Source of the DNA: an uncultured Rhodospirillaceae bacterium
GTDB taxonomy: Bacteria > Pseudomonadota > Alphaproteobacteria > MPNO01 > UBA830
Length of the DNA: 64,000 bases
Direction of reading: 5' to 3'
NCBI GenBank assembly: GCA_963974055.1
Contig: CAXBCP010000009.1
Coordinates: 74,006 to 138,005 of the forward strand
The notes beneath the pieces are model-generated. The model searched no databases. It saw nothing but the letters and a program-made list of their open reading frames with translations, and was not told the origin of the DNA. Both the position numbers and the translations under genes were made by a program. Shown here piece by piece: positions 1 through 64,000 of the stretch; within the stretch, counting starts at the first letter, position 1; each line of letters starts with the position of its first letter.

Positions 1-1233
1 GCGGCACAGCTCGGGTCCGTCGCGCGCGCCCTTGGGGCATGAAATCACGTTGGCCCGCCCCGCCGCGATCCGCGGACCCGGTTTCGCGGCCGGCCCGAAC
101 GCCTGTGCGGGCGGCACCTCCTCGACAAACGCATTTACCGCCGTCCGAATACCGCGCAGGGCGCCAAGCGCGCCGCCGGAACCCGCAGCCGCGCCGCGGG
201 CGTCTTGGAGGGGAAGGTTGACCAGAACCATCGGCAGGCCGGGAAACGTGTCGTCCCGCGGCGGCGCTGCCGCGATAATGCCGGTCTCCCCGATCATCCG
301 TGCGGCCCCCAGCGTACCGTTTGCCGTGACGACACAGGACACGGCCCCGCCCGCGAGATCCATTGCAACGAAGCCCGCACTGTCGAACGACGCCCCGGAC
401 TCGACCGCCGGCGGCGGCTGCTCGTCGGCCATCGCCCGCCATGCCGCCCGGGCTGCCGTCGCACCCGGGCCCGGCGGCATGTGCATTTCGTCATTACCGA
501 CATTCACGACTTCGGTCGCGAGCCATTTCGGGCGGTAATCCCGGAAGGCGCTGACCGGCACGTCGATCCCGGCCGTCTGCCCGAGCTCCGCCGCGAGCGA
601 TTTCGCAAGATCGCCGGCATAGAATTCGCCGGGGCCGCGGACGCGGATCCCCGCGATCATCGTCGAAAGCGCGGTCTGGCGAAGCATGTCGCCCTCGGCC
701 AGCGGCTTGCCGTCGGGTGCGAAAAGACGGCGCAGGCCGGGATCTGAAAACGCTTCGTCCGGCAGCCCTGCGATCTGGCGGGCAAAGGCGCGCGGCACCG
801 CATTCCCGAACCGCGCCAGGCGTTCCGCCGGCAGGAGCAACGCTTCCCATTTGAGCCGGCCGTACCGGGCATGCATGGCGAACATCCCGCGCACCGATCC
901 GGGAATCATGACGGCCCGGCTGCCGGCGCTGAACAGCGCCGGGCGGAAATCGATGGCCTCGACCTTGTCTCCGCCGCCGGCGTAAACCACGCAATACCCG
1001 CCGCCGCCCAGCGTCGCCGCCCCGGGATAGGTCACCGCGAGGGCAAAATACGTCGCCACGGCCGCGTCGACAGCGGTGCCGCCGGACGACAGGATATCGC
1101 GCCCGACCAGTGCCGAACGCGGCTCGTCCGAGACCACCCCGCCGAAATTCTCCACCAGGTGCCCGACCTGGCCTTCGGGCGGCGCGTCGCTGCCGCAGGC
1201 GGCGCAGATCAATCCTGCGCCGATCGCCGTCAT
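1..1233 (-). CDS. ggt: gamma-glutamyltransferase (GGT) family protein, 5' part only; the gene runs off the window start
   Basis: I translated the minus strand by eye from the ATG at 1233 (the track omits ORFs that run off the window edge, and this one reaches position 1 with no stop). It gives MTAIGAGLICAAC... with the GGT-family stretch GGTAVDAAVATYFALAVTYPGAATLGGGGY. The listed ORFs on both strands here are Arg/Pro-rich GC artefacts. Confidence 0.6.
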   Translation of the reverse strand, partial: MTAIGAGLICAACGSDAPPEGQVGHLVENFGGVVSDEPRSALVGRDILSSGGTAVDAAVATYFALAVTYPGAATLGGGGYCVVYAGGGDKVEAIDFRPALFSAGSRAVMIPGSVRGMFAMHARYGRLKWEALLLPAERLARFGNAVPRAFARQIAGLPDEAFSDPGLRRLFAPDGKPLAEGDMLRQTALSTMIAGIRVRGPGEFYAGDLAKSLAAELGQTAGIDVPVSAFRDYRPKWLATEVVNVGNDEMHMPPGPGATAARAAWRAMADEQPPPAVESGASFDSAGFVAMDLAGGAVSCVVTANGTLGAARMIGETGIIAAAPPRDDTFPGLPMVLVNLPLQDARGAAAGSGGALGALRGIRTAVNAFVEEVPPAQAFGPAAKPGPRIAAGRANVISCPKGARDGPELCR

Positions 1234-1291
1234 CAATTGACGGAACAGGGGGCGGCACCTACTTATAGGGCCAGGAACGAGAGTAAAGCCG

Positions 1292-2659
1292 TTGCGCACT
1301 GCAGTTTCCTCCATGGCAGCCACTGTTGCTGTCATCGCGATTGTATCGCTGTATATGTCGCTGGCACCCGCCCCGGCGCGGGCGGCCGGAATCCGCGATG
1401 CGGAGATCGAACATACCATCCGCACCTACGCTTCGCCACTTCTCCGCGCTGCCGGCATCGAACAGCGCGATTTCGGCCTGCACATCGTCAACGATTCGGC
1501 CCTGAACGCGTTCGTCGCCCGCGGCCAGCGTATTTTTCTGACCACGGGCCTGCTGATGTCGTCCGACCGCCCGGCCCAGGTTATCGGCGTGCTCGCCCAT
1601 GAAATGGGTCACATCACCGGCGGCCATCTCGCCCGGCTCGACGGCGCGCTGGACGACGCCCGCAACCAGGCCCTGATCGGCCAGCTTGTCGGGATCGCCA
1701 TCGGGCTGCTCGCCAGGGACGCGGGTGTCGCGGCGGCCGGCACCGCCGCGGGTACCGGCGTCGCGGTCAAGAACCTGCTCAAATACAGCCGGGCGCAGGA
1801 ACAGTCCGCCGACCAGGTCGCCGTCAACCTGCTCGACCAGACCGAGATTTCGGCCCGCGGCCTGCTGGAATTTTTCGAGCTGATGCAGGACCAGGAACTC
1901 CTGGTCCGGGCGCGGCAGGACGATTACGTGGTCACCCATCCTCTGACCCGGGACCGGATGTCGTTCATCCGGAATCATGTGGCGAAGTCGCGCCATTCCG
2001 ACAACCAGCTGCCGACGGTGTTGCAGGCCATGCATGACCGCATGGTCGCCAAGCTCAAGGGATTTATCAACCCGCCGGCACGGACGCTGAACGAATTCAA
2101 GGCGGACGATCCCTCGGTAATGGCCCGCTACGCCCGGGCCGTCGCCTATTACCGCGACGCCCGGCTGACCGAAGCGCTGCCGATCATCAGCGGCCTGATC
2201 GCCGAAGCGCCCGACGACCCGTATTTTCACGAACTAAAAGGCCAGGTCCTGTTCGAGAACGGCAAGCTCGAAGAGGCCCTGCCCGAATATCAGAAGGCCG
2301 TGGACCTGCGCCCGAAACAGCCGCTGCTGCGGGTCGGGCTCGCCCATGTCCAGCTGGAACTCAACCGCGACGACCTGCTGCCCGTCGCGCTGGGACATAT
2401 CAAGCAGGCGCTCCGCTACGACAACACGATGCCGCTGTCCTGGCGGCTGGCGGCAACCGCCTACGGCCGCAACGGCGAACTCGGGCTGTCGGCGCTTGCG
2501 CTGGCCGAACATAACCTGCTGATCGGCCGCCATCTCGATGCCGAAGGCCAGGCGAAAAAGGCCGTGCGGCTTCTATCGGCGAATTCCCCCGGCTGGCTCC
2601 GGGCGCAGGATATCGCGGCAACCGCCGAACGGGCCCGCAGGAAGAGAAAAGACCAGTAG
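1292..2659 (+). CDS. M48 family metallopeptidase with C-terminal TPR region (BepA/YfgC-like)
   Basis: 455 aa with an N-terminal signal peptide and the HEMGH zinc motif (VLAHEMGHITGGH). The C-terminal helical repeats resemble TPR. Confidence 0.75.
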   Translation: MRTAVSSMAATVAVIAIVSLYMSLAPAPARAAGIRDAEIEHTIRTYASPLLRAAGIEQRDFGLHIVNDSALNAFVARGQRIFLTTGLLMSSDRPAQVIGVLAHEMGHITGGHLARLDGALDDARNQALIGQLVGIAIGLLARDAGVAAAGTAAGTGVAVKNLLKYSRAQEQSADQVAVNLLDQTEISARGLLEFFELMQDQELLVRARQDDYVVTHPLTRDRMSFIRNHVAKSRHSDNQLPTVLQAMHDRMVAKLKGFINPPARTLNEFKADDPSVMARYARAVAYYRDARLTEALPIISGLIAEAPDDPYFHELKGQVLFENGKLEEALPEYQKAVDLRPKQPLLRVGLAHVQLELNRDDLLPVALGHIKQALRYDNTMPLSWRLAATAYGRNGELGLSALALAEHNLLIGRHLDAEGQAKKAVRLLSANSPGWLRAQDIAATAERARRKRKDQ

Positions 2660-2670
2660 ATGCAGGCGAT

Positions 2671-3471
2671 ATGAAAATACCAAACACCCGATACGGCACC
2701 GGCGGAACGGGCCGGCGCGCGGCCCGGGCGTTGACCGCGCTCGTTTTTATGACCGGCGTGACCGGCGCCGCATCCGCCCAGGCGCCTTCGCCCGCCTCTG
2801 CGGGAACCGCCGATAAAGCGGCAATCGAGAAGATCGTCCGCGACTACATCCTCGACAACCCCGAGATCGTCGCCGACGCGATCCAGCGCTTGCGGGAAAA
2901 AAAGAAACGGGCCGACAGCGCTGCCGATCTGCAGCGGCTCGCCGCGAACCGCGACGCGCTTCTCAACGACCCGGCCTCCCCGGTCGGCGGCAACCCGCAG
3001 GGCGATGTAACGATCGTCGAATTCTTCGACTACCGCTGCGGCGTCTGCAAACGCCTCCACCCGATCGTGGACGAACTGGTCAAGTCGGATCCGGATATCC
3101 GCCGGGTCTACAAGGACTGGCCCATCCTCGGGCCGAACTCGGTACTGGCCGCCCGCGCCGCGATCGCGTCGCGCAAACAGGGCAAGTACCTGTCCTTACA
3201 CAAGGTAATGATGGAATCCGGTTCCGCGTTCGGGGAAAGCGCCATCATGGCGATGGCCGAATCCGTCGGCATCGACGCCGCCCGGCTGCGCCGGGACATG
3301 CGCGCCGCCGAGACCGACGAAATCATCCGCAGAAATTATGCTCTCGCCGAGAAGCTGAAGCTGACCGGAACGCCGTCGATCGTGATCGGGGATACCCTGC
3401 TACGCGGCGCCCGCGACCTCGCATCGCTGCGGGCACTGGTCGCCGGGGCGCGCGCAGAAAAGAAACGGTAA
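2671..3471 (+). CDS. DsbA family thiol:disulfide oxidoreductase (thioredoxin fold)
   Basis: 266 aa with a signal peptide and a CxxC motif (YRCGVCKR). It directly follows the M48 peptidase, a pairing common in alphaproteobacteria. Confidence 0.7.
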   Translation: MKIPNTRYGTGGTGRRAARALTALVFMTGVTGAASAQAPSPASAGTADKAAIEKIVRDYILDNPEIVADAIQRLREKKKRADSAADLQRLAANRDALLNDPASPVGGNPQGDVTIVEFFDYRCGVCKRLHPIVDELVKSDPDIRRVYKDWPILGPNSVLAARAAIASRKQGKYLSLHKVMMESGSAFGESAIMAMAESVGIDAARLRRDMRAAETDEIIRRNYALAEKLKLTGTPSIVIGDTLLRGARDLASLRALVAGARAEKKR

Positions 3472-3537
3472 ACGGGCGGCGCCAATGGCCGTCGCAGGCG
3501 TCGCGCCCGCAATGCCTCGGCTTCCGGTTGCTTCGAT

Positions 3538-4272
3538 TCAGGGGAGCTTGGACGCCGCGCCGCGCAGCAGGTCCTCGATCACCTGCCCCATTTCCGACTG
3601 CGACAGTTTGCGGTCGGCATCCGTCCCGCCCCTGATCCGGGCGGATTTAAGACGCATACGCTCCAGCAGGCCGCCCATTCCGTGGGCGGATATCACCGAT
3701 GCATATTCCTGGCGCTTCATCACCATCAGACTGACGCCGTCGACGATCATATCCGTCGCCGTCGCGGTGCATTCGTCGACACTGATACGCCAGCCGACCT
3801 TCACAGCGCCGCCCCGGGCGCCTTTGACAATCGCCGTCACCAGACGGTCGTTCGATTGCAGAAGCCGGTTGTCGACTATCGTATAGGCCGCCGCGCGATA
3901 GCGCAGTATCTGTTCCGTCAGGCCGGGAAATACGGTCTCGCCGAACAGCTTTTCGTATTCGGCGCGCTGTGCTTCCGTGGCGCGTCGCCAGTGAACGCCA
4001 AGGGCATAACGGGAAACGATACCGACGGGCACCTTCGCGCGGATGAAGGCGTCCAGGTTTTCTTCCGCCGCGCCGTCGGCCACCTTCACCGTCGCGCGGT
4101 CGTACAGATCGCGGACGAACGTCTCCGCCATCGCCTGATCGCTCGCCGGGCAGGTACTCGCCAGCGCGCCGACAGGCAGGGCAGCCAGAACCGCCCCGAG
4201 GACCGGGATGAACCGTCCCCTGAGGGCGGCGATCGATTTTCTCATCGGTGCCATCTTAATCTGTATAACCAT
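3538..4272 (-). CDS. MlaC/Ttg2D-like periplasmic lipid-binding protein
   Basis: 244 aa with a signal peptide. The conserved block ...VGIVSRYALGVHWRRATEAQRAEYEKLFGETVFPG... is reminiscent of the toluene-tolerance Ttg2D/MlaC family. Confidence 0.5.
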   Translation of the reverse strand: MVIQIKMAPMRKSIAALRGRFIPVLGAVLAALPVGALASTCPASDQAMAETFVRDLYDRATVKVADGAAEENLDAFIRAKVPVGIVSRYALGVHWRRATEAQRAEYEKLFGETVFPGLTEQILRYRAAAYTIVDNRLLQSNDRLVTAIVKGARGGAVKVGWRISVDECTATATDMIVDGVSLMVMKRQEYASVISAHGMGGLLERMRLKSARIRGGTDADRKLSQSEMGQVIEDLLRGAASKLP

Positions 4273-4582
4273 TCAGAATACTTTTCGTTCCCGACACGCG
4301 GTCGCGGAACGGATTATCATCGGGAAACACCGCGCCATCGCCGCGACGGGTCCCCCGTTACGTCAAATTCTCCGGAAACGCATAAATCTCCCAAATCCTG
4401 CGGATGCCGGACGATAGACGCCGCTCGCCCCCGCCCGCAAAACCTGGAAAAACACGCAACAATCGCCCGACCGAAACGCTTCGGCCCTTGGAACGTTACA
4501 TGGGTCGCTGTGCCAATACAGTCAAGTCTGCAAGTATCCGGAGTATTCGTTAATGCGCCGCAGACGACGCAAAACCGAATAT

Positions 4583-5218
4583 TTAATCCGGCTGTTTCGA
4601 CGGTTGCGCGGAATCGAAGGCATCCAGCTTCATGCATTCGCCGAAAACACGCATCAGCGTCGGATAGGGCGTCAGGTCGCATTCGTAGCGCTGGGCGTTG
4701 AATACCTGGGGCACGATGCAGATATCGACCAGGCCGGGCGCGTCGCCATGACTGAACGTACCGGTTTCGCTATCGCCCGCCAGGCGCGCTTCGAGCGCGT
4801 TGAACCCTTCGTAAATCCAGTGCTGGTACCAGGTGACGTTAACCGCGTCCTTGTCGGCGCCCATTTCCTTCGCAAGGAATTTGAGAATCGCCAGGTTGTT
4901 CAGCGGATGAATATCGCAGGCGATGATATCCGCCAGCCCCCGCACCCGGGCGCGCCCGACCGCGTCCGCCGGCAGAAACGCCGGGTCCGGATGGGTTTCG
5001 TCGAGATATTCGAGAATTGCCATGGACTGGATCAGCGTATTGTCGCCATCGATCAGCGTCGGCACGCGGCCCTGCGGATTGATCTTCGCGTAATCGTCCC
5101 CGAACTGGTCGCCGTCCGGGAGGCTGATATTGATATGCTCCCACGCAATCCCTTTGAGATTGAGCGCGATCCGCACCCGGAAAGCCGCCGACGAGCGTGA
5201 AAAACCGTAAAGCTTCAT
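4583..5218 (-). CDS. maiA: maleylacetoacetate isomerase (zeta-class glutathione S-transferase)
   Basis: 211 aa. The N-terminus MKLYGFSRSSAAFRVRIALNLKGI is typical of MaiA/GSTZ. Confidence 0.75.
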   Translation of the reverse strand: MKLYGFSRSSAAFRVRIALNLKGIAWEHINISLPDGDQFGDDYAKINPQGRVPTLIDGDNTLIQSMAILEYLDETHPDPAFLPADAVGRARVRGLADIIACDIHPLNNLAILKFLAKEMGADKDAVNVTWYQHWIYEGFNALEARLAGDSETGTFSHGDAPGLVDICIVPQVFNAQRYECDLTPYPTLMRVFGECMKLDAFDSAQPSKQPD

Positions 5219-5291
5219 ATCGTTTCCCCTGGATATCCGTGGGCGAGTTTAGGGACTTCGCCGCCCCCGATCCAGCCGGTGACCGCCGGAT

Positions 5292-6455
5292 TCAGATATA
5301 ATATTCGTTGAGCGGCGGAAAGCCGTTGAAACCGATCGACGCATAGGTCGACGTATAGGCGCCCGTGCTGAGCAGTTCGATCTTGTCGCCGCTGTCGAGC
5401 GCGAGCGGCAGCTGGTATTCGGTCTTCTTGTACAGAACGTCCACTTCGTCGCAGGTCGGGCCGGCCAGAACGACGGGCCCGACCGGGCCGCCGTCATGGG
5501 CGGTGGTAATACGGTACTGGATCGCTTCCTCGTATGTTTCGGGGAGACCGCCGAATTTTCCGACATCCAGGAACACCCAGCGCCGGTCCGGCTCCCGGGA
5601 TTTTTCGGCGACCAGTACGACTTCCGACTGGATGATGCCGGCATCCCCGGCAATGCTCCGTCCGGGCTCGGCAATAATGCGCGGCGGGCGGTTGCCGAAA
5701 TGCTTGACGATCGAGGCGCGGATGATTTCGCCGTAATTCTCGACCGGCTCGATATCCTGCAGATACCGGGCGGGGAAGCCGCCGCCCATATTCATCAGTT
5801 CCAGCTCGACGCCGCGGGCGCCGAGCGCGGAAAACACGAAGGCGGCGCGCTCGATGGCGACGTCCCACTGACCGAGGTTGCGCTGCTGCGAGCCGACATG
5901 AAACGACACACCGGCGGGGACCAGCCCGTCCTCGGCGGCCTGGCACAGCAATTCGATAGCCAGATCGGGCTCGCACCCGAATTTCCGCGATAACGGCCAG
6001 TCCGACCCGGCGCCGTCCATGAATATCCGGCAGAACACCCTGGCGCCGGGAGCATTCGCCGCCAGTTTTGCAAGTTCGGCGCGGCTGTCGAAAGCGAACA
6101 GGTCGATCCCGTATTCATGGGCCTTCGCGATATCCCGGGCCTTCTTGATCGTATTGCCATAGGCGATGCGGTCCGGCGACGCGCCGATATCCAGGCAGGT
6201 TTCGATTTCATAGATGCTCGCGGTATCGAAAAACGATCCCATCGGCAGCAGAGTCGTCAGGACTTCTTTTGCCGGATTCGCCTTCACGGCGTAGAAAATA
6301 TCCGCTTGGGGCAAAACCCGCTGAAGGTCCCGGTAATTGTCGGCAATAACGTCGAGATCGACCACGAGACAGGGCGTCTCGGGCCGGCGTTCTTCCAGGA
6401 ATTTGCGAATTTTCTCTGTCATGGCGCGGGGGTTGTAATCCCCTCTTACCGGCAA
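5292..6455 (-). CDS. ornithine/lysine decarboxylase, PLP-dependent fold-type III (Orn/DAP/Arg decarboxylase family 2)
   Basis: 387 aa. It carries the PLP lysine region (FYAVKAN), a glycine-rich GGGF motif and a conserved C-terminal beta-sandwich region. Confidence 0.75.
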   Translation of the reverse strand: MPVRGDYNPRAMTEKIRKFLEERRPETPCLVVDLDVIADNYRDLQRVLPQADIFYAVKANPAKEVLTTLLPMGSFFDTASIYEIETCLDIGASPDRIAYGNTIKKARDIAKAHEYGIDLFAFDSRAELAKLAANAPGARVFCRIFMDGAGSDWPLSRKFGCEPDLAIELLCQAAEDGLVPAGVSFHVGSQQRNLGQWDVAIERAAFVFSALGARGVELELMNMGGGFPARYLQDIEPVENYGEIIRASIVKHFGNRPPRIIAEPGRSIAGDAGIIQSEVVLVAEKSREPDRRWVFLDVGKFGGLPETYEEAIQYRITTAHDGGPVGPVVLAGPTCDEVDVLYKKTEYQLPLALDSGDKIELLSTGAYTSTYASIGFNGFPPLNEYYI

Positions 6456-6472
6456 CGCAAAGGGTATTTACG

Positions 6473-6913
6473 CTACTTGAATCCGCCTTCCATAAACTGG
6501 AGCCCGAACATGGCGCCGCCGGCCAGCGCACCCAGCATCACCATGATCAGAACAAGGCGCACCGGGCTGGATTTTTTCTTGATTTTGCGCTTTTGGGCGA
6601 CCTTTCTGCGCTGCACGGTATCGGCTTGGCGCTTCTTGCGCGCCTGTCCGGCATTCTGGCGCACGTTCTTCGACTTGCGCAATTGCTCGGCATTTTCCGC
6701 GGCAACCTTGCTGCCCCGGTAGATCGTGCGGGTCTTGGTTTCCTGCGTCGCCTCGACATAGACCTCCTCGACGACCCGAATACCGGAATAGCGCCCGCTT
6801 TCGTCCATGCGCTGGGCTTCGAACATCGCCAGGTCCCTGTCATCGAAGACAGAATCGATCTTCCATTTTCCACTTTGGTAAGTGTGGATTTCGAATGCTT
6901 TCATATCTGACAT
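6473..6913 (-). CDS. hypothetical basic protein with C-terminal transmembrane helix
   Basis: 146 aa with normal, non-artefactual composition and a Lys/Arg-rich middle region followed by a hydrophobic C-terminus. It lies immediately upstream of the decarboxylase on the same strand. Confidence 0.4.
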   Translation of the reverse strand: MSDMKAFEIHTYQSGKWKIDSVFDDRDLAMFEAQRMDESGRYSGIRVVEEVYVEATQETKTRTIYRGSKVAAENAEQLRKSKNVRQNAGQARKKRQADTVQRRKVAQKRKIKKKSSPVRLVLIMVMLGALAGGAMFGLQFMEGGFK

Positions 6914-6940
6914 GGCGATACCGGCTCCCTTTCGGCCGAC

Positions 6941-7426
6941 TTATCCGTTCGGAACTTCGCGGCAGTTCGCTGCGCCGAGAAGTCCTGAAACGTTTATGCC
7001 ATCGTCGCTCATGGGCATGATGATGCTGCGATACAGCACCTTCATGCCGTCATACTTGATAAATTCGCCGCCGCGCGAAATCGGCACGCCGCGATGGAGA
7101 ATTTCCTGATAATACGAAGCGGCATGTTCGATCAGCGACCCGGCGGGCACGTCCGACAGCGTCAGATTGCGAACGGGTTCCGGCAGATATGCCTGCAGTT
7201 GGCCGCCGACCGTCCGGACAACCGGATTGTCTTCATGGCCGACGATGTCGAGAACGAAGCAGTAGTCCCAGATTTCCGCAATCTGACTGGGATCGACATC
7301 GGCAAATGACGGGTACTGGTCGGTCCCGCACCATTCGCGCCACTGGGACAGGAGACGAAGCACCATGCGGCGCTCCATTCCCTGAGGCGCCTCGGGGGGC
7401 GCGGAAGATGTACTTTGCGTATCCAT
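6941..7426 (-). CDS. PAS-like domain protein (small stand-alone sensor-type protein)
   Basis: 161 aa with balanced composition. It resembles the small PAS-fold proteins widespread in Rhodospirillales and Rhizobiales. Confidence 0.4.
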   Translation of the reverse strand: MDTQSTSSAPPEAPQGMERRMVLRLLSQWREWCGTDQYPSFADVDPSQIAEIWDYCFVLDIVGHEDNPVVRTVGGQLQAYLPEPVRNLTLSDVPAGSLIEHAASYYQEILHRGVPISRGGEFIKYDGMKVLYRSIIMPMSDDGINVSGLLGAANCREVPNG

Positions 7427-7615
7427 GCCTTGGATAATCGGACAAAGTGGTTAAATTCCCGTAAAATTGTGGATAACTCGGTAAAGGCTCCCCAGCCCGC
7501 CGCTTCGGGGGTCCGGTGGGTGCCGTATGCACCCCCCGATCCGGTGCGCCGTCTTCCCGGAATGCCGGGGTATAGCCGCCATTCGCCAAGTGATTCGTGA
7601 TAAGATCGGGCGTTA

Positions 7616-8104
7616 TTGTCGCCAGTCAGAAACCAGAGCGTGAAATTGTCTGCTCCCGTGCGCATACTGATCCTCAACGGTCCCAACCTGAACATGCTCG
7701 GTGTTCGGGAGCCGCATATCTACGGCCATGAAAGCCTGGACGACATTCGGGCGTCATGCGACGAACGCGCGGCAAAGGTCGGCGCCACCGTCGATTTCCG
7801 CCAGAGCAACAGCGAAGCGGACCTGATCGACTGGATACAGCAGGCCCGCGGCACCGCCGACGGCATTATCATCAACCCGGCCGCCTTCACCCATACATCG
7901 GTCGCCATTCTCGATGCCCTGGTGCTGAGCGAACTGCCGGTCGTGGAAATTCACATCTCAAACATTTTTCGCCGCGAAAGTTTTCGCCAGCATTCCTACG
8001 TTTCAGCGGGTGCGACCGGTATCATTTCCGGTTTCGGCGCGCGCGGATACCTGCTGGCGATCGATGCGCTGGTGGGACTGACAGAAGCCAAGAAGGACGC
8101 CTGA
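7616..8104 (+). CDS. aroQ: type II 3-dehydroquinate dehydratase
   Basis: Motifs ILILNGPNLNMLGVREPHIYG and IINPAAFTHTSVAILDA are present. The true start may be a downstream GTG (an N-terminal extension is uncertain). Confidence 0.8.
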   Translation: MSPVRNQSVKLSAPVRILILNGPNLNMLGVREPHIYGHESLDDIRASCDERAAKVGATVDFRQSNSEADLIDWIQQARGTADGIIINPAAFTHTSVAILDALVLSELPVVEIHISNIFRRESFRQHSYVSAGATGIISGFGARGYLLAIDALVGLTEAKKDA

Positions 8105-8553
8105 TGGCCAACAAGTTCGACGTCGACCCCGATCTGGTCCGAAAGCTCGCAGAATTGCTGGGCGAAAACGGGCTGAGCGAGATCGAATATGAAAGCACCG
8201 GCCGCCGGATAAGAGTCGCCCGGCAGGTCACCGGCGGCGTATCGCACGTTTCCTATGAAACCGGCCCCTCGGCGGCGCCGGCGGCACCGCCGGCAGCGGA
8301 GGCGGCACCGGCCCGCACCGGCACCCCGATCGTATCGCCGATGGTCGGCACGGTGTTCATGTCGCCGGAACCGGGCGCCGAGCCGTTCATCAGGGTCGGC
8401 GACGTCATCACCGAGGGCCAGACCGTCATGCTGATCGAGGCGATGAAGACCTACAATCCGGTCCGCGCCACGGCAGGCGGCAAAGTGCTTCAGATCCTCG
8501 TCGGAGATTCGACCCCGGTCGAATTCGGCGAGGAACTGTTGCTGGTCGAATAG
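8104..8553 (+). CDS. accB: acetyl-CoA carboxylase biotin carboxyl carrier protein
   Basis: It starts at MANKFDVDP, inside the longer listed ORF 7756..8553. It has the Ala/Pro linker and the biotinylation motif EAMKT. Confidence 0.85.
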   Translation: MANKFDVDPDLVRKLAELLGENGLSEIEYESTGRRIRVARQVTGGVSHVSYETGPSAAPAAPPAAEAAPARTGTPIVSPMVGTVFMSPEPGAEPFIRVGDVITEGQTVMLIEAMKTYNPVRATAGGKVLQILVGDSTPVEFGEELLLVE

Positions 8554-8584
8554 CAGCCGGTCCCGGCACGGACCGGTATAGAAA

Positions 8585-9934
8585 ATGTTCGAAAAAGTCC
8601 TGATCGCCAATCGCGGTGAAATCGCCCTGCGGATTCACCGCGCCTGCAAGGAAATGGGTATATCGACGGTCGCGGTGCATTCCACCGCGGACGCGGACGC
8701 CATGCATGTGCGGCTGGCCGACGAGAGCGTGTGTATCGGCCCGCCATCGGCCAAGGAAAGCTATCTGAATATTCCGGCGATCGTGTCCGCCGCGACCATT
8801 ACCGGCGCCGATGCCGTCCACCCGGGATACGGCTTCCTGTCGGAAGAGGCGAGCTTCGCGTCGATCCTGGAGGAACACGGGTTCACCTTTATCGGGCCGA
8901 GCGCCGAACATATCGCGCTGATGGGCGACAAGGTCGCCGCCAAGCAGGCGGTCGAGGCGAACGGCGTGCCGGTGGTGCCGGGATCGGCGGGCGCCGTCGA
9001 ATCGGTCTCCGACGCGCGGGCCATCGCCGACGAAATAGGCTACCCGGTCCTGATCAAGGCGGCCGGCGGCGGCGGCGGACGCGGAATGCAGATCGTCCGC
9101 AGCGCCGACCAGGTCGAGAACGCCTATACGATGGCACGGACGGAGGCCAAGGCGAGCTTCCGCAACGACACCGTCTACATGGAAAAGTTCCTCGAAAAGC
9201 CGCGCCATATCGAGGTCCAGGTCTTCGCCGACGGCCAGGGCGGCGCGGTCCATCTGGGCGAGCGCGACTGCTCGCTCCAGCGCCGCCATCAGAAGGTTCT
9301 CGAAGAAGCCCGCTCGCCCGCACTGGACGACCGCCAGCGCGAGAAAATCGGCAAGATCGCCGCCGACGCGGTACGCCGGATCGGCTACGCCAACGCGGGG
9401 ACGATCGAATTCCTGTTCGAGAACGGCGAATTCTACTTCATCGAAATGAACACGCGCCTGCAGGTCGAGCATCCGGTGACCGAAATGATTACCGGCATCG
9501 ACATGGTGCGCGAACAGATCCGCGTCGCCGCCGGGTCGCCCCTGTCGTTCACGCAGTCCGACATAACCTTCCAGGGCCATGCGATCGAATGCCGGATCAC
9601 CGCGGAGCATCCCGAGACCTTTATTCCGTCGCCCGGCAGGGTCACCGACTATCACCCGCCCGGCGGGCTGTCCGTGCGGGTCGATTCCGGCCTCTATGCG
9701 GGCTACGAAATACCGCCCTATTACGACAGCCTTGTCGCCAAGCTAATCGTGTACGGGCGCGACCGGAGCGAATGCCTGATGCGTCTGCGGCGGTCGCTGG
9801 AAGAATATGTGATCGGCGGCATCGAAACGACCATCCCGCTTCATGCGAGAATTATCGAAAATTCCGATTTCATAAACGGCGATTATGATATCCATTGGCT
9901 GGAACGTTTCGTTGCCGGGGAAATCGACGGGTAA
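8585..9934 (+). CDS. accC: acetyl-CoA carboxylase biotin carboxylase subunit
   Basis: 449 aa with [17 protein letters not shown] and an ATP-grasp domain. Confidence 0.9.
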
Positions 9935-10016
9935 GCGGCCTGCGTCGTAACGGCCGTCAGCGGGGCGATCCGCAACCGAACGATCTGTATACGAACGATC
10001 TGTATAATCGCGGCCA

Positions 10017-10667
10017 ATGACCAAGCTGACGCCAGAAATCCTGTTACGCGCCTATGCGGTCGGCCTGTTTCCGATGGCCGAGCGGCGGGACGATCCGACG
10101 CTGTTCTGGATCGATCCGGAAAAGCGCGGGATATTGCCGCTCGACGGTTTTCACGTCTCGCGGCGGCTGCGCCGGACGGTCCGCAACGGACCTTACGAAG
10201 TCCGCTCCGACACCGCCTTCAGTGCCGTCGTCCGCGCCTGCGCCGCGCCGGGACCGAAACGCGGCGACACCTGGATCAACGACGAAATCGAATCCCTGTA
10301 TGCCGACCTGCACGAACTCGGACGGGCGCACAGCGTCGAAACCTGGCTCGACGGGGAACTGGTGGGCGGGCTCTACGGGGTTTCCCTCGGCGCCGCGTTT
10401 TTCGGCGAAAGCATGTTCAGCCTGGCCCGGGACGCCAGCAAGGTGGCGCTTGTCCATCTGGTCGCCCGGCTCGTCAAGGCGGGTTTCGAACTGCTCGACA
10501 CCCAGTTCGTCACCGATCACCTGACCCAGTTCGGCGTCGTCGAACTGCCGCGCGCCGGGTACCGTCAATTGCTGTCCTCGGCGCTGGACAGGACCGCGAC
10601 GTTCGACCCCGAACTGTCTCAGTCCGAACTGGAAGCCTTTTTGCAGTCGATCACCCAGACGTCGTAG
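10017..10667 (+). CDS. aat: leucyl/phenylalanyl-tRNA--protein transferase
   Basis: 216 aa with [14 protein letters not shown]...[14 protein letters not shown]. Confidence 0.8.
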
Positions 10668-11029
10668 ACCGGGTGTTCCAGCGACGATACCGCCGGGCTG
10701 GAGGCAAACATCCAGCCGGCGAACAGGTCCGCCGGGTGTTCGCCGGCCCGTCTTTCGCGAATTTCGATATAGGCCGTGGTTTCGGGCGTTTCCTCGGGCG
10801 GGCGCTTGTGACAGCGCCTGACCGTGATATCGAGCGTGCCGAACCGGACCGAATGACCGACGGGCGCTTCGATGGTCGATACCCGGGCGGTGATCTTGTC
10901 GAGTCCCTGAAGGACCGCGACCTGCTGGGCGACCGCCGCGCCCGAAACGCCGACCGCCGACAGAACCGCCACGCCGCATAATACGGTCGCTCTGGCGGCG
11001 CGGGATATCCGCCGGGAAACCCTTGGCAT
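10619..11029 (-). CDS. DUF2155 domain periplasmic protein
   Basis: The start at MPRVSRRIS is internal to the listed ORF 10619..11530. It has a signal peptide, and its position next to mlaD and the NDUFA12-like gene is conserved in alphaproteobacteria. Confidence 0.6.
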
Positions 11030-11043
11030 CAGATCGCCCGCTC

Positions 11044-11505
11044 CTACTTTTTGTCGCCGTCCTTGCCGGTCTGGCTGAAAATCATCTGTCCGACCAGGCC
11101 CATCAGGTCGACCGAGCCCTGGGTGGTCGTGATCTCGCCCCCGGGCGGCAGCATCTCGTCGGCCCCGCCGGGCGACAGCGCAAGAAACTTGTCCCCCAGC
11201 AACCCGTCGGACGATACCGCGATCGACGTGTCTTCGGGCACCTTCACGTCGGTACGGATATTCATGGTCACGAGGGCGAAATAGGTCTTCGGGTCGAGCG
11301 CCGACGAGGTCACGGTGCCGATCTTGATGCCGCTCATCCGCACGTCGGAGCCGGCGCGCACGCCGTCGATGCGGTCGAACTTCGCCTTGATCTCGTAGCC
11401 GTCGACGGTGCCGATCTCGGCCTTGCTGTAGGCGAAGAAGATAAAGAACCCCGCCACGACGAGCACCACGGCCCCCATGACGGTTTCGATCAGGTTTTTG
11501 CGCAT
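11044..11505 (-). CDS. mlaD: outer membrane lipid asymmetry maintenance protein MlaD (MCE domain)
   Basis: 153 aa with an N-terminal transmembrane helix and an MCE fold (GYEIKAKFDRIDGVRAGSDVRMSGIKIG). Confidence 0.75.
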   Translation of the reverse strand: MRKNLIETVMGAVVLVVAGFFIFFAYSKAEIGTVDGYEIKAKFDRIDGVRAGSDVRMSGIKIGTVTSSALDPKTYFALVTMNIRTDVKVPEDTSIAVSSDGLLGDKFLALSPGGADEMLPPGGEITTTQGSVDLMGLVGQMIFSQTGKDGDKK

Positions 11506-11542
11506 TCGCTATCCATCCCTTAATCCGCAACGACGGCCGTCT

Positions 11543-11899
11543 TCAGGACGGCTGCCACGGCTCGTAATCTCCCGTCGCGCTGTCGCGCGCCCCGCCCTTG
11601 AGCACATGCCCCGGCGGACGGTACGCGCCCGGCGTGCCGGTCATGTTGGGAACGTGATCGGTCTGCCAGTCCCAGCGCTTTGCCGAATCGTCGTCGGGCA
11701 CGGCCTCGGTCGTGTGATGCAGCCACGAATGCCAGGCCGGCGGCACCCGCGATGCCTCGGCCTTGCCGTCATAGACGACCCAGCGCCGTTCGCGCGCGCC
11801 TGCGGGCGTGCGCCTGGCGCAGTAATAGCGGTTGCCCTGCGTATCGGTACCCACCTGCCTGCCGTTCAGCAGCGTGAAGAGTCTGGTGCCTATGGTCAT
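11543..11899 (-). CDS. NADH:ubiquinone oxidoreductase subunit NDUFA12-like protein
   Basis: 118 aa with the NDUFA12-family signature GNRYY...RRW. Confidence 0.65.
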   Translation of the reverse strand: MTIGTRLFTLLNGRQVGTDTQGNRYYCARRTPAGARERRWVVYDGKAEASRVPPAWHSWLHHTTEAVPDDDSAKRWDWQTDHVPNMTGTPGAYRPPGHVLKGGARDSATGDYEPWQPS

Positions 11900-12145
11900 G
11901 TCTGCCTCGTTTCCAGCGCGGGCCCGGTGCCCGGGCGCCGGAAGAAAGTGTTGGGCGAAAACTGGTTAATCAAGTCTGTCGGAATATCGCAAACCCCGGC
12001 CGCCGCGTCCAGTATGGCGCAGAATCGACAGACAAATGGTTAACAGTTTTATGGGCCGCAAGCTATTGAAAGATCACCGGAAAATTCGACACTGGATCGG
12101 ACGCTGACACGGCGCTAGGGTCGCTGGAAACAAAGGAGACTACGA

Positions 12146-12610
12146 ATGGCCGGACGTATCGATGCGCGTCTTAGCGAACTTGGAATCACGCTGCCGGAGG
12201 CGCCCGTCCCGTCGGCGAACTACGTGCCCTGCCGGCGCAGCGGCAACCAGGTCTTCATCGCCGGACAGGTGTCGATCACCGCGGAGACCAGCGCGACCGG
12301 CAAGGTCGGCGGCGATCTGTCGGTCGAGGACGGCTATGCCGCCGCCCGCCTGTGCGGGCTGAACATCCTGGCCCAGCTGCGCGCCGCGCTCGGCGACGAC
12401 ATCGACCGCGCCCGGGCGATCAAGCTCGGCGGCTTCGTCAATGCCGGGCCCGACTTCACCGGCCCGCCCGCGGTCGTCAACGGCGCGTCCGACCTGATGG
12501 TCGAGGTGTTCGGCGACGAGGCCGGCAAACACGCCCGGTTCGCGGTCGCCGTGGCCTCGCTGCCCGGCGGCGCCGCGGTCGAGGTCGACGCCATTTTCGA
12601 GATAGAGTAG
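12146..12610 (+). CDS. RidA/YjgF/TdcF-like family protein
   Basis: 154 aa. The C-terminal block ...ARFAVAVASLPGGAAVEVDAIFEI is typical of the RidA-fold family. Confidence 0.55.
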   Translation: MAGRIDARLSELGITLPEAPVPSANYVPCRRSGNQVFIAGQVSITAETSATGKVGGDLSVEDGYAAARLCGLNILAQLRAALGDDIDRARAIKLGGFVNAGPDFTGPPAVVNGASDLMVEVFGDEAGKHARFAVAVASLPGGAAVEVDAIFEIE

Positions 12611-12612
12611 CC

Positions 12613-13776
12613 ATGCCCGACGGCGGCGACGCGGTCACCGTAAAGGTCATATCCTCGCTCGACGAAGTCGCGGAGGCGCACTGGGATGCCTGCGCCGGGG
12701 ACGAGAACCCCTTCGTCTCGCACCGCTTTCTCAAGACGCTCGAGGATTCCGACGCCGCCACCGGCGAGGCCGGCTGGCTGCCCCAGCATATCGTCATCGA
12801 GGACGAGAACGGCATTGCCGGCTGCGCGCCGTGCTACCTGAAGAACCACTCCCACGGCGAATACGTCTTCGACTGGGGCTGGGCCGACGCCTATGAGCGC
12901 GCCGGCGGCCAGTACTATCCGAAGCTCCAGGTCTCGGTGCCGTTCTCGCCGGTCACCGGGCCGCGCCTGCTGGTCCGCGGTGGCGACGACAAGCCGCATA
13001 CCCGGCGCCTGCTGGCGGCCGGGCTGCTGGAACTGGCCAAGCAGCACAAGGTCTCGTCGCTCCACATCACCTTCCCGCTGGAAGAGGAATGGACCGAGCT
13101 CGGCGAGATGGGGCTGATCCAGCGCCAGGGCCAGCAGTTCCACTGGCAGAATAACGGCTATGGGACCTTCGACGATTTCCTCGACACCCTGAATTCGCGC
13201 AAGCGCAAGATGATCCGCAAGGAACGCGCCGCCGCCAATGCCGAGGTCGATATCCAGGTGCTGACGGGCGATGCCATAAAGCCCAAGCACATGCAGGCCT
13301 TCTATCATTTCTATATCAACACCGTGGACCGCAAATGGGCCCACGCCTATCTCAACTACGAGTTCTTCCAGCTGCTGCGCGAGCGCATGGCCGACAACGT
13401 GGTGCTGGTGATCGCCAGCCATGACGGCGACTACGTCGCCGGCGCCCTGAACCTGCGCGGCCCGAACACGCTGTGGGGCCGCAACTGGGGCTGCACGGAA
13501 CGCTTCCGCATGCTCTATTTCGAGACCTGCTTCTACCGCGGCATCGAGTTCGCGATTGAGAACGGCCTGTCCAGGGTCGAGGCCGGCGCCCAGGGGCCGC
13601 ACAAGATCAGCCGCGGCTACCTGCCGTCGCCGACCTACAGCGCCCACTGGATCCGCGACGAGGGCTTCCGCACCGCGGTCGCCGATTTCTGCGACCGCGA
13701 GCGCCGCGGCATCGAACACGAAATGGACTCCCTCAGCGACCTGTCTCCCTTCAAACGCGCGAATGAATCGCCTTAG
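12613..13776 (+). CDS. GNAT-fold N-acyltransferase family protein (PF04339/DUF482-like, FemAB-related)
   Basis: It starts at MPDGGDAVTV, inside listed ORF 12352..13776. Its start overlaps the stop of the preceding gene. Confidence 0.6.
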   Translation: MPDGGDAVTVKVISSLDEVAEAHWDACAGDENPFVSHRFLKTLEDSDAATGEAGWLPQHIVIEDENGIAGCAPCYLKNHSHGEYVFDWGWADAYERAGGQYYPKLQVSVPFSPVTGPRLLVRGGDDKPHTRRLLAAGLLELAKQHKVSSLHITFPLEEEWTELGEMGLIQRQGQQFHWQNNGYGTFDDFLDTLNSRKRKMIRKERAAANAEVDIQVLTGDAIKPKHMQAFYHFYINTVDRKWAHAYLNYEFFQLLRERMADNVVLVIASHDGDYVAGALNLRGPNTLWGRNWGCTERFRMLYFETCFYRGIEFAIENGLSRVEAGAQGPHKISRGYLPSPTYSAHWIRDEGFRTAVADFCDRERRGIEHEMDSLSDLSPFKRANESP

Positions 13777-13883
13777 CCCCCCTCCCTGGCCCTCCCCCCG
13801 CAAGCGGGGAGAGGGGATTACACATTCGTCCGTCTCGCACACCCTGTCCCCTCTCCCTTTAGGGGGAGGGTCAGGGAGGGGGT
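13777..13883. repeat. nested palindromic intergenic element (REP/MITE-like)
   Basis: The outer arms cccccctccctggccctcccccc (13777-13799) and gggggagggtcagggaggggg (13863-13883) are reverse complements with 1 mismatch. Inner arms ggggagagggg and cccctctccc are also inverted, and there is a ccccgcAAgcgggg hairpin just after the stop codon. Confidence 0.6.
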
Positions 13884-13947
13884 TCTCAGCGAGCGATTAT
13901 TCTGCGACGAATAAGGTTCGTTTTTCCGCTCCAAACCGGGTTTTCCC

Positions 13948-14781
13948 ATGACTGACTTCGAAGACATCCCCTATCGCACGATCGACGGCCACACGCTGGA
14001 GGCGCGGCTCTACCGGCCCGCCGGCAGCGGCCCCGACATTAGCCCCGACAGCGGCCCGGCGCGCTGGGTCGTGGACGTTCACGGCGGCGCCTGGGGCTCC
14101 GGCGACAGGCTCAACAACCAGGTCATCCACGAAGACCTCGCAGCCCACGGTATCGGCGTCTTCGCGCTCGATTTCCGCCTGTCGGACACGGCGCAGTATC
14201 CGGCTATGGTCGACGACGTCAGCTACGGCATCCGCTGGTTCAAGGCCAATGCCGCTGCCCTCGGCGTGAATGCCGCGACCATCGGCGGGCTCGGCTCGTC
14301 GAGCGGCGCGCAGCAACTGGGGCTGGTCGCGCTGTGTCCCGCCAACCCGCGCTGGACGACGCCGGATGCCGCCCTCGGCGACGCCGATGCGAGCATCGAT
14401 TTCTTCGTCGCCGGCTGGCCGATCCTCGATCCGCTGGCGCGCTACCGCATGGTGCGCGACGCCGGCAACGAGCGCCTGGTCGCCGCCCACGATGCCTGTT
14501 TCGCGACCGAGGCCGACATGGCGGAGGGCAACCCCTGCGCGCTGCTCGACCGCGGCGAGGCCACCCACCTGCCGCCAATGATCGTCATCCAGGGCACGGC
14601 GGACGCCAATGTCGAACACACCTGGCAGGACCGCTTCGCCGATCTCTACCGCGCCAAGGGCGGCACGGTGGAGATGCACAAATACGACGGCCAGCCCCAC
14701 ACCTTCGTGACCGCCGACCCGACCTCGGCGGCATCCCTGGATGCGATTGTGAAGATCCGGGAATTCGTCCTCGCGGTCTGA
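13948..14781 (+). CDS. alpha/beta hydrolase (esterase/lipase-type)
   Basis: 277 aa with an HGGAW oxyanion motif and the nucleophile elbow GLGSSSG. Confidence 0.65.
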   Translation: MTDFEDIPYRTIDGHTLEARLYRPAGSGPDISPDSGPARWVVDVHGGAWGSGDRLNNQVIHEDLAAHGIGVFALDFRLSDTAQYPAMVDDVSYGIRWFKANAAALGVNAATIGGLGSSSGAQQLGLVALCPANPRWTTPDAALGDADASIDFFVAGWPILDPLARYRMVRDAGNERLVAAHDACFATEADMAEGNPCALLDRGEATHLPPMIVIQGTADANVEHTWQDRFADLYRAKGGTVEMHKYDGQPHTFVTADPTSAASLDAIVKIREFVLAV

Positions 14782-14829
14782 TCTTCTGTCGGCGCCGGGG
14801 GAATCGCTTCCCCGGCCCGCCACCAAACC

Positions 14830-15085
14830 AAAACCCGTAAAACAACCCCATGCACCCGAAGGGAAGGGATGGCATTGACGGGAGATCCCCGCCGCCGCGG
14901 GGATGACCACCGCCCCGGCCCGCCGGTCCGGTGCCGCGAAACGCAAACCCGCAATTCAACCCCATGCACCCGAAGGGAAGGGACGGCAGTGGCGGGCCGC
15001 GTCCCTGCCCGGGCGGGACCGCCGCCCCGGCCCGCCGCAAATCGCAAACCCGCAATTCAACCCCATACACCCGAAGCTCCGGAAT
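14830..15085. repeat. tandem direct repeat, unit of about 105-115 bp in roughly 2.3 copies
   Basis: The unit runs aaacccgcaattcaaccccatgcacccgaagggaaggga...gccccggcccgcc...cgcaaacccgcaattc. It appears from about 14830, about 14944 and about 15045 (the last copy partial), and each unit contains an internal GC hairpin. Confidence 0.7.
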
Positions 15086-15584
15086 ACCCTTCACGGAAAA
15101 CGGAACCCCGCCGCACGGAACCCTTTCGCCAACCGGCCGCGCCGACTGACGCCGGGATATCGCCCGGAAGCCGCCGGGATGCCGGCGCGATGCCGCCCGA
15201 ATTGCGATTAATTATCTGTCGTAGCGCCTCTCCCCTGTCGTGATCGTCCGGCCTGCCGATACCGGAACGCAACCCGACAGGGAGTGTAACACAAAAAGAA
15301 CAAATAACGAACATATATGACTGAGCTGATTCAGCTTGAAATTTATCAGGATTGAAAGATCAGCGCCCAACCGGCCACCGCCTCTCTAACTAGGTTGTCG
15401 ACCTTCCAATCAGATTCCACTCATAAACGGGGGAATGACGGGGACAAGGTCAAAAACAATGCCACCACCGAGTTTCTCATCAACGGAGTTCAACTAGAAA
15501 AATCGATCAAACGGGTTAGAGCCAAGTTAAAATTTTTGATCAGCTGACAATTTTAATAGCCCTTCCTAAACTAGGTCACTCGCG

Positions 15585-15599
15585 ACCAACTTAAAGTTG
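15585..15599. promoter_or_regulatory. perfect palindrome ccaacttaaagttgg in the AT-rich leader about 70 bp upstream of the NLR-like gene (candidate operator)
   Basis: ccaactt / aagttgg are inverted. Upstream direct motifs ctaactaggt (15386-15395) and ctaaactaggt (15567-15577) are also present. Confidence 0.3.
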
Positions 15600-15671
15600 G
15601 CTGTTCCGTATCTTGCAATCACAAGAACAATCATTCAACTTTGTGGAGAAAATTCACTTTAGGCGAAGAAC

Positions 15672-18557
15672 ATGCCCCTCGTTGAAACATTGGTTTTATC
15701 TCTTGGAGCATCTTTATCAAAGGCTGCCATAAAACTCTGGATGTCAGATTCCGGATTAGCAATCGACGCATCTTCTGCTTTAGTCGACACGTTCAAAAAG
15801 CATCTGCCTGATGAACTTTCTAGGCGAAGGGCCAATCGACTTTACGAACAGATTGCTGAACAAACGGCGGAAAAAATTGAGCCACTATTTCGACAAGAAT
15901 TCGGTCGGCTCGAAGATGATCGCAAAGAACGCGTCGCCCTAGCTGTTGCAAAGACAATCGATGACGCTGGTGCTTCGGCTGAAATTCTCGCTCAGTTGGA
16001 TTTCGACCCGGTAAAACTCGAGACATACTTTAACAAGTTCAATTCGACTGCAGAATTTTCGCTTACGGCAACGCAATCCGTTTTCTACGAACGAATTCTC
16101 AGAGAATCTTGTTTCTACATTATCGAGATTGCTAACAATTTGCCGACGTTAAAAACGGCAATAGCGTCAGAAATTCTTAAACGCCAAACCGAAATACTAG
16201 AGAAAATCGAAAAGATTCTAAAAAATATACCGGAGAGTATATTTGACTCATCAAAAGACAGTGACGTCGAAGGCTTCGAGAACTTATATCGACGGACGAT
16301 TTCATCGAAGTTAGATGAAATCGAGCTACACGGATTGAGCTTACGGTCAGTGAACCCACGATACAGTTTATCTGTCGCATACATCAGCCTCATGATGTCC
16401 CTCGGGGGGAAACTTGCTCAAAATGAAGAGACCATCAACCGCGTACCCGTCGGAAAAGCATTCGCGGGAGGGAAACGATTCCTAATTTTTGGAGAGCCCG
16501 GTTCCGGGAAGACAACTCTGTTAAAATGGATTGCAGTTCAGACAGCAAAATTGAATTTTGAAAACGAACTCGCTGAATGGAATAACTGTTTTCCATTTTT
16601 CGTCCGATTACGCCGTTATTCTGTAGGTGAATTTCCAGTTGGCGCAAAATTAGTAACGCATTTGGCGCCGACATTGGAAGGTCATCTACCCCATCAGTGG
16701 GTAGAAAAAAAATTAAATTCCGGACAAGCAATTCTGTTAGTCGACGGCCTTGATGAACTACCAGAAAACAAAAGGAATTCGGCAAGGAAATGGCTTAAGG
16801 AACTGGCCGAAGTTTACGCAAACGCGACAATAATTGTCACATCTCGCCCGCCCGCTGTACCGCGCACCTGGCTAGACTCTGTAAATTTCGATGTGCGGGA
16901 AATTCAACCAATGAACTCGCACGAGATCACAACGTTCATTAATTATTGGCACACTGCCGAAAAGGAAGCAATTAATGATCCAGTCATTGTAGAAAGGATC
17001 GATCGAGCCGGAAAGACGTTGAAGAACGAAATTTCCAATAATGACGAACTGCGAAATTTGTGCACTACGCCATTATTAGGCGCAATGATATGCGCGCTCT
17101 ATTTGGAAAGAAAGGAGCACCTACCGGCAGATAGGTTGGACCTTTACTCTATGACACTCGATTCAATCTTAGAGGGGCGAGATAACGAAAGAGACATCCC
17201 TCAAATTTACGAATTTGATCTGACTAAGCGGGAAAAAGAGTACCTGCTTATGAGCATCGCACAATGGTTTCTTCTGAATGGAAAAGTCGATGCCTCTATC
17301 AACGACGTCAAACTCCACCTTGAATCTGTAGCTTCTCGTTTTGGAGATGGTGATCTAACGGCAGACCAACTCCTAAACTTCCTATTAGAACGAAGTGGCG
17401 TTCTTCGCACGCCAGCCGTTGGAAGCTTAGATTTCATTCACAAGACATTTCAAGAGTATCTTGGAGCAAAAGCTATTGTCACCGACAACAATATTGGATT
17501 GTTAGTCCTATCTGCGCACGTCCCCGAATGGCGTGAAGTCGTGGTTCTCGCGGCAGGCCTCTCCAACAACCCACAATTAACCGAACTAATTGATGGGATA
17601 TTAGATCGATCTGAAAAATCATCAGATATCGAAAGTAATATTTTAAAAATTGTGGCTGTAGCCTGCAAAGGTACCGTAGCAATATGGCCTCCCGGGGTAG
17701 CAGATCGACTAGACACCGTTTTTGCCGAGCTCTTCCCGCCTCGTGATATATGGGCTGCAAGAAGCATTGCAAAAGCCGGCCCACAGGCACTCGACTACCT
17801 ATCAGGCTACCAAGACGAAGAAGACGCTATTGCCGCAGCTTGTATCCATGCAATCATCTCAATTGGCGGGAAAAAAGCACTCGAAACCCTAGAAGCATAC
17901 GGGTCCAATTCTGGAGCGCTTGCCGCTACAGAACTATTGCAAGGTTGGGACTATTTTGACCAGCTCCAGTACGCAAAGTTAATATTGAAAAAAAACAACG
18001 CCCGTTTTGGAATAAACTGGAATGACAGAAATAATTTGGAAGGAATTCAATATTTAAAGAATCTGCATTCTTTTGAACTATCCGATTCATGGAAGATTCG
18101 AAGTATCAATAATCTAAAGAACGCCAAAAAACTAAAACACTTAGTACTAAAGAATTGCAACTCGCTCGATTCAATATCAGCCCTTAAAAATCTTTCCGAA
18201 TTAAGACACCTGACCATCGAGAATTCACCTGACATCAAATCCATCAAAGCAATAGAATCTCTGATCCACCTAAAAGAATTATACTTAGATGGCTGCTCTA
18301 GAATATCAAATTTATTACCAATATCAAATTTAACTCAATTACAAATCCTGCACCTAAACGGTCTATATAATCTCACCGATCTTGATTTTATCAGTAAACT
18401 CAAAAGCCTCGAACAACTAGATTTAACAGGTTGCTATGGAATAACAGATTTAATACCGTTAGCCCGACTCCCCAATCTCACAACCGTCTATCTCCCAGAA
18501 TTAAATTACGACCAAAATTTGCCGAGTGAATTTATTGAACGGGTAGAAATTTTATAG
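15672..18557 (+). CDS. NLR-like STAND NTPase with an unknown helical N-terminal domain, NACHT, HEAT-like repeats and C-terminal leucine-rich repeats
   Basis: 961 aa. The NACHT domain shows Walker A GEPGSGKTTLLKWIA (aa 275-289), Walker B AILLVDGLDELP (aa 353-364), sensor-1 IIVTSRP and the NLR-type winged-helix motif DFIHKTFQEYLGAKAI. HEAT/PBS-like repeats span roughly aa 690-750. Eight or more LRRs follow (LKNLHSFELSDS..., LKHLVLKNCNSLDSISALKNLSELRHLTI..., LKELYLDGCSRISNL...). The N-terminal ~265 aa are all-helical with no recognisable motif. The gene is low-GC. Confidence 0.8.
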   Translation: MPLVETLVLSLGASLSKAAIKLWMSDSGLAIDASSALVDTFKKHLPDELSRRRANRLYEQIAEQTAEKIEPLFRQEFGRLEDDRKERVALAVAKTIDDAGASAEILAQLDFDPVKLETYFNKFNSTAEFSLTATQSVFYERILRESCFYIIEIANNLPTLKTAIASEILKRQTEILEKIEKILKNIPESIFDSSKDSDVEGFENLYRRTISSKLDEIELHGLSLRSVNPRYSLSVAYISLMMSLGGKLAQNEETINRVPVGKAFAGGKRFLIFGEPGSGKTTLLKWIAVQTAKLNFENELAEWNNCFPFFVRLRRYSVGEFPVGAKLVTHLAPTLEGHLPHQWVEKKLNSGQAILLVDGLDELPENKRNSARKWLKELAEVYANATIIVTSRPPAVPRTWLDSVNFDVREIQPMNSHEITTFINYWHTAEKEAINDPVIVERIDRAGKTLKNEISNNDELRNLCTTPLLGAMICALYLERKEHLPADRLDLYSMTLDSILEGRDNERDIPQIYEFDLTKREKEYLLMSIAQWFLLNGKVDASINDVKLHLESVASRFGDGDLTADQLLNFLLERSGVLRTPAVGSLDFIHKTFQEYLGAKAIVTDNNIGLLVLSAHVPEWREVVVLAAGLSNNPQLTELIDGILDRSEKSSDIESNILKIVAVACKGTVAIWPPGVADRLDTVFAELFPPRDIWAARSIAKAGPQALDYLSGYQDEEDAIAAACIHAIISIGGKKALETLEAYGSNSGALAATELLQGWDYFDQLQYAKLILKKNNARFGINWNDRNNLEGIQYLKNLHSFELSDSWKIRSINNLKNAKKLKHLVLKNCNSLDSISALKNLSELRHLTIENSPDIKSIKAIESLIHLKELYLDGCSRISNLLPISNLTQLQILHLNGLYNLTDLDFISKLKSLEQLDLTGCYGITDLIPLARLPNLTTVYLPELNYDQNLPSEFIERVEIL

Positions 18558-18595
18558 TTTGCGGATATTAATTCATCACATAATGCTTCCAGAGC

Positions 18596-18632
18596 GCGAA
18601 AAAAGGGCTTAGCGAAAACCGACTAAGCCCTT
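18596..18632 (+). terminator. rho-independent terminator of the NLR-like gene
   Basis: Hairpin gggcttag-N10-ctaagccc followed by ttgcaattgttgg. Confidence 0.5.
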
Positions 18633-18768
18633 GCAATTGTTGGTTGCGGGGGCACGATTTAAACCTGCGGCCTTCAGGTTATGAGCGTGATTGTCAATAA
18701 TCCTGCGCAATCCCATAAACTTCCAAAAAAAAACGACCATGAAAATCCGGGTATCCGCGCCGGGATAC

Positions 18769-18849
18769 CCCCCACAAAAAAACCCGGCACAGGGCCGGGT
18801 TTCTTTTCGTCGGGAACGAGCGGAGGGTTATTCCACGAATTCCTCGACC
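18769..18849. repeat. direct repeat A: partial duplicate of the clpA 3' end plus its terminator
   Basis: 81 bp, nearly identical to 19710-19790 with 4 mismatches confined to the spacer between stop codon and hairpin. It includes the aaacccggcacagggccgggttt hairpin and the last about 21 nt of the clpA reading frame, but here it is not attached to any gene. Confidence 0.8.
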
Positions 18850-18943
18850 TTGACGGGACATCGATCTGGCGCGCCGGCTCTGTAAGTTCGTCTTTCAGAA
18901 CCTCGCCGGGATGAGCTAGCTGTTTCAACAGCTGCGCCGTGCC

Positions 18944-19255
18944 TCAAACCGGGTCCGGAACGAACGGCTTCACATCGACCTGATCGGCCTTATCGCGCAT
19001 GGTTGATGCGTCATACCAGGCCTGCATACGCAGCAGCGTATCCATGGACAGACCGAAGGCCTTTTCGAGCCGCAGGGCCATTTCCGGCGTCAGGCCCGCT
19101 TTCTCGTTCAGCAGGTCCGACACCGTTGCGCGGCGCACCCCGAGAATCCCGGCCGCGCGGCTGATGCTCAACCCCAGTTCTTCAATCACTTCTTCGCGGA
19201 TGAATTCACCCGGATGGCCGGGCTTCATCCCGACTTTGATTCCCTCGTTTTCCAT
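18944..19255 (-). CDS. higA: HigA family antitoxin (XRE-type HTH)
   Basis: The start at MENEGIKVGMKPGHPGEFIREEV is internal to listed ORF 18944..19345. It has an HTH (LSISRAAGILGVRRATVSDLLNEKAGLTPEMALRL). Its ATG overlaps the higB stop (TGATG). Confidence 0.8.
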   Translation of the reverse strand: MENEGIKVGMKPGHPGEFIREEVIEELGLSISRAAGILGVRRATVSDLLNEKAGLTPEMALRLEKAFGLSMDTLLRMQAWYDASTMRDKADQVDVKPFVPDPV

Positions 19256-19539
19256 CAGTGGTAATCCTCCAAATTCAGATGCTCCACGCTCACGCCATCG
19301 ATCTCGAAGGTGATGCGCCAATTGCCCGATGCACTGATGCTCCACGTCCCTGCCCGGTCGCCCGTCAGCTGATGAATGCGCCAGCCGGGGGGACCTTCTA
19401 CGCCCGCCATATTCTCGGCGGCGATCAGGGCTGTCAGAATTCGCCGCACCCGCCCGACCAGATCGCGACTGATTTCGCGGTCGTCATCATCTTCGATGAG
19501 GCGCCTTAGCCCCCTGTGGTCAATCGAACCAATCTGCAC
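19255..19539 (-). CDS. higB: HigB toxin (RelE/ParE superfamily, 'plasmid maintenance system killer')
   Basis: 94 aa with ...RLHQLTGDRAGTWSISASGNWRITFEIDG...EHLNLEDYH, typical of HigB. The toxin-first gene order matches higBA. Confidence 0.8.
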   Translation of the reverse strand: MQIGSIDHRGLRRLIEDDDDREISRDLVGRVRRILTALIAAENMAGVEGPPGWRIHQLTGDRAGTWSISASGNWRITFEIDGVSVEHLNLEDYH

Positions 19540-19709
19540 ATTTCAATGTGTACGGTTATACCGTACATACGTCAAGTCATCTCCTGATTTTTTCGATGGA
19601 GGTTCCATCGCCATGGCCACTGCAACCCGGCGAATGCGGGGCAGTCACGGTAGAGGAGAACCGACAGCAGACACACAAAGGCGGCCTGGCGTCCGGGCAC
19701 AGCCGAACG

Positions 19710-19790
19710 CCCCCACAAAAAAACCCGGCACAGGGCCGGGTTTCTTTTCGTCGGGTACGGGCGGCGGGTTATTCCACGAATTCCTCGACC
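19710..19790. repeat. direct repeat B: the authentic clpA 3' end (last codons and stop) plus the bidirectional terminator hairpin
   Basis: This is the partner of 18769-18849. The hairpin cccggc-acagg-gccggg is flanked by an A-run and a T-run. Confidence 0.8.
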
Positions 19791-22120
19791 CTGTCGCCGT
19801 CGCCGTCGGGGCCGTCGTCGTCGTCATCCGTGTCCGGATCCTTCGACTTGCCTTTCGGCGGCGCCGCGAGGGTGACGAGGGTGAGGGTGTCGTCGGCCTT
19901 TTTGACGTCGACCTGGACCACGCCGCCCTTGGCGAGCTTGCCGAACAGGATCTCGTCGGCCAGCGGCTTCTTGAGATGTTCCTGGATGACCCGCGACAGC
20001 GGCCGCGCGCCGTAGGCGATGTCGTAGCCCTTGCGGCACAGCCAGTCGCGGGCCGCGTCGGTCAGCTCGAAGGTCACGTTGCGGTCTTCGAGCTGGGCTT
20101 CGAGCTGCATGATGAACTTGTCGACGACCAGCAGCACCACTTCCTGCGGCAGGCTGGCGAACGGGATGATCGAATCCAGCCGGTTGCGGAATTCCGGGGT
20201 GAACATGCGCTTGATCGCCTCCTCGTCCTCGCCCGTGCGTTCGGCGCGTTCGAACCCGATGGCCGGCTTGGCCATCTCGGCGGCGCCCGCATTGGTGGTC
20301 ATGATCAGGATCACGTTGCGGAAATCGACGCTCTTGCCGTTATGGTCGGTCAGCCTGCCGTGATCCATGATCTGCAGCAGGATGTTGAACACGTCCGGAT
20401 GGGCCTTTTCGATCTCGTCGAGCAGCAGCACCGAATGGGGATGCTGGTCGACCGCGTCGGTCAGCAGGCCGCCCTGGTCGAAGCCGACATAGCCCGGCGG
20501 CGCGCCGATCAGGCGGGACACCGAATGGCGTTCCATGTATTCCGACATGTCGAACCGCGTCAGCTCGACGCCGAGCGTGTGGGCGAGCTGGCGCGCGACC
20601 TCGGTCTTGCCGACGCCGGTCGGGCCGGAGAACAGGTAGCTGCCGATCGGCTTGTCGGGTTCGCGCAGGCCGGCACGCGCCAGCTTGATCGCCGATGCCA
20701 GGGCGTCGATGGCGCTGTCCTGGCCGAACACCACGCGTTTCAGGTCGGCATCCAGCGTCTGCATCGATTCCTTGTCGGAACGCGACACGCTTTTCGGGGG
20801 GATGCGCGCGATCTTGGCGACCACGGCCTCGACGTCCTTGACCGTGATCAGCTTCTTGCGCCGGCTTTCCGGCACCAGCATCTGGGCGGCGCCGACTTCG
20901 TCGATCACGTCGATCGCCTTGTCGGGCAGCTTGCGGTCGTTGATGTACTTGGCGGCCAGTTCCACGGCCGTGCGCAGCGCGGCGGCGGTGTAGCGCACCC
21001 GGTGATGCTTTTCGTAATAGGGTTTCAGCCCGCGCAGGATTTTCACCGTGTCCTCGACGCTCGGCTCCGGCACGTCGATCTTCTGGAACCGGCGTACCAG
21101 CGCGCGGTCCTTTTCGAAATACGACCGGTATTCCTTGTAGGTGGTCGAGCCGATGCATTTCAGCGTGCCGCCCTGGAGGGCCGGTTTCAGCAGGTTGGAC
21201 GCATCCATCGAGCCGCCGCTGGTCGCGCCGGCGCCGATGACGGTGTGGATTTCGTCGATGAACAGGACCGCGTCGTCATGCTGTTCGAGCTCGGACACGA
21301 CCGCTTTCAGGCGTTCCTCGAAATCGCCGCGATAGCGGGTCCCGGCGAGCAGCGCGCCCATGTCGAGCGAGAAGATGGTCGCGCCCTTGAGCACCTCCGG
21401 CACGTCGCCGTCGTGAATGCGCTTGGCCAGCCCTTCGGCGATGGCGGTCTTGCCGACGCCGGAATCGCCGACATAGAGCGGGTTGTTCTTGGTGCGGCGG
21501 CACAGCACCTGGATGGTGCGCTCGATCTCGGCGTCGCGGCCGATCAGCGGATCGATTTTGCCGTCGGCGGCTTTCTGGTTGAGATTGACGCAATAGGTGT
21601 CGAGCGCCTCGCCGGCGCTCTTGCCGTCCTCCTCGTCGCCCCCTTCTTCGTCGGTGCCGCGGACCGAGCGGTTTTCCGACCGGCCGGGGACCTTGGCGAT
21701 GCCGTGGCTGATATAGTTCACGGCGTCGAAACGGGACATGTCCTGTTCCTGGAGATAGTACACCGCGTGGCTTTCGCGCTCGGAGAACATGGCCACCAGC
21801 ACGTTCGCGCCGGTGACTTCCTGGCGCCCGGAGGACTGGACGTGAATGGCCGCCCGCTGCACGACGCGCTGGAAGCTCGCGGTCGGTTTCGGGTCTTCCT
21901 CGTCCTCGACCACCAGGTTGGACAGGTCCTCGTCGAGATAGCCTTTCAGGTCGTCCGAAAGCTTCTCGATATCGACGCCGCAGGCCTTGAGCACGGCGAT
22001 CGCGTCCTGGTCCTCGGTCAATGCCATCAGCAGATGTTCGAGCGTGGCATATTCGTGGTGACGGTCGTTCGCCTGCGACAAGGCGCGGTGCAGGCTTTTT
22101 TCAAGATTGCGTGAAAGCAT
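19769..22120 (-). CDS. clpA: ATP-dependent Clp protease ATP-binding subunit ClpA
   Basis: The start at [14 protein letters not shown] is internal to listed ORF 19769..22174. It has two AAA+ modules ([15 protein letters not shown] and [15 protein letters not shown]). Confidence 0.9.
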
Positions 22121-22124
22121 TCGG

Positions 22125-22511
22125 TCAGGCCTTTTCCAGTGTACATTGCAGCGGGTGCTGGTGCTGCTTGGCAAGGTCCATCACTTGCTGGACCTTGGTT
22201 TCCGCAACTTCGTAGGTAAAGACGCCGCAGACGCCGACGCCTTTCTGATGGACGTGCAGCATGATCTGCGTCGCCTCGTCCTGGGTTTTGCTGAAATAGC
22301 GTTCCAGCACCAGGATGACAAATTCCATCGGGGTATAGTCATCGTTGAGCATGATGACCTTGTACATCGCGGGTTTCTTGCTTTTGGGCTTGGTGCGGGT
22401 AACGACGCCGGTTTCCGAACCGCCGTTGCCGCCGCCGCCGTCTTCGTCGCCGCCCTTGCCGGGGATATCGTCGCCGTCACCGGCCATGCCGGGGGCCGTG
22501 TTGCGGGCCAT
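22125..22511 (-). CDS. clpS: ATP-dependent Clp protease adaptor ClpS with a Gly/Asp-rich N-terminal extension
   Basis: The core is [24 protein letters not shown]. The start is assigned at MARNTAPG (cat at 22509-22511), and the alternative upstream Met MMSRFAHI is possible. Confidence 0.8.
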
Positions 22512-22654
22512 ACGATTCCCGTATGCCGCCAATCCGGGGGCTTGCGGGTCTTCAATATGTGCAAATCTGCTCATCATTGCGCTGCCCGTATGGGACCACG
22601 CGGCGTTCCACAACGCAACCGTTCTGCGCAAAATTTTCACGATCGATATCATGG

Positions 22655-23365
22655 TTAAAACAGTCCCCTCGCCCCCACGAAGCCGTTTGCGCCGAGTTGA
22701 ATTTCGAATGTGCCGTCCGCCGGGTTGCGGTCGCCCTCGTGGCGGGTCGGATCGTCTTCGCGCTGATTGACCGGCCGGGCCGCGCGAAACTCGATGCCGG
22801 TACGGTCGCTGGCCTGCAGAACCGCGGGAAAGGCCAGTGTCCTGAAGCGCTCGGACGGGTACATCCAGGCATTGGCGTGGAACCGGCCGTCGATGCAGCC
22901 GGTCACCGCCCAGTAGAATTCGTTCGACGGCAGGCGCATGCCGACCGGCTTGAAGGATGCGAAACGGTCGCGCACGAGGGCGGCGCGCAGATCGGCCATC
23001 GCCTGGACGCTCATCACCGATTCGGCGCGTTCGCCCTGCCACGGCGACAGGAGATTGGGAAACCTGACGCCGCGGGTCAGGTCGCCCTTGCCGCGCGCCC
23101 AGGCCGACATCGCCGCGCCGCGCCCGTTGGGCAGCTCGCGCACGTCGTAGGAGCGGATCTGCTGGTCGTAGATGCCGTTATAGACGAAGCGCAACCGGGT
23201 CGATGCGCCCGGCCCGCAGGCATCCTTCAGGCTCTCGCCGCCGACATAGTCGAACCAGCCGACATTGCGCGATACCGGGTCGCCGGCCGGGCCGGCATAT
23301 TCGCACCCGGCGACCGCCAGGACGGTCAGCAAAGTCATCAAAATCGATATCGGCGTCCGCTTCAT
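22655..23365 (-). CDS. hypothetical lipoprotein
   Basis: Start at [21 protein letters not shown] (lipobox LAVAGC). No recognisable catalytic motif. Confidence 0.5.
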
Positions 23366-23667
23366 TTCGTGCTCCCGGGTATGGCCGGATGGCCGTCTCT
23401 GACCCGCTACTGTGGATGATTGCATATATATGGTGTTCAACATTTGTTAACCAAACCTTTAAACCGATAGTTCATATTGGACAGGAGTCGGCTGTTTGGT
23501 TAGGTTGATAGTGATATGGAATAACCGGGTCCGGCAGTCAATCGGGCCCTGAAAAGCGGAACGTTAAGGCTACCGGCACCGCCATCCGATATCCACAGAG
23601 GTATCCCGCGGCGCCGGTCGGGGCAGCCAGACAGGTCGCGTTTAACGAACTGGAAACGGGGGACTAC

Positions 23668-24873
23668 TTGTTTCGGCTGCTTGTTGTACTGGTTTTGGGA
23701 TTCACGGTATTCGCGTCGGGGATAACGCCCGCCTCGGCCCGCTATGCCTCCATCGTCGTCGAAGCGAAAACGGGACGTATTCTGCATTCGGTGAATGCCG
23801 ACACGAAAAACTACCCGGCATCCCTGACCAAGATCATGACCCTGTTCATGACCTTCGAAGCCCTCAAAAAAGGCACGCTGCGGCTGAAGCAGAAACTGCC
23901 GGTATCGCGCGTCGCCGAGGGCCGCTCGCCGTCCAAGCTGGGCCTCCGGCGCGGCGAAACCATCACCGTCGAGGATGCGATCAAGGCGCTGGTCACAAAA
24001 TCGGCCAACGACGTCGCCACGGTCCTCGCCGAAGCCATGGGCGGCACCGAGCGGAAATTCGCGGTCCTGATGACGAAACGCGCCCGCGCCCTCGGCATGA
24101 AGGACACCACGTTCAAGAACGCGTCGGGCCTGCCGAACCGGCGCCAGCTCAGCACCGCCAAGGACATGGCGATCCTCGCCCGCGCCGTGCTCTACGGCCA
24201 CCCGAAGATGTACCATCACTTTTCCCGCGAGAGCTTCACCTACAAGGGCCGGACCTACCGGTCCCACAACCGGCTGATGAAGCGCTACAAGGGCATGGAC
24301 GGCATCAAGACCGGCTATATCCGGGCCTCCGGCTTCAACCTCGTCGCCTCGGCCCGGCGCGGCGGAACGCGCGTGATCGCGGTCGTGTTCGGCGGCAAGA
24401 CCTCCAAGGCCCGCGACCGGCGCGTCGCGACGCTTCTCGATGACGGGTTTGCCGCGCTCAAGACCGTCGTTGCCGCGTCGGGCAAGCAGCGCAACCTGCC
24501 GGCCTCGCCGGTGCGGTCCAAATACAAGGCGGTCGGCAAGGCTAAGAACCCGAAGGTCGCCTCGCGGCGGCCGGTCGCCCCCCCGGCGGTCAACCCGGCA
24601 TCCGGCCAGATCCGCAGCTGGGCGATCCAGGTCGGGGCGTATAACCGCTATGCGCCGGCGCATCTGGCGGTCACCCGCGCCGCCCGGGCGGTGCCGAGCC
24701 TGCTCGGCAACCGGTTCCAGATCGTGCGCCAGAGAAGCAAGGTGCGCCGCGGCCTGCAGATATACAAGGCGCGGCTGCTGGTGCCGACGGAATCCAAGGC
24801 GCGCAATTCCTGCCGCGCGCTCAAACGGCGCAAGATCGACTGCATGGTCATCTGGATGGGCCCCCGCTCCTGA
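23668..24873 (+). CDS. D-alanyl-D-alanine carboxypeptidase (low-MW class A PBP5/6-type) with C-terminal SPOR domain
   Basis: It has a signal peptide and the SxxK (ASLTKIMT), SxN (SANDVA) and KTG motifs. The C-terminal ~80 aa (IQVGAYNRYAPAHLA...YKARLL) resemble a SPOR fold. Confidence 0.75.
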   Translation: MFRLLVVLVLGFTVFASGITPASARYASIVVEAKTGRILHSVNADTKNYPASLTKIMTLFMTFEALKKGTLRLKQKLPVSRVAEGRSPSKLGLRRGETITVEDAIKALVTKSANDVATVLAEAMGGTERKFAVLMTKRARALGMKDTTFKNASGLPNRRQLSTAKDMAILARAVLYGHPKMYHHFSRESFTYKGRTYRSHNRLMKRYKGMDGIKTGYIRASGFNLVASARRGGTRVIAVVFGGKTSKARDRRVATLLDDGFAALKTVVAASGKQRNLPASPVRSKYKAVGKAKNPKVASRRPVAPPAVNPASGQIRSWAIQVGAYNRYAPAHLAVTRAARAVPSLLGNRFQIVRQRSKVRRGLQIYKARLLVPTESKARNSCRALKRRKIDCMVIWMGPRS

Positions 24874-24906
24874 CGGCCCGGGCGCGGTCGCGCCCTCGAC
24901 CCGAAC

Positions 24907-25332
24907 CTAGACCGGACGCCCCGGGCGCATTCCCGCGAGAAAGCCTCTTTTGTGCCGCCGCCGCCAGTCGGCGAAGGACCACGGCCTGCCGTCCGGCCGG
25001 CACACCGCCGATCCGGTAAAGACGAACGCGTCCTCTCCCGAGACCAGGCGGACGGTCCGAAGACTGTATTCGGCGCCTTCGAAGGCAACCAGCCGCTCCA
25101 TCGCCCGGCGGGCGGCGGCGGCCGCGAACGTCACCCGGATGCCGGTCACGGATTCAGACGACGCCGGCACGATGACCGGATAAACCCGGCCCCGGACGCC
25201 GACCGCCTGCCAGCCGGCGAGCGTATCGGGGATTGCCGGCGCCCGGTCGCCGAGACGGCCGAGAACGGCCGCCCGCACGTCCGGGTCGATCAGCGTGCCG
25301 TAGAAAAAACAGGACCGATGCGCCGCGGCCAT
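24907..25332 (-). CDS. gamma-glutamylcyclotransferase-like (AIG2/GGCT fold) protein
   Basis: 141 aa with the N-terminal FFYGTLID motif. Confidence 0.55.
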   Translation of the reverse strand: MAAAHRSCFFYGTLIDPDVRAAVLGRLGDRAPAIPDTLAGWQAVGVRGRVYPVIVPASSESVTGIRVTFAAAAARRAMERLVAFEGAEYSLRTVRLVSGEDAFVFTGSAVCRPDGRPWSFADWRRRHKRGFLAGMRPGRPV

Positions 25333-25344
25333 CGGGACCGCCGG

Positions 25345-26733
25345 TCAGAAGCTCGGGGGTTCGATACCGCTGAGCCGGACCTGCTCGACAAGGGCGTCTT
25401 TCAGACGCTGCAGGCCGTCCGCGGTTTCCGCTTCGCAGCGGGCCACCAGCACGTCCTGGGTGTTCGACGAGCGCAACAGCCACCAGCCGTCATCGGTCAG
25501 CACCCGCACCCCGTCGATATCCGACACATTGGCGCCGGCGGCGGCAAGCCGGTCGCGGACTTCGTCGACGACGGCGAATTTCCGTTCCTCGGAACAGGGA
25601 AAACGCAGTTCCGGCGTATTCAGCGGCTGCGGCAGACGCCGGCGGATATCCGCGAGGCTGTCGTCGCGCTGCGACAGGCAGGCGAGCAGGCGGATCGCGG
25701 CATAAAGCGCGTCGTCATAGCCGAAATACCGGTCGGCAAAGAAAATGTGGCCGCTCATCTCGCCCGACAGCAGCGCGCCGGTTTCCGCCATCTTGGCCTT
25801 GATCAGGGAATGGCCCGTGCGCCACATCAGCGGCTTGCCGCCCATTTCCGCGATCTGGTCGAACAGGACCTGGCTTGCCTTTACGTCGGCGATAATGGTG
25901 GCGCCGGGATTCGCCGCCAGCACGTCGGCCGCCCAGACGACCATCAGCTGGTCGCCCCAGAGAATTTCGCCGTCGCCGTCGACAACGCCGATGCGGTCGC
26001 CGTCGCCGTCGAACGCGATCCCGAGATCGCATTTTTCCGCCAGCACGACATCGCGAAGCTGCTGCAGGTTTTCGACCACCGTCGGGTCCGGGTGATGGGC
26101 CGGAAACAGGCCGTCGATGCGTTCGTTCAGCAGAATATGCCGGCCCGGCAGGGCCGCCGCGACCTTGACCATCGCGTCGCCGGCGGAGCCGTTGCCCGCA
26201 TCCCAGGCGACCGTGAGCTCGCGGCCGCTCTGGTAGTCCTGGAGAATCCGCGCGACGTAGCGTTCCAGCATCGGATCCTGGCGATGGCTGCCGGTCCCGG
26301 TTTCGTAATCGGCGGCGGCGGCGATCGCGCCGAGCCCCTGGATATCGTCCCCGTAGAACGGCTTGGGACCCGCCATCATCTTGAAGCCGTTATATTCCGG
26401 CGGGTTGTGCGATCCGGAAACCATGACACCGCCCGCGGCATCGAGCACGTTCACGGCGAAATACAGCATCGGCGTCGGACCGAGCCCGACGCGGACGGCC
26501 TCCAGCCCGCAATCGGTCAGGCCGTCGACCACCGCCTGTTCCATTTCCGGCGAACTCAGCCGGCCGTCATAGCCGACGCAGACCGTCTTGCCGCCGCCCC
26601 GGACGATACCGGTGCCGAACGCCCGGCCGATGGCATAGGCGTCGTCGGCCGTCAGAGTCTCGTCGATAATCCCCCGGATATCGTATTCGCGGAGGATCGT
26701 CTTGTTGAAGACATGGGCCCCGCCCCGGCTCAT
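25345..26733 (-). CDS. phosphomannomutase/phosphoglucomutase
   Basis: The start at [10 protein letters not shown] is internal to listed ORF 25345..27378. It carries the active-site [11 protein letters not shown], the Mg-binding DGDGDR and the GEMSGH loop. Confidence 0.85.
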
Positions 26734-28058
26734 CGTCCGTTCGCCGCCAGAACGGGGTCGCGCCCGACGCTGTAATAGTCGAAACCGGCTTTCACGATTT
26801 CGTCGGCCTTGTAGATATTGCGCAGGTCGATAATCAGCGGCGCCGACAGCAGTCCCTTCACCCGCCCGAGATCGAGCAGCCGGAATTCGTTCCACTCGGT
26901 CACGATCGCCAGCGCGTCGGCGCCTTCCATGGTCTCGTAGGCATTGGAGCAGAACACCACGCCGGGCATCATTTCCGCCGCTTCCTTCATGCCCTGCGGA
27001 TCGAAGGCGCGGATCGTCGCGCCGTGTTTCTGCAGTTCGGGCACGATGGCGAGGCTCGGGCTGTCGCGCATGTCGTCGGTATTCGGCTTGAAGGTCAGGC
27101 CGAGAACGGCGACGGTTTTCCCATCGACCGACCCGCCGCAGGCGGCCACGATCTTGTCGGCCATCTGGCGCTTGCGGTCCTCGTTCACTTTCACGACCGC
27201 TTCGATGATGTGCAGCGGCGCCCCGTGATCCCGGGCGGTCTGAACGAGGGCCAGCGTGTCCTTGGGGAAGCACGATCCGCCATAGCCCGGCCCGGCATGA
27301 AGAAACTTGCCGCCGATGCGCCCGTCGAGCCCGATGCCGCGCGCGACTTCCTGGACATTGGCGCCGACCTTTTCGCACAGATTGGCGACTTCGTTGATGA
27401 ACGTGATCTTCGCCGCCAGGAACGTGTTGGCGGCATACTTGATCAGTTCGGAGGTTTCGATCTTGGTATACAGGATCGGCGTTTCCATCAGGAACAGCGG
27501 CCGGTAAAGCTGGCGCAGCACCTCCGACGCCTTCTCGGCATCGGTGCCGATGACCACCCTGTCGGGACGCATGAAATCCTCGATCGCCGAGCCTTCGCGG
27601 AGAAATTCGGGGTTCGACGCCACATCGAACTTGTCCCCGGCGATGATGCCGCTGACGATCCGGTGGACCTCGCGCCCGGTGCCGACCGGCACGGTCGACT
27701 TGGTCACGATTACGGTATAGTCGTCGATCGCTTCGGCGATTTCGGCGGCGGCGGCGTAGACGTAGGACAGATCGGCATGGCCGTCGCCTTCGGTCGTCGG
27801 CGTGCCGACCGCGATAAACACCGCATCGGCGCCTTTGACCGCGGCGGCAAGATCGGTCGTGAAGGACAGCCGTCCGGCAGCGACGTTCTTGGCCACGAGC
27901 GCGTCGAGCCCGGGTTCGTAGATGGGCATGATGCCCTCAAGAAGGCGCTCGATCTTGCCGGCATCCTTGTCGACGCAGACAACGTCGGTTCCGAATTCCG
28001 AAAAACAGGCGCCGGAGACCAGGCCAACATAGCCGGTTCCGATCATTGCAACTCGCAT
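26730..28058 (-). CDS. ugd: UDP-glucose 6-dehydrogenase
   Basis: 442 aa with [19 protein letters not shown] at the N-terminus and a catalytic Cys region (GGSCFPKD). Its stop overlaps the pgm start (ATGA). Confidence 0.85.
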
Positions 28059-28071
28059 GATTTACTCCGAT

Positions 28072-28968
28072 TTAGCGGCGCTCGTCGGCCGCGTATTTTT
28101 GGATTACTGAATTGATCTGGTCGTGAAGCTCGGGGCGCGCAAGCGCGAAGGCGACGTTTGCCTCGAAAAAGCCGGCCTTGTCGCCGCAGTCGAAGCGCGT
28201 CCCCTCGAAACGGAGCCCGTGAAACGGCGCTTCGCCGATCATCCGGGCCATTGAATCGGTGAGCTGGATCTCGCCGCCGGCGCCTTTTTTCCGGTCGCCG
28301 AGATACCCGAAAACCTCGGGCAGCAGAATGTAGCGCCCGATAATGCTCAGGGTCGACGGCGCATCCGCGGGGTCGGGTTTTTCGACAAGGCCCCTGATCT
28401 CGGCCAGGCGCCCGTCGTCGGAAGCGACATCCAGGATACCATAACGGTTGGTATGTTCCCGCGGCACGTCCTGCACCGCGACGACATTGCCGCCGGTTTC
28501 GCCGAACACATCGACCATCTGCTTGAGGCACGGCGTGTCCGCCATGACCAGATCGTCCGCCAGCAAAACCGCGAACGGCTCGTCGCCGACCAGCCCGCGG
28601 GCGCACCAGACCGCATGTCCGAGACCCAGCGGGTCCTGCTGGCGCGTATAGGCGACGCGGCCGGGCTCCAATACCGGAATATCGATCGTGTGCAGTTCGG
28701 CGTCCTTGCCGCGTTCGCCCAGCACCTGGCGCAGTTCGAAACTGTGATCGAAAAAATCCTCGATGGCGGCCTTGCCGCGCCCGGTCACGAAGATGATTTC
28801 CTCAATCCCCGCTTCCAGCGCCTCCTCGACCGCGTACTGGATCAGCGGCTTGTCGACGACGGGCAGCATTTCCTTGGGCATCGCCTTGGTCACGGGCAGA
28901 AACCGCGTTCCCAGCCCCCCGACGGGGAAAACCGCTTTCCTTACTCTTTTGGCCAAAAAGAACTCCAT
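28072..28968 (-). CDS. galU: UTP--glucose-1-phosphate uridylyltransferase
   Basis: The start at MEFFLAKRVRKAVFPVGGLGTRFLP is internal to listed ORF 28072..29112, and carries the GalU signature. Confidence 0.85.
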   Translation of the reverse strand: MEFFLAKRVRKAVFPVGGLGTRFLPVTKAMPKEMLPVVDKPLIQYAVEEALEAGIEEIIFVTGRGKAAIEDFFDHSFELRQVLGERGKDAELHTIDIPVLEPGRVAYTRQQDPLGLGHAVWCARGLVGDEPFAVLLADDLVMADTPCLKQMVDVFGETGGNVVAVQDVPREHTNRYGILDVASDDGRLAEIRGLVEKPDPADAPSTLSIIGRYILLPEVFGYLGDRKKGAGGEIQLTDSMARMIGEAPFHGLRFEGTRFDCGDKAGFFEANVAFALARPELHDQINSVIQKYAADERR

Positions 28969-29206
28969 GTCTGGCACGTCCGTGCCGGTTACTGATACAA
29001 TTGTCGGACGAGCCGAAAGCCGCGCCGATTTGTGACATGCGGTCCCCGCCAATGCAAGTAGACGCAGGCCCCTGACGGCACGCAGTTTGCGGCGGAAATA
29101 TGACGAATCCACTTAGAATCCGGCGTTTTCTGCCTTACCGGCAGCGGCAATTCGGCGCAGCCCTGCGATGACGGTTGGAAATGGATTCGCGGAACCCGGC
29201 GGACAA

Positions 29207-29932
29207 TCAGGCGCCGGACAGCAAAACGTCCTTCGCCTGGTTGATCTTGGCCGCCAGATAGGTGGAGCCGCCCTTGTCCGGGTGGTTCGCCATCAGCAGT
29301 TTCCGGTGCGCTTCGCGAATTTCCGCGTCGGACGCGCCGGGCTTCAGTCCAAGCACTTCATAGGCCTCGTCGCGGGTCATCGTGCCGCCGCCGGCCGCCG
29401 CATTGCCGCCGCTCCTGCCGCCGTCGCCGGCGCCGGCGCCGGCGCCCGTGTCGCGCCATTCGCCGCCATGGACGCGGTCGAGATAGGATTCGAGCACCGT
29501 CGCCGATTGCGGGTCGTTGACACGGCATTCATGAAGCAGATCGACAAGTTCGGCGAGCGACAGTTCTTCGAGGTTTCGCCCCTCGAAGGTCCCGCGCAGG
29601 ACCGTACCCCGCAGCACGCCGCTGTCATGTTCCAGCGTCATCCGCAGGTACAGCGTCTCGATATCCGAATTCCGGCCCGGGCTCGGCCCCTTCAGATTGC
29701 GCATCGCCTGGGATATCGCGCGCCACCGGAGCAGGAGCGGCAGCAGGAGAACGACCCAGCCGAACGCCCCCATCCGGCCGCTGACCGCAAAGAAAATCAG
29801 TAGAATCGCCGCCACGACGCCGATGACGACGGCGACGATTCGCTGCACGTTCGCGGAATTCGTGCCGCGCAGCCCCCGCACCAGGAAATACAGACCGATA
29901 ACAAAGGCGAGACCGAGGATAAAATAAGGCAT
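29207..29932 (-). CDS. membrane protein with C-terminal J-domain (DnaJ-like, DjlA-type topology)
   Basis: 241 aa with two N-terminal transmembrane helices. The C-terminal J-domain reads [37 protein letters not shown] with the HPD motif. Confidence 0.65.
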
Positions 29933-29941
29933 TTTCGGGCG

Positions 29942-30655
29942 CTACTTCATCTGGTTGCTGATCAGGCGGGCGGCGCCGCCTTTCCTGCCGGAATAATCCT
30001 CCAGCGCGGCGCGGCCGCCGGCGGCGAAGACGGCGACCGCGCTGAGCAGGTCGCGCAACTGCCGTGCCGATGCCAGGTCGAAGCTGCAATGCGCCCCGCC
30101 GGTCAGCTTGGCAATCTGGCGGAACGCGCCGGTGGCGATCGGGTCGTTGCCTTCCTGAAACACGAATGCCGGCACCCCGCGAACGCCGAGCTCGCCCGCG
30201 ATATCGCAGACGTCGTCGATATCCTCCTCGAAGCTGTCGCCGACGAACACCAGCGCATTGACGCGCCGGGCATCGGTTTCGCGTATGGCATGGCGGAGAA
30301 TTTTGCGGATCTGGGTGCGGCCGCCAAGACAGCGGACCTTTGTCATCCGCCGGACGAGCTCGTCGGACGACGAGACCCACGGGCTCGACTTGCATTCGCC
30401 GTAGCCGCGGAAGAAAACCAGCTGAACTTCAAGCCCGCCGAGCCCGTCGGTGGCATGGAACATCTCGGCCTGCAGGTGGCAGGCCTGGTCCCAGGACGGC
30501 TCGCGGCTCGCCGTCGCATCCATCGCGAACAGAAGCCGGCCGCGCCCGCTCGCGGAGTGTACCCGGGGCGTCGCCGCAACCTTCGCAAGGAAGTCCGATA
30601 CCTGATCGGGATTCGTCTGCGTCGGGAGTGATTTCTTGTCTGTGTCGCCGGACAT
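29942..30655 (-). CDS. von Willebrand factor A (vWA) domain protein
   Basis: 237 aa with a MIDAS-like DATASR motif near the N-terminus of the fold. It lies 10 bp upstream of the J-domain gene on the same strand. Confidence 0.5.
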   Translation of the reverse strand: MSGDTDKKSLPTQTNPDQVSDFLAKVAATPRVHSASGRGRLLFAMDATASREPSWDQACHLQAEMFHATDGLGGLEVQLVFFRGYGECKSSPWVSSSDELVRRMTKVRCLGGRTQIRKILRHAIRETDARRVNALVFVGDSFEEDIDDVCDIAGELGVRGVPAFVFQEGNDPIATGAFRQIAKLTGGAHCSFDLASARQLRDLLSAVAVFAAGGRAALEDYSGRKGGAARLISNQMK

Positions 30656-30742
30656 CCGTTCTGCCGCTCCGGTTGATTATGTTGAGATAATACGATTCCC
30701 GGGGTATTTCCAGTTACACGTTCCGAACATCTGGATTCGCCT

Positions 30743-31507
30743 ATGCCCAAAACACCGGACTATTTCCACGACAGGACGATCCTGATCACCGGCGGCGCCA
30801 GCGGAATCGGCAGGGCCACGGCCCTGATATTCGCCCGCGAAGGCGCCAACGTGATCGTCGCCGATATCGACGGGGACGGCGCCGCGGCCGTCGCGGCGGA
30901 GGTGCGGAAATCCAATGCCGGCGCCGAATCCTACGCGGTGGACGTGACCGACCGGCCGGCGGTCGATGCCACGGTCGCGGCGGGCATCGATGTTTTCGGG
31001 CGTATCGATTTTCTGTTCAACAGCGCCGGCGCCGCAGGGCGGCGGTCGTCGTTTCTCGATATCGACGCCGATCTGTGGCGCCGGACATATGCGCTGAATG
31101 TCGACGGCGTGTTCAACACAATGCAATCGGTACTGCCGCACATGATCGGGAACAATCACGGTGTCATCGTCAATATCGCCAGCATGGCCCACCGCCGCGG
31201 CGGCCCGGGACATTCGACCCACTACGCGTCGGCCAAGGGTGCGGTGGTGACGCTGACCATGGGCGTCGCCCGGGAATTCGTCGAACAGGGCATCCGGGCA
31301 TTGTCGATTTCGCCGGGTCCCATCGAGACGCCGTTCCAGGCCATCTCGTCGCCGGAACTGAAACAGCGCATGACCGACGACGTGCCGATGAAGCGCATGG
31401 GCACGCCCGAAGAGATCGGCGAAATGGTGCTGTTCATGTGCTCCGATGCCTGCGAATTCATGACCGCCGACACGGTCTATATCAACGGCGGAGGGGGATT
31501 CCGTTGA
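30743..31507 (+). CDS. SDR family short-chain dehydrogenase/reductase
   Basis: 254 aa with TGGASGIGRA (NAD(P)-binding), NSAG and the YxxxK catalytic motif (YASAK). Confidence 0.8.
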   Translation: MPKTPDYFHDRTILITGGASGIGRATALIFAREGANVIVADIDGDGAAAVAAEVRKSNAGAESYAVDVTDRPAVDATVAAGIDVFGRIDFLFNSAGAAGRRSSFLDIDADLWRRTYALNVDGVFNTMQSVLPHMIGNNHGVIVNIASMAHRRGGPGHSTHYASAKGAVVTLTMGVAREFVEQGIRALSISPGPIETPFQAISSPELKQRMTDDVPMKRMGTPEEIGEMVLFMCSDACEFMTADTVYINGGGGFR

Positions 31508-31716
31508 CCGACACGGACAATCGCCTGCACGCGCTGGAGGCCCGCATCGCCCACCAGGACAACGTCATCGAAGACCTCAGCGACGTCCTGGCGAAGCAGT
31601 GGAAGGAAATTTCCCAGCTGAACGGCCGGATCGACTATCTCAAACGCAAGCTTCAGGAGCTCGAAGACGGGATGGAGGCGTCCCCGCCGGGCGACAAACC
31701 GCCGCCGCATTACTGA
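31504..31716 (+). CDS. slyX: SlyX family protein
   Basis: 70 aa beginning at TTG (31504), which overlaps the SDR stop. The sequence DTDNRLHALEARIAHQDNVIEDLSDVLAKQWKEI...YLKRKLQELE is coiled-coil and SlyX-like. Confidence 0.55.
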   Translation: MTDTDNRLHALEARIAHQDNVIEDLSDVLAKQWKEISQLNGRIDYLKRKLQELEDGMEASPPGDKPPPHY

Positions 31717-31841
31717 ATTCGGGACGGCAAAACGACCGGCAGGGGAAACGGCCGGGAATTTCTGCGGCACAGGGCCTGAATCTGGCCCCGAAACGCCGAA
31801 TCCGCGTGAGATTCGTCGGCGTCTGGGGTAAGCATCGGGTC

Positions 31842-32084
31842 ATGAAAGTACGTGTACACATCACGCTGAAAAACGGGGTCCTCGACCCGCAGGGCAAGGC
31901 CATCGAACATGCGTTGGCCGGACTTGGCTTCGGCGGCATAGACGATGTCCGGCAGGGCAAATACATAGAGCTCGAACTGGCCGAAACCGATAGCGCCCGC
32001 GCCCGCGCCTCCGTCGAGGCGATGTGCGAAAAGCTGCTGGCCAACACGGTGATCGAAAACTACGAGATCGATCTCGACGGATGA
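31842..32084 (+). CDS. purS: phosphoribosylformylglycinamidine synthase subunit PurS
   Basis: 80 aa with [25 protein letters not shown], located internally within listed ORF 31599..32084. Confidence 0.85.
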
Positions 32085-32779
32085 AGGCTGCCGTCATCGT
32101 CTCCCCCGGCTCCAACTGCGACCGCGATGTGCAGGTGGCGCTGCGGCAGAGTGCCGGCAGCGATCCCATCATGCACTGGCACGGCGATGCCGACCTGCCC
32201 GATGTCGATCTGATCGTCGTCCCCGGCGGTTTTTCCTATGGCGACTACCTGCGCGCCGGGGCGGTTGCCGCCCATTCGCCGGTGATGCGCGAAGTCGTCG
32301 CCCGTGCCGATAAGGGCGTGCCGGTGCTGGGCATCTGCAATGGCTTCCAGATCCTGACCGAATGCGGCCTGCTGCCCGGCGTCCTGATGCGCAATGCCGG
32401 GCTGAAATTCATCTGCCGCGATGTCGATCTGCGGGTCGAGGCGGCGGATACGGTTTTCACCGCCGACTATGTCGACGGCCAGATCATCCGCATTCCCGTC
32501 GCCCATAACGAGGGCAATTATTTCGCCGACGACGAGACGCTCAACCGGCTCGACGGCGAAAACCGCGTCGCGTTCCGCTACTGCACGCCGTCGGGCGAAG
32601 TGATCGCGGCGGCGAACCCCAACGGGGCCGCCCGCAATATCGCCGGTATCCTGAACGAAAAACGCAACGTGCTCGGCATGATGCCGCACCCGGAACGCCT
32701 TGCGGACGCGCTGCTCGGCGGTACCGACGGTCGGCCCATGTTCGACGGGCTGGTCGAAGCGCTGGCGGCCGCGGCATGA
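32081..32779 (+). CDS. purQ: phosphoribosylformylglycinamidine synthase subunit PurQ (glutaminase)
   Basis: Start at [16 protein letters not shown], with the GICNGFQ catalytic Cys and the HPE motif. Its ATG overlaps the purS stop. Confidence 0.85.
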
Positions 32780-34998
32780 GCGGATCCGCGGACGACATCA
32801 CGGCAGAAGTCGTCGCCGAACACGGGCTGACGCCGGAAGAATACGAACGCGTCCTGCGGATCATGGGGCGCGCGCCCAAAATCACGGAGCTCGGCATTTT
32901 CTCGGTCATGTGGTCCGAGCACTGCTCCTACAAATCGTCGAAATTCTGGCTCAAGAAGCTGCCGACCGAGGCCCCCTGGGTTATCTGCGGCCCGGGCGAG
33001 AATGCCGGCGTGATCGATATCGGCGGCGGCAAGGCCTGTATCTTCAAGATGGAAAGCCACAACCACCCGTCCTTCATCGAGCCCTATCAGGGAGCGGCGA
33101 CCGGTGTCGGCGGCATCCTGCGCGACGTCTTCACGATGGGCGCACGCCCCGTCGCCAACATGAACGCGCTGCGCTTCGGCCAGCCGGAACACCCTAAAAC
33201 CCGCCACCTGGTGGGCGGTGTCGTGGCCGGGATCGGCGGGTACGGCAACTGCATGGGCATTCCGACGGTCGGCGGCGAGGTCAATTTCGACCCCAGCTAT
33301 AACGGCAATATCCTGGTCAATGCGATGACCGTCGGCATCGCCGATACCGACAGGATCTTCTATTCGGCAGCCGCGGGGATCGGCAATTCGGTGGTCTATG
33401 TCGGCTCCAAGACGGGCCGCGACGGCATTCACGGCGCCACCATGGCATCGGCGGAATTCGACGACGATTCGGACGAGAAACGCCCCACGGTCCAGGTCGG
33501 CGATCCGTTCACCGAAAAACTGCTGCTGGAAGCCTGTCTCGAACTGATGGCGACCGACGCGATTATCGCCATCCAGGACATGGGCGCCGCCGGGCTGACG
33601 TCGTCTTCGGTGGAAATGTCGGACAAGGGCGGCGTCGGCATCGAATTCGATCTCGACCTCGTGCCGGTGCGCGAAGAAGCCATGACGCCCTACGAGATCA
33701 TGCTGTCCGAAAGCCAGGAACGCATGCTCATGGTGGTCAAGCCCGGCCGCGAGGACATGGCGCGGGCGATCTTCGAGAAGTGGGAGCTGGACTTCGCGAT
33801 CATCGGCAAGGTGACCGACACCAACCGGCTGGTGCTGAAATCCGGCGGCGAGGTGGTCTGCGACATCCCGGTGCCGCCGCTGGTGGCCGAGGCGCCGGAA
33901 TACGAACGCCCCTGGGTGCCGACCCCGCCATCGCCGATGCTGGCGGCGGAAGACGCCCTTGCCGGCGTGGATATTTCGCCGGCCGACGCGCTGAAGGCGC
34001 TGGTCGGTTCGCCCGACCTGTGTTCGCGCCGCTGGGTATGGGAACAGTACGACCATATGGTCATGGGCGACACCATCCGCCGGCCCGGCGGCGATGCCGC
34101 GATCGTGCGCATCCACGGCACCGACCGGGCGCTCGCCATCACCACCGACTGCACGCCGCGATACTGCTTTGCCGACCCGGTGCAGGGCGGCCGCCAGGCC
34201 GTCGCCGAAGCCTGGCGCAACCTGACCGCGACCGGCGCCCGCCCGCTTGCCATCACCGACAACATGAATTTCGGCAATCCCGAACGGCCGGAAATCATGG
34301 GTCAGTTCGCCGGCTGCATCGAGGGGATGGCCGAAGCCTGTCTCGCGCTCGACTTCCCCGTCGTATCCGGCAACGTGTCGCTCTACAACGAGACCAACGG
34401 CACCGGCATCCTGCCGACCCCGGCCATCGGCGGCGTCGGCCTGATCGACGATATCCGCGGCCCGATGCCGGGCGCTGCGTTTACGGCCAAGGACGAAGAC
34501 ATCGTGCTTATCGGCGACACGCAGGGCCATCTCGGCCGGTCGATCTTCCTGCGCCTGATGGCGGGCGATGACACCACCAGAAATGCCGGCGCACCGCCGC
34601 CGGTCGATCTCGCCGCGGAACGCCGGAACGGCGATTTCGTCCGAGGCCTGGTTACCGACGGGGACGCCACGGCCTGTCACGACGTATCGGATGGCGGCGT
34701 TCTGGTCGCCGTCGCCGAAATGGCGCTCGCCGGCGGGATCGGCGCCAATATCACCCTTCCCGACAACGCCCTTCCGGCCCTCGCCTGGCTGTTCGGCGAA
34801 GACCAGGCACGGTATGTCGTCACCACAACGAATGCCGACGGCCTGCTCGCCGCCGCACAGGCGGCCGGCGTGCCGGCGATCGCGATCGGGCGAACCGGCG
34901 GCACGGTGTTGACCGTGGGTGCCGGCAACTCTATATCCCTTTCAGACCTGCGGAACGCGCATGAAGGCTGGTTGCCCGGTTACATGGCGACGAGCTGA
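32776..34998 (+). CDS. purL: phosphoribosylformylglycinamidine synthase subunit PurL
   Basis: 740 aa spanning the full length of the PurL family. Its start overlaps the purQ stop. Confidence 0.9.
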
Positions 34999-35092
34999 CG
35001 GGCGCCCGGTTCCGGGTCGCAGAACAAAAGACGTAGAAGAACAAGACCTAAAAGAACAAGACGTAACTGACGTATTTGGGGAAAGCACTGCC

Positions 35093-35332
35093 ATGCCAAT
35101 GGACGCCGGCGCGATTGAAAGCCTGATCAAGGAAAGCATACCCGACGCACAGGTCACGATTCAGGACCTGGCCGGCGACGGCGACCATTACGCGGCCCTT
35201 GTCGTGTCGACCGCCTTTGCCGGCAAGACCCGCGTCCAGCAGCACCAGATGGTCTATCAGGCCCTGGAAGGCCGGATGGGCGGCGAGCTTCATGCATTGG
35301 CGCTCCAGACCAGCGCCCCCAAGGACAACTGA
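35093..35332 (+). CDS. bolA: BolA family protein
   Basis: 79 aa starting at [21 protein letters not shown]..., located internally within listed ORF 34919..35332. Confidence 0.7.
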
Positions 35333-35361
35333 CCCCGTTCACAACTCAAAGGAATTTCGCC

Positions 35362-35709
35362 ATGAGCGAGCATCCCGTTTTCGACCGTATCAAGCAGGAA
35401 GTCGCCGAAACCCCGGTCGTCCTGTTCATGAAGGGCACGCCCGTGTTTCCGCAATGCGGCTTTTCGGCGACCTGCGTGCAGGTGCTGAGCAATCTCGGCA
35501 TTCCGTTCAAGGGCATCAACGTCCTGGAAGACCCGGAAGTCCGCGAGGGCATCAAGGCGTTTTCCAACTGGCCGACCATTCCGCAGCTTTACGTCAAAGG
35601 CGAATTCGTCGGCGGTTGCGACATCCTGCGCGAAATGTACGAGACCGGCGAGCTGAGCGAATACTTCAATACCAATGGCATCGAAGTCCAGCTCGCCAAT
35701 CCCCAGTAG
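35362..35709 (+). CDS. grxD: Grx4-family monothiol glutaredoxin
   Basis: 115 aa with the CGFS active site ([12 protein letters not shown]). Confidence 0.85.
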
Positions 35710-35736
35710 TTTCCGCGCGATCCGGAGCATACGGAC

Positions 35737-36858
35737 GTGAAAGCGTCCCGGAATGCCGCGGCCGTCCTGGCCGCGGCATTTTTGCTGGCCGCCCTGTCGG
35801 CCTGCGGGCAGGCGAACGACACCAATTTTTCCCAGCACCCAGGTTTCGACGCCTATTTCGCCGCCAACCCGCCCTCTCCGTCCCTGCCGGGCGCGGTCGA
35901 CAGGGCGCTGTTGCAGCGATACCGGCCGCATCTGTATATCGCCCGCGGGGCCGAACCGCCGATCCGGTTTTACGAAGACTATATCGCGGCGGGCACGCTG
36001 ACCGACCGGAACGGCGCCCGGCTGGCGAACGAGGTGACCCCCGAAATCCTCAACCGGCACCGGGACGATCCCTATGTCGTGTTCGAGCACGTCCCCGCCG
36101 GGGGGAAGACCGCGCCGGTCATGTACGGCCGGGTGGACCGGGAAACCTTCGACCTCGCGGGCCGGACACGCGCCTTTACCTTTCTCACCTGGACGGCGGT
36201 GTTCCGCACATCGGGGATCGCCGCCGGCATTTCCTGGTGGAAGGGCGCCGTTCTCGGCGCCGCGGGCGGGCTGACCGACTGGCACCAGCTCGATCACTAC
36301 ACCGCCGTCACGCTGGCGCTGGACGAAAACGCGCGCCCGGTCGCCGTCCTGTTCCAGCACCACAACTATCGCCGGACCCATGTTTTCGGCGCCGATATGC
36401 CGTGGCCGGCGGACGGGCGTATCGGGGTGGACGTCGCCATCCGGTCGAACGAGCTTTACCCCCATACCGCCGGGCGCACGGTGCGGCGGGCCGCAAGCTT
36501 CCTGTCGCCCGGGACCGTCGAATACCTGGTTACCGGCGGCTCTGCGCCCTTCCGGGTCGCCGACGACATTACCGACCCGGCGACCGAAGTGCCCTATACG
36601 CTGAAATTTCTGCCGCCGGCCGACGCGTTCTATACCTTCAAGGGGTTCCTCGGCGAAAAGCGCCTCCTGCCCGGCAGGTCGGGCCCGCCCGGCGCCGACT
36701 ACAACACCCTGCCCGCGAACAAGCCCCTGCACCGCCAACTGACCGGCTCGCACTGGCGCGACGGCGATACCGATTACGTAAACTGGTACGCGGAGCCCGA
36801 CCGCGGACGGCGCAAGCTGGCGGCGAGATTCGCCCGGCTGATCGCACGAACGGACTGA
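35737..36858 (+). CDS. hypothetical lipoprotein
   Basis: 373 aa with signal peptide and lipobox (LAALSACG). No recognised motif. Confidence 0.45.
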   Translation: MKASRNAAAVLAAAFLLAALSACGQANDTNFSQHPGFDAYFAANPPSPSLPGAVDRALLQRYRPHLYIARGAEPPIRFYEDYIAAGTLTDRNGARLANEVTPEILNRHRDDPYVVFEHVPAGGKTAPVMYGRVDRETFDLAGRTRAFTFLTWTAVFRTSGIAAGISWWKGAVLGAAGGLTDWHQLDHYTAVTLALDENARPVAVLFQHHNYRRTHVFGADMPWPADGRIGVDVAIRSNELYPHTAGRTVRRAASFLSPGTVEYLVTGGSAPFRVADDITDPATEVPYTLKFLPPADAFYTFKGFLGEKRLLPGRSGPPGADYNTLPANKPLHRQLTGSHWRDGDTDYVNWYAEPDRGRRKLAARFARLIARTD

Positions 36859-36961
36859 CCGGCGGCTGCCGCCCGCCGGCGCGCGCCGGCAATGCCCGCG
36901 ACTTGCCGTAGCGGACATCGCGGATTTCAGGCATATTGCGGCGACCGATTACACTTCAGCG

Positions 36962-37255
36962 ATGGCACAGAACTCCACGATGCATCTCCCGATACAGCAA
37001 TACCTCGCCCGGCCGCTCGTCATTCTGGTTGCCGGGACGGTGCTCGCCGCCTGCGGCTCCAGCCGCCCGGATGCCGTCCCCCAGCTTCACCTGGCCTGCC
37101 AGACCGTGGAATGCGAATGCCGCGACGAAAAAATTCCCCTGTTCGAAGACCGCAAGACCACCGAAATCGTCTGGCGCCAGAACGGCGACGCCACCTGCCC
37201 GATCGGATTCGTCCTTGAGCGGGTCCGGGTCGATTTCCTCGGGCGGCGCAAATAG
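36962..37255 (+). CDS. small hypothetical Cys-rich lipoprotein
   Basis: 97 aa with lipobox LAACG and six Cys residues. The start could alternatively be the internal Met MHLPIQQ. Confidence 0.35.
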   Translation: MAQNSTMHLPIQQYLARPLVILVAGTVLAACGSSRPDAVPQLHLACQTVECECRDEKIPLFEDRKTTEIVWRQNGDATCPIGFVLERVRVDFLGRRK

Positions 37256-37285
37256 CGGCCGGGCAACGACCGGCAGCCGGCGCAT

Positions 37286-37322
37286 GAAAAAAGGCCCGCG
37301 GAAAATCCGCGGGCCTTTTGTA
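37286..37322. terminator. bidirectional rho-independent terminator between convergent genes
   Basis: aaaaaa-ggcccgcgg-aaaat-ccgcgggcc-ttttg. Confidence 0.7.
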
Positions 37323-37342
37323 TTCGGGAATGTCCCTTCGCG

Positions 37343-37957
37343 TCAGCGCGAATAAAATTCGATGACGAGGTTCGGTTCCATCTGGACCGGATAGGGTACT
37401 TCGGCGAACTGCGGGACGCGGATGAACTTGCCCTGCATCTTGCCGTAATCGACTTCCATGTATTCCGGGACGTCGCGCTCGGTCAGCTGACCGGCTTCGA
37501 GAACGATCGGAATATTGCGCGACTTTTCGCGGACTTCGATGACATCGCCTTCCTGGACGCGATAGGACGGGATGGTCACGCGCACGCCGTTGACCTTGAT
37601 ATGGCCGTGATTGATGAACTGGCGCGACGAAAACACCGTCGGCACGAATTTCATGCGGTACACGACGGCATCGAGGCGCTGCTCCAGCAGGCCGATCAGC
37701 GCTTCGACCGTATCGCCGCGGCGCTTGACCGCTTCCTGATAGGTGCGGCGGAACTGTTTTTCGGTGATGTTGCCGTAATAGCCCTTGAGCTTCTGCTTCG
37801 CCATCAGCTGGATGCCGAAATCGGTCGGCTTGCGGCGGCGCTGGCCGTGCTGTCCGGGACCGTATTCGCGGGTGTTCCAGGGGCTCTTCGGGCGACCCCA
37901 GAGATTGCAGCCCAGGCGTCGGTTAATCTTGTACTTCGAGCGCACACGTTTCGACAT
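37343..37957 (-). CDS. rpsD: 30S ribosomal protein S4
   Basis: 204 aa with [26 protein letters not shown], located internally within listed ORF 37343..38104. Confidence 0.9.
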
Positions 37958-38144
37958 GCGGCTTTCTCCTTCATAATTGTCCCGGTAGTCCAGTTCCGGA
38001 CCTTGCCGGTGGCGGGATGGCGCGCATATTCTGCGACATCCACATTCCCGGGAATGGCGGCGGAGTATATGGATCGGCGGCGGCTTGTCAAACTTTTGCT
38101 GCACCGCATCGAAATCGCGGTTTTCCGGCGTTTTCAGCCGGTTT

Positions 38145-38885
38145 TCAGCGGCGGTTACGGTCCCGCCGCATGGACAGGCCGGCGACGATCCCCCGCAGGG
38201 TCTTCACTTCCTGGTCGCTGAGCCCGGTGCGGGTGAACATATTGCGGATGTTCCGCACCATGCGCGGGCGCTTTTCGGGCGGGTAGAGAAACCCGCACTC
38301 GTCGAGCTCGGATTCGAGATGTTCGAAGAACGCGAGAAGTTCCTCGCGGGACGCCGGCTGACCGCTTTTGCGGGTGACCACGCTCAGCGTTTCGGGATCG
38401 CCCGCCTGGAACCATTCGTAGCCGATCAGCAGCACGGCCTGGCCGAGATTGATCGACGTGTGTTCCGGGCTGACGGGGACCATCACGATCGCATCCGACA
38501 GCGCGACGTCCTCGTTGTCGAGCCCCTTGGCCTCGCGCCCGAACAGGATGCCGGATTTTTCCCCCGCCACCGCATTGCCCCGCACGGTGGCCGCCAGCGA
38601 CCGCGGCGCCAGGACCGGCTTTTCCATGTCGCGCACGCGGGCTGTCGTCGCGTAGAGCCGCTGCAGGTCCGCGACCGCTTCCGCGGTGCTATCGAATATC
38701 TGCGCCTGTTCGAGAATACGTTCGGCGCCGGACGCGGTGTTGATGGCCTGCTGGTTCGGCCAGGCGCCCTTCGGGGCGACGAGGCGCATGTCGCTCAGCC
38801 CGAAATTCATCATGGCGCGCGCGGCGGCGCCGATGTTCTGGCCGAGCGTCGGCCCGACAAGGATGATGGCAGGAGGAGCTGACAT
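38145..38885 (-). CDS. SpoU/TrmH-class RNA 2'-O-methyltransferase (TrmJ-like)
   Basis: 246 aa with [23 protein letters not shown] at the N-terminus and a SPOUT-fold C-terminal block. Confidence 0.65.
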
Positions 38886-38896
38886 GGGATGCGCCG

Positions 38897-40498
38897 TCAG
38901 GCTGCCGTCGCACCGTCGCGGAACAGCTTGTAGGAAATCGAATCCTGCAACGCGTTATACGACGCATCGATAATGTTGGTGGACAGCCCGATACAGGACC
39001 AGCGCCGGTCGCGGCCGTCGGCGCTTTCGATCATCACGCGCGTGATCGCGCCGGTGCCGTCGCTCGGCGTGAGAATACGCACCTTGTAGTCGACCAGCCG
39101 CATATCGCTCAGTTCCGGATAACTGGCCAGCAGGACCTTGCCGAGCGCGTTGTCGAGCGCGTTCACCGGCCCGTTGCCCTCTGCCACGGCCATGTGGTGC
39201 TCCTTGCCGACATCGACCTTCACGGTCGCTTCGGACAGGGTCACCAGCTCGCCGCGGGCGCTCCAGCGGCGCTCGTCGAGGACCCGGAACGAGTGCAGCG
39301 TATAATATTCGGGCACGTCGCCCAGCGTCCGCCGCGCCAGCAGTTCGAAGCTGGCCTCGGCGCCGTCATAGGCATAGCCCTCGAATTCGCGTTCCTTCAC
39401 GATTTCCAGCAGGCGGGGCAGTTTCGGGTTCTTCGGATCGATGTCGAGACCGATTTCCCGGAACCGGGCGAGGATATTAGACCGCCCGGACTGGTCGGAC
39501 ACCACGATATGGCGCTGATTGCCGACCCGCTCGGGATCGATATGCTCGTAAGTCGCGGGGTCTTTTTCGACCGCCGAGACATGCAGCCCGCCCTTGTGGG
39601 CAAACGCCGATTCCCCGACATAGGCGGCATTGCGCGACGGCGGCCGGTTGAGCCGTTCGTCCAGCAGGCGCGATACATGCGTCAGATTGCGCAGGTCGTC
39701 ATCGGTTACGCCGGTCTCGAACCCCATCTTGATCATCAGGTTGGGGATGATCGCCGTCAGATTGGCATTGCCGCAGCGTTCGCCCAGACCGTTCAGGGTG
39801 CCCTGGATCTGGCGCGCACCGGCATGGACGGCCGCCAGCGAATTGGCGACCGCGTTCTCGGTGTCGTTGTGGCAGTGGATACCGAGATGCGAGCCCGGCA
39901 CGTGCTCGCCGATTTCGCGGATGATGCGGTCGACCTCGTGGGGCAAGGTGCCGCCATTGGTGTCGCACAGCACGATCCAGCGCGCCCCCGCTTCATAGGC
40001 GGCCTTGACGCAGGACAGCGCATATTCCGGGTTCGCCTTGTACCCATCGAAAAAATGTTCCGCGTCGAACAGCGCTTCGCCGGCATGGGTCTTCGCATGG
40101 GCGATGGAATCCGAAATCATCTCGATGTTTTCTTCGCGCGGAATTTCCAGCGCGACATCGACATGATAGTCCCACGTCTTGCCGACCATGCAGACCGCAT
40201 CGGTTTTCACGTCGAGCAGCGCCGCGACACCGGGATCGTTTTCGACCGACCGTCCCGGGCGACGGGTCATGCCGAACGCGGTGAATTTCGCGCGCTTCAG
40301 CGCCGGCGGATCGCGGAAAAACGCGTCGTCCGTCGGGTTCGCTCCCGGCCAGCCGCCTTCGACATAGTCGATGCCGATACCGTCAAGCGCCCGGGCGACG
40401 GCCGATTTATCGGCCACCGAGAAATCGACGCCCTGCGTCTGTGCCCCGTCGCGCAACGTTGAATCGAACAGGTAAACCCGGTTGGTATTTTCCGACAT
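38897..40498 (-). CDS. citramalate synthase / 2-isopropylmalate synthase family protein (CimA-type)
   Basis: The start at MSENTNRVYLFDSTLRDGAQ is internal to the listed ORF. It has a DRE-TIM metallolyase domain (HCHNDTENAVAN) and a C-terminal LeuA-dimer domain. Confidence 0.75.
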   Translation of the reverse strand: MSENTNRVYLFDSTLRDGAQTQGVDFSVADKSAVARALDGIGIDYVEGGWPGANPTDDAFFRDPPALKRAKFTAFGMTRRPGRSVENDPGVAALLDVKTDAVCMVGKTWDYHVDVALEIPREENIEMISDSIAHAKTHAGEALFDAEHFFDGYKANPEYALSCVKAAYEAGARWIVLCDTNGGTLPHEVDRIIREIGEHVPGSHLGIHCHNDTENAVANSLAAVHAGARQIQGTLNGLGERCGNANLTAIIPNLMIKMGFETGVTDDDLRNLTHVSRLLDERLNRPPSRNAAYVGESAFAHKGGLHVSAVEKDPATYEHIDPERVGNQRHIVVSDQSGRSNILARFREIGLDIDPKNPKLPRLLEIVKEREFEGYAYDGAEASFELLARRTLGDVPEYYTLHSFRVLDERRWSARGELVTLSEATVKVDVGKEHHMAVAEGNGPVNALDNALGKVLLASYPELSDMRLVDYKVRILTPSDGTGAITRVMIESADGRDRRWSCIGLSTNIIDASYNALQDSISYKLFRDGATAA

Positions 40499-40584
40499 CG
40501 CCTTAATTTTCCGAATGAAAGCCGGGAACACCTATCAGAGTGGTTCCCGGAGGTAAACGTTTATGCCCGCCGCTGCGACAGGCG

Positions 40585-42252
40585 CTAGGACCGGCCCCGG
40601 AATGCGTTGACGATGGGGTATCGGCGGTCCCGACCGAACGACCGGCCGGTAATCTTCACCCCCGGCGGCGCCTGGCGGCGCTTGTATTCGGCCCCCAGCA
40701 GCATGCGCCATATCCGCAGGACCAGCGCCCGGTCGTGCCCTTCGGCAACGACGTCGTCAATGCTGAGATCGCGCTCGTTCAGCCCGGTCAGGATCGCGTC
40801 CAGCCGGTCGTAGGGCGGCAGCGTGTCTTCGTCCTTCTGATCGGGTTTCAGCTCGGCAGTCGGCGGCTTGGTAATAATGTTTTCCGGCACGACCATGCCC
40901 GCCGGTCCCAATGCGCCGTCGGGCAGGTTCCGGTTGCGCCAGTGCGACAACTCGAACACCTTGGTCTTGTAGACGTCCTTCAGGACCGAATAGCCGCCGC
41001 ACATATCGCCGTAGAGGGTCGCATAACCGACCGACATCTCCGACTTGTTGCCGGTCGAAACCACCATGGCGCCTGTCTTGTTCGACAGCGCCATCAGGGT
41101 CAGGCCGCGCGACCGGGCCTGGATGTTTTCCTCGGTGGTGTCGGCGTCGCTGCCGGCAAAGGCCTCGGCCAGCATGTCGTCGAATGCCGCCATCGCCGGC
41201 CCGATGGAAATGGAATCGAGCCGCACCCCCAGCAGCGCCGAGGCTTCCGCCGCGTCGTCCAGGCTTTCCTGCGACGTATATGGCGACGGCATCATCACGC
41301 AATGCACACGATCCGGCCCCAGGGCATCGGCGGCAACCGCCGCCGTCAGCGCGGAATCGATACCGCCCGACATGCCGATAATCACGCCGGGAAAACCGCT
41401 TTTCCGCACGTAATCCCGCAACCCCAGCACCATCGCCGAATAAATAGCCGGGTCGCCGTCGGGCGGCGGATGACGGTCGGTTTCGGCGCAAACCCAGCCG
41501 TCGCCGTCACGGGTCCACGCCGTCACCGTGACGTTCTCGACCCAGGCCGGGGCCTGGGCGCGCAGCGAGGCGTCGGCGCCGAGCACGAAGGACGCGCCGT
41601 CAAAGACAAGCTCGTCCTGTCCGCCGACCTGGTTGACGTAGATCAGCGGCATCCGGCATTCGGTTGCGCGCGCAACCGCGAGGTTCAGCCGGGTATCCCA
41701 TTTATCCTGTTCATAGGGCGAGCCGTTGAGCACGGTCAGGATTTCGGCGCCGGATTCCTCGAGGCATTCGGCGACTTCCTCGGTCCACATGTCTTCGCAG
41801 ATCATCACGCCGAGCCGGACGCCGCGGAAATTCACCGGCCCCGGCAGCGGTCCCGCCGCGAAAACCCGCTTTTCGTCGAAAACGCCGTAATTGGGCAGGT
41901 CGTACTTGAACCGCATCGCCGAGATTTCGCCGCCGTCCAGCAGCAACGCCGCGTTATACAGCCTGCCGTCCTGTACCCACGGGGTGCCGACCAGCATTGC
42001 CGGGCCGCCATCGGCGGTCTCCGCGGCGAGGGCCGAAACCTCGCGTTCGATCGTGTCCTGCACGATCGGGCGGATCACCAGGTCTTCCGGCGGGTAGCCG
42101 CAGACCACGAGTTCGCTGGTAACCACCAGATCGGCGCCGGCCGCCGCCGCATCCGCCCGCGCCGAGCGCAACAGGGCGGCATTGCCGACGATGTCGCCGA
42201 CCGTCGGGTTAAGCTGCGCCAGGGCAATTTTAAGAGTGTCGGTCATCGGCAA
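40585..42252 (-). CDS. nadE: glutamine-dependent NAD+ synthetase
   Basis: 555 aa. An N-terminal nitrilase (CN hydrolase) domain precedes the C-terminal NAD synthase domain with the SGGIDS ATP-PPase motif. Confidence 0.85.
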   Translation of the reverse strand: MPMTDTLKIALAQLNPTVGDIVGNAALLRSARADAAAAGADLVVTSELVVCGYPPEDLVIRPIVQDTIEREVSALAAETADGGPAMLVGTPWVQDGRLYNAALLLDGGEISAMRFKYDLPNYGVFDEKRVFAAGPLPGPVNFRGVRLGVMICEDMWTEEVAECLEESGAEILTVLNGSPYEQDKWDTRLNLAVARATECRMPLIYVNQVGGQDELVFDGASFVLGADASLRAQAPAWVENVTVTAWTRDGDGWVCAETDRHPPPDGDPAIYSAMVLGLRDYVRKSGFPGVIIGMSGGIDSALTAAVAADALGPDRVHCVMMPSPYTSQESLDDAAEASALLGVRLDSISIGPAMAAFDDMLAEAFAGSDADTTEENIQARSRGLTLMALSNKTGAMVVSTGNKSEMSVGYATLYGDMCGGYSVLKDVYKTKVFELSHWRNRNLPDGALGPAGMVVPENIITKPPTAELKPDQKDEDTLPPYDRLDAILTGLNERDLSIDDVVAEGHDRALVLRIWRMLLGAEYKRRQAPPGVKITGRSFGRDRRYPIVNAFRGRS

Positions 42253-42263
42253 TGCGGCAGCGG

Positions 42264-43655
42264 CTATTCAGCCGCCTCCCGCGACGATCCGTTCTGACGG
42301 TCGGTTTCGCGTTTCGCTTTCAGGTGTTCGCCGACAAGGAATGCCAGTTCGAGCGACTGCGACGCGTTCAGACGCGGATCGCAATGCGTGTGGTATCGGT
42401 CAGACAGGCCCTCGTCGGTGATCGCCTGGGCGCCGCCGGTGCATTCTGTGACGTTCTGGCCGGTCAGTTCGATATGCACGCCGCCCGCATGGGTTCCCTC
42501 GGACGCATGCACCGCGAAAAACCCGCGCACCTCCTCGAGAATCCGGTCGAACGGCCGGGTTTTGTACCCGCTTTGCGCCTTGATGGTGTTGCCGTGCATC
42601 GGATCGCAGGTCCACACCACCTTCTTGCCTTCGCGTTCGACGGCACGGACGAGTTCCGGCAGTTTTTCCTCGACCTGTTCGTGGCCCATCCTGCTGATCA
42701 GCACCAGGCGGCCGGGATCGTTCCGCGGGTTCAGGGCATCGATCAGTTCCAGCAAGCCGTCGGCGGTCTGGCTCGGGCCGGTTTTCAGGCCGATCGGATT
42801 GGAAATCCCGCGCATGAAATCGACATGGGCGCTGTCGAGCTGGCGGGTCCGGTCGCCGATCCACAACAGGTGCGCCGACGTGTCGTACCAGTCGCCGGAG
42901 GTCGAATCGACACGCGTCATGGCCTCTTCGTACCCGAGCAGGAGAGCTTCGTGGCTGGTATAGAAGTCGGTTTCCCGAAGCTGCGGGGCGACGTCCGACG
43001 TCAGCCCGCAGGCCGCCATGAACGTCATCGCCTCGTCGATACGGTCGGCGAGTTCGCTGTATTTTCGGGCCTGATCGCCCGACGACACGAATTCGAGATT
43101 CCAGCGGTGTACTTCGTGCAGATCGGCATAGCCGCCCTGCGCAAAGGCGCGCAGCAGGTTCAGGGTCGCAGCGGACTGGTTGTACACCTGCACCATGCGT
43201 TCCGGATCGGCGGCGCGGCCTTCGGCGGTAAACGCCATGTCGTTGATCATATCGCCGCGATAACTGGGCAGCGTCACGCCGCCGACTTCCTCGATATCGG
43301 AGGAACGCGGTTTCGCGAACTGCCCGGCCAGACGGCCCACTTTCACGACGGGTTTCCCCGAAGCGAAGGTCAGCACAACCGCCATCTGCAGCAGCACACG
43401 GAACGTATCGCGGATATTGTTCGGATGAAATTCGGCAAAGCTTTCTGCGCAATCGCCGCCCTGCAGCAGAAATGCCCTGCCTTCCGCCACTTCGGCGAGC
43501 TGCGTACGGAGCTTGCGCGCCTCGCCCGCGAACACCAGCGGCGGATACCCGCGCAGTTTGTCTTCCGCGGCTTTCAGCGCGGCGGTGTCCGGATATTCCG
43601 GCACCTGTACGATCGGCTTGTTCCGCCAGCTATCCGGCGACCAGTTGCCCGACAT
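42264..43655 (-). CDS. class II 3-deoxy-7-phosphoheptulonate (DAHP) synthase
   Basis: The start at [23 protein letters not shown] is internal to the listed ORF. It is about 463 aa with the class II signature. Confidence 0.8.
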
Positions 43656-43819
43656 GGTCAATCTCTCTTCATCCGAATTTCCCGAAGGCCCGCGTATACG
43701 CCGTTTGAGCGTCCATTTCCAGCAAAACCGGCGTTTTTCCAATGCCTTGAGAATAGAACATTAGGCGAAGATTAACGCAATTCCGGGATTATCGCGGATA
43801 TTGATCAATATTTCGGAAA

Positions 43820-46800
43820 ATGCCCCCAATGGGCCCTTCAGATACCGACGGCGACCGCTTAGCGCCGAACCTCGCCCTGACAAACCGCTCCCTGATCGCG
43901 ACGGCATCGCTGCTCGCGCTCGTCGCGCTGTTTGCCTGCTGGTTCGGCGCGCGGGAGGTCATCAACGGGATCGTCAATTACGAAGGGCGCGCAGCCGCGG
44001 AGAACTGGGCCGAAGCCTTCGCGCACACACTGGAAGACCGGAACACAGTTGACGACACAAAGCCGATATCGCCGTATTCCGGCGCAGCGAATCCGGCCAG
44101 GTTCATCGCGCTGGACAACGCCATCTTCGATGGAAAGATCGTCGGATACCGCATCTACAATCGCCAGGGCCTGATCGTCGCCACTTCCAATTTCATGGAA
44201 ATCGGCAACGAAGCGGAAACCCCGGAGATGCGGCAGGCGATCGAACACGGCCATACCTTTTCGCGACTTGTCGCCGACGACAACGCGGAAACCATAAGCA
44301 AGGCCCTCGCGCCGTTGATCGACGCCGGAAACCTCAAAGGCGCCATCCAGATCGAATTCGACGCCACCCAGCGCGCTGCGCAACTCAACCGTCTCCGTTA
44401 TCTGGCCTTTGGCGCCCTGGCAATCCTGCTCGCGGCGGTCATGACAATCCTGGGCTTCGTCGTCCGGCGAACGCTACGCCGGCACAAAAGCGTAAGTCGG
44501 GAGCTGAACCGAAACGTCCACCAGCATCGCCGTTTGCTTGAGGAAGCGCCCGACTCGATGGTGATCCACAATACGAAGCAGATACTTTACGCGAATGCCG
44601 CGGCAGCGGCACTTCACGGCGCGGACTCGCCGGAAGATCTGGTCGGTCTCAATCCCGACGTGCTGATTCCCGAACACCAGGACGCCCTGATCCGCAAAAA
44701 CCGGCTGAAAGCACTTCGTGACGGCGAGGTCCCCAGCACCGAAACGATCGGTCGCCGGCGGCTCGATGGAACTGTCGTCCAAGCCGATACATTGGGGATT
44801 CCGATCGAATGGAACGGCGAGAGCTGCCTCCTCATACAATCCAGGGATATGACCGTAACCCGCGCCCATCAACGCCGGATCGCGGAACGCGAAGCGCAAC
44901 TCAGCGCGTTCATGGAGAACACCCAATCGGTAATGTTCGTAAAGAGCCTGGATGGCCGCCTGGAAATGGTGAACCGGAAGTTCGAAGAATTTTACGGTGT
45001 CTCGAAAAGAGACGTCATCGGAAAAAAAACCGAGGCCTGGGCGGAACAAAGCCTCGTAGATCAGTTCGTGGCCGAAGACCGGACGATTATCGCGACCGGA
45101 ACCCCCGAATCCCTCGAAGCACTTCTAACGCGTGCAGACGGAGAAAAGCGGACGATCCGGTACGAGAAATTCCCCATCAGAGACTGTGACGGCGCATTTG
45201 CCGGGATAGGCTGCGTCAGCACCGACATAACAGATATCAAAAACCGGGAAATTTTCAGCCGCAACGCCCAGGCCCGGGCAGAACAGACCCAGGCACAGCT
45301 CAGCGCCTTCATGAATCACTCGCCGACCAGCATGTATCTGAAAGACCGCGATCTCAAGATAACAATGGTCAATCGCCCCTATGAGCGGTTCTTCGGGTTA
45401 ACCGCAAGCGAGATGATCGGTTCGCGGGTCGATAAATGGCTGCCGAAACAGGTTGCCGATGAAGTCGACACACTGGACCTGGAGATACTGCGGACGGGCG
45501 AAAAGATCGACATGGAGGCCCAACTCACAAATGCAGACGGAGAGTCCCGGACTCTGCTTTACACCAAGTTCCCGGTTTACGCGCCGAACGGAGATATTGT
45601 CGGTGTCGGCGGCATTAACAGGGATGTCACGGACCAGCGCCGGCAGGAAGCGGAAGTCAAAGAAACCCAGGCGCAGTTATCCGCGTATATCGATCATATT
45701 CCGATGATGGTCATGCTGCTGGACCGGGATTCCCGTATCCTGATGGTGAACAGGCAGTACGAGAAATTCTTCGACGTCACCGCCGATGAAATGATCGGGA
45801 CATATAGCGGCGCCAGGTTCAACGACCGCCAACGCCGGATCGCTACCGAGGAAACAGCGCAAGTCCACCACAACCTGGAAACCTCGGAGCGGATCATACC
45901 GCTGGTCAACGCCGCCGGCGAAGAACGACAGATGCACACGATAAAATTTCCGATCGTCGCAGGCGAAAATATTCCCGTCGCAGTCGGCGTAGTGCTGTCG
46001 GACATCACGGAACAAAGGCAACACGAACGCGAACTCCAATCCGCCCGCGACGCCGCGGAGGCCGCCAACCGGGCGAAGACGGCGTTTCTCGCGAATATGA
46101 GCCATGAAATACGTACTCCCATGAACGGCGTCTTCGGCATGGCCGACCTGCTCGCCCAGTCCGCCCTGTCCCAGGATCAGCAACGCTATCTGAATACCAT
46201 CCGGCGGTCGGGGGAGTCCCTGTTGGGGGTTATCAACAACGTTCTCGACGTCTCCCGGATCGAAGCGGGAGAATTCCGGCTCGATACCGCCACATTCAAT
46301 ATCCACGACGTCATCGCCGACGCAGTCGAACTGTTTTCGGAAAACGCCGCCGCGAAGAACATTTTCATCGCACACAAAGTTCACGACAATGTGCCGCGCT
46401 GGGTTCGGGGCGATTCCGTCAGGCTCCGGCAGGTCCTCATCAACCTCATCGGCAATGCGATCAAATTCACCAAGGACGGCGCTGTGGTCGTCAGCGCGGT
46501 GCGTGTGGGCGGTACGGACGGCGACGCGCTCATCCGGTTCGAAGTCATGGATACCGGGATCGGCATCGAACGCGAAAAAATTGTCAGCCTGTTCAATCCA
46601 TTCCAGCAGGCAGACAGCTCGATCACCCGAAAATATGGCGGCACAGGTCTCGGCCTGTCGATCGCCAATCACATCGTCAAACTGATGGGCGGCCGCATCG
46701 ATATCGACAGTCAGCCGAACGAAGGGTCGAGCTTCCAGTTCTCCATCGACCTTAAAATTGACGCCCCCCGGGCCTCAATACATGACGAACCCGGCACAGG

Positions 46801-48106
46801 CCTGACCGGAAAACGGGTCCTGATTGTCGACGACAACGCGGTCAACCGCGAAATACTGTCGGAATTCGTCCGCGGCTGGGACATGGACTTTGCCGTTGCC
46901 GGAAATGCAGCCGACGCCAAGGCAGCGATCGACGACGCAATACGGACCAAACAGCCTTTCGACGTCGCGCTTATAGATATCGTCATGCCGGGGTTGGACG
47001 GCATCGCGCTGGCGGAATGGATCGGCAGACGGGACCGTCACGGCCGGACAAAACTGATCGCGTTGACATCGTTCAACTGGAATCGCGACAGCGCCGTATC
47101 CAGAGCGGCAGGCTTCGCTGAATTTGCCACAAAACCGGTGCGCCGCGTGGATCTCGGCAGACTGATCGAATCTGCGGTGGCGGACCCGCCGGAGGCGGAT
47201 TCCGGTAGCGACGAATGTCGCGAACCGATCGATGACGACACATTCCGCGAGCCCGCCGACGAACGGGTTCACGCGCAAACCTATTCGGCGAATGTCCTTG
47301 TTGCGGAAGACAACCCGGTGAACATGGAACTTGTCCAGGAATACCTGACGCGACTGGGGTGCACCGTGGTGACAGCAGAGGACGGACGACAGGCGGTGGA
47401 CCGCTATGCGGGCGACGATTTCCACCTCATCTTCATGGACGTGCAGATGCCCGGTATGGACGGTATCGAAGCGACGCGCCGGATTCGCGATCTGGAAGCG
47501 CGGAACGGTTGCCGGCGCATTCCGATCATCGCGGCGACGGCCCACGCGTTTCAGGAGGACCGCCAGAAATGCATCTCCGCCGGCATGGACGATTTTCTGT
47601 CCAAGCCTTTCACCGCGCAGGATGTTGCGCCGATTCTCGAAAGGTGGCTCGAATCCGCCCGCACTGTCCCGCGAAAACATAAGGTGCCGGTTCCCCGCGA
47701 CGATCAAACGATATACCCCCAGCGACCGTCCCCGGATCTGCTCGACGAAACAACGATCGCGCAACTCAGGGCGCTCGACGGCTCCGGCGAAAACAGGATA
47801 TTCGCCAAAGTCGTCGGCACATTCCTCGACGTGACCCCCGGTCAGTTGCATAAGCTGGAAAAACACGTCGCGGCGGAGGACTTTGCCGGCATCGCCCTGG
47901 TCGCCCACAGTCTCAAGTCGAGTGCGGCAAATGTCTCCGCCCTGTCATTGAGCAGTTTGTTCCAGAAAATGGAAATCGCCGGGCGAAACGAGGACATTGA
48001 GACCTGTGCGACGGCCCTGGACGCCGTCATGGCGCTTTACGACGATGTATCGGAAGCCCTCAGGTCAGCAACGGGCGACATGCCGCCGAACCGGAGGACC
48101 GCTTGA
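43820..48106 (+). CDS. hybrid sensor histidine kinase with multiple PAS domains, HisKA/HATPase, two REC domains and an HPt domain
   Basis: 1428 aa. Two transmembrane helices flank a periplasmic region. At least four PAS blocks precede the H-box ANMSHEIRTPMNGV. REC domains start at VLIVDDNAVNREIL and VLVAEDNPVNMEL. The C-terminal HPt has HSLKSSAANV. Confidence 0.85.
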   Translation: MPPMGPSDTDGDRLAPNLALTNRSLIATASLLALVALFACWFGAREVINGIVNYEGRAAAENWAEAFAHTLEDRNTVDDTKPISPYSGAANPARFIALDNAIFDGKIVGYRIYNRQGLIVATSNFMEIGNEAETPEMRQAIEHGHTFSRLVADDNAETISKALAPLIDAGNLKGAIQIEFDATQRAAQLNRLRYLAFGALAILLAAVMTILGFVVRRTLRRHKSVSRELNRNVHQHRRLLEEAPDSMVIHNTKQILYANAAAAALHGADSPEDLVGLNPDVLIPEHQDALIRKNRLKALRDGEVPSTETIGRRRLDGTVVQADTLGIPIEWNGESCLLIQSRDMTVTRAHQRRIAEREAQLSAFMENTQSVMFVKSLDGRLEMVNRKFEEFYGVSKRDVIGKKTEAWAEQSLVDQFVAEDRTIIATGTPESLEALLTRADGEKRTIRYEKFPIRDCDGAFAGIGCVSTDITDIKNREIFSRNAQARAEQTQAQLSAFMNHSPTSMYLKDRDLKITMVNRPYERFFGLTASEMIGSRVDKWLPKQVADEVDTLDLEILRTGEKIDMEAQLTNADGESRTLLYTKFPVYAPNGDIVGVGGINRDVTDQRRQEAEVKETQAQLSAYIDHIPMMVMLLDRDSRILMVNRQYEKFFDVTADEMIGTYSGARFNDRQRRIATEETAQVHHNLETSERIIPLVNAAGEERQMHTIKFPIVAGENIPVAVGVVLSDITEQRQHERELQSARDAAEAANRAKTAFLANMSHEIRTPMNGVFGMADLLAQSALSQDQQRYLNTIRRSGESLLGVINNVLDVSRIEAGEFRLDTATFNIHDVIADAVELFSENAAAKNIFIAHKVHDNVPRWVRGDSVRLRQVLINLIGNAIKFTKDGAVVVSAVRVGGTDGDALIRFEVMDTGIGIEREKIVSLFNPFQQADSSITRKYGGTGLGLSIANHIVKLMGGRIDIDSQPNEGSSFQFSIDLKIDAPRASIHDEPGTGLTGKRVLIVDDNAVNREILSEFVRGWDMDFAVAGNAADAKAAIDDAIRTKQPFDVALIDIVMPGLDGIALAEWIGRRDRHGRTKLIALTSFNWNRDSAVSRAAGFAEFATKPVRRVDLGRLIESAVADPPEADSGSDECREPIDDDTFREPADERVHAQTYSANVLVAEDNPVNMELVQEYLTRLGCTVVTAEDGRQAVDRYAGDDFHLIFMDVQMPGMDGIEATRRIRDLEARNGCRRIPIIAATAHAFQEDRQKCISAGMDDFLSKPFTAQDVAPILERWLESARTVPRKHKVPVPRDDQTIYPQRPSPDLLDETTIAQLRALDGSGENRIFAKVVGTFLDVTPGQLHKLEKHVAAEDFAGIALVAHSLKSSAANVSALSLSSLFQKMEIAGRNEDIETCATALDAVMALYDDVSEALRSATGDMPPNRRTA

Positions 48107-48107
48107 G

Positions 48108-49274
48108 ATGGACGGCAGCCGGATTATAAGCCGCGGCGCGCTCATACTCGTCATCGACGACGAGCCGACACAGCGAATGCTGACGCAAGAGGCATTGAAC
48201 CAGCGCGGCTATCGCGTCGAAGAGGCCGATTCAGGCGAAGCCGGGCTGGAGATCGCGCGCCGCCTGAAACCGGACCTGATCCTGCTCGATGTCATGATGC
48301 CGGGCATGGACGGGTTCGAGGTCTGCCGTGCAATCCGGGCCGACGAAAACCTGTGCAGAACCCCGGTGGTGATCGTCACCGCGCTCGAAGATCTCAACAT
48401 GATCGAGGTCGGTTTCCAGGCCGGCGCAACGGATTTCATCGCCAAGCCGATCGTCTGGCAGCTCCTTGGCTACAGGCTGCAATTCGCGCTTCGCTCTGCC
48501 GTGATGGAAACGGATCTTGTCGCTGCCCGCGACGAGGCCGAACAGGCCAGCACGGCAAAATCGGCGCTGCTTGCCAATATGGGGCACGAGCTGCGCACGC
48601 CGCTGAATGCCATCATCGGCTTCTCGGAGTTCCTCAAACTACAGGCAGGCAAACAGGGCTGGGATAAACAATCCGCCGAATTTCTGGACGACATTCTGAC
48701 CAGCGGCCAGAGACTGCTGGCCACCATCAACGACGTTCTCGAAATGGCGAACCTGGAGGCCGGCCGCATCGTGCTGGACGAAACCGAGATCGACCTGACA
48801 AGGCTGCTGAACGGCATTGCGGAGAAATTCCTGCCCCTGGCGACCGGGAAAGGGCTCACGCTGGACTCACGCGCCGCGGAAGCAGACCTCATGATGAAAG
48901 GCGACTACGACGTCATCAGACGGGCTATCGGGAACATTGTCTCCAACGCCATAAAATTCACGTCCGCCGGCAGTATAACTGTATCGACATTGCGGCGGCC
49001 TGCGGGTGAACTGGAAATTGCCGTCAGGGACACCGGCGTCGGCATGACCCGGGAAGAGATCCAGGAGATTTTCGAGCCATTCTACCAGGCCGATACCAGC
49101 CTGTCGCGCAGCCAGGAGGGAAGCGGACTTGGCGTCCCGCTGGCAAAAGCGCTGTTGCAGCTTCACGATGGCGAACTGGAAATCCGGTCGGAACCGTCGG
49201 CGGGAACGACCATATCCGTCCTCTTCCCCGCCGACCGCGTAATCGCCGGAAAGGCCGACACGCCCGCCGGCTGA
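48108..49274 (+). CDS. response-regulator receiver fused to histidine kinase (REC-HisKA-HATPase)
   Basis: It starts at MDGSRIISRGALILVIDDEPTQR, overlapping the upstream stop. The H-box is ANMGHELRTPLNAI. Confidence 0.8.
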   Translation: MDGSRIISRGALILVIDDEPTQRMLTQEALNQRGYRVEEADSGEAGLEIARRLKPDLILLDVMMPGMDGFEVCRAIRADENLCRTPVVIVTALEDLNMIEVGFQAGATDFIAKPIVWQLLGYRLQFALRSAVMETDLVAARDEAEQASTAKSALLANMGHELRTPLNAIIGFSEFLKLQAGKQGWDKQSAEFLDDILTSGQRLLATINDVLEMANLEAGRIVLDETEIDLTRLLNGIAEKFLPLATGKGLTLDSRAAEADLMMKGDYDVIRRAIGNIVSNAIKFTSAGSITVSTLRRPAGELEIAVRDTGVGMTREEIQEIFEPFYQADTSLSRSQEGSGLGVPLAKALLQLHDGELEIRSEPSAGTTISVLFPADRVIAGKADTPAG

Positions 49275-49281
49275 ACGCGAC

Positions 49282-50661
49282 CTATTCGGCCGCCTTTGCG
49301 GTTTCCGGCTGCGGCACGGGTTCGCGCATGGTGACGAATTCCTCGGCCGCCGTCGGGTGAATGCCGACCGTCGCGTCAAACTGCGCCTTGGTCGCCCCGC
49401 ATTTCAGCGCGATGCCCAACCCCTGGGTGATCTCGCCCGCGTCGGGGCCCACCATGTGGCAGCCGACCACCCGGTCCGTTGCCCTGTCGACGATCAGTTT
49501 CATCAGCGTCTGCTCGGACGAACCGGTCAGCGTGTCTTTCAGCGCCCGGAACATCGACCGGAAAATATCGACATCGCCGTATTTCGCCCGCGCATCTTCC
49601 TCGGTCAGACCGACGGTTCCGATCGGCGGATCCGAAAACACGGCCGTGGGGATATCGGCATAGTCCATCTTGTCGTTCGTCCCGCGGAACAGATTGGACG
49701 CCAGCCGCATCGCCTCGCCGATCGCCACCGGCGTCAGCTGGAAGCGGTCAATGATATCGCCGAGCGCATAAATATTGCCGACGCTGGTACGGAAATAGTC
49801 GTCGACCACGATCGCGCCGTGGTCGTTCAGTTCGACCCCCGCCGCCTCCAGCCCCATATTCCCCGTATTCGGGACCCGGCCGATGGCATACAGGACCTGA
49901 TCGACCTGTTGTACGGTGCCGTTGCTCAGGGTCACGTCCAGCCCGCCATCGACCTTGTCGATGCGGTCGATAACCGTATTCACGACAATGTTGACGCCCT
50001 TCTTGTCCATCTCGCCCATGAGATGTTTCCGGACGTCCATGTCGAAGCCGCGCAGGATGGTGTCGCTCCGGTATACAAGCGTCGTTTCCGCCCCGTAGCC
50101 GTTGAAAATCCCGGCGAATTCCACCGCGATGTAACCGCCGCCGGCGACCATCACCCGGTTCGGGCGGTCCTCGAGGTAAAAGGCGTCATCGGACACGATG
50201 GCGTGCTCGAAACCGGGCGTGTCCCAGACCTGCGGCTTGCCGCCGGTCGCGATCAGGATGTTCTCGGCGGTTACTTTCTCGCCGCCGACATCGAGCGTGT
50301 GGGCATCGATCAGCGTGGCCCGCGCTTCGTACAGCGTGACCCCGTTGCTATCGAGAATGTTCCGGTAAATGCCGTTCAGGCGTTCGATTTCGCGGTTCTT
50401 GTTTTCGATCAGCCGCGGCCAGCTGAGTGTCGGCGCCTCGAAATCCCAGCCATAGGCCGCCGCCTCTTTCGCCGCATGGGGATAGTGCGAGCCGTAGGAA
50501 AAGAGCTTCTTCGGGATACAGCCGACATTGACGCAGGTCCCGCCGAGAAAGCGTTCTTCGGCGATCGCGACGCGCGCACCATAGGACGACGACATCCGCG
50601 ACGCGCGAACGCCGCCGGACCCGGCGCCGATGACAAACAGGTCGTAATCGTATTCAGCCAT
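49282..50661 (-). CDS. gor: glutathione-disulfide reductase
   Basis: 459 aa with the redox-active GGTCVNVGCIPKK motif, an FAD GxGxxG and a C-terminal dimerisation domain with HP. Confidence 0.8.
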   Translation of the reverse strand: MAEYDYDLFVIGAGSGGVRASRMSSSYGARVAIAEERFLGGTCVNVGCIPKKLFSYGSHYPHAAKEAAAYGWDFEAPTLSWPRLIENKNREIERLNGIYRNILDSNGVTLYEARATLIDAHTLDVGGEKVTAENILIATGGKPQVWDTPGFEHAIVSDDAFYLEDRPNRVMVAGGGYIAVEFAGIFNGYGAETTLVYRSDTILRGFDMDVRKHLMGEMDKKGVNIVVNTVIDRIDKVDGGLDVTLSNGTVQQVDQVLYAIGRVPNTGNMGLEAAGVELNDHGAIVVDDYFRTSVGNIYALGDIIDRFQLTPVAIGEAMRLASNLFRGTNDKMDYADIPTAVFSDPPIGTVGLTEEDARAKYGDVDIFRSMFRALKDTLTGSSEQTLMKLIVDRATDRVVGCHMVGPDAGEITQGLGIALKCGATKAQFDATVGIHPTAAEEFVTMREPVPQPETAKAAE

Positions 50662-50763
50662 ATCAGTTCCCTTTCAGCGACAGGCATGTTCGGACACAGG
50701 CAGGGCAAGCCCGGCACCGGGGTGCCGGGTCGCCGCCTGGCGTGCAGTAACGGACGGCGGGGA

Positions 50764-52233
50764 TTAAGCCCCGATGCCGCCGATCAGCGCGTATTTGATC
50801 TCAAGATAATCCTCAATGCCGTATTTGGACCCTTCGCGGCCGGTGCCGGATTCCTTCATGCCGCCGAACGGTGCGACCTCGGTCGAGATAATCCCCTCGT
50901 TAATGCCGACGATGCCGTATTCCAGGCCTTCCATTACCCGCCAGATACGGCCGATATCGCGGCTGTAGAAATAGGCGGCGAGACCGAATTCGGTATCGTT
51001 CGCCATCTGCAGCGCCTGTTCCTCGGTGTCGAAACGATAGAGCGGCGCGACCGGCCCGAAAGTTTCTTCCTTCGTGACCTTCATGTCGGTATTGACCTCC
51101 GCTAGCACGGTCGGCTGGAAGAACGTGCCGCCGAGATCGTGCCGCGATCCGCCGGAAATGACCTTCGCGCCCTTCGATACGGCGTCCTGGATGTGCTCCT
51201 CGACCTTCTCGACCGCCGCCATATCGATCAGCGGCCCCTGCTCGGTCTCGCCCAGCAGGCCGTCGCCGATCCGCATTTCCTCGACCGCGGCAGCCAGCTT
51301 CTTCGAGAATTCATCGTAGACGCCGTCCTGCACCAGCAGACGGTTGGCGCACACGCAGGTCTGGCCGGTGTTGCGGAACTTGGACGCCATCGCGCCGTCG
51401 ACCGCGGCGTCGATATCGGCGTCGTTGAACACGATGAAGGGCGCATTGCCGCCAAGCTCCATCGATGTCTTCTTGACGGTGCCGGCGCATTGTTCCATCA
51501 GCAGCTTGCCGATTTCGGTCGACCCGGTGAAGGTCAGCTTGCGCACGGTCGGGTTCGACGTCATTTCGCCGCCGATCGCCCCGGACGATCCCGTCACGAC
51601 GCTGAACACGCCGGCCGGAATACCGGCGCGTTCGCCAAGCTCGGCCAGGGCCAGCGCCGAATAGGGCGTCGCCGTCGCGGGTTTGACGACCATCGTACAG
51701 CCTGCCGCCAGGGCCGGGCCCGCCTTGCGGGTGATCATCGCCGACGGGAAGTTCCACGGGGTGATCGCAGCGCAGACCCCGATGGGTTCCTTGGTAACGA
51801 CGATGCGCTTGCCCGGAGCATGCTGCGGAATTGTGTCGCCGTAGATGCGCTTGCCTTCCTCGGCGAACCATTCGATGAACGAGGCCGCATAGACGATCTC
51901 GCCCATGGATTCCTTCAGCGGCTTGCCCTGTTCCGCGGTCATCATCCTGGCGAGGTCTTCCTGGTTTTCCATCATCAGGTCGAACCACTTGCGCAGGATC
52001 GCCGCGCGTTCCTTGCCGGTCTTTGCCCGCCACGCCGGATAGGCGGCATTTGCCGCCTCGATCGCCTGGCGGGTTTCGTCGGCGCCCATCTTCGGAATCG
52101 TCCCGAGCAGTTCGCCGGAAGCCGGGTTCGACACATCGATGGTCTGATTCGAATCCGCGCCGACCCATTTCCCGTTGATGTAACAGGCTTCCCGGAAAAG
52201 CGTCGGGTCTTTCAGTTCAAGCAATGCAGCCAT
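50764..52233 (-). CDS. gabD: NAD(P)-dependent succinate-semialdehyde dehydrogenase
   Basis: 489 aa aldehyde dehydrogenase with catalytic Cys in the TGQTCVCANR region and Glu in MELGGNAP. Confidence 0.75.
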   Translation of the reverse strand: MAALLELKDPTLFREACYINGKWVGADSNQTIDVSNPASGELLGTIPKMGADETRQAIEAANAAYPAWRAKTGKERAAILRKWFDLMMENQEDLARMMTAEQGKPLKESMGEIVYAASFIEWFAEEGKRIYGDTIPQHAPGKRIVVTKEPIGVCAAITPWNFPSAMITRKAGPALAAGCTMVVKPATATPYSALALAELGERAGIPAGVFSVVTGSSGAIGGEMTSNPTVRKLTFTGSTEIGKLLMEQCAGTVKKTSMELGGNAPFIVFNDADIDAAVDGAMASKFRNTGQTCVCANRLLVQDGVYDEFSKKLAAAVEEMRIGDGLLGETEQGPLIDMAAVEKVEEHIQDAVSKGAKVISGGSRHDLGGTFFQPTVLAEVNTDMKVTKEETFGPVAPLYRFDTEEQALQMANDTEFGLAAYFYSRDIGRIWRVMEGLEYGIVGINEGIISTEVAPFGGMKESGTGREGSKYGIEDYLEIKYALIGGIGA

Positions 52234-52338
52234 GTGTCATTCTCCCTATTGCCGGCCACGGACCGGATGCCGTCGTGTAAATTAGGTCGTTGTTGGCGCG
52301 AGTATACCCGCGCCGCGGGAACGAGTCAGCCGCCCGGC

Positions 52339-54162
52339 CTATTCCACCGTTACCGATTTCGCCAGGTTCCGCGGCTGATCGACGTCGGTGCCCTTCAGCA
52401 CGGCGACATGATAGGCCAGCAGCTGGATCGGGATCGTATAGAGGATCGGCGCCACGAACGGATCCACGGTCGGCAGTTCAATCGTCGCCGCCGCCATATT
52501 GCCGAGCTTTTCGATCCCGGCGGCGTCCGACAGGAATATGACCCGCCCGCCGCGGGCGACGACTTCCTGCATGTTCGACGCCGTCTTGTCGAACAGCTCG
52601 TCCGACGGCGCAATCACGATGACCGGCACGTGCTCGTCGATCAGGGCGATGGGGCCGTGTTTCATTTCGCCCGCCGCGTAGCCTTCGGCGTGGATGTAGG
52701 AAATTTCCTTCAGCTTCAGCGCGCCTTCCAGCGCGATGGGATAGCCCGTGCCGCGCCCCAGATACAGAACGTCGCGGGCAACCGCCACCTCATGCGCCAG
52801 CTTTTCGATTGCCCCGTCGTGATTGAGCACTTCGTTGATACGCGACGGCACCTCGGTCAGCGCATGGCAGAGCGCGGCTTCCTTTTCGCGACTGATCTTG
52901 CCGCGCGCCGCCGCCATACCGATGGCGAAACAGGCCAGCGTCGTCAGCTGGGTGGTAAACGCCTTCGTCGAGGCGACGCCGATTTCGGGGCCCGCCTGGG
53001 TCCGGAGCACGGCGTCGGATTCGCGGGCCATTGAGCTTTCGGTCACGTTCACGACCGATACGATGTGCTGGCCCTGCGCCCTGGCATAGCGCAGCGCCGC
53101 CAGGGTGTCCGCGGTTTCGCCCGACTGGGAAATGAACAGCGACATGCCGCCCTGCTGCATTTCGATCGTCCGGTACCGGAATTCGGAGGCGATATCGATA
53201 TCCGTCGGCACGCCGGCCACGGTTTCGAACCAGTACCGGGCAACCAGCCCGGCATGAAACGACGTGCCGCAGGCCACGATCGTTATGCGCGGGATCTTCG
53301 TCAGGTCGAACGGCATTTCCGGCAGGGTGATGACTTCGTTCCACGGATTCAGGATCGACTGAAGGGTGTCGCCGACGACGGCGGGCTGCTCATAGATTTC
53401 CTTGAGCATGAAATGCGGGAAATTGCCCTTGCCGATCATCGCGCCGGATGTCGCCGTCTGCTGGACCGCGCGCTCGACGACGGCGTCGGTCTCGTCGTGG
53501 ACGACAGCGCCGTCGGCCGTGATTTCCGCCCAGTCGCCTTCTTCCAGATAGCAGATCTGCTGGGTCAGCGGCGCCAGCGCCAGCGCGTCCGAACCGATAT
53601 ACATCTCGCCGTCGCCATACCCGATGGCAAGCGGGCTGCCCCGGCGCGCGGCAATCATCAGGCCGCCATGGCCGGCAAACAGGATCGCCAGCGCGAACGC
53701 CCCTTCAAGACGCTTCAGCGCGGCCGATACGGCTTCTGCCGGGGATTTTCCGTCCTTCAGGTAGCTGCTGATCAGGTGAACGACGGCCTCGGTATCGGTC
53801 TCGGTCTCGAAGGTGTGGCCGTCGGCGCCCAGTTCCTGCCGCAGTTCCTGGAAATTTTCGATAATGCCGTTATGGACCAGCACCACCCGGTCGTCGGCGT
53901 GGGGATGGGCGTTGGTTTCGGTCGGCGAACCATGGGTCGCCCAGCGCGTATGCCCGATTCCGATCGTGCCCGGCAGGGGCTGCCCCGCGATCAGTTTTTC
54001 GAGATTCGCGATCTTGCCCTCGGCCCGGCGGCGTTCGATACCGCCGTCGACCAGGGTGGCGATTCCCGCGGAATCATAGCCGCGGTATTCGAGCCGCTTG
54101 AGGCCGTCCAGCAAAAGCGGCGCCGCGTCCGCCTTGCCTATGATCCCGATAATTCCGCACAT
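52339..54162 (-). CDS. glmS: glutamine--fructose-6-phosphate aminotransferase
   Basis: 607 aa beginning with MCGIIGI (Ntn catalytic Cys) and containing two SIS domains. Confidence 0.9.
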   Translation of the reverse strand: MCGIIGIIGKADAAPLLLDGLKRLEYRGYDSAGIATLVDGGIERRRAEGKIANLEKLIAGQPLPGTIGIGHTRWATHGSPTETNAHPHADDRVVLVHNGIIENFQELRQELGADGHTFETETDTEAVVHLISSYLKDGKSPAEAVSAALKRLEGAFALAILFAGHGGLMIAARRGSPLAIGYGDGEMYIGSDALALAPLTQQICYLEEGDWAEITADGAVVHDETDAVVERAVQQTATSGAMIGKGNFPHFMLKEIYEQPAVVGDTLQSILNPWNEVITLPEMPFDLTKIPRITIVACGTSFHAGLVARYWFETVAGVPTDIDIASEFRYRTIEMQQGGMSLFISQSGETADTLAALRYARAQGQHIVSVVNVTESSMARESDAVLRTQAGPEIGVASTKAFTTQLTTLACFAIGMAAARGKISREKEAALCHALTEVPSRINEVLNHDGAIEKLAHEVAVARDVLYLGRGTGYPIALEGALKLKEISYIHAEGYAAGEMKHGPIALIDEHVPVIVIAPSDELFDKTASNMQEVVARGGRVIFLSDAAGIEKLGNMAAATIELPTVDPFVAPILYTIPIQLLAYHVAVLKGTDVDQPRNLAKSVTVE

Positions 54163-54192
54163 ATGATCCTGTCCGTTCTACGCCGATGACTG

Positions 54193-55560
54193 CTATTTCT
54201 TTTTCGCTGCGGACGCGTCTTTTTCCGCTTTCCGTTTTTTGCGGAACGTGGCCGCCCAGCCGCCGATACTTTTCTGCCGGCCGCGCCCGACCGCCAGGGC
54301 ATCCGCGTCCACCTCGGTGGTGATTACCGATCCGGCACCGACAATCGCGCCGTCGCCGATCTTCACGGGTGCCACCAGTGCCGAATTGGAGCCGATAAAC
54401 GCGTCGGCGCCGATATCGGTCAGGTCCTTGAAGAACCCGTCGTAATTGCACGTAATCGTGCCGGCCCCGATATTGGCGCGCGGACCGATCCGTGCATCGC
54501 CGATATAGCTGAGATGATTGACCTTGGCGCCCCGCTCGACCAGCGCCGCCTTGATTTCGACGAAGTTGCCGACATGGACGTCGTTTTCCAGCTTCGCCCC
54601 CGGCCGCAGGCGCGCAAACGGCCCGATGACCGCCCCCGATGCGACTTCCGCATTGTCGATATGACAGAACGCGCGAATTTCCACATGGTCGGCCACCGTC
54701 ACGCCGGTCCCGAAAAAGACATTGGGGCCGATCACGACATCGCGGCCGAGCTTGGTGTCCGCCGACAGCCAGACGGTATCCGGGTCGGTCATGGTCACCC
54801 CGCCCGCCATGGCGCGGTCGCGCAGGCGCGCCTGCATGGCGGCTTCCGCCTCGGCGAGCTGGGCGCGGCTGTTCACGCCCATGACCTCGACCGGGTCGCC
54901 CGCCTCGACCACCGCGCAGCGCAAATCCCGGGCGCGCGCCAGTTCGACGATATCGGTCAGATAGTATTCGCCCTTCGAATTATCGTTTCCGACCGCGTCG
55001 AGCAACGGGAACAGGTGCGCGCCGTCGATCGCCATGATGCCGGCATTGCACAGCCCGATTTCGCGCTGATCGGCGCTGGCGTCGCGGAATTCGACAATCG
55101 ATTCGAGCCCGCCATCGGCAGCCTGGACCAGGCGGCCGTATTCCGCCGGATCGTCGGGACGGAACCCCAGCACCACCACGGCCGGGTTGCCCGCCGACCG
55201 CCGCGCATCCACCATGGCCTGCATGGTTTCGGCCGTCAGCAGCGGCGTATCGCCGAACAGGACGAGCACGTCGCCGTCGAAATCGCCCATGGCGTCGCGG
55301 GCGGCAAGAACCGCATGACCGGTGCCGAGCGCTTCGGTCTGGACCGCGGTATCCGCGGGTGCGACGGCTTCGACGACCTGCGTCATGCCGGGCGCGACGA
55401 CAACGACGGTCCTGGTCGCCGAAATCGCCGACAGCGCATCGAGAAGGTGGGAAATCATCGGCCGGTTGGCGACCGGATGCAGGACCTTGGGCAGGTCCGA
55501 TTTCATCCGCGTTCCCATTCCAGCAGCAAGTACGATTGCAGCGCAAGCGCCCGTGGTCAT
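54193..55560 (-). CDS. glmU: bifunctional UDP-N-acetylglucosamine pyrophosphorylase / glucosamine-1-phosphate N-acetyltransferase
   Basis: The start at MTTGACAAIVLAAGMGTRMKS is internal to the listed ORF. It has C-terminal left-handed beta-helix hexapeptide repeats. Confidence 0.85.
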   Translation of the reverse strand: MTTGACAAIVLAAGMGTRMKSDLPKVLHPVANRPMISHLLDALSAISATRTVVVVAPGMTQVVEAVAPADTAVQTEALGTGHAVLAARDAMGDFDGDVLVLFGDTPLLTAETMQAMVDARRSAGNPAVVVLGFRPDDPAEYGRLVQAADGGLESIVEFRDASADQREIGLCNAGIMAIDGAHLFPLLDAVGNDNSKGEYYLTDIVELARARDLRCAVVEAGDPVEVMGVNSRAQLAEAEAAMQARLRDRAMAGGVTMTDPDTVWLSADTKLGRDVVIGPNVFFGTGVTVADHVEIRAFCHIDNAEVASGAVIGPFARLRPGAKLENDVHVGNFVEIKAALVERGAKVNHLSYIGDARIGPRANIGAGTITCNYDGFFKDLTDIGADAFIGSNSALVAPVKIGDGAIVGAGSVITTEVDADALAVGRGRQKSIGGWAATFRKKRKAEKDASAAKKK

Positions 55561-55737
55561 TACCCGGAAAACCCGTTCAGTTTCAAACACCAACGGACGC
55601 GAATAAAAGACCCGCACCACCCTGCCCGTCGGCCGGAACTTGCCACAAACGGGCCGCCGACGCCAAGGGGAATGACACGCCAGGCGGTATCGGCGAACGC
55701 AGCCTGTCCGCCGGGCCTGCGGGCCGGGCGGCGGCGC

Positions 55738-56652
55738 TTATTGTCCCAGTTTGATCCGGTCGCCGCCGGACTGGTATTCCGCGGCGCTGAGATGGGCGAT
55801 CAGAGCCCCGAAGGGCGTATCCAGGGTCAGGCGGACCGGGACCGGCGGCACCTCGGCGAAGGCCTTGCCCATCCACACCCGGGCGCTGCGGTCCTTGTCG
55901 TTCCAGCCGGATTCGTCGTTTTTCTTGAATCCCGCCTTTTTGCGGATCGACACGAGGCAGTTCACCGTCTCGCCGACAAAGGGGGTATATCCGTTCGGGC
56001 GCAGTTTCTCGCCGCCGTCGGGCCGGGTGACCAGGTCGTAGCGGCGGCGGCCGTCGAACACCGGGATTTCCGCCCGGCAGGGCTTGTTGCCGTCCATCCT
56101 GCGGATAATCGACACGATCGCACTGGCAAGATCGACCACGCCGGTCCGCATGGTCTCCGGCACGCGGTCGCGGTCGTCGCTTTCGGGCTTCGGCGCGATC
56201 CGGTCGATTCTCGCGATGCCGTCGCTGAACTTCAGATCGATAAACCGGTCGCGGCCGCGCCAGTTATTGCGCTGTCCGGCGGATACCGGCATCACGCCGG
56301 CGCTGACGATCGCCCCGCGGGAATAGGCTTCCATCCACCACGGAAACATCCGCCCGACGAGGCCGGTCGTGCTGACCTTTGCCGCGATATCGTAATTCCG
56401 CGCGGCGAGATCCAGGTCGATTTTCAGGGCGCCGACCTGAAACCCGCCGACATACACCTTGTAGGACAGGTCCACGTCCCCCGCTCCGGAACCCGAACCG
56501 GCCCCGGTTTTCGCCACGGCGGCGGCCTCGGCGCCGGGCGCGGTATCCGCCAGCGCGGGAGATGCAAACAGAACCGAAAGAAAAAGGGCCGGCGAGAACC
56601 GGAACGCGCGCCGCCAGCCGGGCGACCGCTTCGACAGGACAGATTTCATCAC
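55738..56652 (-). CDS. DUF3108 domain protein
   Basis: 304 aa with a signal peptide. Its neighbourhood downstream of glmU/glmS is conserved in alphaproteobacteria. Confidence 0.55.
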   Translation of the reverse strand: MMKSVLSKRSPGWRRAFRFSPALFLSVLFASPALADTAPGAEAAAVAKTGAGSGSGAGDVDLSYKVYVGGFQVGALKIDLDLAARNYDIAAKVSTTGLVGRMFPWWMEAYSRGAIVSAGVMPVSAGQRNNWRGRDRFIDLKFSDGIARIDRIAPKPESDDRDRVPETMRTGVVDLASAIVSIIRRMDGNKPCRAEIPVFDGRRRYDLVTRPDGGEKLRPNGYTPFVGETVNCLVSIRKKAGFKKNDESGWNDKDRSARVWMGKAFAEVPPVPVRLTLDTPFGALIAHLSAAEYQSGGDRIKLGQ

Positions 56653-56793
56653 AGCACCTCTTCAGCAGGTATGGTTCCGCCAGTATACGCGATTACGCGC
56701 TACTCCTAGATGCTCTTCACGACCGGCGTTGACAAGAACCGTCGGGCGGATTTATATGCGCGGCCCCGGATGACGAGATCCTGTCGGGGTCCC

Positions 56794-56868
56794 GGGCGCG
56801 TAGCTCAGCGGGAGAGCACTCGCCTCACACGCGAGGGGTCGCTGGTTCAATCCCAGCCGCGCCCACCA
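56794..56868 (+). tRNA. tRNA-Val (anticodon CAC)
   Basis: GGGCGCGTAGCTCAGCGGGAGAGCACTCGCCTCACACGCGAGGGGTCGCTGGTTCAATCCCAGCCGCGCCCACCA. The 7-bp acceptor stem GGGCGCG/CGCGCCC pairs, the D-loop AGCTCAGCGGGAGAGC and the T-loop GGTTCAATCC are present, and the anticodon loop is CUCACAC. The 3' CCA is encoded. Confidence 0.85.
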
Positions 56869-57144
56869 TTTTTGCCGAACCGTGGCCGAAGGCCGCGTAA
56901 GTCGCCAAAAATCCCCCGGAGGGATTTCCTCACATTTGTGTAGCCGTTGGTGACAGGGGCTTTCGCACCAGCCGACCCACCAGGCAGTCGAAGACGGCTG
57001 ACCGTTAGTGCAGCGTTTCGCCGTAATTATGGCGTTGTACCGCTCTCCGGCGGCCGCGTTCCCGGCGGTTGCGGCTTGGTTGTCCCGCGAATGCCCGCGT
57101 GACTGTTCCGTCGCCGCGCTCAAGCAGATCGCCGATGGGGCTAT

Positions 57145-57948
57145 CTACTCGGCACCGACACGCCCACGGCGGCGCATCGTGCCGAACGCCATAAGGGCCG
57201 CGCCGAAAAGCGCCAGCGACATCGGCTCGGGGACGGCAGAGATAATGGTGTTGCCGGCAATGGTCACGCCATCGATCGCCATCCCCGTATCGTAGAAGGT
57301 GTCGCTCCAGTTCGTCACGCCGAACAGCAGCGAATAGGTGCCGGAAGCAGCGATGGTGTAAGTGGACTCGATCCATCCGGTATAACCGCAACCGGCACTG
57401 TAGCACGAGCCGGAATCGCTGCCGAGTACGGACCACGTCGGGCCGCCGCCGATGATTCCGCTGGTGGCAGGCGTGAGGGTCGAATCGTTGGCCGGAAGAC
57501 CGAAACCCGGCGACGTGTTGCCGCTGGGCTGGGTGCGGGCGGTGAAGAGAGTAGCGGCAACGTTGCTGCCGGCGTCAAGCAACTGCGCGAAGCCGTAATC
57601 CGCATAGCCGGATCCGTCCGAGGTGACGTAGTTGAAGTAGAACTTCAGTTGATCGCCGGCGGTCGCCGTAAAGACCGGCGTCGTCAGCTGCGAGCCGTCC
57701 GTGCCGCCGATGCCGGAAATCTGTCCGGCGCCTGCGACACCGCCTTCGGTGGAAATATACAGGTAGGACGAATTGCCGAGCGGCGAAAGCGTCACGACGC
57801 CGTCCGCCCCGTTCGTGCCGCAATCGCCGACGCAGGTTGCGCCAGCCGGTACCGGTCCCGCCTGGACCTTGGCAGCACCAAAAGCCACCGTCGCCGCGAA
57901 TGCGACTGCGGCAACCATACGAACCAGTTTTTCCATTCTTGTTTCCAT
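57145..57948 (-). CDS. PEP-CTERM sorting-domain secreted protein (Gly/Ser/Thr-rich)
   Basis: 267 aa with a signal peptide. The C-terminal VPEPMSLALFGAALMAFGTMRRR matches the PEP-CTERM anchor (PEP motif, transmembrane helix, basic tail). Confidence 0.7.
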   Translation of the reverse strand: METRMEKLVRMVAAVAFAATVAFGAAKVQAGPVPAGATCVGDCGTNGADGVVTLSPLGNSSYLYISTEGGVAGAGQISGIGGTDGSQLTTPVFTATAGDQLKFYFNYVTSDGSGYADYGFAQLLDAGSNVAATLFTARTQPSGNTSPGFGLPANDSTLTPATSGIIGGGPTWSVLGSDSGSCYSAGCGYTGWIESTYTIAASGTYSLLFGVTNWSDTFYDTGMAIDGVTIAGNTIISAVPEPMSLALFGAALMAFGTMRRRGRVGAE

Positions 57949-58398
57949 CTCACTCCACCTATTCTGCGACAGTGTTCAGTTAACCGACACTTTCCGGGCA
58001 GCCATTCGAAGACAACTGCCACGAGAGGTTATGCAAATTTCATGCCAACCCCGGAGGTCAAAACGAAAAACCCAAAAAATCAATAGCTTGCTATTGAAAA
58101 ACACGGGAACACCCTTCGATTGTGTAAAAAATCCCGACATATTTCGGTCTTTTTCGACGGTAAGGTGTAAAATCTTCGACACCGCATCGCGTCCTGAAAC
58201 CGGGAACGCGCAATTAAATGCGACATGCCCCCGACGGGCCCGGCGATGCCGGACGGGAGACGGACTTGAACGCTCTGTCCCGTCGCCCCCTCCCATGAGT
58301 CTGCCGGCGGCCTTTGCCGCGGCCGTACCCGCCATATTTCCCAACGCATTTCGCAGGCGTGCTAGACTTGCCCGAATTCAAACTCTGACGGACGTTTT

Positions 58399-59268
58399 AT
58401 GACCACAAACAATTCCGACGGAAATGCCAGCCTGGCGCTGTTCTGCGATTTCGAGAACGTCGCCCTGGGGGTGCGGGACGCGAAATATCCTAAATTCGAT
58501 ATCGCGCTGGTGCTCGAGCGGCTTCTGGTCAAGGGCAGCATCGTCGCCAAGAAGGCCTATTGCGACTGGGACCGCTACAAGGACTTCAAGGCCGTGATGC
58601 ACGACGCCGCCTTCGAGCTGATCGAGATCCCCCATACCCGCCAGTCGGGCAAGAATTCCGCCGATATTCACATGGTCGTCGATGCGCTCGATCTTTGCTA
58701 CACGAAGGAACATATCGATACCTTCGTGATCATCAGCGGCGATTCCGACTTTTCGCCGCTGGTCAGCAAACTGCGCGAGAATGCGAAGACCGTCATCGGC
58801 GTCGGGGTCAAGAACAGCACGTCGGACCTGCTGATGAACAACTGCGACGAGTTCATCTTCTACGACGACCTGGTGCGCGCCAGCGACACGACCAAGTCGC
58901 GCAAGCGCGGCGGTACGAAAAAACCCGCCGGCGAGGCGAAAACGCCGCAAAAGGCCGAGACGTCCAGAACATCCGCAAAGGCGCCCGCCGACGACAAAAA
59001 CGGCGGCAGCGAGGACGAAGCCATAGAACTGGTCATGGAAACCGCCGAAGCGCTGTCCGCCGAGCGCGGCGATCCGATCTGGGGCTCGATGGTGAAACAG
59101 ACGCTCAAACGCCGCCGCCCCGGTTTCAGCGAGAGCTATTACGGCTTCCGCGCCTTCGCCGACCTTCTCGAGGAAGCCGAAGACCGGGGCCTGCTCAACC
59201 TCGAACTGGATGAACGGTCCGGCGGCTACCTGATCCGGATCGGCAAACCCGCGGTCGACAAAGACTGA
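58399..59268 (+). CDS. NYN (LabA-like/PIN-like) domain protein with C-terminal OST-HTH/LOTUS domain
   Basis: 289 aa. The N-terminal LALFCDFENV...VISGDSDFSPLV block is typical of NYN. A basic linker is followed by a C-terminal ~70 aa segment resembling OST-HTH. Confidence 0.6.
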   Translation: MTTNNSDGNASLALFCDFENVALGVRDAKYPKFDIALVLERLLVKGSIVAKKAYCDWDRYKDFKAVMHDAAFELIEIPHTRQSGKNSADIHMVVDALDLCYTKEHIDTFVIISGDSDFSPLVSKLRENAKTVIGVGVKNSTSDLLMNNCDEFIFYDDLVRASDTTKSRKRGGTKKPAGEAKTPQKAETSRTSAKAPADDKNGGSEDEAIELVMETAEALSAERGDPIWGSMVKQTLKRRRPGFSESYYGFRAFADLLEEAEDRGLLNLELDERSGGYLIRIGKPAVDKD

Positions 59269-59428
59269 TCCGTATAAAGACTGACCTTTACCCGGTGGCG
59301 CGCAGGCCCGGACCGGGACACCTCAAACCGGGAAGAGAAACGGCCGGCTGAAGGCAACCGGCCGGCACGCGCCAGACCGCCGGTTTACCGGTACCGGGGG
59401 CGACGCCCCTTCGCCCCCGGACATGTTT

Positions 59429-60496
59429 TCAGGACGGTACCCTGTCGAGCGATTCGGCAAGCGCGCGCCAGACCGGGTTTTCGGACTTGTTCTCGCCGCG
59501 TTCGCCGAACATCAGCGCGATCTGCTGATTGTCCTCGTTGAATATCTCCATCGAGGTGACGATCCCGTTTTTGGTCGGTTTGCGCACCACCCAGGCCGAC
59601 GCGATATCGGCGTCCCTGAGATGAAGGTTGAAGCGCGGGTCAAGGACGTTGAACCACTCGCTCACCCGCCGCACGGTTTCGATCGGCCCCGTATGAACCT
59701 GAATGACACCGGGACTGGCGACGAAGACCATGATCGACAGCGACGTGGCCGCGGCTTCTTCGAGCGCACGGACGAACGACCCCGTATCGACGCGCCAGGC
59801 CAGGTCTTCGCCCACCAGCCGCATTGCCTGGACCCGGCCGACCTTGTATTTGCGCAACAGGATCATGAAATCGTGCACGTCTTCCAGGGCAAGCCAGGCA
59901 TCGCGCATTTCGGCAACCCGGATATCGGAATCGGGTTTTTCGGCCCGCGCCGCCGGGCGCGGCGTTATCGCCAGCGGCGCCGCCTGTTCGTCGTGAAGAT
60001 AGCGCTGCACCAGCGCCTCGTAGGCGCCGGTATCGGCGTCTTTCGGCAGATAGATTTTATGAATCGCCGCGCCGTCCGTTCCGAAGAACTGAAGGCTGTG
60101 CCGGAGGCCGCTGGCGACTTCCTCGACAACCGCGAAACCGCTGCCCCAGTTGCTCAGCAGCACGCGCAGATCGATTTCGCGGTTCAGCACCAGCCCCATC
60201 GACCGGGCGACGGATATATTGCCGTAGGTTCCGTGCTTTTCATGGACGACGTGTTCGTTCCGGGTCAGCGCCATAACCTCGCCAAGCGACGGCAGGTCCT
60301 GCAGCAGGTCGCCCCACGGCCCGGACAACCGCCGCACGCCCTCGCCGCAGCGGCAGGCCACCAGTTCCGCCTCGGTAACACCGAGACGCGCCGCCGCTTC
60401 CTTTGCCCGCAGACCGGGCTCGGTGCCTTTCAACGCCTGCCAGCGCGTCTGCAGGTCGGACGGGGATTCCTTTTCCAGTATCGATGTGTCGGCCAT
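59429..60496 (-). CDS. HemS/ChuS/HmuS-family heme utilisation (hemin-degrading) protein
   Basis: The start at MADTSILEKESP is internal to the listed ORF. It is about 355 aa with the two-repeat ChuS-like layout, and hemP lies nearby. Confidence 0.5.
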   Translation of the reverse strand: MADTSILEKESPSDLQTRWQALKGTEPGLRAKEAAARLGVTEAELVACRCGEGVRRLSGPWGDLLQDLPSLGEVMALTRNEHVVHEKHGTYGNISVARSMGLVLNREIDLRVLLSNWGSGFAVVEEVASGLRHSLQFFGTDGAAIHKIYLPKDADTGAYEALVQRYLHDEQAAPLAITPRPAARAEKPDSDIRVAEMRDAWLALEDVHDFMILLRKYKVGRVQAMRLVGEDLAWRVDTGSFVRALEEAAATSLSIMVFVASPGVIQVHTGPIETVRRVSEWFNVLDPRFNLHLRDADIASAWVVRKPTKNGIVTSMEIFNEDNQQIALMFGERGENKSENPVWRALAESLDRVPS

Positions 60497-60964
60497 TTTC
60501 GTCTCCTTCGTGTCTGATATGTTTTTTAAAGGCGATCTTCGGGTTACGCGGGCGACTGCCCCTTCGATTGTCCGGTCCGCGTCACGGGATCCGCTGTGCA
60601 GGTCCGGGCGTGGCGCGCGAACGGGAACGGGCCGGCGGAAATCGACCTGCCGGCGTTTTCGATCTGATCTATGGGTGTTCCGGTCACCGATGCGGAAACC
60701 GGCGAAAGACCAGTCCCCGCGCGGATTCCCAGGGCGCAACCCGGCCCCGTCGGCGCAGATACGGCGGCGACGACAATGACCGCGAGGGCGCAAATTATGC
60801 CGCCGTATATCCGTCTGTATGAAACAGCCGAGTCCGCCATGTTTGGGCCTCCGTCACGTTGCACTGCCTGTGGCTGGCTGCAGTAACCGTGACGGTTTCC
60901 TGGGTGGCTGGCTGAAGGTCTTGTTAGGTTCTCACATATGGGTCCGGGAATAACGCCGGCGCAG

Positions 60965-61159
60965 TCATTTGGTCAGAATGAGCTTTCCCTTGCTGGTCGT
61001 GCGAAGCCGGTAGTGGTCTTGTCCGTGCCGGATCAGGATTTCCGTAGCCCCCCGAAGCAGTTCTTCGCTTTTGAGTTCGCGCAATCCACCGGCCAATGAA
61101 GCGGTCGGATGTTCGGATGCCGGAGCGCCGGCATATGGAGCCTCATTGTTTGCATTCAT
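60965..61159 (-). CDS. hemP: hemin uptake protein HemP
   Basis: 64 aa. The C-terminus ILIRHGQDHYRLRTTSKGKLILTK is the HemP signature. Confidence 0.7.
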   Translation of the reverse strand: MNANNEAPYAGAPASEHPTASLAGGLRELKSEELLRGATEILIRHGQDHYRLRTTSKGKLILTK

Positions 61160-61345
61160 GTCATTTTGCCTTCATGGCGCCTGTTGGATGAAATCTCGAT
61201 GCGGCCTGTCCGCAATCAACGAAACAGACAAAACCATCTCGTCGACGGGCCCATTCCTAATGAGAACCATTCGCATTTGCAAGTAGAATATATAAAACGC
61301 CTTTCGTGGTCTTCTGGCCGTCGAGATGCCGGACTGGCGTTCCGC

Positions 61346-62752
61346 TTAGTCGCCCGGCACCTGCGCGCCGATCTCTGCGGCGACCGTCCTGCCGGCGACC
61401 CTGCCGATGCCGAACGCCTTGATCAGCCCGCCCACATAACCGGCCTTGGGCCCGCCTTCGAGCCCGCCGACCACGGACCCGGCCGCATACAATCCGGGAA
61501 TCGGCGCCCCTGCGCCGTCCAGCACGCGCGCCTCGCCGTCGACCGACAGCCCGCCGGACGTCACCGTGATTCCGGCGCATAACGGGATGGCGTAGAACGG
61601 CGCCTTTTCGAGGGTATGCGCGGGATAAGCGAGCGTCGTCCGTTCCGGCGTCAGCGCCGGTGCGCTGCCTGCCCGGACGAGGCCGTTGAAGTCTTCCGCC
61701 GTCGCCGACAATCCGGCGGCGTCGATACCGGCCTTGCCTGCCAGGTCCTCGAGCGTATCGGCGGACAGTACCGTACCGCCATTCTCGGTCAGCGCCGGAT
61801 TCGGCGGCACGATGTCCGATTCCCGGGCGTCCTCCCAGACCGACGCATCGAACACCGCAGTGGCCGTCAGCGGGTCGGCAAGTCCGGCGATCGCGTTCGC
61901 CATATAGATGCCGCCGAGACCTTCATCGGCAAAACGTTTTCCGTCCGGCGTCACGACGATGCCTTTCGCACAGATGACATCGACCTGCGGGTAGGGCCAG
62001 AGCCGCTCGTCGTTGAGCGCATCGCGGCTGAGGACATGTCCGTAAAACGCGCCGAGCCCGACCGTCGCCGCGCCGATCTGTGCCGCCATGCGCAGACCGT
62101 CTCCCCGCCCGGTTTCCGTATTGCGTTGCCGGACCTTGTCCGGCGCGGCGGTGATATGTTCGCCGATCAGGCCGCGATCCGCCTGGAACCCGCCATCGGC
62201 GACCACAACCGCCTTCGCCGCAATCCGCTCCCCGCCCTCAAGCTCGACACCGCACACACGGCCGTCCTCGGTCAGGATCTGCGTCACCCGGGCGCCCCGC
62301 CGCAATTCGCCGCCGCGGGCGGCCAGTTTTTCCGCCAGGGAGTTCAGGAACCGGTTCGGCCCGCTTTCTTCCCAGTCGAGCCCGGCGCACATCGCGCGCA
62401 ACGGCGCCATCATGGGCAGGCCGTAGGAGCGGCGCGGATGCTGCATGAATTCGCAGCCTTCGTCCCGCATCCAGTCGATCGTCGCCCGGGCGCCGTCTGT
62501 GACCGTGCGGGCGATATCGTCGCGCGCCGTGCCCGAAGTCTGGTCCTGGATCGCCTGGAACAGGTCGTCCGCCGGGTCTTCCGGGCTGCGGAAGGCGACG
62601 TGCAGTGCTCCCGTCGCGACCCGCGAATTGCACATATACAGCTCGTCGCTCCCGGCTTCGAGCACCACCGGCCGCGCGCCGCCAAGCGCCGCGTGATTTG
62701 CCGCCGTCAATCCGGCAAAACCGCCGCCGATAATCGCTACGTCGTATGTCAT
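61346..62752 (-). CDS. FAD-dependent oxidoreductase (fumarate reductase/succinate dehydrogenase flavoprotein-like fold)
   Basis: 468 aa with MTYDVAIIGGGFAGLTAA (GxGxxG). Confidence 0.6.
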   Translation of the reverse strand: MTYDVAIIGGGFAGLTAANHAALGGARPVVLEAGSDELYMCNSRVATGALHVAFRSPEDPADDLFQAIQDQTSGTARDDIARTVTDGARATIDWMRDEGCEFMQHPRRSYGLPMMAPLRAMCAGLDWEESGPNRFLNSLAEKLAARGGELRRGARVTQILTEDGRVCGVELEGGERIAAKAVVVADGGFQADRGLIGEHITAAPDKVRQRNTETGRGDGLRMAAQIGAATVGLGAFYGHVLSRDALNDERLWPYPQVDVICAKGIVVTPDGKRFADEGLGGIYMANAIAGLADPLTATAVFDASVWEDARESDIVPPNPALTENGGTVLSADTLEDLAGKAGIDAAGLSATAEDFNGLVRAGSAPALTPERTTLAYPAHTLEKAPFYAIPLCAGITVTSGGLSVDGEARVLDGAGAPIPGLYAAGSVVGGLEGGPKAGYVGGLIKAFGIGRVAGRTVAAEIGAQVPGD

Positions 62753-62959
62753 GTCGCCTTGTCCCGGGTCTGTTTGCTGTTCGTTGCCAGCTTAATACAG
62801 ACGGCGGGAACAACGCGATACCCGGGAACACCGCGCCGGGACGGATTCGGACGGCGACATTCGGTCGGCGGTCGAAAAACGGCGGGCACCGGGCTATACT
62901 CCCCGCCGAACCCGCCGCCACGGCAAGATCGCAGCGCTTCGAGCAAAAGGGAAACGGCG

Positions 62960-63358
62960 ATGATAAAAACAAAGGGACTGGCCCATTTCACCATACCGGT
63001 GACCGACACCGTCCGCAGCATGGCGTTCTATGCCGATATTCTGGGCATGACGCCGATACAGGTGAACCATGAACACGGCATGGTGTTTCTCGATACCGGC
63101 GGCGATTGCGTGATTCTCGCGAAGTCGGAAGCCAGGATCGATCCCGACGATCACAACGTCCATCACGCCTTCATCGTCGATGCCGATCACTATGAAGAAG
63201 CCAAGGCGGATCTTACCGCGAACGGTGTCGACGTGTTTTTCGAAGAAGACCGCCAGGGCGGCGCGGTGAACGGTCCCCGCGCCTATTTCCACGACCCTGA
63301 CGGCAACGTGCTCGAGATCATCAGTCTGACCAGCTACAAGGGCGATACCGCCGCCTGA
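62960..63358 (+). CDS. VOC (glyoxalase/bleomycin-resistance fold) family protein
   Basis: 132 aa starting at MIKTKGLAHFTIPVTD, in the 3' part of the spurious listed ORF 61616..63358. It has the HxxF...E metal-site pattern (HHAFIVDADH...LEII). Confidence 0.6.
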   Translation: MIKTKGLAHFTIPVTDTVRSMAFYADILGMTPIQVNHEHGMVFLDTGGDCVILAKSEARIDPDDHNVHHAFIVDADHYEEAKADLTANGVDVFFEEDRQGGAVNGPRAYFHDPDGNVLEIISLTSYKGDTAA

Positions 63359-63384
63359 AACCGTCCGCTGAATCCACCCGGCAA

Positions 63385-63412
63385 AACCGGCGCCGGAATT
63401 CCGGCCGTTTTC
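63385..63412 (+). terminator. rho-independent terminator
   Basis: Perfect palindrome gccggaattccggc followed by cgttttc. Confidence 0.55.
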
Positions 63413-63696
63413 AGGGCGTTTCAGGGCATTTTCCGGCAAAACTGCACACAGGGCTGGGGGTATCTCATCCATCCACAGGCTGAGGCTTGGCGATTCGGCT
63501 TCATTGCGGTGCAATAACAGTACGTTACGGGTGCTTATCCCCAGACGCGCCTGTCCACAGGAATTTTGCCAAAAACCGCAGATTCCGGTTGCTCTCAGCG
63601 CTTACCCATATATAGTAGTCACCGATTTGTAACATACTGCATGTAGTTCATGTAGTACGGGTTGGCACAAGAGTAAAGGCACGAGGAGGTATAGCA

Positions 63697-64000
63697 ATGC
63701 AGTGGAGTCCCGAACGGGTCGAAACACTCACGCGGCTATGGGCAGAAGGTTTGTCGGCGCGTCAGATCGCCGAGAAGCTGGGTGGCGGCGTGACGCGCAA
63801 TGCCGTGATCGGCAAGGCGCACAGACTGAACCTGCAGCGCGGCACGGAAATTCCGAAGAAGGAGCCGGAGCCGGAGCCCGTCATATTCGAAGAACCTGTA
63901 TTCCATCATCCGTCAGCGGATGTGGAGGCATGGATGTGCCGCTGGCCGAGCGACGAAGCAGGGAAATTCGGCCTGCACATCTGCGGCAAGACCAACCAGC
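63697..64000 (+). CDS. gcrA: cell cycle regulator GcrA, 5' part; the gene runs off the window end
   Basis: MQWSPERVETLTRLWAEGLSARQIAEKLGGGVTRNAVIGKAHRL is the GcrA N-terminal DNA-binding domain. An RBS aggagg lies upstream. Confidence 0.8.
   Translation, partial: MQWSPERVETLTRLWAEGLSARQIAEKLGGGVTRNAVIGKAHRLNLQRGTEIPKKEPEPEPVIFEEPVFHHPSADVEAWMCRWPSDEAGKFGLHICGKTNQ

Follow-up and report, generated by a model that had tools for sequence, protein, structure and literature searches.

Bacterial proteins with an NNH1 domain, a NACHT module and leucine-rich repeats (LRRs) have been described before. The tested representative of this type is bNACHT16 from Vibrio campbellii (WP_005534681, 950 aa), which is annotated as NNH1+NACHT+Imm-LRR in clade 4 and has been cloned and assayed (Kibby et al. 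Table S1, bioRxiv 10.1101/2022.07.19.500537). Hyperactivating exchanges, namely of its histidine equivalent to H443 of NLRC4 for L or P and T584P, inhibit growth of E. coli on induction (Kibby et al., bioRxiv 10.1101/2022.07.19.500537). No phage defence is given for bNACHT16 in Table S2 of that study, whereas phages are listed there for other bNACHTs from this screen, which covered T2-T7, lambda, M13, MS2 and Qbeta (bioRxiv 10.1101/2022.07.19.500537). The Avs1-5 proteins are single-gene tripartite STAND sensors that set off abortive infection upon binding phage proteins (PMC13581612).

A gene of the bNACHT16 kind lies in the window, by which we mean the whole 64-kb stretch of DNA that was analysed. 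It encodes a tripartite protein that does belong to the NLR-like STAND NTPases, within the NACHT clade. The features of the gene and its surroundings are the following:

15250..18750, no strand: low-GC block of about 3.5 kb with one gene, the sole such block in 64 kb (GC 0.35-0.48 versus 0.60-0.71 in the flanks)
15544..15572, plus strand: sigma-70-like promoter candidate CTGACA-17-TAAACT, about 100 nt 5' of the start codon (consensus scan 9/12, pattern match only)
15672..18557, plus strand: NLR-related gene, 961 aa, NNH1 - NACHT - alpha-solenoid - LRR (ORF list, Pfam, AF2 model, Foldseek)
15672..16256, plus strand: NNH1 domain, aa 1-195, all-helical (PF22733 with E=1.2e-36 on the segment alone; models)
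16257..16439, plus strand: pre-NACHT segment, aa 196-256, with the conserved motif FExxYRRxVxxKLDxLELxG...RYxLSVAYISL
16440..16961, plus strand: NACHT nucleotide-binding domain (NBD), aa 257-430 (Pfam NACHT at aa 271-429, motifs, invariant columns)
16962..17486, plus strand: helical domain 1 (HD1) and winged-helix domain (WHD), aa 431-605, with LRNLCTTPLL and F588-I-H590-K-T592-F-Q-E-Y-L
17487..17996, plus strand: alpha-solenoid spacer, aa 606-775, HEAT-like (about 11 helices in the model, pLDDT about 90)
17997..18542, plus strand: LRR sensor, aa 776-957, cap strand and seven 23-residue repeats, internalin-like
18605..18630, plus strand: terminator-like hairpin 3' of the stop codon, GGGCTTAG-10 nt-CTAAGCCC, then TTGCAATTGTT (read from the sequence)
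18769..18855, no strand: displaced clpA 3'-end copy together with its bidirectional terminator, between the NLR gene and higA (direct repeat D2)
18944..19539, minus strand: higB-higA type II toxin-antitoxin pair (Pfam, TIGRFAM)

The hairpin was missed by the terminator scanner, probably because its loop exceeds 8 nt.

Domain architecture of the protein

The sequence-only reading of this DNA had proposed a solitary, tripartite NLR-like NTPase, and its main elements are borne out: the ORF list contains the 961-aa frame, and Pfam and Foldseek agree on the overall type. The Pfam NACHT profile (PF05729) matches aa 271-429 with 65.6 bits (cutoff 26.7, E=6.5e-18). All the core motifs proposed for this domain were located, namely Walker A (GEPGSGKTT from aa 274, G274-T282 with K280), Walker B (LLVDGLDE from aa 355, including D358-G-L-D-E362, the NACHT signature D-G-L-D-E), sensor-1 (T390-S-R392, in TSRP from aa 390) and the winged-helix motif FIHKTFQEYLGAKA, which begins at aa 588. 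The Walker motifs agree with the patterns GxxGxGK[ST] and D[GAS]hDE as given for NACHT proteins by Kibby et al. (bioRxiv 10.1101/2022.07.19.500537), and both are invariant in 41 homologues. In the family alignment H590 and T592 are nearly invariant, and in the pre-NACHT segment the same applies to F202, Y206, D215, G221, L233, S234, A236, Y237 and L240, which are invariant or near-invariant among the homologues.

The full-length AF2 model (pLDDT 83.4, pTM 0.80) supports the remaining parts with some corrections. HEAT-like repeats had been suggested behind the NTPase; the alpha-solenoid is there in the model, but the HEAT_2 profile remains sub-threshold (E=0.013, 16.2 bits versus cutoff 27.7). 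Leucine-rich repeats are present as well, yet there are seven of them plus a cap strand and not at least eight. The seven regular 23-residue repeats span aa 797-957 with a register that agrees in model and sequence, and they are recognised by LRR_4 (E=3.4e-12) and other LRR families in Pfam and by internalin chains of the PDB (E=2e-17). The N-terminal region is indeed all-helical in both structure models, but it is not devoid of a recognisable motif, as in the full-length protein Pfam assigns aa 9-183 to NNH1 (PF22733) with 122 bits (cutoff 27, E=2.9e-35).

Comparison with bNACHT16, animal NLRs and Avs proteins

The 961-aa protein shares with bNACHT16 the three-part layout, a similar length, the Walker A/B motifs and the winged-helix H-x-T motif, the site of the hyperactivating exchanges, and both genes are solitary. 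BLASTP aligns aa 1-401 (NNH1 and NBD) with the first 399 aa of bNACHT16 at 33% identity (E=1e-66), and judged by the offset of this alignment and by the aligned NLRC4 motif H590 and T592 correspond to H582 and T584 of bNACHT16. The two differ in that the host is an alphaproteobacterium and not a Vibrio, in that they are only about one-third identical, and in the short LRR of seven repeats; the C-terminal region comprises 186 aa compared to a family median of 303 aa. Judging from architecture and best match the protein probably belongs to clade 4. No protein in the databases is more than 40% identical across the N-domain, or more than 36% across the whole length. We therefore regard the protein as a divergent member of a catalogued NNH1-NACHT-LRR type. 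Because NNH1+NACHT+Imm-LRR is already catalogued in clade 4 by Kibby et al. and bNACHT16 has been cloned and partly tested, the architecture is not new, and the suggestion of an undescribed subtype has to be given up. The preprint of Kibby et al. reportedly appeared later in Cell.

The best Foldseek matches of the full-length model are NLRC4 (3e-19), NLRP3 and NOD2, with E-values from 3e-19 to 1e-15 over about 870-990 columns, whereas by sequence alone animal NLRs are not significant (phmmer E=0.33). With these three proteins the 961-aa protein has the order NBD-HD1-WHD-helical spacer-LRR and the winged-helix motif FxHK[ST]FQEY in common. LRNLCTTPLL and FIHKTFQEYL are collinear with LRNLMKTPLF and FFHKSFQEY of human NLRC4, so that H590-K-T592 takes the place of H-K-S. 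The N-terminus, however, is NNH1 instead of the CARD or PYD of animal NLRs. The repeats are also different, being of a 23-residue bacterial, internalin-like type, while animal NLRs carry LRRs of the 28-29-residue ribonuclease-inhibitor type.

Like Avs1-5 the protein is a single-gene tripartite STAND protein, but the Avs sensor consists of TPR-like repeats in place of LRRs, and the 961-aa protein lacks an effector domain of the nuclease, SIR2 or protease kind. The PADLOC Avs models give no match at E<=0.1. A comparison with collections of the DefenseFinder/PADLOC type had been recommended for placing the gene, but it yields sub-threshold matches at the level of the NTPase only: none of the curated defence models reaches its cutoff, the best PADLOC match (PDC-S60, 30.6 bits) covers just the NTPase portion, and in NCBIfam DS8_antiphage reaches 30.6 bits against a cutoff of 790 and EruA 25 against 1000. 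The main text of a 2026 STAND survey mentions neither NNH1 nor LRR (PMC13581612).

The low-GC block and its neighbourhood

A GC profile at fine scale and a scan over the entire window both back the low-GC block, which had been predicted as a single-gene block and is unique in the 64 kb. The ORF has a GC content of 0.427 compared to 0.622 for the window, and its GC3 is 0.40 compared to 0.87-0.89 for clpA and the abhydrolase gene. No second ORF with a family match was found within 15250..18750. Forty relatives share the pair of clpA and a FemAB-like gene, with -7 to 6247 bp lying between the two, and the NLR gene is absent from all 80 relatives examined. The gene is thus accessory, horizontally acquired, solitary and non-syntenic in relatives.

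The context is nevertheless not the classic defence island that had been assumed. With higBA as the one exception, housekeeping genes make up about 10 kb on either side, and no further defence genes were found in this range. At the block neither an integrase nor a transposase was detected, and ARAGORN and Rfam reveal no tRNA or tmRNA target near it; permissive Rfam searches of both flanks give chance-level matches only. An empty-site search with the exact left-flank gene returned, among the matches listed, one contig, which ends right after that gene. Three metagenome contigs carry copies of the ORF that are identical at the nucleotide level, and a fourth, at 2.4x coverage, differs by one residue. 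The same allele occurs in several independent marine metagenome assemblies.

The neighbouring toxin-antitoxin module proved to be HigB/HigA. HigB (19255-19539) matches PF05015 (E=2.4e-12) and HigA (18944-19255) matches TIGR02607 (E=3.6e-26, 90.8 bits versus cutoff 47.7). The HigB-like toxin gene lies immediately upstream of, and overlaps, the gene of the HigA HTH antitoxin, which is the arrangement that defines a type II pair. With a GC3 of 0.66-0.70 the composition of higBA is unlike both the NLR gene and the host. Duplicated repeats do exist, but they cannot be taken as att-like ends of the island: the two 87-nt direct repeats (18769-18855 and 19710-19796, 94% identical) bracket higBA only and consist of the last 28 nt of clpA and the clpA terminator. 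A tandem integration predicts a third copy at the left block edge, where none is found (alignment score 21-25; shuffled sequences average 19.3 and reach 26). An integrase-borne island with att repeats was therefore rejected, since the repeats do not flank the NLR gene and there is neither an integrase nor a tRNA target. Repeats of about 100 nt upstream were also considered as att sites; they form a local tandem array which is absent elsewhere in the window.

Homologues and their genetic contexts

The LRR region is the least conserved part of the family, with a pairwise identity of 0.21 compared to 0.45 for the NBD. Measured from the start of the LRR, the C-terminal region is also the part most variable in length, with extremes of 107 and 472 aa among 38 homologues. 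There are 77 plasmids that carry relatives, mainly plasmids of Streptomyces and cyanobacteria, and 34 of the 77 are mobilizable or conjugative. Four out of six distant homologues adjoin defence or mobile genes: one lies with McrBC, AbiEi, a transposase and RepL, one with a TCAD9/NB-ARC STAND gene, one with conjugation genes and one with ApeA and a PIN toxin-antitoxin module. The other two contexts are purely housekeeping. The homologue gene is solitary in every context, and the six contexts have no conserved neighbour.

The NNH1 domain

A word-indexed search with the N-domain alone retrieved one protein, while an exhaustive search retrieved 1,219 family clusters. In nearly all among the best 150 of these, NNH1 begins at residue 1, and the extreme N-terminus is its best-conserved part. 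The consensus there is M[AP]L[LI]E, a minority of members starting with MEPI or MDP, and across the family G12 is conserved to 84%, K17 to 75% and W23 to 93%. Helix 1 (aa 2-23) begins at the free N-terminus and is centred on Gly12. It is the most hydrophobic helix of NNH1 (mean KD value 1.08 versus -1.28 to 0.82 for the others), but its hydrophobicity stays under the transmembrane level. The Pfam scan and the family alignment reveal no enzyme family or catalytic-type motif, and a permissive Pfam scan of the N-domain gives NNH1 and one chance-level match.

Bell, Hell and Babybell as well as the clade-14 proteins bNACHT01, 02 and 11 have a conserved extreme N-terminal motif and, behind it, a hydrophobic helix centred on a Gly, a pattern to which the N-terminus of NNH1 may correspond. 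In these systems oligomerisation-driven clustering leads to plasmolysis-like death, and Bab G11K, to be compared with G12 of NNH1, loses function (bioRxiv 10.1101/2024.12.17.629029, 10.1101/2024.11.07.622273). This possible likeness suggests a functional analogy for the way NNH1 might act. Homology of NNH1 to the MEPIS/MDPIT-type death domains (Bell, Hell, HeLo, clade-14 bNACHT N-termini) was rejected, as profile and structure tests were negative, among them hhalign of NNH1 against the clade-14 N-termini.

Tentatively, the conserved Gly-centred helix may become exposed to perturb the membrane. NNH1 might then be an unrecognised executioner, a bundle of about 195 residues which sheathes a Gly-centred amphipathic helix until NACHT oligomerisation frees and clusters it and the membrane or the osmotic homeostasis is disrupted. 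We consider this a possibility worth stating, albeit a doubtful one. If true, NNH1-NACHT-LRR proteins would be to bacteria what CC-NLR resistosomes are to plants, complete with a true LRR sensor, the death module would belong to a family numbering over 1,200 sequence clusters, and its fold would be unrelated in sequence or structure to the HeLo, Bell, CC and MLKL domains.

Proposed function and alternative explanations

In our main reading, to which we assign a probability of roughly 0.6, the gene is a single-gene NNH1-NACHT-LRR cassette, horizontally gained between clpA and the FemAB-like gene of a marine Rhodospirillales-like alphaproteobacterium, and acts as an abortive-infection sensor. 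The resting protein would be an autoinhibited nucleotide-bound monomer, in which the winged-helix His590 probably touches the nucleotide like His443 of NLRC4. Capture of a foreign protein, most probably from phage, by the fast-evolving LRR horseshoe would lift autoinhibition and allow NTP-dependent oligomerisation of the NACHT modules. The oligomer would cluster the N-terminal NNH1 domains, and growth stop or cell death would follow before the invader finishes its cycle. We infer the phage-derived trigger, the oligomerisation and the role of NNH1 as killing module. The lowest identity and the greatest length variation across the family argue for the LRR as sensor; the start at residue 1, the conserved N-terminal motif, the hydrophobic helix 1 and the lack of an enzyme family point to NNH1 as output. 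Of the antiphage or abortive-infection role proposed earlier, abortive infection stands as the best reading in view of the toxicity of hyperactivated bNACHT16 and the four out of six homologue contexts. Against the main reading it counts that no phage defence is listed for bNACHT16, that no curated PADLOC or NCBIfam model recognises the protein, that no defence genes other than higBA were found within about 10 kb, that two of the six homologue contexts are purely housekeeping, and that helix 1 is less hydrophobic than a transmembrane helix.

The protein could be a conflict-type NLR of this same kind without NNH1 being the killer. NNH1 might instead be an adaptor or regulatory helical domain (FISNA- or Death-like) which recruits or activates a conserved host factor, or the NACHT oligomer might itself be toxic. 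Kibby et al. name a non-catalytic 'adaptor' class of N-terminal domains (bioRxiv 10.1101/2022.07.19.500537), we found no structural or profile link of NNH1 to known membrane-targeting or enzymatic effectors, and some clade-4 proteins carry a short NNH1 fragment between an N-terminal enzyme (calcineurin-like, PNP_UDP) and NACHT, so at least part of NNH1 can serve as a linker. However, the hyperactivated Vibrio protein is toxic in E. coli, so that any partner would need wide conservation; the homologue contexts offer no conserved neighbour gene; and a best-conserved N-terminus that is nearly always at residue 1 among the 150 best clusters suits a free-N-terminus effector better than a linker. 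This reading, in either form, seems to us somewhat unlikely. The sensor might also serve a purpose other than phage defence, such as watching for plasmids or ICEs, telling kin or self from non-self, or a programmed cell death that is linked to stress. This would fit the absence of listed phage defence for bNACHT16, the homologue that is cargo beside conjugation genes, the relatives on plasmids, allorecognition by fungal NACHT proteins, and the facts that cyanobacteria have the largest numbers of NACHT paralogues and that systems of this class are described in multicellular bacteria. On the other hand several other bNACHT clades are proven antiphage and homologues adjoin McrBC/AbiEi and ApeA. 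The negative screen was done with E. coli phages on a Vibrio protein and therefore gives little information on cognate phages. A non-phage role is in our opinion unlikely.

An LRR effector exported against a eukaryotic host (internalin-, XopL- or YopM-like), with the N-terminal helix as export signal, is very improbable. Its repeats are closest to internalins and XopL, the gene sits in a low-GC foreign block and the helix is hydrophobic, but the N-terminus lacks a positively charged n-region, has a conserved acidic residue at position 5 and is within a folded helical domain common to the whole family. Moreover, a NACHT module with complete NTPase and WHD autoinhibition motif is of the cytosolic switch type, bNACHT16 acts inside E. 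coli, and no secretion-system genes are nearby. We give equally little credit to the gene being a functionless passenger, recently transferred and unexpressed or unused in this host. Codon usage is extremely foreign and the copies are identical, so that there is no sign of purifying selection; nevertheless the 2.9-kb ORF is intact with all catalytic and regulatory motifs kept, it has its own promoter-like site and terminator-like hairpin, and the allele recurs in independent marine assemblies.

Significance

The gene is a clean natural case of an NLR from bacteria whose leucine-rich repeats are real, borne by a one-gene cassette in a core locus of a marine alphaproteobacterium. Because bNACHT16 is toxic when hyperactivated and has no defence listed, this member, which has a short LRR of seven repeats and whose native context is defined, could conveniently serve as the next one to test. 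The questions it raises, what the LRR targets and by which route NNH1 would lead to growth arrest, are common to about 1,200 related clusters.

Domain organization and fold of the NLR protein

The open reading frame of 961 aa that the sequence-only reading had placed at 15672-18557 on the plus strand is borne out exactly, and every motif named there is found in the encoded NLR protein. Its domains and motifs are as follows.

Domains and motifs of the NLR protein (residue numbers)
aa 9-183: NNH1 (PF22733), helical N-terminal domain, Pfam E=2.9e-35
aa 271-429: NACHT (PF05729), Pfam E=6.5e-18
aa 274: Walker A GEPGSGKTT, motif in the sequence
aa 355: Walker B LLVDGLDE, containing the NACHT D-G-h-D-E signature, motif in the sequence
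aa 390: TSRP, motif in the sequence
aa 588: winged-helix motif FIHKTFQEYLGAKA, motif in the sequence
aa ~790-943: several LRR families, Pfam

An AlphaFold2 model built from 41 homologues is confident (pLDDT 83.4, pTM 0.80). Its N-region consists entirely of helices and is followed by the alpha/beta NBD, the helical and winged-helix domains, an alpha-solenoid and a regular LRR. The HEAT repeats that had been proposed are not supported by the profile match, which stays below threshold (E=0.013, 16.2 bits vs 27.7); what is modelled at aa 606-775 is an alpha-solenoid of about 11 helices. The leucine-rich repeats are real, and their number is seven rather than at least eight: they are 23 residues long, stand in perfect register between aa 797 and 957 and have a cap strand in front. 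In a Foldseek comparison of the whole model with the PDB, NLRC4 is the top match (E=3e-19), NLRP3 and NOD2 come next, and all three rank above the plant resistosomes. By sequence alone the similarity to NLRC4 is not significant (E=0.33). Three blocks are collinear with NLRC4, namely Walker A, LRNLCTTPLL vs LRNLMKTPLF, and LDFIHKTFQEYL vs YKFFHKSFQEYT, and because these align, His590 and Thr592 are the counterparts of NLRC4 His443 and Ser445. Both residues are nearly invariant across the family.

Relation to bNACHT16 and the NNH1 family

The N-terminal domain had been taken as unclassified and the protein as a possible undescribed subtype. The name NNH1 was already given to this domain by Kibby et al. 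(bioRxiv 10.1101/2022.07.19.500537), whose Table S1 lists WP_005534681 from Vibrio campbellii as "NNH1+NACHT+Imm-LRR", clade 4, with the gene name bNACHT16. The first 399 residues of bNACHT16 (Table S2) align end to end with the NLR protein at 33% identity (E=1e-66), which makes it as near to the NLR protein as any other database protein. Because the domain is named, the layout listed and bNACHT16 homologous, the proposal of a new subtype fails, and the NLR protein is a divergent new member of the already catalogued NNH1-NACHT-LRR type. Clade 4 also includes variants with an enzyme ahead of a short NNH1 fragment (Kibby et al., bioRxiv 10.1101/2022.07.19.500537).

When 5.8 billion proteins were searched, the identical protein turned up in marine metagenomes; the best non-identical match is 35% identical by BLASTP, or as much as 36% when aligned with the other homologues. 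With the N-domain as query, an exhaustive HMMER search returned 1,219 clusters (50% identity) at E<=1e-3, 796 of them at E<=1e-10, and none of the 1,219 exceeds 40% identity to the N-domain of the NLR protein. Across 38 full-length homologues conservation is highest in the NBD (mean pairwise identity 0.45) and lowest in the LRR (0.21), whose length also varies far more than that of any other part; a stable switch coupled to a rapidly evolving sensor would be expected to look like this.

Genomic setting of the NLR gene

On its left the NLR gene is accompanied by a YjgF-family gene, a FemAB-like gene and an alpha/beta hydrolase gene, on its right by higA, higB, clpA and clpS.

Features around the NLR gene (window positions)
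13948-14781: alpha/beta hydrolase (BD-FAE/Abhydrolase_3), between the FemAB-like gene and the NLR gene
14792-15096: three tandem copies of a GC-rich repeat of ~100-114 nt, core CAACCCCATGCACCCGAAGGGAAGGGA
15150-15199: 11-nt tandem repeat CGCCCGGATGC, 4.5 copies, 71% matches
15672-18557, plus strand: NLR gene
18769-18855 and 19710-19796: 87-nt direct repeat, 94% identical
18944-19255: higA as called, 103 aa (mechanical ORF 18944-19345, 133 aa)
19769-22174: clpA, mechanical ORF, 801 aa
20654-20710: 57 nt (19 codons, in frame) within clpA

The low-GC stretch holding the NLR gene is the only one in the 64-kb window: in a 500-nt sliding window the GC content is 0.35-0.48 from ~15250 to 18750 vs 0.60-0.71 on both sides, and no further ORF with a family match lies in it. 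The NLR ORF has a GC of 0.427 and a GC3 of 0.40, compared with a GC3 of 0.87 for clpA and 0.885 for the hydrolase gene, whose composition is host-like; higB and higA (GC3 0.70 and 0.66) are intermediate. The 11-nt repeat lies at the left boundary of this block, on its GC-rich side.

For comparison 80 alphaproteobacterial clpA loci were used, the best of which, from a Rhodospirillales MAG, is 78% identical. In 40 of the 80 the FemAB-like gene is convergent with clpA and downstream of it, at a distance of -7 to 6,247 bp; in the window this gap is ~6 kb (about 13776-19769). The NLR gene, higB and the hydrolase gene are each present in 0 of the 80 loci. Therefore the NLR gene is accessory and occupies a lineage-variable spot; it is not a core gene with conserved synteny, which the sequence-only reading had named as grounds for its own refutation. 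The interval, at ~0-6.2 kb in these 40 genomes, may be a recurrent insertion spot. The hydrolase gene, despite its host-like composition, is missing here from each of the 80 relatives, which means that no fewer than three pieces of the gap were acquired separately. The three compositions (NLR, higBA and host) point to separate acquisitions. In the nearest relative the 5.2-kb filling between clpA and the FemAB-like gene has host-like GC.

The att-like repeats described earlier exist, as the 87-nt direct repeat, but bracket only higBA and do not delimit the NLR block, at whose left edge there is no third copy. They comprise the last 28 nt of clpA and its bidirectional terminator, and look like a scar left by the TA cassette when it inserted site-specifically at the 3' end of clpA; a gene for a recombinase is not present. 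At the NLR block no integrase, transposase, tRNA or Rfam element was found. The term "classic defence island" was overstated, as higBA is the sole defence-type locus within ~10 kb on either side. Altogether the observations of the sequence-only reading mostly stand, with corrections, and its interpretation has partial support.

The exact NLR protein is encoded on several marine metagenome contigs (Tara, ENA), always in the same arrangement. These contigs end or differ at the GC-rich repeat array just upstream of the low-GC block (35 differences in contig L002, 6 in contig L003), so its copy number probably varies; the repeat core does not occur elsewhere in the window. One Tara scaffold, otherwise 99.96-100% identical to the window, lacks (at its position about 5633) the 57 nt of clpA, which lie immediately 5' of the D2 Walker A region; the difference reflects a deletion variant in the population or else an artefact of assembly. 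The mechanical ORFs of clpA and higA begin too far upstream: Met19 of the 801-aa ORF is the most likely start of ClpA, because on the Tara contig without the 19 codons the gene caller predicts a protein of 764 aa.

Genetic neighbourhood of homologues

Six homologues (30-35% identity) are all solitary and share no neighbours. One adjoins McrBC, AbiEi, a transposase and RepL, one lies near a TCAD9/NB-ARC/TPR STAND gene, one adjoins conjugation genes, one is flanked by ApeA and a PIN toxin, and two are surrounded by housekeeping genes. Relatives, at least at the level of NACHT-LRR, are found on 77 plasmids, of which 34 are mobilizable or conjugative; Streptomyces and cyanobacteria account for most of the 77. 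Nothing comparable was found in phages. Two records of ~15 kb, PQ189336.1 and PQ189349.1, labelled Vibrio cyclitrophicus "phage PE003", contain a hypothetical NACHT-like protein with 25% identity to the NLR protein over aa 268-602 (E=2e-13), a similarity at the NACHT level, which suggests that small phage-like elements carry NACHT proteins.

Proposed function and mechanism

The alignment offset (NLR residue 401 corresponds to bNACHT16 residue 393) places H590 at H582 and T592 at T584 of bNACHT16. Kibby et al. (bioRxiv 10.1101/2022.07.19.500537) changed the H443-equivalent histidine to Leu or Pro and T584, the S445-equivalent, to Pro; upon arabinose induction these alleles inhibited growth of E. 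coli, which the authors read as hyperactivation. This architecture is therefore capable of a toxic output when expressed in a heterologous host. In the phage screen of the same study bNACHT16 has no entry under "Phage Defense" (Table S2); this weighs little against a defence role, because E. coli phages were set against a Vibrio protein. For the NNH1-NACHT-LRR architecture an antiphage role is a candidate function; toxic output is shown for the mutant alleles of bNACHT16.

The protein most likely works by standard NLR logic, which is the best-supported model. The protein would be autoinhibited as a monomer, the LRR would capture a ligand, the NACHT would oligomerise in an NTP-dependent manner, and clustering of the N-terminal domains would lead to growth arrest or death. 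For the initial and final steps bNACHT16 offers indirect experimental backing; the two between are suggested by the fold and by other bNACHTs, such as bNACHT11, which forms a heptamer when it binds phage proteins (bioRxiv 10.1101/2024.12.17.629029, 10.1101/2024.11.07.622273).

According to the same studies, Bell, Hell and Babybell domains and clade-14 bNACHTs carry an N-terminal motif (MEPIS/MDPIT) and a Gly-centred hydrophobic helix, whose clustering leads to a plasmolysis-like death. Several features would speak for placing NNH1 with them: the match begins almost always at residue 1 of proteins of ~950-1,250 aa (best 150 of the 1,219 clusters), leaving the N-terminus free, helix 1 is the most hydrophobic of the domain, and a minority of members start with MEPIS, MEPIA or MDP. 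In 169 representatives the extreme N-terminus is strongly conserved as M[AP]L[LI]ETLxLx[LV]G(84%)xA[VI]AK(75%)xxLKxW(93%)LKD(72%). However, clade-14 N-termini are not matched in a profile-profile comparison (probability 0.4%), Pfam gives nothing meaningful on the domain beyond NNH1, and the hydrophobicity of helix 1 lies under the transmembrane level. NNH1 is therefore not placed in the death-motif group, and the likeness is one of analogy. That NNH1 acts by perturbing the membrane is a tentative idea drawn from this analogy; we consider it possible but less likely than not.

As first framed, the finding is of moderate to low interest; what interest remains in this sizeable NNH1 family lies in the trigger and the effector mechanism.

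What the first reader, a model, noticed from the sequence alone, without database searches (positions are those of the whole stretch)
15672..16480. Uncharacterised all-helical N-terminal domain of the NLR-like protein: candidate novel effector or signalling module
In bacterial STAND/NLR defence proteins the N-terminal domain is normally the effector (nuclease, protease, TIR, pore-forming helices and so on). Here, residues 1-265 lack any nuclease, TIR, peptidase or HNH signature I can see. They are predicted helical with an amphipathic hydrophobic start (MPLVETLVLSLGASLSKAAIKLW), compatible with a membrane-disrupting or oligomerising death-fold-like effector.
Basis: inference. Interest (0 to 1): 0.6.

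Follow-up and report, generated by a model that had tools for sequence, protein, structure and literature searches.

The report
Known NNH1 domain of bacterial NLR
The N-terminal helical region of this bacterial NLR-like protein is a member of an already catalogued domain family (NNH1, Pfam PF22733), and what that family does biochemically is still untested.

Summary
The ORF is real: 15672-18557 (+), 961 aa, in a 44% GC island within a ~64% GC genome. Its N-terminus has no nuclease, TIR or peptidase signature. It is not an unnamed domain, however. [quoted passage not shown] The family is large: 1,219 representatives at 50% identity. The domain sits at the extreme N-terminus in nearly all of the 150 best hits. 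The swappable helical module is ~1-195. Residues ~196-265 are a beta-containing extension of the NACHT module, and related NACHT proteins with other or no N-termini also have it.

An AF2 model (pLDDT 85) found no fold match in the PDB or in viral models. No conserved partner gene exists. Helix 1 is Met1-anchored and hydrophobic on all faces, not amphipathic. It has a conserved central Gly12 and Trp23. This design resembles Bell/HeLo-type "killer helix" modules, but homology could not be shown.

Verdict: a new member of a known kind. An effector role is plausible but unproven. Membrane disruption is only an analogy.

The parts
15672..18557 (+). Complete gene for a 961-aa bacterial NLR-related protein (NNH1 + NACHT + LRR), a relative of bNACHT16 in clade 4
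   Evidence: ORF. Pfam NNH1 9-183, NACHT 271-429 and LRRs ~790-943. 33% identity, E=1e-66, collinear from residue 1 with the first 399 aa of bNACHT16. An identical protein is present on TARA ocean metagenome scaffolds.
15672..16256 (+). NNH1 helical module proper (aa 1-195): about 8 helices in the effector-slot position
   Evidence: PF22733 E=2.9e-36 over profile positions 2-176 of 177. AF2 helices at 3-27, 37-44, 48-76, 82-99, 113-123, 133-156, 162-185 and 189-194, with pLDDT mostly 80-96. The helN HMM separates from the preNBD HMM. 1,219 relatives at E<=1e-3.
15672..15752 (+). Helix alpha1 (aa 1-27): Met1-anchored, hydrophobic on all faces, with conserved G12, K17, K21, W23 and D26
   Evidence: G12 in 132/150 and W23 in 146/150 sequences. 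The Met1-to-W23 distance is 22 residues in 96/150. It is the most hydrophobic segment of the domain in 118/150. Family mean <H> is 0.29 and mean muH is 0.20. Pairwise identity is 38% against 30% for the rest of NNH1. pLDDT is 91-95.
16257..16480 (+). Pre-P-loop extension of the NACHT module (aa ~196-270): helix 198-214 plus beta strands, with motif F202-E..Y206-R-R..L-D215..E-L-F-G221..R-Y-x-L-S-V-A-Y-I-x-L240. It is not part of the swappable N-domain.
   Evidence: Strands at 216-218, 230-232, 241-243 and 257-259. Near-invariant columns F202, Y206, D215, G221, L233, A236, Y237 and L240. The preNBD HMM hits relatives without the helical module: P0184 (HTH), P0162, P0161, P0172, P0194, P0199 and P0202. 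Kibby Table S1 shows short 'NNH1' remnants between enzymatic effectors and NACHT.
16491..16514 (+). Walker A P-loop GEPGSGKT (aa 274-281), the start of the Pfam NACHT match
   Evidence: G274, G277, G279, K280 and T282 invariant or near-invariant.

Best explanation
Residues 1-~195 are an NNH1 domain. NNH1 is the non-enzymatic N-terminal output module of a single-gene bacterial NLR of the bNACHT clade 4 type (NNH1-NACHT-LRR).

Proposed sequence of events:
1. The LRR sensor detects a phage-derived or infection-derived cue. This step is inferred.
2. The NACHT module exchanges nucleotide and oligomerises. This is inferred from intact Walker A/B motifs and the invariant WHD His590, and from bNACHT16 genetics.
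3. The clustered NNH1 domains cause growth arrest or death of the infected cell (abortive infection). This step is also inferred.

The most likely way NNH1 does this is by releasing its Met1-anchored hydrophobic helix alpha1 (central Gly12, Lys17/21 stripe, Trp23) from a sheath of amphipathic helices. The released helix would then perturb the inner membrane. This is the design principle of Bell/HeLo/CC-type modules and of the MDPIT extension of bNACHT11. This sub-step is an analogy only.

Residues ~196-265 are not part of this module. They are the N-terminal extension of the NACHT nucleotide-binding domain.
For: - Family membership: PF22733 at 122-126 bits against a 27-bit cutoff.
- The protein is collinear with bNACHT16, annotated NNH1 8..238 + NACHT + Imm-LRR.
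- 43 of 43 sampled full-length relatives are NNH1+NACHT, and 31 of 43 have detectable LRRs.
- Effector-slot argument: the same NACHT clade carries TIR, Trypsin, PNP_UDP, calcineurin-like, cyclase or HTH domains in place of NNH1.
- Intrinsic toxic output: bNACHT16 alleles mimicking NLRC4 H443L/P and S445P inhibit E. coli growth, and the protein has no other effector domain.
- Single-gene system: no conserved neighbour across the window, L004-L006 and 15 genome loci. Kibby Table S2 gives an operon size of 1.
- Helix alpha1 is anchored at Met1, is the most hydrophobic segment and among the most conserved, has a low hydrophobic moment, and is followed by amphipathic helices.
- Precedents for N-terminal killer helices in bacterial defence: Bab G11K abolishes Abi; bNACHT11 D2A/P3A and N-terminal additions abolish defence; and activation causes plasmolysis.
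- The protein looks functional: invariant G274/K280, D358/D361/E362, R392 and H590.
Against: - No experiment addresses NNH1 itself in any paper I could search.
- Wild-type bNACHT16 has an empty 'Phage Defense' field in Table S2.
- Toxicity of hyperactive alleles does not localise the toxic activity to NNH1.
- A full NNH1 coexists with other effectors in some proteins: C-terminal CHAT in P0105 and EACC1 in an Actinoplanes protein. In those proteins NNH1 may not be the effector.
- No fold or sequence link to Bab, HET-S, MLKL or ZAR1: Foldseek against the PDB gave best E~1 and TM<0.2, and profile searches found nothing.
- The MEPIS/MDPIT motif is absent here (MPLVETL). Only 6 of 150 family members start M[DE]P.
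- A PSSM of alpha1 against clade-14 N-termini gave z=0.2-2.0.
- Alpha1 is no more hydrophobic than buried segments of the NACHT region.
Confidence: 0.55

Rival explanations
1. NNH1 is an adaptor or scaffold. When clustered by NACHT oligomerisation, it recruits or activates a separate protein that does the killing, such as a host factor or a caspase-like protease. This would resemble CARD/EAD-type adaptors.
For: - Kibby et al. class non-catalytic N-domains as possible adaptors.
- P0105 carries NNH1 together with a C-terminal CHAT protease.
- An Actinoplanes homologue (L021) has a caspase-like gene 23 nt upstream on the same strand.
- NNH1+NACHT+EACC1 architectures exist.
- NNH1 has no conserved His, Cys or Ser and no catalytic motif.
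Against: - There is no conserved neighbour gene in 19 loci.
- All of the 150 best relatives are NACHT fusions or short fragments. No free-standing NNH1-effector fusion of the kind that homotypic adaptors usually show was seen.
- bNACHT16 alleles are toxic in a heterologous host, E. coli, so any partner would have to be broadly conserved.
- No match to CARD, Death or EAD families.
Confidence: 0.2
2. NNH1 is mainly a regulatory or autoinhibitory cap on the NACHT module, comparable in role to FISNA or other pre-NBD helical regions. The output comes from the NACHT-LRR oligomer itself or from another part of the protein.
For: - The C-terminal part of Kibby's NNH1 annotation persists as a short remnant next to NACHT even when an enzymatic effector is present.
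- NACHT+LRR relatives with no N-domain exist, for example P0162 and bNACHT44/45.
- NNH1 coexists with CHAT or EACC1.
- Conservation is intermediate: 31% pairwise identity, against 44% for NACHT and 23% for LRR.
Against: - The retained remnant maps to aa ~137-245, not to helices alpha1-alpha5. The preNBD element separates cleanly from the helical module.
- A regulatory cap would not need a strictly Met1-anchored, highly conserved hydrophobic helix.
- In clade 14, a short N-terminal extension in the same position proved to be the effector.
Confidence: 0.15
3. NNH1 is a cryptic all-helical enzyme, for example a hydrolase that uses the conserved E/D/R/K/Y residues.
For: Several conserved charged or aromatic positions are present: K17, K21, D26, D39, R52, R56, E76, E145, Y149, E167 and R171, plus the LPxF...ExLxR motif.
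Against: - No match to any enzymatic Pfam, NCBIfam or PADLOC family, even at lenient thresholds across 22 members.
- No conserved His, Cys or Ser.
- No structural match to any enzyme.
- The conserved charges are equally well explained by salt bridges that hold the helix sheath together.
Confidence: 0.05

Closest known systems
bNACHT16 of Vibrio campbellii CAIM 519 (WP_005534681; Kibby et al. 2022 bioRxiv 10.1101/2022.07.19.500537 / Cell 2023), NACHT clade 4
   Same: The architecture is identical (NNH1 + NACHT + Imm-LRR) and the length is similar (950 aa against 961 aa). Identity is 33% (E=1e-66), collinear from residue 1 through the NBD. Both are single-gene loci.
   Different: Only the first 399 aa of bNACHT16 were available for comparison. 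Helix alpha1 of bNACHT16 is divergent and lacks the family's G12 and W23. The host and context differ: this one is in a marine high-GC bacterium, in a low-GC island next to higBA and clpA.
[quoted passage not shown]
   Same: Full-length profile match (positions 2-176 of 177) far above the gathering cutoff, located directly N-terminal to a NACHT domain.
   Different: The Pfam model ends at aa 183.
Bell / Babybell (Bab, PDB 9H9V), fungal HeLo/Hell, plant CC(HeLo) and MLKL 4HB membrane-targeting modules; the MDPIT/MEPIS N-terminal extension of bNACHT11 and other clade-14 bNACHTs and of Avast2
   Same: Both have a Met1-anchored hydrophobic helix 1 with a central glycine (Bab G11; G12 here). In both, helix 1 is the best conserved element and is followed by other helices, which cup it in the Bab crystal structure. 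Both sit in the effector position of an NLR or are coupled to one.
   Different: NNH1 is about 195 aa, against 45-100 aa. It lacks the MEPIS/MDPIT motif. No sequence or fold similarity was detectable. No membrane phenotype is known for any NNH1 protein.
Death-fold domains (CARD/PYD/DD) of animal NLRs and bacterial CARD-like domains
   Same: They occupy the N-terminal position in an NLR, are all-helical, and have no catalytic residues.
   Different: Death folds are six-helix bundles of about 90 aa. No Pfam or Foldseek match was found.

Membership tests
NNH1 (Pfam PF22733) | Significant match to the family HMM above the curated cutoff | tested here: met
   122.4 bits for the full protein and 125.6 bits for aa 1-265, against a cutoff of 27. 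Profile positions 2-176 of 177 are covered.
NNH1 (Pfam PF22733) | Located immediately N-terminal to a NACHT NTPase module | tested here: met
   NNH1 at 9-183 and NACHT at 271-429. The same holds in 43 of 43 sampled relatives.
NNH1 (Pfam PF22733) | All-alpha-helical structure | tested here: met
   The AF2 model at pLDDT 84.7 has only helices from 3 to 214.
bNACHT clade 4 NLR-related proteins (Kibby et al.) | Tripartite architecture: N-terminal domain, central NACHT with intact Walker A/B, and C-terminal Imm-LRR-type repeats | tested here: met
   Invariant G274/K280 and D358/D361/E362. 33% identity with clade-4 member bNACHT16.
bNACHT clade 4 NLR-related proteins (Kibby et al.) | Placement in clade 4 by NACHT phylogeny | not tested
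   No tree was built. Placement is inferred from best similarity to bNACHT16 and from shared architecture.
bNACHT clade 4 NLR-related proteins (Kibby et al.) | Anti-phage activity or abortive infection | not testable with these tools
   This needs an experiment. The 'Phage Defense' field for wild-type bNACHT16 is empty in Table S2. Hyperactive alleles are toxic.
Bell/HeLo/Hell/CC(HeLo)/4HB membrane-targeting superfamily | Met1-anchored hydrophobic helix 1, the best conserved element, sheathed by other helices | tested here: inconclusive
   Anchoring, conservation and all-round hydrophobicity are met. Alpha1 is no more hydrophobic than NACHT core segments.
Bell/HeLo/Hell/CC(HeLo)/4HB membrane-targeting superfamily | MEPIS/MDPIT-like N-terminal motif or detectable sequence/fold similarity to a member | tested here: not met
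   The N-terminus is MPLVETL. Only 6 of 150 relatives start M[DE]P. Profile searches against the PDB found nothing. Foldseek gave no hit at E<=1e-3. The PSSM against clade-14 N-termini gave z=0.2-2.0, though that test is underpowered.
Bell/HeLo/Hell/CC(HeLo)/4HB membrane-targeting superfamily | Membrane relocalisation or permeabilisation on activation | not testable with these tools
   An experiment is required.
Death-fold (CARD/PYD/DD/DED) | Six-helix bundle of about 90 aa recognisable by profile or fold | tested here: not met
   No Pfam hit, no PDB profile hit and no Foldseek hit. The domain is about 195 aa with about 8 helices.
Integral membrane / TM effector | A segment reaching transmembrane hydrophobicity (KD19 >= 1.6) | tested here: not met
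   The query maximum is 1.31, at residues 2-20. 21% of family members reach 1.6.

The most novel reading that the evidence does not exclude
NNH1 may be a large, highly diverged member or convergent analogue of the HeLo/Hell/Bell/CC "killer-helix" modules. On activation, the NNH1-NACHT-LRR oligomer would release the Met1-anchored, Gly12-centred helix alpha1 with its Lys stripe, and this helix would perturb or line a pore in the inner membrane. That would make this widespread family (>1,200 clusters at 50% identity) the closest bacterial architectural counterpart of plant CC-NLR resistosomes, sharing the LRR sensor and helical executioner but built on a NACHT NTPase rather than NB-ARC.
Probability: 0.25. 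Interest if true: 0.7.

Novelty: new member of a known kind. Interest (0 to 1): 0.3.

Why it matters
NNH1-NACHT-LRR proteins are a large, phylogenetically broad family. They are the bacterial NLRs most similar in layout to animal and plant NLRs, yet their output mechanism is unknown. This window adds one more intact member and no new kind of system.

Two points from this analysis could help the people who study the family:
1. The boundary. The swappable module is aa 1-195, and a pre-P-loop element belonging to NACHT follows it.
2. The family-wide signature of helix alpha1: Met1-anchored, G12, K17/K21, W23, hydrophobic on all faces. This gives specific mutants to test against the Bell/MDPIT "killer-helix" model.

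Tried and rejected
- Single-sequence AF2 of aa 1-265 gave pLDDT 38 and was unusable.
- The first MSA submission was too large.
- Foldseek against the PDB and the BFVD viral models gave no hit at E<=1e-3.
- The word-indexed homologue search with the N-domain, alone or as a profile, returned only 1-3 hits. The exhaustive phmmer search was needed instead.
- PDB sequence searches with the domain profile and the alpha1 profile found nothing relevant.
- A lenient Pfam scan across 22 members found no recurrent second family.
- tblastn of aa 1-195 against the plasmid and phage collections found no match.
A 5-sequence alignment worked, but its search pattern lay in the pre-NBD motif, so it could not reveal NNH1 outside NACHT proteins.
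- The PSSM test of alpha1 against MDPIT-type N-termini was not significant. It was also underpowered, since the true member bNACHT16 scored only z=1.6.
- The Cell version of Kibby et al. (PMC10294775) is not held.
- Rejected ideas: death-fold, TM protein, HEPN/HD-type helical enzyme (no conserved His), and plant MADA motif. The MADA motif was compared by eye from memory only and showed no similarity beyond the initial Met-Ala.
Full report
**Observation.** The window contains an ORF at 15672-18557 (+) of 961 aa that starts MPLVETLVLSLGASLSKAAIKLW. It lies in a stretch of about 44% GC within a genome of about 64% GC. Pfam finds NACHT at 271-429 and LRRs at about 790-943. It finds no nuclease, TIR, peptidase or HNH domain. 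[quoted passage not shown] NCBIfam and PADLOC add only weak NACHT-level or LRR-level hits.

**Where the family comes from.** NNH1 was defined by Kibby et al. (bioRxiv 10.1101/2022.07.19.500537; Cell 2023) in their census of bacterial NACHT proteins.
- Their Table S1 annotates bNACHT16 of Vibrio campbellii (WP_005534681, 950 aa) as NNH1(8..238)+NACHT(252..721)+Imm-LRR(763..934), clade 4.
- The window protein aligns with the available first 399 aa of bNACHT16 at 33% identity, E=1e-66, collinear from residue 1.
- In that paper, bNACHT16 alleles mimicking the NLRC4 gain-of-function mutations H443L/P and S445P inhibit E. coli growth.
- Table S2 lists the gene as a one-gene operon and leaves its 'Phage Defense' field empty.
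- I found no paper that tests NNH1 itself.

**Size and architecture of the family.** An exhaustive phmmer search of aa 1-265 against 1.84 billion cluster representatives gave 1,219 hits at E<=1e-3 and 796 at E<=1e-10. In the 150 best hits the match is at the extreme N-terminus (residues 1 to about 243) of proteins mostly 900-1,280 aa long. Of 43 sampled full-length relatives, all 43 have NNH1+NACHT, 31 have detectable LRRs, and one (P0105) also has a C-terminal CHAT protease. An identical protein occurs on TARA ocean metagenome scaffolds with the same neighbours: higA/higB, clpA and clpS.

**Domain boundary.**
- A confident AF2 model of aa 1-300 (93-sequence MSA, pLDDT 84.7, pTM 0.83) is helical from 3 to 214. 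It then forms beta strands at 216-218, 230-232, 241-243 and 257-259 before the P-loop.
- I split the family alignment into a helical HMM (aa 1-195) and a pre-NBD HMM (aa 196-245). The pre-NBD element (F202-E..Y206-R-R..L-D215..E-L-F-G221..R-Y-x-L-S-V-A-Y-I-x-L240) is present in close NACHT relatives that lack the helical module. These include P0184 (HTH 16-74, pre-NBD 98-144, NACHT, LRR) and P0162, P0161, P0172, P0194, P0199 and P0202.
- Kibby's Table S1 shows the same pattern. In clade 4 the N-terminus is Calcineurin-like, ACYC, Trypsin, TIR, PNP_UDP_1, HTH or a full NNH1. Several enzyme-bearing proteins keep a 43-105-aa 'NNH1' remnant directly before NACHT.
- The swappable effector-slot module is therefore aa 1 to about 195. 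Residues ~196-265 belong to the NACHT module.

**What the module looks like.** The most striking feature is the N-terminus, with consensus M-x-L-x-E-T-L-x-x-x-L-G-x-A-x-A-K-x-x-L-K-x-W-L-K-D.
- G12 is present in 132/150 sequences, K17 in 118, K21 in 108, W23 in 146 and D26 in 116.
- The Met1-to-W23 distance is exactly 22 residues in 96/150 and 18-24 in nearly all.
- Helix alpha1 is the most hydrophobic segment of the domain in 118/150 members. It is more conserved than the rest of NNH1: 38% against 30% pairwise identity, compared with 44% for NACHT and 23% for LRR.
- It is not amphipathic. Its family mean hydrophobic moment is 0.20, the lowest of the helices, and its mean hydrophobicity is the highest. 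Helices alpha3, alpha5 and alpha7 are clearly amphipathic, with muH 0.38-0.46.
- It is not a predicted TM helix (KD19 1.31). It is no more hydrophobic than buried segments of the NACHT region.
- Other conserved positions are R52, R56, E76, E145, Y149, L157-P158-x-F160, E167, L169 and R171. No His, Cys or Ser is conserved, so no obvious catalytic motif is present.

**Fold and remote homology.**
- Foldseek of the model against the PDB gave no hit at E<=1e-3. The best had E~1 and TM<0.2, and all were generic helical proteins. The viral BFVD models gave the same result.
- Profile searches of the domain and of alpha1 alone against all PDB sequences found nothing relevant. In particular they found no Bab, HET-S, MLKL or ZAR1.
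- A lenient Pfam scan over 22 members showed no recurrent second family.

**Genomic context.** The window, three metagenome or genome loci (L004-L006) and 15 species genomes (L007-L021) were compared. They include Ktedonobacteria, Micromonospora, Chloroflexota, Solirubrobacterales and Verrucomicrobia. No neighbour gene is conserved except among three closely related Ktedonobacter species. Some contexts look like defence or mobile regions, with TIR proteins, FGE-sulfatase, IS elements, a type III restriction-like helicase and a Dam-like methylase. One Actinoplanes homologue has a caspase-like gene 23 nt upstream. The family thus behaves as a single-gene system.

**Mechanism.** Three points argue that NNH1 is the output module. 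It occupies the effector slot. The family is single-gene. Hyperactive alleles of an NNH1-NACHT-LRR protein are toxic in a heterologous host.

How it acts is unknown. Recent work provides a relevant precedent.
- Ibarlosa et al. (10.1101/2024.11.07.622273) describe Bell/Babybell, HeLo/Hell, CC(HeLo) and MLKL 4HB as a superfamily of membrane-targeting modules. Their common denominator is a Met1-anchored hydrophobic helix 1, the best conserved element, cupped by variable helices. In Bab, G11K at the centre of helix 1 abolishes abortive infection.
- The bNACHT11 study (10.1101/2024.12.17.629029) shows that a 45-aa N-terminal MDPIT extension is required for plasmolysis-type cell death after heptamerisation. 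N-terminal additions abolish function.

NNH1 shares this design: Met1 anchoring, a central Gly12, the highest hydrophobicity with the lowest moment, and amphipathic helices after it. It lacks the MEPIS/MDPIT motif, since it starts MPLVETL and only 6 of 150 relatives start M[DE]P. A PSSM of alpha1 scored clade-14 N-termini at z=0.2-2.0. That test is underpowered, because the true member bNACHT16 scored only z=1.6. The membrane-perturbing killer-helix model is therefore my preferred sub-mechanism, but it is only an analogy.

The rivals are as follows:
- An adaptor that recruits a protease or host factor. This is supported by the CHAT and EACC1 fusions and the caspase neighbour. It is weakened by the lack of conserved partners.
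- A regulatory cap on NACHT. This is supported by the retained remnants and by NACHT-LRR relatives without an N-domain. It is weakened by the Met1-anchored conserved helix.
- A cryptic enzyme, which has little support.

**Verdict.** This is a new member of a known kind, the NNH1 domain of a bNACHT clade-4 NLR. It is not a novel domain. The open question is what NNH1 does. That question is real, but it was already implicit in the 2022/2023 description. Interest is 0.3. The most novel reading still open is that NNH1 is a diverged HeLo/Bell-type executioner, which would make these proteins bacterial resistosome-like NLRs. I give that reading a probability of about 0.25.

Noticed in passing
window 18769-18855 and 19710-19796: An 87-nt direct repeat (94% identical) flanks the higBA cassette (18944-19539, minus strand). 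The right copy contains the last ~28 nt of clpA (its ORF ends at 19769) plus its hairpin/T-run terminator. The toxin-antitoxin module therefore looks inserted between clpA and its terminator, with duplication of the target.
   Followed up: partly
window ~15250-18770: The NLR gene lies in a low-GC stretch (about 44% against about 64% in the flanks), between an alpha/beta-hydrolase-like gene (13948-14781) and the duplicated clpA 3' end. This looks like a horizontally acquired island. There is no tRNA nearby; the only tRNA in the window is tRNA-Val at 56794.
   Followed up: partly
window 14792-15096: Three GC-rich direct repeats of ~90 nt (66-72% identity, start-to-start spacing 101-114 nt) sit just upstream of the island. 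They share the core CAAACCCGCAATTCAACCCCATGCACCCGAAGGGAAGGGA. The TARA scaffold carrying the identical gene ends 651 nt upstream of the start codon, near these repeats.
   Followed up: no
L021 1867-3555 (Actinoplanes sp. NPDC051861), upstream of the NNH1-NACHT-LRR homologue at 3578-6505: A 562-aa caspase-like protein (HFSCHG...DCCYGG motifs, Pro-rich linker, probable TM segment) is encoded 23 nt upstream on the same strand. Separately, relative P0105 carries a C-terminal CHAT domain (1079-1236). Some NNH1 NLRs are linked to caspase-like proteases.
   Followed up: partly
PDB 9yfd_A residues 484-498 against the family alpha1 consensus (window aa 15-29): Defense-associated reverse transcriptase 1 contains IAKKLLKTWLKDPSI, a near-perfect match to the NNH1 alpha1 consensus iAKaiLKlWLkDsei. 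It is internal to that protein, not N-terminal, and is not significant (E=0.33), so it is probably chance.
   Followed up: no
window 17439 region (aa H590) and aa 358-362: The WHD histidine H590 (FIHKTFQEYL) and Walker B residues D358, D361 and E362 are invariant in 43 relatives. By inference, H590 corresponds to the NLRC4 H443-equivalent position whose mutation hyperactivates bNACHT16, which gives a ready-made gain-of-function allele.
   Followed up: no
L006 2347-4715 (GCA_028285265.1), upstream of the NNH1 NLR P0169: Two TIR-domain genes (one fused to pentapeptide repeats), an FGE-sulfatase gene and an IS110 transposase surround this homologue. This is a defence-island-like context.
   Followed up: no

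What the first reader, a model, noticed from the sequence alone, without database searches (positions are those of the whole stretch)
18769..19790. 81-bp direct duplication of the clpA 3' end and terminator brackets the higBA cassette: an att-like footprint at an insertion hotspot downstream of clpS-clpA
Positions 18769-18849 and 19710-19790 are near-identical (4 mismatches, all in the untranslated spacer). Each copy contains the last ~21 nt and stop codon of clpA plus the hairpin aaacccggcacagggccgggttt. Only copy B is attached to the real clpA. Copy A is an orphan lying between the NLR-like island and higBA. This is the signature of one or more site-specific (or homology-facilitated) insertions into the clpA 3' end that regenerate the gene end, as in tRNA or 3'-end targeting islands. 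The tandem arrangement (NLR island, DR-A, higBA, DR-B, clpA) suggests serial accretion at one hotspot. No integrase is present in the window, so the elements may be stranded or mobilised in trans.
Basis: seen in the sequence. Interest (0 to 1): 0.6.

Follow-up and report, generated by a model that had tools for sequence, protein, structure and literature searches.

The report
Gene-end duplication scar flanking higBA insertion
An 87-base copy of the end of clpA and its terminator sits on each side of a small higBA toxin-antitoxin cassette; this is a scar of a non-site-specific insertion at a variable spot in a marine alphaproteobacterium, a known kind of event rather than a new mobile element.

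Summary
The repeat is real. Window 18769-18855 and 19710-19796 match at 82 of 87 bases. The 81-base core has 3 mismatches, not the 4 reported. Each copy holds the last 22-28 nt of clpA, a lineage-specific spacer and a bidirectional terminator hairpin. Only two copies exist in the window, and at least two independent metagenome assemblies span both.

Relatives with 93-96% identical ClpA have clpA directly convergent on the hydrolase gene. They carry one clpA end, no higBA and no NLR gene, so an insertion is supported. The slot varies widely across relatives, so the hotspot idea is supported too.

The att or site-specific reading is not supported:
- No integrase was found in the window.
- No element carrying this sequence was found in phage, plasmid or viral collections.
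- The closest higBA relative (86% nt) sits elsewhere in a chromosome without flanking repeats.
- That relative has a third gene, a 141-aa HigA-family antitoxin. In the window this gene is cut after about 33 codons, exactly at the edge of the orphan repeat.

The orphan junction is therefore an illegitimate join inside a gene. The best reading is an integrase-independent "insertion with long target duplication". The likely route is homology-facilitated illegitimate recombination anchored in clpA. Ordinary to moderately interesting.

The parts
13948..14781 (+). Abhydrolase_3-type hydrolase gene. It is the conserved left border of the slot and is convergent with clpA.
   Evidence: The 277-aa ORF is 74-80% identical to the Abhydrolase_3/BD-FAE genes that lie next to clpA in relatives. 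An exact copy is on contig L150.
15313..18768 (.). Low-GC island carrying the NNH1-NACHT-LRR (NLR-like) gene at 15672-18557 (+). The boundaries are approximate.
   Evidence: GC is 33-46% here against 60-71% in the flanks. Pfam hits are NNH1, NACHT and LRR. Homology with the relatives' intergenic DNA stops at about 15312.
18769..18855 (-). DR-A, the orphan copy: last 22-28 nt of clpA with its stop codon, a 25-nt spacer, the terminator hairpin and a T-run.
   Evidence: The terminator-like hairpin is called on both strands. Folding energy is -36.7 kcal/mol, z = -5.5.
18856..18932 (-). Remnant of a second HigA-family antitoxin gene (higA2'). It keeps about the first 33 codons of the intact gene (25 remain after a 21-nt internal deletion), the ATG is lost, and it is cut at the edge of DR-A.
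   Evidence: It aligns with the start of the intact 141-aa gene L144:2468-2893. That gene matches TIGR02607 HigA at E = 1e-24.
18944..19258 (-). higA antitoxin, 104 aa.
   Evidence: TIGR02607 at E = 1.8e-26. Pfam HTH_3.
19255..19539 (-). higB toxin, 94 aa. Its stop overlaps the higA start.
   Evidence: PF05015 HigB-like toxin at E = 2.4e-12. The exact protein is on Tara contigs L081-L085.
19550..19575 (-). Likely higBA promoter and operator: palindrome GTACGGTATAACCGTAC and a TTGACG hexamer.
   Evidence: Read from the sequence. It is conserved in L144 and L147 upstream of higB. Function is inferred.
19643..19709 (.). 67 nt of unknown origin between DR-B and the start of homology with the L144 cassette.
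   Evidence: Homology with L144 starts at 19642. There is no significant similarity to the relatives' intergenic DNA.
19710..19796 (-). DR-B, the functional copy: the real clpA 3' end (19769-19796) with spacer and terminator.
19769..22120 (-). clpA, 783 aa, with clpS upstream. It is the conserved right border of the slot.
   Evidence: Pfam Clp_N, AAA, AAA_2 and ClpB_D2-small, plus ClpS upstream. Homologs are 90-96% identical in marine metagenomes.

Best explanation
The two copies are a long target duplication left by an integrase-independent, illegitimate insertion. A DNA fragment carrying the higB promoter, higB, higA and only the first third of a second higA gene was joined to the chromosome 28 nt before the clpA stop codon.

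The clpA-proximal side kept or received a complete clpA end and terminator (DR-B). The other clpA end and terminator was displaced downstream as an orphan (DR-A). There it now sits between the convergent higBA and NLR genes as a spare bidirectional terminator.

The route I think most likely is homology-facilitated illegitimate recombination. In this route, DNA from a conspecific that already had higB-higA-higA2 just downstream of its own clpA terminator recombined homologously within clpA. Its other end, inside higA2, joined illegitimately to the recipient's clpA at -28.

Shown: the duplication, the empty site in related species, the truncated gene at the junction, and the absence of an integrase. 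Inferred: the donor, the anchor, and the order relative to the NLR island.
For: 1. Homology to the intact three-gene cassette of L144 (86% over 765 nt, then 92% over 26 nt) runs from window 19642 to 18855. It stops exactly where clpA homology (DR-A, 18855-18769) begins. The overlap is at most 1 nt and there is no filler.
2. The third L144 gene is a complete HigA-family antitoxin, so the window copy is a truncation.
3. Related cassettes in L144-146 and L147-149 lie in unrelated chromosomal contexts with no long flanking repeats. The cassette therefore has no att ends of its own.
4. No integrase, recombinase or transposase domain was found among about 45 window proteins scanned. The +/-10 kb flanks are syntenic housekeeping genes.
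5. DR-A shares states seen only in this lineage with DR-B: the EEFVE codon GAATTC and the otherwise unalignable spacer. Relatives have EELVE or EEMAE and different spacers. The orphan therefore comes from this species or a very close one, not from a foreign element.
6. Relatives with 93-96% ClpA identity have a single clpA end, and some have the same hairpin, next to the hydrolase.
7. Gene-end duplications recur at this slot. There is a 60-nt hydrolase-end repeat (78%) around a 4.3-kb integrase-less island in L110, with L129 as the empty form. There is also a 31-nt hydrolase-end repeat in L089 compared with L128.
8. The pattern matches published 'insertion with long target duplication' (PMC2853133) and HFIR displacement that leaves orphan 3' ends (PMC5361080).
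Against: No conspecific genome with the postulated donor arrangement was found (clpA, terminator, higB, higA, intact higA2). No same-species empty site was found either: all eleven same-species contigs carry the same structure. Neither flank beyond the repeat could be shown to be ancestral. The three spacer mismatches do not tell apart 'two haplotypes' from 'born identical, then diverged'. HFIR is usually reported with deletion of recipient DNA rather than duplication; that statement is from my own knowledge of the literature. The Na/H-exchanger insertion in L154 has no gene-end repeat, so the pattern is not universal at this slot.
Confidence: 0.55

Rival explanations
1. Site-specific integration at the clpA 3' end. 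An integrative element whose attP mimics the clpA end and terminator integrated, giving attL and attR. A later internal deletion removed the integrase and everything from higA2 codon 33 up to, or into, attR.
For: The direct repeats include a gene 3' end that is regenerated, as in elements that target tRNA genes or gene 3' ends. The slot is a hotspot with other gene-end repeats. TA modules are common cargo of integrative elements (own knowledge). The orphan's real original length is unknown, so a deletion could have trimmed it.
Against: It needs two events, with a deletion endpoint that coincides with the end of the repeat. No integrase is present in the window. No attP-bearing phage, plasmid or viral contig was found. 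Relatives of the cassette show no att-like repeats. The islands in L110 and L154 also lack integrases.
Confidence: 0.2
2. De novo long target duplication at a staggered break, or by template switching during repair or replication (MMBIR-like). A random linear fragment (18856-19709) was captured, and the 81-87 nt between two nicks was filled in on both sides. The two copies were born identical and later diverged.
For: The insert is a truncated random fragment with blunt-looking junctions. This is the mechanism class proposed for RM-gene insertions with 46-420-bp duplications, some of which overlap gene 3' ends (PMC2853133).
Against: The copies differ at 3.7-5.7% of positions, while the same-species contigs from several samples are 99.4-100% identical to the window. 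That would imply a long residence. The 67 nt next to DR-B has no identified source. This does not exclude the model.
Confidence: 0.15
3. Campbell-type single crossover. A circle of about 0.94 kb carrying the clpA end, terminator, higBA and higA2' was produced by aberrant excision in a sister strain. It then integrated by RecA-dependent recombination within the 87-nt homology.
For: The topology gives exactly two direct repeats around the insert. The circle junction would be the higA2'/clpA-28 join seen at 18855/18856.
Against: It needs the same donor haplotype as HFIR plus an extra circularisation step. 87 nt at 94-96% identity is a poor substrate for homologous recombination (own knowledge). 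No circle junction was observed.
Confidence: 0.07
4. Not a locus-specific event: either an assembly artefact, or two copies of a dispersed terminator or repeat element.
For: The 26-nt hairpin with its T-run occurs in 47 JGI metagenome contigs, only 4 of which carry a clpA end next to it, and in one viral contig. Several assemblies break inside or next to the repeat.
Against: The full 81-87 nt includes clpA coding sequence and a lineage-specific spacer. It occurs only twice in the window and in no phage, plasmid or viral record. At least two independent assemblies span both copies with the same three differences.
Confidence: 0.03

Closest known systems
Insertion with long target duplication (Nobusato et al. 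2000; Furuta, Abe & Kobayashi 2010, PMC2853133)
   Same: A small 'selfish' gene module is inserted without any mobility gene. It is flanked by direct repeats longer than 30 bp that are single-copy in the empty genome. In some cases the repeats overlap the 3' end of the neighbouring gene, for example a 46-bp repeat overlapping 15 bp of HI0105.
   Different: The published cases concern restriction-modification systems, and the authors link the mechanism to RM activity. Here the cargo is a type II toxin-antitoxin module. One junction demonstrably truncates a gene. The empty site is seen only in related species, not in the same species.
Homology-facilitated illegitimate recombination with displacement of orphan 3' ends (T6SS effector-immunity, Rhs and CDI arrays; Kirchberger et al. 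2017, PMC5361080)
   Same: A conserved upstream gene acts as the anchor, and new DNA is added next to it. The previous 3' end is pushed downstream as an orphan, and no integrase is involved.
   Different: In those arrays the displaced pieces are toxin C-termini and immunity genes under selection. Here the displaced piece is only 28 nt of a housekeeping gene plus its terminator. The donor haplotype has not been observed.
Integrase-mediated integration into tRNA genes or gene 3' ends (attL/attR duplication)
   Same: Direct repeats contain a regenerated gene 3' end, and the site is used repeatedly.
   Different: There is no integrase, no attP-bearing element and no natural element end. The repeat abuts a truncated gene.
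Mobility-gene-free variable or defence hotspots between core genes (for example core defence hotspots of Pseudomonas aeruginosa; own knowledge, not checked here)
   Same: Conserved flanking core genes bracket variable cargo that includes defence-type genes (NLR-like STAND, TA), with no mobility genes.
   Different: The cargo in relatives is not mainly defence genes (MCP/cupredoxin/MauG, Na/H exchanger).

Membership tests
Site-specific integrative element (att duplication) | A tyrosine or serine recombinase gene lies inside or next to the element. | tested here: not met
   No integrase, resolvase or transposase domain was found among about 45 window proteins. The flanks are syntenic housekeeping genes.
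Site-specific integrative element (att duplication) | The repeats bound a complete element with natural, reproducible ends. | tested here: not met
   DR-A abuts a HigA-family gene cut at about codon 33. Related cassettes elsewhere have no such repeats.
Site-specific integrative element (att duplication) | attP is found on a phage, plasmid or circular form, or the same element occupies the same att in other genomes. | tested here: not met
   The clpA-end/spacer 25-mer has no exact match in viral contigs. The whole repeat-plus-cassette stretch (18740-19830) has no match in phages, and in plasmids only distant matches to higA. No JGI contig has two copies of the hairpin.
Site-specific integrative element (att duplication) | The empty site holds a single copy of the repeat. 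| tested here: inconclusive
   Related species (ClpA 87-96% identical) have one clpA end, and some share the hairpin, but their spacers differ. No same-species empty site was found.
Insertion with long target duplication | Direct repeats longer than 30 bp flank an insert shorter than 20 kb. | tested here: met
   81-87-nt repeats flank an 854-bp insert.
Insertion with long target duplication | The insert contains no mobility gene. | tested here: met
   The insert holds only higB, higA and the higA2 remnant.
Insertion with long target duplication | The repeat is otherwise unique in the genome and single-copy in a genome without the insert. | tested here: inconclusive
   It is unique within the 64-kb window and single-copy in related species. 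The whole genome and a conspecific empty genome were not available.
Homology-facilitated illegitimate recombination product | One junction is illegitimate (little or no homology), and the other side runs into conserved homologous DNA. | tested here: met
   The higA2'/clpA-28 junction has at most 1 nt of overlap. The other side is clpA itself.
Homology-facilitated illegitimate recombination product | A donor haplotype carries the insert next to the anchor gene. | tested here: not met
   No higB, higA or higA2 lies downstream of clpA in any fetched relative; the one HigA-like match (L006, 48%) lies about 8 kb beyond clpA. Only 12 context look-ups were possible.
Type II HigBA toxin-antitoxin module | A HigB/RelE-like toxin gene lies upstream of a HigA HTH antitoxin gene in one operon. 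| tested here: met
   PF05015 at E = 2.4e-12. TIGR02607 at E = 1.8e-26. The toxin comes first, the stop and start codons overlap, and there is a conserved palindrome upstream. Activity was not tested.

The most novel reading that the evidence does not exclude
Duplications of gene 3' ends recur on both borders of this slot in several related marine alphaproteobacteria: the clpA end here, and the hydrolase end in L110 and L089. These might reflect a dedicated, still unrecognised integration route. Candidates are a trans-acting recombinase or a gene-transfer-agent-linked process that targets convergent gene ends or bidirectional terminators and regenerates them. Under this reading, toxin-antitoxin modules behave like restriction-modification systems, as self-inserting 'long target duplication' elements.
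Probability: 0.1. Interest if true: 0.6.

Novelty: new member of a known kind. Interest (0 to 1): 0.3.

Why it matters
This locus gives a clean, base-resolved example of how a housekeeping locus gains accessory or defence-type genes without any mobile-element machinery. It also shows that a long direct repeat containing a gene end need not be an att site. It extends 'insertion with long target duplication', described for restriction-modification genes, to a toxin-antitoxin module in an uncultured marine alphaproteobacterium. Finally, it flags the clpA|hydrolase slot as a variable hotspot worth tracking in ocean metagenomes. It does not reveal a new mechanism.

Tried and rejected
- A GTDB genome scan with ClpA gave no relative above 78% identity, so it yielded no species-level empty site.
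- An exact look-up of the 783-aa ClpA, and of the HigA start I chose, found nothing.
- The JGI metagenome scan with the 26-nt hairpin mostly returned unrelated terminators, for example after tRNAs. Only 4 of 47 contigs were clpA ends, and none was the window's species.
- Same-species look-ups (HigB, NLR, hydrolase) found only the same arrangement, so no presence/absence polymorphism could be tested.
- A search for a third repeat copy found none.
- A search for a repeat of the tRNA-like piece at the other end of the NLR island found none.
- The 35-aa higA2 remnant alone gave no NCBIfam hit. It was identified only through the L144 alignment.
- Local alignments of both outer flanks (18560-18768 and 19540-19709) against the relatives' intergenic DNA did not exceed shuffled controls. 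Which flank is ancestral therefore stays open.
- I considered a shared GGAATTCGTG motif in the clpA and hydrolase ends as a common recombination core. I dropped it because the relatives' clpA ends lack it.
- The literature search for clpA as an integration site found nothing relevant.

Full report
**Observation**

The direct repeat exists as described. The repeat finder gives one two-copy family at 18769-18855 and 19710-19796 (87 nt, 94%, spacing 941). A base-by-base comparison shows 3 mismatches in the 81-nt core (18815, 18819, 18824) and 2 more in the next 6 nt.

clpA is on the minus strand at 19769-22120 (783 aa, ending DRVEEFVE*), so copy B contains its last 22-28 nt. Copy A reads KVEEFVE* in the same frame but is attached to nothing. 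Both the hairpin and the clpA-end 25-mer occur exactly twice in the window, against zero expected. The hairpin has an A-run on one side and a T-run on the other, and it is called as a terminator on both strands. It is therefore a bidirectional terminator of the kind expected between convergent genes.

**Layout**

On the plus strand the order is:
- hydrolase, 13948-14781 (+)
- about 530 nt of conserved intergenic DNA
- a 33-46% GC island (about 15313-18768) carrying an NNH1-NACHT-LRR gene
- DR-A
- a 77-nt gene remnant
- higA (18944-19258, minus strand) and higB (19255-19539, minus strand), with a conserved palindromic operator
- 67 nt of unknown origin
- DR-B, overlapping clpA, with clpS beyond it

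**Organism and population**

The nearest GTDB genome has only 78% ClpA identity. Exact HigB, NLR and hydrolase proteins are found on Tara Oceans and other ENA metagenome contigs (L081-L085, L150-L153). These contigs are 99.4-100% identical to the window and have the same arrangement. The structure is therefore real and apparently fixed in the sampled population. At least two independent assemblies (L081, L152) span both repeat copies. Several other assemblies break inside or next to the repeat.

**Empty site and hotspot**

In L086-L088 clpA is 50 nt from the convergent Abhydrolase_3 gene. The gap is about 170 nt in L128, 179 nt in L095, 478 nt in L089-L094 and about 590 nt in L129. None of these has higBA or an NLR gene.

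L089, L128, L129 and L110 carry the same hairpin after clpA, but a different, unalignable spacer. Other relatives have other cargo. L154 has a 2.2-kb Na/H-exchanger gene. L110 has a 4.3-kb lower-GC island with an MCP, two cupredoxins and a MauG-like peroxidase, and no integrase. In L155-L159 no hydrolase gene is called, although a hydrolase-like match remains in most of them. The slot is thus a variable hotspot.

Two of these relatives also show gene-end duplications, this time of the hydrolase end. L110 has a 60-nt repeat (78%) bracketing its island, with L129 as the empty form. L089 has a 31-nt repeat (81%) bracketing about 280 nt that is absent from L128.

**What the junctions say**

The closest relative of the cassette is L144-L146, with HigB 90% identical. 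It aligns with window 19642-18880 at 86% over 765 nt, and with 18880-18855 at 92%. In L144, higA is followed by a third gene of 141 aa that is a clear HigA-family antitoxin (TIGR02607, E = 1e-24).

The window retains only the start of this gene. The ATG is changed, 21 nt are deleted internally, and the homology ends at 18855. That is the very base at which the clpA homology of DR-A begins. The orphan repeat is therefore fused to the middle of a gene, with at most one base of overlap and no filler. This is an illegitimate junction, not the natural end of a mobile element.

The L144 cassette (after coaBC) and the L147 cassette (between glyoxalase and another hydrolase) lie in unrelated chromosomal contexts with no long flanking repeats. 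The clpA-end/spacer 25-mer has no exact match in viral contigs. The whole repeat-plus-cassette stretch (18740-19830) has no match in phages and only distant matches to higA in plasmids. The 26-nt hairpin on its own is a generic terminator found in many unrelated contigs. No integrase, resolvase or transposase domain was found among about 45 proteins covering the window.

**Origin of the orphan copy**

DR-A shares with DR-B the GAATTC (Phe) codon and the spacer. Both are seen only in this lineage; relatives have EELVE or EEMAE and unrelated spacers. DR-A therefore comes from this species or a very close relative, not from a foreign attP.

DR-A keeps AAG (Lys), as all relatives do, where the functional clpA has AGG (Arg). 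The differences between the copies (3.7% over 81 nt, 5.7% over 87 nt) exceed the 0-0.6% seen among the same-species contigs. This fits two slightly diverged haplotypes being joined, but it does not exclude an old duplication.

**Mechanism**

I conclude that this is an integrase-independent insertion with long target duplication. The most economical route is homology-facilitated illegitimate recombination, in three steps:
1. Incoming DNA came from a conspecific that carried higB-higA-higA2 just beyond its own clpA terminator.
2. That DNA paired with the recipient within clpA.
3. Its other end, inside higA2, was joined illegitimately 28 nt before the recipient's clpA stop.

The donor's complete clpA end and terminator then serve clpA, and the recipient's own end and terminator are displaced downstream. 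This is geometrically consistent. It also parallels the published proposals for orphan 3' ends in T6SS/Rhs arrays (PMC5361080) and the 'insertion with long target duplication' class defined for restriction-modification genes. In that class, repeats of 46-420 bp sometimes overlap a gene's 3' end (PMC2853133).

Three rivals remain possible:
- An att-type integration followed by an internal deletion that removed the integrase and trimmed attR.
- A de novo duplication at a staggered break, or by template switching.
- A Campbell-type crossover of a small circle.

The order of the NLR and higBA insertions cannot be determined. 'Serial accretion' is plausible but not shown.

**Present-day consequences (inferred)**

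DR-B still terminates clpA. DR-A provides a terminator for the higBA operon and insulates it from the convergent NLR gene. The two repeats could mediate RecA-dependent loss of higBA, which the addiction property of the module would oppose. None of this was tested.

**Verdict**

The insertion and hotspot parts of the interpretation are supported. The site-specific att reading is not. The feature is a new example of a known kind of rearrangement, with a toxin-antitoxin cargo, in an uncultured marine alphaproteobacterium. It is of modest interest.

Noticed in passing
window 14820-15080: There are three imperfect copies of an intergenic unit containing AACCCCATGCACCCGAAGGGAAGGGA between the hydrolase stop and the island. 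Similar units occur in the same slot in L089, L110 and L129. Several assemblies break here.
   Followed up: partly
window 15230-15312: A conserved non-coding block lies at the left edge of the NLR island. It holds a GAAC-N7-GAAC motif (15298-15312), the form of the alphaproteobacterial LexA/SOS box (own knowledge), next to a long hairpin (CTCCCCTGTCG...CGACAGGGAG). The block is conserved in L089, L110 and L129, and the sequences diverge right after it. The motif alone is not rarer than chance in the window. It could be an SOS-regulated small gene or sRNA.
   Followed up: partly
window 18644-18709 (-): A tRNA-like stretch with a CAU anticodon loop and a ...CCCCCGCAACCA 3' end lies inside the low-GC island, about 60 nt from DR-A. 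ARAGORN does not call it. The Rfam tRNA model gives only 12.2 bits (E = 8). It may be a decayed tRNA-Met remnant carried in with the NLR island. No second copy is present at the other end of the island.
   Followed up: partly
window 20653-20709 (clpA) versus L081 8883-8887: The 513-kb Tara scaffold of the same species lacks 57 nt of clpA in frame. This removes 19 residues ([19 protein letters not shown]) that are conserved in all relatives. It is either a real variant or an assembly error.
   Followed up: partly
L110 764-823 and 5129-5188: A 60-nt direct repeat of the hydrolase 3' end (78%) brackets a 4.3-kb lower-GC island (MCP, two cupredoxins, MauG-like peroxidase, no integrase) in a relative. 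L129 is the matching empty site. The orphan copy is more diverged (80%) than the surrounding DNA (94-97%).
   Followed up: partly
L089 12517-12547 and 12827-12857: A 31-nt duplicate of the hydrolase 3' end (81%) flanks about 280 nt (the SOS-box block plus a repeat unit) that is absent from L128.
   Followed up: partly
L154 11449-13215; L155-L159 between clpA and the FemAB-like gene: The same slot has other states in relatives. One is a Na/H-exchanger/TrkA_N gene inserted without gene-end repeats. In another, no hydrolase gene is called, although a hydrolase-like tblastn match remains in L155-L157 and L159.
   Followed up: no
L084 (window 16610-16638 and 18431-18515): One Tara contig of the same species has 29-nt and 85-nt gaps relative to the window, in and just after the NLR gene, which is called as split ORFs. 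The contig L152 lacks a called higB. These are either population variants or assembly noise.
   Followed up: no
window 18749-18770 (-): A second terminator-like hairpin (GGGTATCC-CGGCGC-GGATACCC followed by GGATTTTCAT) lies immediately downstream of DR-A. Its folding energy is no better than that of shuffled sequence (z = -0.28).
   Followed up: partly
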